The notes under the pieces were generated by a model. The model made no database searches. It was given only the letters and a program-made list of their open reading frames with translations, and was not told the origin of the DNA. Positions 1 to 17,688 of a stretch of DNA of 17,688 bases are shown here, one piece after another. The translations under genes and the position numbers were made by a program. The stretch's first letter is position 1. Each line of letters begins with the position of its first letter. The stretch is from contig JBGCEP010000055.1 of NCBI GenBank assembly GCA_045106415.1, forward strand, positions 1 to 17,688, written 5' to 3'. This stretch comes from Oligoflexales bacterium (GTDB lineage Bacteria > Bdellovibrionota_B > Oligoflexia > Oligoflexales > Bog-1112).

Positions 1-222
1 AACTGTCTCAAAAATTTTGGACATGTACGAACTGTTCTTCGCGGTATGATAGAGATATTAACGCTGATTTAAATTTAAAGATGGCCGCGAGCTGCACGGT
101 GTCAGTTTGTGGAGAAGAAAGCTCAGGATTTTCTCATATGAGAAAAATTGAACTATCTTCGTTGAAGCAAAAGTTTGATTTTAAATCTGCATAGGTAGAT
201 TTAAGTAAATTCACAACAGCGG
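1..222 (+). mobile_element. Right end of an IS200/IS605/IS607-superfamily element (IS607-like GG boundary)
   Basis: tnpB 3' end plus a subterminal hairpin, terminating in ...ACAGCGG. A GG end is typical of IS607-type serine-recombinase elements. tnpA and the left end are outside the window, so the family assignment is inferred. Confidence 0.65.
3..194 (+). CDS. tnpB: TnpB RNA-guided endonuclease, C-terminal fragment (5' part outside window)
   Basis: Frame +3 reads LSQKFWTCTNCSSRYDRDINADLNLKMAASCTVSVCGEESSG...SSLKQKFDFKSA* (TAG 192-194). W-x-C-x-x-C (second half of the Zn ribbon) followed by DRDxNA (RuvC-III) and a 'TVSxCGE...KQ' tail is the characteristic TnpB C-terminus. Confidence 0.92.
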   Translation: MSQKFWTCTNCSSRYDRDINADLNLKMAASCTVSVCGEESSGFSHMRKIELSSLKQKFDFKSA

Positions 223-238
223 TATGCTTTAATGCTTG
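85..238 (+). ncRNA. Putative TnpB omegaRNA (scaffold ~85-222, guide ~223-238)
   Basis: Nested stems overlap the tnpB 3' end: hairpin 85-99 with loop AGCTG; TTTGT 106-110 / GCAAA 167-171; 114-125 / 149-160 (10 of 12 pairs); palindrome TTTTCTCATATGAGAAAA 129-146; 181-190 / 195-204 (10 bp, one G-U). Loop GCTG (91-94) is complementary to CAGC (217-220), giving a pseudoknot just before GG 221-222. Confidence 0.75.
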
Positions 239-255
239 CAAAAAGTCATAAAAAC

Positions 256-1446
256 TTAAAAGTCGACGTTGTTTTTTTCTGTCGATATTTTTAGAGATAA
301 AATAATACAGCTCAAAGTTGCGGCCATGACTGATGCGTCAAAATATGTGTTTTGTGTCAACCCGTGTAAGAGATTTACCCCAATGAGGGAGCCGATAAGT
401 TTACGAAATGGTGGAAGCGGGAGAATGCGGTATGAACTTTGTACGATGATCCAACTACAAAATAAGATGAAACTAAATCCTAGAAAACCAATCTCAGATA
501 AGGTCTCAAGATATAATTGATGAGCGTTGTAGGTGATGTATGCTGGTGAATCATAAAAAATTTCAGCTGAATATTCAGGACGTAGTTTTGCGATAGCGTG
601 ATAACCGACGCCAGACCAAGGTCTGCTTAAGAAAATATTCCAATGAACTTCCCACAGTCGGAATCGAGGAGATGACCATGAAAAATGAAAAAATCGATCA
701 AGTAAACCTAAGAATTTAAGAATAAAAAAGCTAATTATAAGTAAAAATGATCCGTAGATAATTTTTTTATTTGAAAATGCAGCAAATAATAGAAAGCAAA
801 ATGCTATTAGAAGAGCAGATCTTCCTCCCGTAAGAATAAGAATTATGCCAGTACAAATAATGCTGTGAATTTTTAGAGTTTGGTGTGTTTTCTCACCTGG
901 AATGAAGAGTAGAAAAGTAAGCCACGTGAGACAAACAGATGCTAGACTCAAAGGGTGGCCATGAAATAATCGAATGCGATAATAGCCATCGTTTATTAGG
1001 TTCCCAGATCCTAAACCTTGAGGAAGCCGATAATCCCACCCGGTGAAATGCTGAAACAAAGCTATAAGAAGTATGACACTTAAGGATAAAGCACTGCTTA
1101 TCAAAAGCTTATGTGATGATAACGGTGGTGATTTATGATGAAAGGGGAGGCGCGGGATCGAACATATTAAAAAGCCAAAAATAAGCAGGGATGAGGGGAT
1201 ATGAGATCTTATCATGTCTTGAAAAATGACACCTTCAGTGGGTGATGTGAGCTGATTAAACGTGGATAAGATAGGAAAGATTCCCCAAATACCTATACAG
1301 CTTAAACCGATAGGCATCCAATTTTTTCCCTTTTCACGAGGTTGTGAAAGAAGAAAAATTGTTGTGCATAGGTATAAAGCAAAAGTCTGCCCAGCAATAC
1401 CTAGAAATAAACTCCAAGGAATGATCAAAAAGAAGATATTCATCAT
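256..1446 (-). CDS. O-antigen ligase family (Wzy_C/WaaL-like) membrane protein
   Basis: Multi-TM protein with ILTGGRSALL, R-x-x-LW...IFLSRPWSGVGY and NAHQLYLETLSEIGFLG (AHN-x-YL-like) motifs. May be a WaaL ligase or an O-oligosaccharyltransferase. Confidence 0.85.
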   Translation of the reverse strand: MMNIFFLIIPWSLFLGIAGQTFALYLCTTIFLLSQPREKGKNWMPIGLSCIGIWGIFPILSTFNQLTSPTEGVIFQDMIRSHIPSSLLIFGFLICSIPRLPFHHKSPPLSSHKLLISSALSLSVILLIALFQHFTGWDYRLPQGLGSGNLINDGYYRIRLFHGHPLSLASVCLTWLTFLLFIPGEKTHQTLKIHSIICTGIILILTGGRSALLIAFCFLLFAAFSNKKIIYGSFLLIISFFILKFLGLLDRFFHFSWSSPRFRLWEVHWNIFLSRPWSGVGYHAIAKLRPEYSAEIFYDSPAYITYNAHQLYLETLSEIGFLGFSFILFCSWIIVQSSYRILPLPPFRKLIGSLIGVNLLHGLTQNTYFDASVMAATLSCIILSLKISTEKNNVDF

Positions 1447-1580
1447 GCACCTAGGTTTAAACTAAATGCTGACCATAGCACTTATCAGTATTTGTGAATA
1501 GTTTTCAGTAGGTAACTTTCACGATTGTTTTAATTTTGATAGGATGGCCAGGTCTGCTATCTATGATTTGAGAGATAAAT

Positions 1581-2585
1581 GTGATGAGTGATGTGTTGCT
1601 AAAAGTCTCTGATTTGCGTGTTGATTTCCGTGTCGACGGAGTCAGCCACGCTGCTATTGATGGAGTCGATTTTGTTTTACATAAAGGTCAAACATTAGGC
1701 TTGGTCGGAGAGTCTGGGTGTGGAAAATCTTTAACATCACTTGCTATCATGAACCTTTTGCCCTCAGGGGGGAAACTTACTAGAGGTTCTATTTTTTTGG
1801 ATCACCAAGATTTGGTGAAACTAAGCCCTTCTGCAATGACTTCGATTCGAGGGCGCCGTATTGCAATGATTTTTCAAGAACCCATGACAGCCTTAAACCC
1901 TGCTTATACTGTTGGTATGCAGATAGGGGAGGTTTTTCAAGTGCATCAAGGGTACTCCAAAAAACAATCACTCCAAGCGAGTATTGAAATGTTGGCTCTT
2001 GTTGGTATCCCTGATCCTAAAAAAAGAGTGTTCGAATACCCTCATCAGTTAAGTGGTGGTATGCGACAAAGGGTTATGATTGCTATTGCTTTAGCGTGCC
2101 GTCCCGACGTTCTTATTGCTGACGAACCGACGACAGCCTTAGATGTTACGATCCAAGCTCAGATCCTTGATTTAATGAAAAATTTACAAAAAGAACTTGG
2201 GATGGCCATGCTTTTTATCACGCACGATCTTGGTGTTGTGGCTCAAGTGTGTGATGAAATGGCTGTTATGTATTCAGGGCGTGTTATTGAGCAAGGTAAA
2301 ACACAAGATATTTTTGATAACCCTCGGCACCCTTATACAAAAGGTTTATTGAGTTCTCGAGTTACTTTACAAACACCTATTGATCAACCGCTGAAAACGA
2401 TTGCAGGTTCTGTGCCTATCTTAGGGCAGTGGCCTCAAGGGTGCCGTTTTGCAAATCGTTGTGAAAAAGTTTCACCACAGTGCCAGATCCTTCCGCAGCT
2501 TACTAACATTGCAGATAGGCATGCTGTGAGTTGTCATCACAGTTATGATGCATATGGGATGCACCCTATAGATTATAGCGCTTAA
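1581..2585 (+). CDS. oppD: Peptide ABC transporter ATP-binding subunit (OppD/DppD)
   Basis: Walker [33 protein letters not shown], Walker [12 protein letters not shown], and a C-terminal HPYT + GCRF..RC..C..C domain. Start is GTG 1581 or ATG 1584. Confidence 0.95.
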
Positions 2586-2600
2586 GAAAGAGAGAGAGGC

Positions 2601-3566
2601 ATGGATGAAATTCTAACTGTTGATGGCCTCAAAACGTGGTTCCCTGTGCACGGAGGTGTTTTTCGTCGTGTTGTTGCTCAAGTTCATGCAGTCGACGGAG
2701 TGAGTTTTTCTTTACGAAAAGGAGAAACACTAGGGATTGTAGGAGAGTCAGGTTGCGGAAAATCGTCATTAGGAAAAACTCTTATTGGTTTAAACAAACC
2801 AACATCAGGGAGAATTAAGTTCCTTGAAAATTCTTTAGAATCATTAACACATAAGGAATGGAAATCTTATTATAGAAAAATGTCCATGATATTCCAAGAT
2901 CCATTTAGTTCTCTTGATCCACGGATGACTGTTGAAAAATTAATTTCCGAGCCATTAGTGATACAAGGGATAGGAGATGATTCTTCAAGGAAGAAGAAAG
3001 TGGCGTCTCTTGTAGAAAGAGTTGGACTATCTCTAGAATCTTTAAATCGTTACCCTCATGAATTTAGTGGTGGGCAAAGACAGAGAATTGGTATTGCAAG
3101 AGCATTAGCGACTTCACCCTCGCTATTGATTGCAGATGAACCTGTCGCAGCTTTAGATGTATCTGTACAAGCACAGGTTTTAAATCTTTTGAGAGAGCTT
3201 CGTGAGGAAATGAATTTATCGATGATTTTTATTTCTCATGATTTAGGTGTTGTTCGTTTTTTATGTGATCGAGTTGCTGTTATGTATCTTGGGGTGATTG
3301 TTGAAATTGGGTCTCGTGATGATATTCAAAAAAACGCGCAACATCCATATACACAGGCCCTTATGTCAGCAGTTCCTCCTGAAAATCCTTGGAGTACTGT
3401 AGACAGGCAAGTCTTGCAAGGGGATGTGCCGAGCCCTATGGCTATCCCTTCAGGTTGTCGTTTTCATACTCGTTGCCCTCAAGCTGTAGCAATTTGTAAA
3501 GAAAAAATACCTAAAGTGAAAAATTTAAAAAGAGATCATCAAGTTGCATGCCATCTTATAGAATAG
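2601..3566 (+). CDS. oppF: Peptide ABC transporter ATP-binding subunit (OppF/DppF)
   Basis: [54 protein letters not shown] and GCRFHTRC motifs. RBS GAGG just upstream. Confidence 0.95.
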   Translation: MDEILTVDGLKTWFPVHGGVFRRVVAQVHAVDGVSFSLRKGETLGIVGESGCGKSSLGKTLIGLNKPTSGRIKFLENSLESLTHKEWKSYYRKMSMIFQDPFSSLDPRMTVEKLISEPLVIQGIGDDSSRKKKVASLVERVGLSLESLNRYPHEFSGGQRQRIGIARALATSPSLLIADEPVAALDVSVQAQVLNLLRELREEMNLSMIFISHDLGVVRFLCDRVAVMYLGVIVEIGSRDDIQKNAQHPYTQALMSAVPPENPWSTVDRQVLQGDVPSPMAIPSGCRFHTRCPQAVAICKEKIPKVKNLKRDHQVACHLIE

Positions 3567-3574
3567 AGGTTTTT

Positions 3575-5221
3575 ATGAAGTATTTATTTAGTTTTTTAGT
3601 TCTTTGGAGCACTTCTTTATGGGGTGGAAGTAAGTTGAATCTAAGGCTTTCTGCATGGCCTAAGTCAATGAATAAATTAACAAGTAGTGATGCCTATTTA
3701 TCTATGGTTGCACAATTTGTACATGCTACTTTAATTGAAACAGACCAAAAAACACTTGAGATTATTCCTTCTGTGGCACAGAAATGGACGGTATCAAAAG
3801 ATACGAAAACTGTTCATATGACACTAAACCCTAAGGCAACTTTTGATGATGGATCTGTCATAACAAGTGAAGATGTGCTTTTTACATTTAATCTTGTTTA
3901 TGACAAAAAAAAATGTGTACTGTGTGAATCAACTCGAACTTATATCGGCCCGGTAAAGGCTGTTTCTTTGGATAAGCATTCTATGCGATTTGATTTTGAA
4001 AGAGAGCATTTTGCAAATCTTCAGCGTTTAGAAAGTGTTCCTATTTTACAAAAAAAAGTTTATGAAAAAGGCGATTTTAACCGAGATTTCGATAGAACCT
4101 TATCTGGGGCAGGTCCTTATATTTATCATAAGAAAAAGTCTCGGTTCCGTAAAAAAATTGTTTTGAAAAAAAGAAAGAATCATTGGCATTTTGAACAAGA
4201 ATCTCATAGTGAAAGATCAAAATTTGACACTGTTGTTTTTAAATATATCCAAGATGATACAGTTGCTTTTGAGTCATTTAAAAAGAAGAGTCTAAGTGTT
4301 TTTTATTTTAGCCAGGCAACATATCGTTTTTGGGATCAAAAACAATCGTTTCCGTTTACAGATAAACAGGTTCAAAGGGTTGAAGCACCGCTTTTAAATC
4401 CATCACGTTGGGGTGGAATTGCTTTGAATATGCGGACCGGAATTTTAAAAGACAAAAAAATTCGTAAAGCTTTCCAACTTTTGCTTGATAGAGAAACAAT
4501 TACTCAAAAGAAATATGGAGGTCATGTACGCCCAGTTGTTGGCCCTTTTATGGAAGGGACGTCATACTCAGCTGGTTTGCCTGCTATTAAGTATCAACCT
4601 AAAAGTGCAGCTGCCTATTTAAAAGAAGCTGGTTTTGTCAAAATTGATGACCAAGGTGTCCTCTATCGCGAAATTATCGAAGAAGGAAAAAAAATTAAAC
4701 AACGAGCTAGCCTTGAGGTTTTATATGCAAATAAAGATCATGAAGCATGGCTCACTCTTTATAAAGCAGATGCGCGAGAGCAAGGAGTAGAAATCAAGCC
4801 TCGATTTTTAGACTGGAGTGCTCTGATTAAAAGTTTAGATGGGTTGGACTTTCAAGGGTGTGTCATAGGATGGGTAGGAGATCCTATACCTTCTCCCAAT
4901 CAGCTTTGGCATAGTCGGTCAGCAAAACAAAAAGGAACATCAAATATTTCAGGTTTTGAAGATGCTGAAGTTAACAAGTGGATTGAAGAGGGTACCTCTG
5001 AGCTACAAGTACAAAAAAGATATGAAATCTATCATAAAATGGAGCGTCGCATCGTTGATGAGCAGCCGTATATTTTTACTTGGACTGGTAATAAGCATTA
5101 TGCCTCTTACTGGAGCCATAAGGTAAATCCAACGGATTCACCTTTCCATAAGTTTAGTGGAAGCTTGGAAGTTGCCTCTTTCTTTCTTCATTGGCAACCA
5201 GGTCAACAGAGAAAATCTTAA
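3575..5221 (+). CDS. ABC transporter substrate-binding protein, family 5 (OppA/YejA-like)
   Basis: Start reassigned to ATG 3575 (GAGGT at 3566-3570, signal peptide MKYLFSFLVLWSTSLWG). Motifs PSVAQKW, ATFDDGSVITSEDVLFTF, GAGPY and LKDKKIRKA. Confidence 0.9.
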   Translation: MKYLFSFLVLWSTSLWGGSKLNLRLSAWPKSMNKLTSSDAYLSMVAQFVHATLIETDQKTLEIIPSVAQKWTVSKDTKTVHMTLNPKATFDDGSVITSEDVLFTFNLVYDKKKCVLCESTRTYIGPVKAVSLDKHSMRFDFEREHFANLQRLESVPILQKKVYEKGDFNRDFDRTLSGAGPYIYHKKKSRFRKKIVLKKRKNHWHFEQESHSERSKFDTVVFKYIQDDTVAFESFKKKSLSVFYFSQATYRFWDQKQSFPFTDKQVQRVEAPLLNPSRWGGIALNMRTGILKDKKIRKAFQLLLDRETITQKKYGGHVRPVVGPFMEGTSYSAGLPAIKYQPKSAAAYLKEAGFVKIDDQGVLYREIIEEGKKIKQRASLEVLYANKDHEAWLTLYKADAREQGVEIKPRFLDWSALIKSLDGLDFQGCVIGWVGDPIPSPNQLWHSRSAKQKGTSNISGFEDAEVNKWIEEGTSELQVQKRYEIYHKMERRIVDEQPYIFTWTGNKHYASYWSHKVNPTDSPFHKFSGSLEVASFFLHWQPGQQRKS

Positions 5222-5234
5222 GAAGGAGACCTGA

Positions 5235-6248
5235 ATGCAGGTTTACTTGATACGTCGTTTTCTTTTAATGGTTCCAACCTTATTTGGAATTTCTATATTG
5301 ATTTTTGGGCTTACACAAGTCGTCCCAGGTGGTCCTGTTGAGCGTATGCTTCAACAACTCAGGTTTGGTGGTGCAGGAGGAGGGGGGAATGCTTCTGCAG
5401 GTGTTACAGATGAGTTGATTGAAGATCTTAATCGCTTATATGGTTTTGATAAACCGGTGCATGAGCGTTATTTAAATTGGATTACTGATGTTGCACAGCT
5501 TAAATTTGGCGAATCCTATGAGTATCATGAGCCTGTATTAGATGTTATTACACAAAAACTTCCTGTGAGTTTAACGTTTGGTGTGTTTACTTTTTTTCTT
5601 GTTTACCTCATTTCAATTCCATTAGGTGTCTATAAAGCGGTCAAGGATGGATCTCGATTTGATGCTTGGTCATCTTTTCTTTTATTTTTCGCATATTCAA
5701 TACCGTCTTTTGCTTTGTGTGTTGTTTTTATCGTTTTATTTTGTGGAGGAAGTTTTTGGGATATTTTTCCAATGCAAGGCCTTGTATCAGATGAGTTTGA
5801 AGATTTGAGTCGCTGGGAGCAAATTAAAGACTATTTTCATCATATATTTTTACCTCTAAGTGCGTATGTTGTCGGGCAGTTCGCTCTTTCGACAATGATG
5901 ATGAAAAACTCATTTTTAGAGCAAATACGGCAAGATTATGTGAGGACAGCTTTTGCAAAAGGCCTAGGAGAAAAAGTTGTCTATATGAAGCATGTATTGA
6001 GAAATGCGTTGATTCCTATCGCAACTGAAATTGGAGAATTTGTTTCGATTTTCTTGATGGGATCTATACTTATAGAGCAAATTTTTGGTTTAGATGGTAT
6101 TGGTTTATTAAATTATGAGTCGATTATGACAAGAGATTACCCAGTTGTTCTTGCAATTATTATGATTGCTTCAGGTCTGAAAATGCTAGGTGTTCTTGTC
6201 TCTGATTTTCTTTATGTCATTTTAGACCCTAAAATCAGTTTTGATTAA
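5235..6248 (+). CDS. yejB: Peptide ABC permease, YejB/OppB-like
   Basis: YLIRRFLLMVPTLFGI...VPGGPVE, LNRLYGFDKP, DYVRTAFAKGL (EAA loop) and RDYPVV, a YejB-type N-terminus. RBS AAGGAG. Confidence 0.85.
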   Translation: MQVYLIRRFLLMVPTLFGISILIFGLTQVVPGGPVERMLQQLRFGGAGGGGNASAGVTDELIEDLNRLYGFDKPVHERYLNWITDVAQLKFGESYEYHEPVLDVITQKLPVSLTFGVFTFFLVYLISIPLGVYKAVKDGSRFDAWSSFLLFFAYSIPSFALCVVFIVLFCGGSFWDIFPMQGLVSDEFEDLSRWEQIKDYFHHIFLPLSAYVVGQFALSTMMMKNSFLEQIRQDYVRTAFAKGLGEKVVYMKHVLRNALIPIATEIGEFVSIFLMGSILIEQIFGLDGIGLLNYESIMTRDYPVVLAIIMIASGLKMLGVLVSDFLYVILDPKISFD

Positions 6249-6262
6249 ATAGGAGGTGCGCC

Positions 6263-7297
6263 ATGTGGGCTTGGTTGCAGAGGTATGATCCTTTATTTTA
6301 TAAAAGAATGAAGAGATTTGTCGGTATTGGTCGTGCTCGACGTGCTTTGATTCTTCTTTGCATAGGTTTTGTTTTAAGTCTTTTCGCTGAAATCATAGCA
6401 AATAAAAACCCTCTTGTTGTCAGTTATAAAGGAAGTCTTTATTTTCCTTTTTTAACTGTCTATCAAGGCCATGACTTTGGTTGGGATAGCGTTATTGAGC
6501 CACAGTATAAAGATCAAAAAGAAGAAATAGTTTCACATGGATGGTACCTTCCACCGTTAGTTTGGTGGGGTGTCAATGAAAGCAATGATGCTCTTGATCG
6601 TTACCCCTCACCCCCAGGGGTTGATAATTGGCTTGGTACTGATGATAGAGGAAGAGACGTCTTTGTCCGTTTACTTTATGGTTTTCGTCTTTCTATGATG
6701 TTTGCTGTTTTTACATTATTTGTCGCTCTTTTTTTAGGGACGATGATAGGTGGCCTTCAGGGTTTTTTTGGTGGGCTTGTAGATCTTATTGGGCAAAGAT
6801 TTGTTGAAATTTGGGTGAGTCTTCCGCCTATTTTTGTGGTGATTCTTATTGTCAATGTATTGCAACCGAATCTTTGGGTATTGCTTTTAACTATTTCGGC
6901 ATTTTCTTGGATTTCAGCGCAATACTATATCAGAGGGGAAAGTTTGCGGTTAAAAAATATGGATTACACACACGCAGCAAAAACCTTCGGGTCAACACGG
7001 TGGCAGATTTTCAAAAATCATATTGTCCCTAATGCTATGACTCCTATGATTACTCTTATTCCATTTGTTATGAATCAATCGATTTTATTTTTGTCTTTTT
7101 TAGATTTTATGGGATTAGGGGTTCAAGCTCCTACTGCTTCTATTGGTGAATTACTAAGACAGGGGCGAGAAAATTTTTTAGAAGCATGGTGGCTGGCATT
7201 TTTTCCTTTCTTTATTTTAGTTGTAACTCTTTTACTTTTGAGTTTTGTTGGAGAAGGTGTCCGTCAGGCATTTGACCCTAGAGCTGTGGAAGGTTGA
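6263..7297 (+). CDS. yejE: Peptide ABC permease, YejE/OppC-like
   Basis: LSLFAEIIANKNPLVVSY..LYFP, PSPP..NWLGTDDRGRDV..RLLYGFRLS, LDFMGLG and GEGVRQAFDPR. RBS AGGAGG. Confidence 0.85.
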   Translation: MWAWLQRYDPLFYKRMKRFVGIGRARRALILLCIGFVLSLFAEIIANKNPLVVSYKGSLYFPFLTVYQGHDFGWDSVIEPQYKDQKEEIVSHGWYLPPLVWWGVNESNDALDRYPSPPGVDNWLGTDDRGRDVFVRLLYGFRLSMMFAVFTLFVALFLGTMIGGLQGFFGGLVDLIGQRFVEIWVSLPPIFVVILIVNVLQPNLWVLLLTISAFSWISAQYYIRGESLRLKNMDYTHAAKTFGSTRWQIFKNHIVPNAMTPMITLIPFVMNQSILFLSFLDFMGLGVQAPTASIGELLRQGRENFLEAWWLAFFPFFILVVTLLLLSFVGEGVRQAFDPRAVEG

Positions 7298-7298
7298 T

Positions 7299-8735
7299 GT
7301 GCTTGTGCGATGTTTCCTATTTTTAGTATTGTGTTTTTCATTGTTGTTTTTTATCTATCAACCACGTCAAGAAACACAGCAGTCTGCAGTGATGAAAATG
7401 GCTATCTTTCATCCTTTAGATCGCGATTTGTGGAAAACCAAGTCAGTTGAATCAGAAATTGTTAAGCATCTTGTCTATCAAAATTTATGGGTGATGGATG
7501 ATATGCAAATTAAGCCCATTCTTGTTAAAAACATTCCAGAAAAACCCATTCAAGGTAAATGGGAATTTGAGTTAAAAGAAGGCCTTTTTTTTCATTCATC
7601 ATGTCAAAATGAAGTAAAAATCCCTTTGACAGCAGCTGACGTTAAAGAAAGTTTAGAATTATCTTTTCCTCAAAAATACTCTATAAAATTAAAAAATAAG
7701 TTTCAGTTCTCTATTTCGGGGGCAGAAAAAAACACTCTTTGGGATGACTTTGGATCCTCACAGGCTATGATTAGAAGAGTGTCGAGCTGTCAAACTATCG
7801 ATGGTACTGGATCCTATCTTTATCACGCCTCATCTTCAAAATTACAGCTTGTTGAAAGAAATAAAGAGTTAGAAAAAATAATTCCTGAAGAAATTATTTT
7901 GAAATTAGTAACGTCGCGCACCCAGGCAAAACAAGATTTTCAGCGTAATGATATTGATTTTATGGAAAGTGAAATTGAGTGTGTGTCATCTCTTCCTGAG
8001 GGAAATCCTGGTTTTAGAGCCCGAGAGTGCTTAGCAGAAAATTCTGAACTTTTATCTGTATTAGATGGCAGCCTAGGGTTTTTGTGGATGAATCATCAGA
8101 GGTCTCAATTACAGTCATTAGATGTGCGAAAATCTTTAGTGTTGTCTCTAAGTCCAGATGTGCTCTTGCGTGATAGTTTGTATGGAATGGCTGAAGTTTT
8201 TCCATATCAATTGATAGAGTCTGACCGTTTTTTTAGATTTAACTCCGATGAAGCGAGAATTTATACTCGAGAAATTATAAATCCCTTAAAATTTCTATGG
8301 ATAAAATCTTCTTTAGAATCATTGGGTCAAGCTCAAAAAATAAAAGAAGCATGGCAAAAAAGTGATATTAATGTTGATATTAGCTTGGTGTCTTCTGCTA
8401 TATGGAAAAAAAATATTTCAGAAAAATTGTTTGATATCACCCTTCTTCGCTCAGAGTATAAAGACTCTACTTTAGGGGCGGATCTTTTTTGTGGTGATTC
8501 TTTGTTTTTGAAAGATCAAGAATTTCAAAAATTATGTCTTTTGCTGCAAGAAGAAAATTCTATTAAACATCGTCACGATTATGTTCTTAAAATGCATGAA
8601 TACTTAGCTAAGAATTCCTACTGGATGCCTATTGTTAGATATCGAAGCAATTTTTTAGTGAAAAGAAAATTCTTCAAACCAATGAAGATTTTTTTGAATC
8701 ACTTAAAAATTTATAGAAATCTTTCTTCTTTTTAA
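7299..8735 (+). CDS. Divergent second family-5 substrate-binding protein with N-terminal membrane anchor
   Basis: Likely start is GTG 7299 (or 7305) after GGAAGG, just past the yejE stop. Hydrophobic N-terminus; recognisable SBP5 remnants WEFELKEGLFFH, LTAADVKESL, GTGSY and DVRKSL. Confidence 0.7.
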   Translation: MLVRCFLFLVLCFSLLFFIYQPRQETQQSAVMKMAIFHPLDRDLWKTKSVESEIVKHLVYQNLWVMDDMQIKPILVKNIPEKPIQGKWEFELKEGLFFHSSCQNEVKIPLTAADVKESLELSFPQKYSIKLKNKFQFSISGAEKNTLWDDFGSSQAMIRRVSSCQTIDGTGSYLYHASSSKLQLVERNKELEKIIPEEIILKLVTSRTQAKQDFQRNDIDFMESEIECVSSLPEGNPGFRARECLAENSELLSVLDGSLGFLWMNHQRSQLQSLDVRKSLVLSLSPDVLLRDSLYGMAEVFPYQLIESDRFFRFNSDEARIYTREIINPLKFLWIKSSLESLGQAQKIKEAWQKSDINVDISLVSSAIWKKNISEKLFDITLLRSEYKDSTLGADLFCGDSLFLKDQEFQKLCLLLQEENSIKHRHDYVLKMHEYLAKNSYWMPIVRYRSNFLVKRKFFKPMKIFLNHLKIYRNLSSF

Positions 8736-8759
8736 AATCCATCACAATTTGTAATAAAT

Positions 8760-10103
8760 ATGAAGGTTGGCAGCATGAATACGAATAGACCGTTAAGGCG
8801 ATTTTTAAGGGCAAGTTACGGTGTTGCTGAAGTTGGTATTATTGGCGTTGAAGTTTTATTAAGAGTTAGTTTACTTATATTTTATACTGATGTGGTTGGA
8901 TTAAGATCTGATTTAGCTGGATATGCTATTGCTTTGGCAACCTTGTGGGATGCCGTGACAGACCCTTTTATGGGGCGTTTAAGCGATCAGAAATCGATAT
9001 TCAATCAAAGAAGACGTCCTTATATGATGTTTGGGTCTTTCTTATTAAGTTTCTCTGTTGTTTTCCTTTTTTTCCCACCTCATATGGATTCTCAATTGAG
9101 TAAATGTTGTTATTTACTGTTTTCATATGTCTTAGTGAATACAGCAATGACTATTGCATCTGTTCCATATGCTGCATTTGCAGGTGATTTGACTCAAGAA
9201 GAACATATAAGAACAGAGCTCTTTGGTTGGAGGATTGTCTTTGGTAACCTTGGGTTTGTTGCTGGAACAATCCTGCCTGCAGTTGTTGGTTTTATGTTAC
9301 GTGAATCAGAAGGTCAGAATCATGGAACTATGGATGCCTATGCAAGTGTAGGCTTAGGATTTTTAGTGCTTTTTACCATGGGGTGGACTTTATGGATGAC
9401 TTCAGGTCTTGATGTTTCCAGTGCAGGTGAGAAGAAATTTGATTTCTCTCTTAAAAGTCATTGGAAAGATTTAACACATGTTTTAGAAGTTCGTGATTTT
9501 CGTTGGATTTTAGGTACTTATTTTGTTGCAACAATCGGTTTAACGTTAAATTCAAGTCTTGCCCTTTATTATTATAGATATCGCCTTTTACTAGAAGAAG
9601 TGAACATTCGTATTATATTGACTGTTTTTATGTTTGTATTTTCTGCTTCTATCCCATTCTGGGTTTTTGTTTCAAAAAAAATAGATAAATATAAACTTAT
9701 TGCAGTGAGTATTTTTTTATTAGGCATTATGACTTGCCTTGCTTACCCTTGGTTTCCTATTGGTGATGCCACTATGCCTCTTGTAAGTTCATTTATCGGT
9801 GGGGTTCTGGTTGGAGCTATAGTGCTTTTGGATGTTGCGGTTGCAGATATAGCGGATCAAGATCGTCAAGGAGAATCTAGTTTAGGGTTGTACTTTGGTT
9901 TTTGGAAATTTATAGGAAAGATAAGTCGTGCTTTTGCCCTCATGGCAACAGGGCATGTATTGTATTGGGTTGGATTTACTCCAAATAAAGTTCAACCTGT
10001 TGATGTATCATGGAGCCTTGCGATAGCATTTGGACCTGGTGTTGGAGTGTTTCTTCTCTTGTCTTCTTTTCTTGCTTATTATGCGTTTTGTTATAAGAAG
10101 TAA
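8760..10103 (+). CDS. MFS transporter, GPH/MelB (glycoside-pentoside-hexuronide:cation symporter) family
   Basis: FYTDVVGL, LWDAVTDPFMGRLSD, RRRPY, VPYAAFAGDLT..RT and ADIAD motifs, with about 12 hydrophobic segments. Alternative start 8775. Confidence 0.9.
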   Translation: MKVGSMNTNRPLRRFLRASYGVAEVGIIGVEVLLRVSLLIFYTDVVGLRSDLAGYAIALATLWDAVTDPFMGRLSDQKSIFNQRRRPYMMFGSFLLSFSVVFLFFPPHMDSQLSKCCYLLFSYVLVNTAMTIASVPYAAFAGDLTQEEHIRTELFGWRIVFGNLGFVAGTILPAVVGFMLRESEGQNHGTMDAYASVGLGFLVLFTMGWTLWMTSGLDVSSAGEKKFDFSLKSHWKDLTHVLEVRDFRWILGTYFVATIGLTLNSSLALYYYRYRLLLEEVNIRIILTVFMFVFSASIPFWVFVSKKIDKYKLIAVSIFLLGIMTCLAYPWFPIGDATMPLVSSFIGGVLVGAIVLLDVAVADIADQDRQGESSLGLYFGFWKFIGKISRAFALMATGHVLYWVGFTPNKVQPVDVSWSLAIAFGPGVGVFLLLSSFLAYYAFCYKK

Positions 10104-10196
10104 TTATATTACCCTGAATTATTTTGGTGTTATTTTTTATAGGGTAATCACATCTTTACAAGTTTATCTTTTGATTAACATGAGAAATTATTCTTA

Positions 10197-10243
10197 TTCA
10201 TTGCTTTTCAGTTGGCATATGAAATATACAAAAAAGCAATGAA
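10197..10243. terminator. Inverted repeat between convergent genes (putative bidirectional terminator/stabilising stem)
   Basis: TTCATTGCTTTT (10197-10208) and AAAAGCAATGAA (10232-10243) form a perfect 12-bp IR with a 23-nt spacer, between the MFS stop and the stop at 10252. Confidence 0.5.
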
Positions 10244-10251
10244 GAGAATGT

Positions 10252-11361
10252 TCAAATGCGATTAGGATAATCGTTGAGAAGTTCTTGAGCTTCTTCTGTG
10301 GAGAGATTTTTTAATAGAAGTTCATGAACCTTTTTGTATGAAGATGCATGCTCCCTAGTTGTTAGGTATAATTGATAGTTTATTTTTATAACTGCCTGCA
10401 AATATTTTTGTGCAAGTCTGTAGCTTTGGTCTAAAAGATCCAATTTTTGTGCGGTAGAGAAATTGAAGAGTAATAAATTTTTTTGAATAATTGTTTCGAT
10501 GTTTTTAAACATATTGTCATGAGAGTTTATTCTATGTCCAATTGTTAAGAAATTATTTTTGTATGTTAAGTAACAAGAAGGACTTAATTGATATTCATCA
10601 AAATTCTCTTGGGCTATGAGAGTAGGTATTTTTATATTTACTAGACTTTGTAACCAAATAGATTTCTCAAACCCATCTGTTCTAAGTGAATAATGCCATT
10701 GAGATGTCGTATGATTTTGTAAGATTTTTCCATAGATTGGCTTTTTGTCGATGAGCCAAGACGGCCCACTGTAATATATTTCACTTAAATAAGGACAAAA
10801 TATGCCTTGTTTTTTCATTTGCTTCCTGGCACGAAAAAGTTGAACCGTAGTGAATCCTTCTATAATGTTGCGTTCATGAGTTTTAAAAAAAAGGTCAGTA
10901 AGTTTTTCATGTTCAGTGTTTTTTGGACTTTCTTGAATTCCAAAGTCATCAGGGAAATTTTGAAGATCTTGAATATGCCTTTCTATTTTTTCTAATTTTT
11001 TTATATAGGCTGCTTTAGGAGAGTATAAGTTTTCAAAATACTGAATCATTGAATAATGTGAAGGTAAGGGAAATTTTTTGGTTAAATTTTGAAAAATATG
11101 AACAGGATACAGTGGGAGGTAACCACTTGCTTCATCATGTTTTTTCCAATAGGCATGTTGTATTGATTGCTGATAATGCTTACTGTTGAAAACAGACTGT
11201 ACTGTTGTTTTGCTCTCAGAATTTAAGGAGCGTATAAGGAGAAGGTTTTGATGTTCAAGTTTTTCTAGGATTTCATTGGGTAAACTAGAAAAAGAAGTTG
11301 TATGTCCAGAGGCTGAAGCTAAAAAAATGATGAAGAAAAATGAGCGTGTAATTTGATTCAT
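10252..11361 (-). CDS. Exported hypothetical protein with N-terminal F-box-like motif
   Basis: Long ORF. Probable start is ATG 11361 (CAGGA upstream), giving signal peptide MNQITRSFFFIIFLASASG, then FSSLPNEILEKL..NLLLIRSLN. The ORF-track start at 11424 is an alternative. Confidence 0.65.
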   Translation of the reverse strand: MNQITRSFFFIIFLASASGHTTSFSSLPNEILEKLEHQNLLLIRSLNSESKTTVQSVFNSKHYQQSIQHAYWKKHDEASGYLPLYPVHIFQNLTKKFPLPSHYSMIQYFENLYSPKAAYIKKLEKIERHIQDLQNFPDDFGIQESPKNTEHEKLTDLFFKTHERNIIEGFTTVQLFRARKQMKKQGIFCPYLSEIYYSGPSWLIDKKPIYGKILQNHTTSQWHYSLRTDGFEKSIWLQSLVNIKIPTLIAQENFDEYQLSPSCYLTYKNNFLTIGHRINSHDNMFKNIETIIQKNLLLFNFSTAQKLDLLDQSYRLAQKYLQAVIKINYQLYLTTREHASSYKKVHELLLKNLSTEEAQELLNDYPNRI

Positions 11362-11491
11362 TGTCGGTCCTGAATTTTTAAAACTGTAGCGGAAGATATT
11401 AAAAACTGAGGATAAATTCATCATTTATTTTTATAAAAGATTATTTGTTTGAATTTTTCTTTTAACTATCTAATATTAGAAGTGTCTGTAA

Positions 11492-11528
11492 TCCAACCTC
11501 ATGTTGAAAAAACTCTTTTGAGGTCGGA
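11492..11528 (-). terminator. Stem-loop downstream of the Prx-Grx gene
   Basis: Minus strand TCCGACCTCA / TGAGGTTGGA gives a 10-bp stem with one G-U pair and a 17-nt loop, ~48 nt after the stop. No strong U tail. Confidence 0.35.
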
Positions 11529-11576
11529 AAGGCAGGCCATGTCATTTTCTCTTGATAATTTTTGAGTAACGCCGTC

Positions 11577-12302
11577 TTATTTCGACAAGTGTTTTTTTAG
11601 GCCGTCTAGGCCGTTTATGTGTTCTCCATTAATGAAAATTTGTGGAGCAGTGTCTTTGTGTGTGAGGTTGCGTAGAGATTTGTAAGAGATTCCTGAACCC
11701 ATAAGAATTTCTTCATAATTAAAACCTTTGTTTGTGAGAATATTTTTTGCTTCAATACAAAATTGACATCCTGGCTTAGAAATAATTGTCACTTCGGCCG
11801 GAAGTTTTGCTTTTGGATTGATATGATTGAGCATGGTGTCAGCGTCAGACACTTCAAAAGGGTCCCCTGGTTTATCAGGTTCAATAAATGCTTTTGTTAT
11901 TTTTTTATTTTCAACAAGCATGGAATAGCGCCATGAGCGTTTTCCAAAACCTAGGTCACTTTTATCGACAAGCATGCCTAAACCATCACTAAACTCTCCA
12001 TTGCCATCTGGAATTAAAGTGATTTGATTAATTTTTTGATTTTCTCCCCATGCTTCCATCACAAATCCATCATTTACAGATATGCAGATAACATCATCAA
12101 CACCTTCTTTTTTAAAGGTTCTATAGCACTCCTCATACCTTGGGAGGTGTGTTGATGAGCATGTTGGAGTAAAAGCTCCAGGTAGAGAAAATACAATGAT
12201 TTTCTTATCCTTAAAAAGATCATCTGTTGTCATGTTCTTCCAGTCCCCATCTTTTCGTGTGCGAAAAGTGACATTGGGGACAGTTTTTCCATCAAGAGTC
12301 AT
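11577..12302 (-). CDS. pgdx: Hybrid peroxiredoxin (Prx5-type)-glutaredoxin, glutathione-dependent peroxidase
   Basis: FSLPGAFTPTCSSTHLP, SVNDGFVM..W, DLGFGKRSWRYSMLV and DPFEVSDADTML, then a Grx domain KPGCQFC...TAPQIFINGEHI. ATG 12302 has GGAG 6 nt upstream (alternative start 12314). Confidence 0.93.
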   Translation of the reverse strand: MTLDGKTVPNVTFRTRKDGDWKNMTTDDLFKDKKIIVFSLPGAFTPTCSSTHLPRYEECYRTFKKEGVDDVICISVNDGFVMEAWGENQKINQITLIPDGNGEFSDGLGMLVDKSDLGFGKRSWRYSMLVENKKITKAFIEPDKPGDPFEVSDADTMLNHINPKAKLPAEVTIISKPGCQFCIEAKNILTNKGFNYEEILMGSGISYKSLRNLTHKDTAPQIFINGEHINGLDGLKKHLSK

Positions 12303-12325
12303 ATTTTTCTCCATATCTCAGTAAT

Positions 12326-12340
12326 TTTAAATGATTATAT
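12326..12340 (-). promoter_or_regulatory. TATAAT -10 element embedded in a PerR/Fur-like box upstream of the Prx-Grx gene
   Basis: Minus strand ATATAATCATTTAAA matches 11 of 14 defined positions of TTATAATnATTATAA and contains TATAAT (12334-12339). The AT-rich background lowers significance. Confidence 0.35.
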
Positions 12341-12560
12341 CTTATATGTGAAGGAGGCGACAGTTGAGCTGAATAAATTTTTTGGAATAATAGATGTTAA
12401 ATTTCAATGAAAATTGATGGGTTTTAGAATTCAAAAGAAAGCGGTTTGAAGTGTGAACACATGTTAATTAATAATTAATATTGCGCTGCAGAGAGTGCTG
12501 ATTTATAGTGTTTAATATTAATTAATATTTGTGTAAAGCTGTCTTTTTTCTATAACTTGA

Positions 12561-12951
12561 TGAGTTAAAGGATTTTTATATTTATGAATAAGTCGATTTA
12601 CATCGTTGATGATGAAGTTGGTATTTTAGAAGCTTTATCTGATTGTTTATCATTAAATGATGATTTTCATATTACAACATATTCAAGTGTAGATGCTGCT
12701 ATTCGAGATTTAAAAAATGTTTCTAATGGTGTTCTCATTACTGATATGAAAATGCCAGGAAAAGATGGCCTTCATTTATTAAAATGGATTCAAGATCATG
12801 ATATTAATTTGGAAGCTAAAATTTGCATCACAGGGTATACCGAGTATGAAGAGAGTTATTTGAGAAGTTTTGGTATGACAAAAATGTTTCAGAAGCCATT
12901 ATGCTTCGATGATTTATTGGATTATATTGAAAGTCTTCATTGAGTTAAAGG
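12561..12951 (+). repeat. 11-bp direct repeat TGAGTTAAAGG flanking the receiver gene
   Basis: Identical copies at 12561-12571 and 12941-12951, each followed by a T-rich spacer and ATGAA. Confidence 0.8.
12584..12943 (+). CDS. Single-domain response regulator (receiver only, CheY-like fold)
   Basis: IYIVDDE, LITDMKMPGKDG (phospho-acceptor Asp), ITG and QKP. No output domain. Confidence 0.92.
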   Translation: MNKSIYIVDDEVGILEALSDCLSLNDDFHITTYSSVDAAIRDLKNVSNGVLITDMKMPGKDGLHLLKWIQDHDINLEAKICITGYTEYEESYLRSFGMTKMFQKPLCFDDLLDYIESLH

Positions 12952-12960
12952 TGTCTTTAT

Positions 12961-13722
12961 ATGAACTCTTCTGGCAGTGTTGCTATATTATTAGGGAGCG
13001 CGGGAGGACTAGGGCAAGCTTTATACCCTTATTTGAAAAAAAAATATTCATGTGTTGTTACTATTGACTGCGTAGAAGATAAACAATCAGATCATCATAT
13101 TGTTGCTGATATAAGAGAAAAAGAAAGTTTACAGAAAATATTATGTTTTGTAGAAGAAAAAGGTCAATTAGATGCTCTTATTTTTGCTACAGGTTTAGGC
13201 TCATCAGAAATATTTTGGGAACAAGAGCCATCTGTTTTTCAAAAAATTATTGATATAAATTTTGTGAAACCTGTTGAGATTATACACGGAGTTTCCTCTT
13301 TTTTAATAAAGTCACAAGGTCATGTGGTTTTTATTGGATCGACATCAGCATTTCTTCCAAGTCAAAAATGGTTAGCGTATTCAATATCTAAGTCATCTTT
13401 AGATCATTTTTGTAGAAGTTTACAAAGGGAGTGGAAGAAAAAAGTGACTGTTTCTATGTTTCATCCTGGCCCTATGAAAACAAATATGCATAAAAATTTA
13501 GGGATGGATCTAAAAAAAATACGGTGGAAGACTTTTAGAGACCCAGATTGGATGGCTCAAAAGATTATGAAATGCTTTGAGAAACCATCGAAATACAGAA
13601 TTGTTCCAGAATGGAAGCAAAATGTTTTGATTACATGTGTACCTTTTTTTAAATTTCTATGGGCACCGATACTTAGGAGATATTATGAGAAAAAAGAGAT
13701 GTCTCATCACAGGAAGCTCTAA
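12961..13722 (+). CDS. Short-chain dehydrogenase/reductase (SDR)
   Basis: GSAGGLG Rossmann motif, IGS, catalytic YSISK and HPGPMKT. Confidence 0.9.
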   Translation: MNSSGSVAILLGSAGGLGQALYPYLKKKYSCVVTIDCVEDKQSDHHIVADIREKESLQKILCFVEEKGQLDALIFATGLGSSEIFWEQEPSVFQKIIDINFVKPVEIIHGVSSFLIKSQGHVVFIGSTSAFLPSQKWLAYSISKSSLDHFCRSLQREWKKKVTVSMFHPGPMKTNMHKNLGMDLKKIRWKTFRDPDWMAQKIMKCFEKPSKYRIVPEWKQNVLITCVPFFKFLWAPILRRYYEKKEMSHHRKL

Positions 13723-14443
13723 AGGTCTCGGGAAAGCTCTTGTTCAAAAATTTAAATCAGAAGGCTATGAAACGATTGGGGTGAGTCGTTCTTATGATGA
13801 ATGTGTGGATATCTGCATTTCTACAGATTTATCTGAGTATAAGAGTGTAGATGTGATTTTACAAAATCTCCAGGGCCACATTGATGTTTTTGTTTGTAAT
13901 GCGGGTATCAACATGAGTGGGGCATTTGATTCAAGTCCTTTTGAAAATATAGCCAAAACAATGCAAACAAATTTAATTCTTCCAATGATGCTTATGCAGG
14001 CTTTTGTTCGGCATAAAATTTTTGAGAAAGAAGCTTCTTGTATTTGGATTTCTTCTTTGGCATCTAGCTTAAGCTATCCTGGATCTTCAGTGTATGGTGC
14101 ATCTAAAAAAGGCTTGTCAGATTTTGTTGAACAAATAGAAATGATAGTGAATTCTGATTTGCATCAGATGACAGTTTATCCTGGCCCCATGGATACTTTG
14201 CAGGCTCTTCAAAATACTCCTTCTGCTGGTCAAAAAAAATCATGGGCTAAGACGGATGTTGTGGCAGAGAAAATATTCCGTGGAATGCAAAGCCGTAATC
14301 GTTATCTTTATCCAGCGAGAGGCTTGTGGTTTTTAGCTAAAGTTGTTGGTGTCTACCCTTATTTAGGAGAAAAAATCATGGATAAAACAGTGTGGGAGCC
14401 AATGAAAAAGAAGGCAAGGGAACAAAAAACCCTTGCCTTGTAG
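13685..14443 (+). CDS. Short-chain dehydrogenase/reductase (SDR), second copy
   Basis: Start ATG 13685 (AGGAG at 13675-13679). TGSSKGLG, NAG, ISS, YGASK and YPGPMDT motifs. Overlaps the upstream SDR by 38 nt. Confidence 0.9.
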   Translation: MRKKRCLITGSSKGLGKALVQKFKSEGYETIGVSRSYDECVDICISTDLSEYKSVDVILQNLQGHIDVFVCNAGINMSGAFDSSPFENIAKTMQTNLILPMMLMQAFVRHKIFEKEASCIWISSLASSLSYPGSSVYGASKKGLSDFVEQIEMIVNSDLHQMTVYPGPMDTLQALQNTPSAGQKKSWAKTDVVAEKIFRGMQSRNRYLYPARGLWFLAKVVGVYPYLGEKIMDKTVWEPMKKKAREQKTLAL

Positions 14444-14466
14444 GTGTTGAAATTTTGAAATCTTCG

Positions 14467-15999
14467 TTATAAGGCTTCGACTTCACTTCCTTCATCACCA
14501 GTGGTTGTGATGTTACCAATGTCACTGGCGTCAAAAAAGCTCGTATAACTTTGCACGTCTGATGTTGATATACCTGCCTCTGGAGAGCCTGAGTTGTTGA
14601 TGATGTTGTTCTCGATAATTTGAATTTTTGAAGATGTCCCAAACCCCGATCGAGCAAGGCCATAAAGAACATTGTTTTCAATGTCATTTCTGAGAAGAGA
14701 AACATCACGATCACTATTTATGAGAATACCGTTTTCTTGATGCCCAGAAATGAGGTTGTTTGCGATAAGAACATTATCTGAATTAATAGGGTTTGAGACA
14801 ACAATTCCGCTACCGTTGTGGTCAGAAATCTCGTTGCCAAGAATCCAGATTTGACTTTCATCTGCATCGAGTAGAACGGCAGATCCACTGATGTCTCCTT
14901 GAGTCACGCGGTTGTTTACGAATAAGACGTCAGAAGTAATAAAGCTCATTGCGACAGTTGCTTGTCCATCATGAGTTCTATTTTCAAATGAGAAACCATC
15001 AATAACAAGGTCTTCAGTAACTATCATTGTGAGTGTATTAATTTCCGTATCACATTGGCTAATGAGGGTTAACGGCTGGCTTGTACTTACAGTAATATCT
15101 TCACGAGCGATGTTGTTACCAACTAATATGGTTGTTTCTGAGTTGACGGCATTAATAGCGTCACCTAGTGATGAGAAAACTTGATCTGCTCGTCCTTCAG
15201 CAATTGAAAGAACAGAATCATCACATGTAAAACCTTTTTCTTCGATGAGAGCACTCGCTGCGTCTGCACGGTCTTTTTTAGAAAAAATATCGTCGCGTTG
15301 GCTTTGAGTAATAAGGGAAAAAGAGAGTGCGTCATCAATATTGGCGTAATCAAATGTTTGATCTTCTTCTACTATAATATTTTTACCAAGTTGATCTTGG
15401 AAGTCATCAATCTTTGCAATAGCATATGGATTATATGTCTGTTCGATATAGGAAATTTTTCTATCGACGTAGCGGACATATCTTTTGTACCAAGAGATTT
15501 TATAATATCGATAGTATGAGTAGTATCGAGAATAGCGATAGTTTTGAAGGCGATCAATACGTTGTTGAATTTTTGCTTTTAATTCTTGGTAACGCAACAG
15601 AGCGCTTTCTCCAACGTAGAGCCTTTCAGCATATTTTTCCAAAGACATTTCAGCAAAAGCAGCATCATTCTCTGATAAATCATGGCGTCGTTCAAAAATA
15701 AGAAATGCATCAGATTGATCTCTGACCGCTTGTTGTAAGTCTCCGTTTGGGTCTATTTTTCTATTTTGTGAAGCTTCTTGCTCAGGGTTGAGAGCCATGC
15801 ACCGAGATTCGTTTCTGTACTTTCTTGTGGGGTAAACTTTTTTGTCATATGCAATACTCTTGCATTGCCCATCCACGAAATCAACTTTTCCGTAACGGTA
15901 GTAGTCATATGAATATCTGTGATATTTCCCCGCAGACGCAGCTGTGCTGATTAATAATGTAGAGGCTAAGACTAAAGAAGAAGAAACGATTTTTTTCAT
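14467..15999 (-). CDS. Secreted protein with Tyr/Arg-rich N-terminal segments and C-terminal right-handed parallel beta-helix
   Basis: Signal peptide MKKIVSSSLVLASTLLISTAASA. FSSLGDAINA..TILVG cap followed by IxxNxI / NxGxGI repeats (ILGNEISDHNGSGIVV, IANNLISGHQENGILI, LRNDIENNVLYGL, IENNIINNS). RBS AAGGAA. Confidence 0.8.
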   Translation of the reverse strand: MKKIVSSSLVLASTLLISTAASAGKYHRYSYDYYRYGKVDFVDGQCKSIAYDKKVYPTRKYRNESRCMALNPEQEASQNRKIDPNGDLQQAVRDQSDAFLIFERRHDLSENDAAFAEMSLEKYAERLYVGESALLRYQELKAKIQQRIDRLQNYRYSRYYSYYRYYKISWYKRYVRYVDRKISYIEQTYNPYAIAKIDDFQDQLGKNIIVEEDQTFDYANIDDALSFSLITQSQRDDIFSKKDRADAASALIEEKGFTCDDSVLSIAEGRADQVFSSLGDAINAVNSETTILVGNNIAREDITVSTSQPLTLISQCDTEINTLTMIVTEDLVIDGFSFENRTHDGQATVAMSFITSDVLFVNNRVTQGDISGSAVLLDADESQIWILGNEISDHNGSGIVVSNPINSDNVLIANNLISGHQENGILINSDRDVSLLRNDIENNVLYGLARSGFGTSSKIQIIENNIINNSGSPEAGISTSDVQSYTSFFDASDIGNITTTGDEGSEVEAL

Positions 16000-16016
16000 G
16001 TGGCTTCCTTTTTGTG

Positions 16017-16034
16017 CAACTCCTTTCGGAGTTG
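16017..16034 (-). promoter_or_regulatory. GNRA-capped hairpin in the 5' leader of the beta-helix gene
   Basis: Minus strand CAACTCC-GAAA-GGAGTTG is a perfect 7-bp stem with a GAAA tetraloop, 6 nt upstream of the AAGGAA RBS. Confidence 0.6.
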
Positions 16035-16181
16035 AGTGATAAGGTCTGAGTCAACCAGATGAAACACTTTTCGGGTACAAGGCCTTCAGTCTTGAGAGTC
16101 TTCTTTAACTATTCGATAATATAATGATATCTGTTATTTTTCATGTTTTTTAAAGAATTTGAGCGACGCAATGATTCTGGC

Positions 16182-17420
16182 TTAGTTTCCGTAACAAGAA
16201 ATATGAACGCAAGTCCCGTTAATTCTGTTGAAATCAGAGATCATATATTTTTCACCGTCTGAACTTAAAATGAAATTTCCAGTATCACTTTTATGATAAG
16301 AGCCCACAGGAATCATCCATCCTTGATAAAAAAGGTAACCTTCTTCCATAAGTACTTTGATTTCTTCGTGGAGAACGGGAGGTCTTTCATCTTTTGAAGG
16401 GTCATAAGCACGAGGTTGGCTCACGACGCGAAAATGATCTTTTCGCTGAATGGCGTCTTGCAACCACTCCATATTGCGCGAAAATGTCCAGTCTGGGTCT
16501 TTGAGAATATTCGCATTTTTTAGTCTCTGAAGCTCAGGGCTCCATGTTTCTGCTATGTGTCCAAGAATGGTTGTTTGAATATTGTTTTCTGAACGGCTTC
16601 TTGTAATGAAGTTTTGTAAAGAATTAATTTTATAGTCAGTGGATTCGGTGCGGCTTCTGCGTATAAAGTTTTGAGAGGTTCCTGTGTTGTTGAATAAATC
16701 AGATGCAGATTTTTGACGAAAAGAATTTTCAGCTAAATAAGCATTACTAAGTTCTTCATCTGTGTCGATACGAATAACTTTTTGTATATCTGAGTCTTGT
16801 GCTGTGAGAATAATATCTTGCGAGGTTATTTTTTCGATCACTTCAAAATTTTGGATGCTTCGAGGGCTTTCGAGGTTTTGTGTTTTTTCTAAACTTTCGA
16901 CTTTTGTTGCAGCAGATATTTCGTCTTCTTTTAAGGGCTCATTCTTTATATTTATTTTTTGAGATATCTCATCTTTTTTTATGTTTTTTTTCTCTTTAAT
17001 GTTTTGGCGTTGATCATCTGATCTTGTGTAACCGTCATATATGGTGCCTTGGCTGCGAGGTGTCGATTCATTTCGAGTTGTTTTATTGGTCGAGATGTTT
17101 ACTTTGTTCATGAGGTTGAGGGAGGCGTCTTTTGGGATGTAGGCCCAGAAAAGGCTTGAAGAGTAATATTCTCCCGAACTTCTATCTAGTGAATTGACAA
17201 GCCGTATGGGAACTTTCGTATGTGTTTCTAAAGATATGTCGTGTTTAATATTTTCCTCGGAATGAAAGCTTATTCCGGAAATAGTTACGGTTGTTTGTGA
17301 GACTTCTTGTGAAGATTGTGAGTGAGTATGAAATTCCTCACGGGAAGAAGAAATGTCTTCACAGCTAAGCGATAATAAGGTCACAATTGATGACATAAAA
17401 AAAAATAAACGGCTAGACAT
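16182..17420 (-). CDS. Putative lipoprotein with low-complexity linker and C-terminal toxin-like domain
   Basis: RBS GAGGA; hydrophobic leader ending LSLS-C20 (non-canonical lipobox); S/T/E/K-rich middle; compact C-terminal domain TTILG...W...N..WLQDAIQRKD.F.VVS...EIKVL..EGY. Confidence 0.7.
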   Translation of the reverse strand: MSSRLFFFMSSIVTLLSLSCEDISSSREEFHTHSQSSQEVSQTTVTISGISFHSEENIKHDISLETHTKVPIRLVNSLDRSSGEYYSSSLFWAYIPKDASLNLMNKVNISTNKTTRNESTPRSQGTIYDGYTRSDDQRQNIKEKKNIKKDEISQKINIKNEPLKEDEISAATKVESLEKTQNLESPRSIQNFEVIEKITSQDIILTAQDSDIQKVIRIDTDEELSNAYLAENSFRQKSASDLFNNTGTSQNFIRRSRTESTDYKINSLQNFITRSRSENNIQTTILGHIAETWSPELQRLKNANILKDPDWTFSRNMEWLQDAIQRKDHFRVVSQPRAYDPSKDERPPVLHEEIKVLMEEGYLFYQGWMIPVGSYHKSDTGNFILSSDGEKYMISDFNRINGTCVHISCYGN

Positions 17421-17455
17421 AAAATCCTCGAATAGCGTGCTTTACGGCATAATTT

Positions 17456-17483
17456 CTATCGGAAGATATAGTGAAAAATTTTA
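17456..17483 (-). promoter_or_regulatory. Sigma28 (FliA/SigD)-like promoter
   Basis: Minus strand TAAA-N16-TCCGATAG (extended TAAAATTT) versus consensus TAAA(GTTT)-N15/16-GCCGATAA, 35 nt upstream of ATG 17420. Confidence 0.5.
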
Positions 17484-17580
17484 AGAAAATCTTATTGTGA
17501 AAATAACATATTGTTTTTATGGGGATTCAAATGTGTTTTTGGTAAGTGTCTTTTGGCTATGTGAGTTTTTAAAGCGTCAA

Positions 17581-17623
17581 GCCTGCTTCTTTTCTTATGT
17601 TTTTGAAAGAAAATAGAGCAGGC
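17581..17623 (-). terminator. Hairpin downstream of thyA (putative terminator)
   Basis: GCCTGCT (17581-17587) / AGCAGGC (17617-17623) plus inner TTTTCTT / AAGAAAA pairing, 14 nt after the thyA stop. The U tail is weak. Confidence 0.55.
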
Positions 17624-17637
17624 ACGAAGCTGTGATT

Positions 17638-17688
17638 TTACACTGAAATAGGCGCTTTAATGGTTGGGTGAGGGTCATAACCATGGAT
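17638..17688 (-). CDS. thyA: Thymidylate synthase, last 16 codons (rest outside window)
   Basis: Minus strand reads IHGYDPHPTIKAPISV*, matching the conserved ThyA C-terminus GYDPHPxIKAPxAV/I. Confidence 0.85.
   Translation of the reverse strand: MHGYDPHPTIKAPISV

Follow-up and report, generated by a model that had tools for sequence, protein, structure and literature searches.

A probable truncated IS607-family tnpB relic with a reRNA-coding right end at a contig start of an Oligoflexales bacterium

The first 222 nucleotides of the window (the whole 17,688-nt stretch that was analysed, which begins with the start of contig C55) are read, with a probability of close to nine in ten, as the right end of an IS607-family insertion sequence, in a copy that is dead, truncated at its 5' side and most likely inert. 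The assembly holds 2.95 Mb in 89 contigs and is 93.8% complete. The RNA scaffold of the copy is near-intact, but its nuclease gene is truncated and interrupted by a stop codon, and the copies of the element in this genome are decaying neutrally; a relic that is most likely inert is therefore the preferred reading. The original prediction had put forward a candidate new TnpB/omegaRNA pair. A usable pair it is not, as tnpB is truncated, carries an in-frame TAA and has no intact counterpart among the assembled copies. Nor is the kind new, because the element is of the IS607 family, for which a reRNA architecture has been described before; the relic is a new case of the kind described in PMC10711439 and PMC11061315, real but ordinary. 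A suitable annotation is an IS607-family tnpB pseudogene fragment with a reRNA-coding right end. There is no new editor to pursue, and the relic matters very little for the window itself.

The features of the relic are listed in Table 1. Five stems, a GCTG loop (91-94) pairing with CAGC (217-220) and a TTTGT/GCAAA stem had been claimed from the sequence, and every one of these pairings is present at those positions. In the window 33 of the 34 scaffold pairs are formed, C88.A96 being the sole break. The fold z-scores are -3.6 and -4.0, and in both tests none of 200 shuffles folds as well. The minimum free energy fold of the window alone pairs SL1 otherwise than the comparative structure does, and the latter was preferred.

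Table 1. Coordinates of the tnpB remnant, the reRNA scaffold and the right end in the window
Feature	Position	Strand	Basis and remarks
tnpB C-terminal remnant	3..194	+	63 codons plus TAG stop (192-194); frame open at 5' end; translation LSQKFWTCTNCSSRYDRDINADLN...
Second CxxC of TnpB zinc finger	24-35	+	CTNC in translation
RuvC-III DRD motif of TnpB	48-56	+	Translation
SL1 of reRNA	85-89/95-99 (85..99)	+	Loop AGCUG; C88.A96 mismatch (C-G in the subfamily consensus)
Pseudoknot 5' strand, GCUG	91..94	+	Within SL1 loop; covariation
RAGATH-18-like core as a whole	106..171	+	P2, GGAG / GUUGAA internal loop, P3, P4; inside TnpB reading frame
P2, basal stem of core	UUUGU 106-110 / GCAAA 167-171	+	Comparative structure
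P3 of core	114-117/157-160	+	Comparative structure
P4, distal hairpin of core	129-135/140-146	+	Comparative structure
P5, 3' hairpin	180-188/197-205 (180..205)	+	tnpB stop codon in loop
Pseudoknot 3' strand, CAGC	217..220	+	Pairs with 91-94; covariation
GG right-end crossover dinucleotide of IS607-type element	221..222	+	Copy alignment; PMC10711439
Would-be guide (flanking DNA)	223..238	+	16 nt shown; one occurrence in genome

The reading frame at window 3-194 matches positions 40-60 of the 60 positions of PF07282 (Cas12f1-like TNB domain) at E 1.5e-4, below the cut-off because the domain is cut, and matches NCBIfam IS607_TnpB at E 7.4e-6. Compared with the full-length TnpB P0005 (401 aa), it is 41% identical to residues 336-398 (E 8e-17). 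Together with the CxxC and DRD motifs, these matches bear out the Zn-ribbon and RuvC-III motifs that had been reported for the window.

Window 1-141 recurs without a difference as the last 141 nt of contig C26, and no other contig shares these nucleotides at 100%. The end of C26 is most likely the upstream DNA of the window, a link made up of this identical overlap of two contig ends and one 277-nt Logan contig, with no spanning assembly. Read from the end of C26 into the window, the frame is IAVEDLHVKGMM...FPSTKLCSECLARHGI, a stop, and LSQKFWTCTNC...DRDINA (IAVEDL...CSEC...GI, stop, LSQKFWTCTNC). It keeps the RuvC-II Glu (IAVEDL), both CxxC pairs (CSEC, CTNC) and the RuvC-III Asp (DRD), and contains one in-frame TAA, which window bases 1-2 complete if C26 lies upstream. 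PF07282 matches C26:140317-140517 with 65.3 bits and one TAA inside. Similarity to every other copy starts abruptly at C26:140241, corresponding to TnpB codon ~265, and the DNA before that point is unrelated. If C26 precedes the window, ~423 bp of the IS607-family copy are left, and this copy would be dead: subject to the C26-C55 junction, it holds only TnpB codons ~265-377, without RuvC-I, the N-terminal WED/REC/HTH half, tnpA or a left end. A ~55-nt repeat unrelated to the insertion sequence lies just upstream of the relic (C26:140157-140212) and shows 83-90% identity with sequences in C61, C64 and C16.

These data bear directly on the idea of a new TnpB/omegaRNA pair that is still live, with a full tnpB just upstream of the contig start. 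The nearly complete pairing of the scaffold fits that idea, as do the last 113 TnpB codons, open except for the one TAA, and the position of the window at a contig end, where the upstream DNA is not formally assembled. However, C26, the sole 100% match to the first 141 nt, has TnpB homology from codon ~265 only, with unrelated DNA before it; the TAA lies in frame, and no assembled copy is intact. The original prediction had itself named upstream DNA without the RuvC-I/II and HTH regions as the result that would count against it, and C26, which lacks RuvC-I and the HTH/N-terminal half and has a stop codon in frame, gives that result. The upstream search that it proposed, for a full tnpB, tnpA and the left end, gave only the tnpB piece; neither tnpA nor a left end was present in the C26 DNA. 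A live pair at this site is highly improbable.

The first 400 nt of the window match 27 places in the genome, and a covariance model of the scaffold (R1, described below) finds 32 copies. Three subfamilies can be told apart: A, to which the window copy belongs, and B and C, which are 70-77% identical to A. The right end of each is CAGCGG or a close variant of it. Searches of the assembled copies by TNB domain, by OrfB_IS605 and by tblastn found no intact tnpB. All 18 TNB-domain matches are located in open frames of at most 211 aa, and stops occur inside the match in 11 of them; frames with OrfB_IS605 matches do not exceed 175 aa, while full-length relatives are mostly ~390-400 aa long. The tblastn search with a 401-aa relative returned pieces only, with differing internal deletions in C6, C17, C34 and C85.

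The consensus of 12 near-complete subfamily-A copies forms 34 of 34 pairs. Within these copies substitutions were counted at 66/810 paired versus 95/939 unpaired sites (Fisher p 0.16), and 47 of the 63 changed pairs are broken. Since paired and unpaired sites are hit alike and changed pairs are mostly broken, the copies are decaying neutrally. Some 30 relics, which fall into three subfamilies and decay neutrally, with no intact nuclease gene in the assembly, record an earlier burst of the element and its extinction. The copy at C3:1043-1213 shows a clean internal deletion of the equivalent of window positions ~121-168, which removes most of the RAGATH-like core; the same deletion junction occurs in one contig of DNA run X1 (joint 118-169).

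An intact tnpB could exist in an unassembled copy, because the assembly is 93.8% complete and several copies of subfamily B are cut off by contig ends while their frames are still open (175 aa in C19; both ends of C48). On this basis the reRNA of the window might still be made and used in trans by the TnpB of such a copy, for example of subfamily B, guiding cleavage or binding at the flank. The well-kept scaffold of the window copy, the open-framed subfamily-B copies at the ends of C19 and C48 and the incompleteness of the assembly are all in keeping with use in trans. Against it, no intact tnpB was found in the assembly, the subfamily-B copy in C34 is internally deleted, the paired sites of the copies show no excess conservation, the guide is without a second match in the genome, and P4 and P5 are not alike in subfamilies A and B. 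Use of this reRNA in trans is accordingly judged improbable. The broader proposal, that the thirty-odd dead right ends are not all inert and that an unassembled subfamily-B nuclease loads relic reRNAs in trans, each aimed at its own flank, is very unlikely; if true, it would provide distributed fixed guides for homing, genome rearrangement or, with a dead nuclease, repression. The ends of the 12.4-kb contig C48 are themselves formed by inverted, near-identical subfamily-B right ends (1-245 and 12167-12411) that run off both sides. A composite arrangement could explain this, and so could an assembly break in a young repeat of high identity.

Downstream of the relic, a convergent Wzy_C (O-antigen-ligase-like) gene occupies window 256-1446 on the minus strand, and an opp-type ABC transporter operon lies beyond it. 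For two further minus-strand ORFs of the window, 10255-11424 (390 aa) and 16185-17420 (412 aa), Pfam gave no match at E <= 1e-5. The stop codon of the Wzy_C gene is 33 nt from the relic, and this closeness, together with the strong structure of the RNA, would suit a takeover by the host, in which the relic might serve as a terminator, say, or as a structured 3' element that separates the Wzy_C gene from the DNA upstream. But the copies show no signature of selection, and some 30 similar relics are found in unrelated contexts. In addition, DNA like window 1-240 was found in none of 40 related genomes (15 of the same family and 25 of the same order), so that the site is not conserved. Co-option by the host is thus an extremely unlikely account, and an inert relic remains the preferred one.

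IS200/IS605 elements, which carry a Y1 transposase, are the textbook context of TnpB. The present element is assigned to the IS607 type instead, this copy by its kinship with sibling copies. The truncated copy has no serine-recombinase tnpA of its own; in the siblings in C17 (with four stops) and C34, decayed serine-recombinase genes are located directly upstream of the tnpB remnants, and the piece in C34 is recognised by NF033518 (IS607 family transposase; E 9.4e-19). Among 84 foreign tnpB loci, the longest upstream ORF was taken for 64; of those dropped, 19 had under 600 nt of upstream DNA and one had no ORF of 90 aa. IS607 transposases, intact in these relatives, account for 24 of the 64 ORFs; none of the 64 matches a Y1 transposase model. 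Remnants of the left end were found in at least 16 places of the genome (the C17:29057 region and 15 others). They begin (G/A/T)G-GCTGACAGC, have the consensus GGGCTGACAGCAGCAC... and are preceded by unrelated DNA. A motif ACAGC(A)G is common to the left and right ends and is possibly a binding site of the recombinase.

An IS200/IS605-type (Y1) element, with a right end set by the cleavage site and not by a GG crossover, would agree with some of the protein comparisons. The closest solved protein to the full-length relatives is ISDra2 TnpB (PDB 8bf8, 8exa, 8h1j; E 4.2e-67), followed by 8iaz, named only 'Transposase' (E 8.1e-53), and two of the relatives, P0003 and P0005, score slightly higher on NCBIfam IS200_TnpB than on IS607_TnpB. 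There is also one Y1 fragment in the genome. However, serine-recombinase remnants adjoin tnpB in C17 and C34, the upstream transposases of the foreign relatives are of IS607 type in 24 cases and of Y1 type in none of the 64, the ends are GG, and the Y1 fragment adjoins no copy that was found. A Y1-type origin is hence barely credible. The Y1 fragment itself, at C77:364-653, contains an internal TAA, is the only Y1 match of the genome and lies away from all copies found.

The right end was located by comparison of the copies. Similarity among the 32 genome copies runs through ...ACAGCG and then fades, with homology stopping at 221-223; GG is found at 221-222 in 19 of the 32, and all sequence beyond 223 differs between copies. 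Among the foreign right ends, 47 of 64 end in GG. T223 is common to 24 of the 32 genome copies, with T at this place in only 22 of 61 foreign relatives, and may reflect a target preference (GG-T) of the recombinase of this element. Where contigs of two public DNA runs align to the window, they depart from it at 220-224. A 277-nt contig among them is identical to window 1-221 and adds 56 nt upstream; neither an empty-site allele nor a contig spanning the whole stretch was found among the contigs of these two runs. The boundary at 222, as predicted, stands within a base or two, and its location at 221-223 supports the predicted start at 223 of a guide taken from flanking DNA.

As described in PMC10711439, IS607 elements recombine at GG and have a fixed nucleotide just beyond the right end, which forms part of the reRNA scaffold. 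By that rule the scaffold would end with G222 as its fixed right-flanking nucleotide. Guides described in the literature have 16-20 nt. For the guide of the window, no second match was found in the genome at lengths of 12-16 nt. On the TAM side, purines are only weakly preferred before GG in the left flanks of the 16 left-end remnants.

By analogy with published relatives, a live element of this kind would be moved by a serine-recombinase TnpA through crossover at the GG dinucleotide. A reRNA (omegaRNA) transcribed across the 3' end of tnpB would load TnpB, its scaffold consisting of SL1, the RAGATH-18-like core and the 3' hairpin and being locked by the pseudoknot of the SL1 loop with the last four bases before GG. 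The flanking DNA after the scaffold would serve as the guide and direct the cutting of the empty site.

The structure was examined on foreign TnpB loci, of which a single-protein query of genome contigs gave 4 and a metagenome scan with an alignment gave 80. Covariance model R1 was made from an alignment of 14 copies of this genome and 2 foreign loci and contains the five stems, the pseudoknot being left out. It matches 64 of the 84 foreign loci (E <= 0.01), always on the plus (gene) strand and at the 3' end of the gene. On the resulting alignment of 64 foreign sequences, standard pairs fill 93.1% of the cells, a share that drops to 38-45% once the 3' partners are shifted by 1-3 columns, and changes on both sides are seen in 29 of 31 pairs; the counts for nested pairs are favoured by the fit of the alignment to R1, a bias that the pseudoknot count alone escapes. 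The pseudoknot alone pairs in 92.8% of the cells (9-70% when slid), with 30 double-change cells compared to 9.2 +/- 2.3 in shuffles, and none of 500 shuffles reaches the observed value. The covariation is not drawn from close kin, because the 40 related genomes gave no DNA match.

The foreign pseudoknots are GUUC/GAAC in 24 of the 64 sequences, GUUA/UAAC in 7, GCUC/GAGC and GUUU/GAAC in 5 each, and GUUG/CAAC and GCUA/UAGC in 3 each, besides others; GCUG/CAGC, the pseudoknot of the window, occurs in 0 of the 64. The commonest foreign basal stem is CCUGU/GCAGG (30/64). The GTTC/GAAC and CCTG/CAGG pairs that the original prediction named for related elements are therefore the commonest ones in the relatives, and its view of the window pairs as compensatory variants holds, GCUG/CAGC and UUUG/CAAA being covarying variants of GUUC/GAAC and CCUG/CAGG. 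Its general picture, a TnpB 3' end overlapped by a guide-RNA scaffold that a pseudoknot closes at the right end, is likewise supported; the stems and the pseudoknot covary in the 64 foreign TnpB 3' ends. A sequence-only profile made from the 64 foreign sequences alone recovers window 79-222 in a whole-genome search at E 2.1e-15, part of this signal being protein-coding conservation.

The RNA core resembles RAGATH-18 and by the rule of Rfam is not a member. A search of the window with Rfam gave no RAGATH-18 match at E <= 10. In 8 of 10 loci scanned, RAGATH-18 (RF03064) falls on the RNA core with 25-32 bits, which is below the gathering score of 44.9; the best score, 32.0 bits, belongs to a subfamily-B copy of this genome (L011), and seven foreign loci score 25.2-29.3 bits. 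The alignment to RAGATH-18 covers the basal stem and the stem after it, together with the GGAG / GAUGAA internal loop. Matches of Prevotella-2, Hatchet and other Rfam families on the window are at chance level, all far below gathering, and were rejected. The core is dual-coding, both at window 106-171 and in foreign loci (e.g. L055:2306-2373): the conserved tail motif (A/V)CGEE(G/S)SG of TnpB is encoded by its conserved strand as well. A large clade of IS607-associated TnpBs (64 of the 84 sampled loci) thus has a RAGATH-18-like reRNA core inside the tnpB frame, and such in-frame reRNAs are missed by standard annotation because the Rfam model scores the clade below threshold.

ISXfa1 of Xylella fastidiosa, as described in PMC10711439, shares with the present element a serine-recombinase TnpA partner (here as decayed genes in two sibling copies) and a GG crossover at both ends. 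The reRNA of ISXfa1 described there has ~150 nt and sits at the right end, the apical loop of its SL1 forms a pseudoknot with the bases before the guide, and its scaffold includes a fixed right-flanking nucleotide, with the guide starting one base later. The putative reRNA of the present element agrees in these points, and its fixed nucleotide and guide would be G222 and the DNA from 223. Without this pseudoknot of the SL1 loop with the guide flank, ISXfa1 is not active (PMC10711439). The pseudoknot has 4 bp here (GCUG/CAGC), whereas five nucleotides are cited for ISXfa1 in that paper. Unlike ISXfa1, the window copy is a truncated relic, and its likeness to ISXfa1 is drawn from the published description (PMC10711439).

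ISDra2 is similar in that, as outlined in PMC10711439, its omegaRNA overlaps the 3' end of tnpB and has a pseudoknot beside the guide. It differs in having a Y1 transposase and no GG crossover at its right end. Its scaffold ends at the element boundary, whereas the scaffold of IS607 elements includes the right-flanking base, as stated in PMC10711439.

A published parallel in the RNA core is provided by ISFba1 and other IS607 TnpBs, which are reported in PMC11061315 to be guided by RAGATH-18-derived reRNAs with a 5' flanking hairpin whose loop forms a pseudoknot with the 3' flank. As in the ISFba1 type of that report, P2, the GGAG...GAUGAA loop and P3 align to the base of RAGATH-18 (in the relatives and a sibling copy), the loop of the 5' hairpin pairs with the 3' flank, and TnpB is ~390-400 aa long in the relatives. 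In the ISFba1 type, as presented in PMC11061315, the reRNA lies apart from the coding sequence, whereas the core described here is located inside the tnpB frame, as in the omegaRNAs of IS200/IS605 elements.
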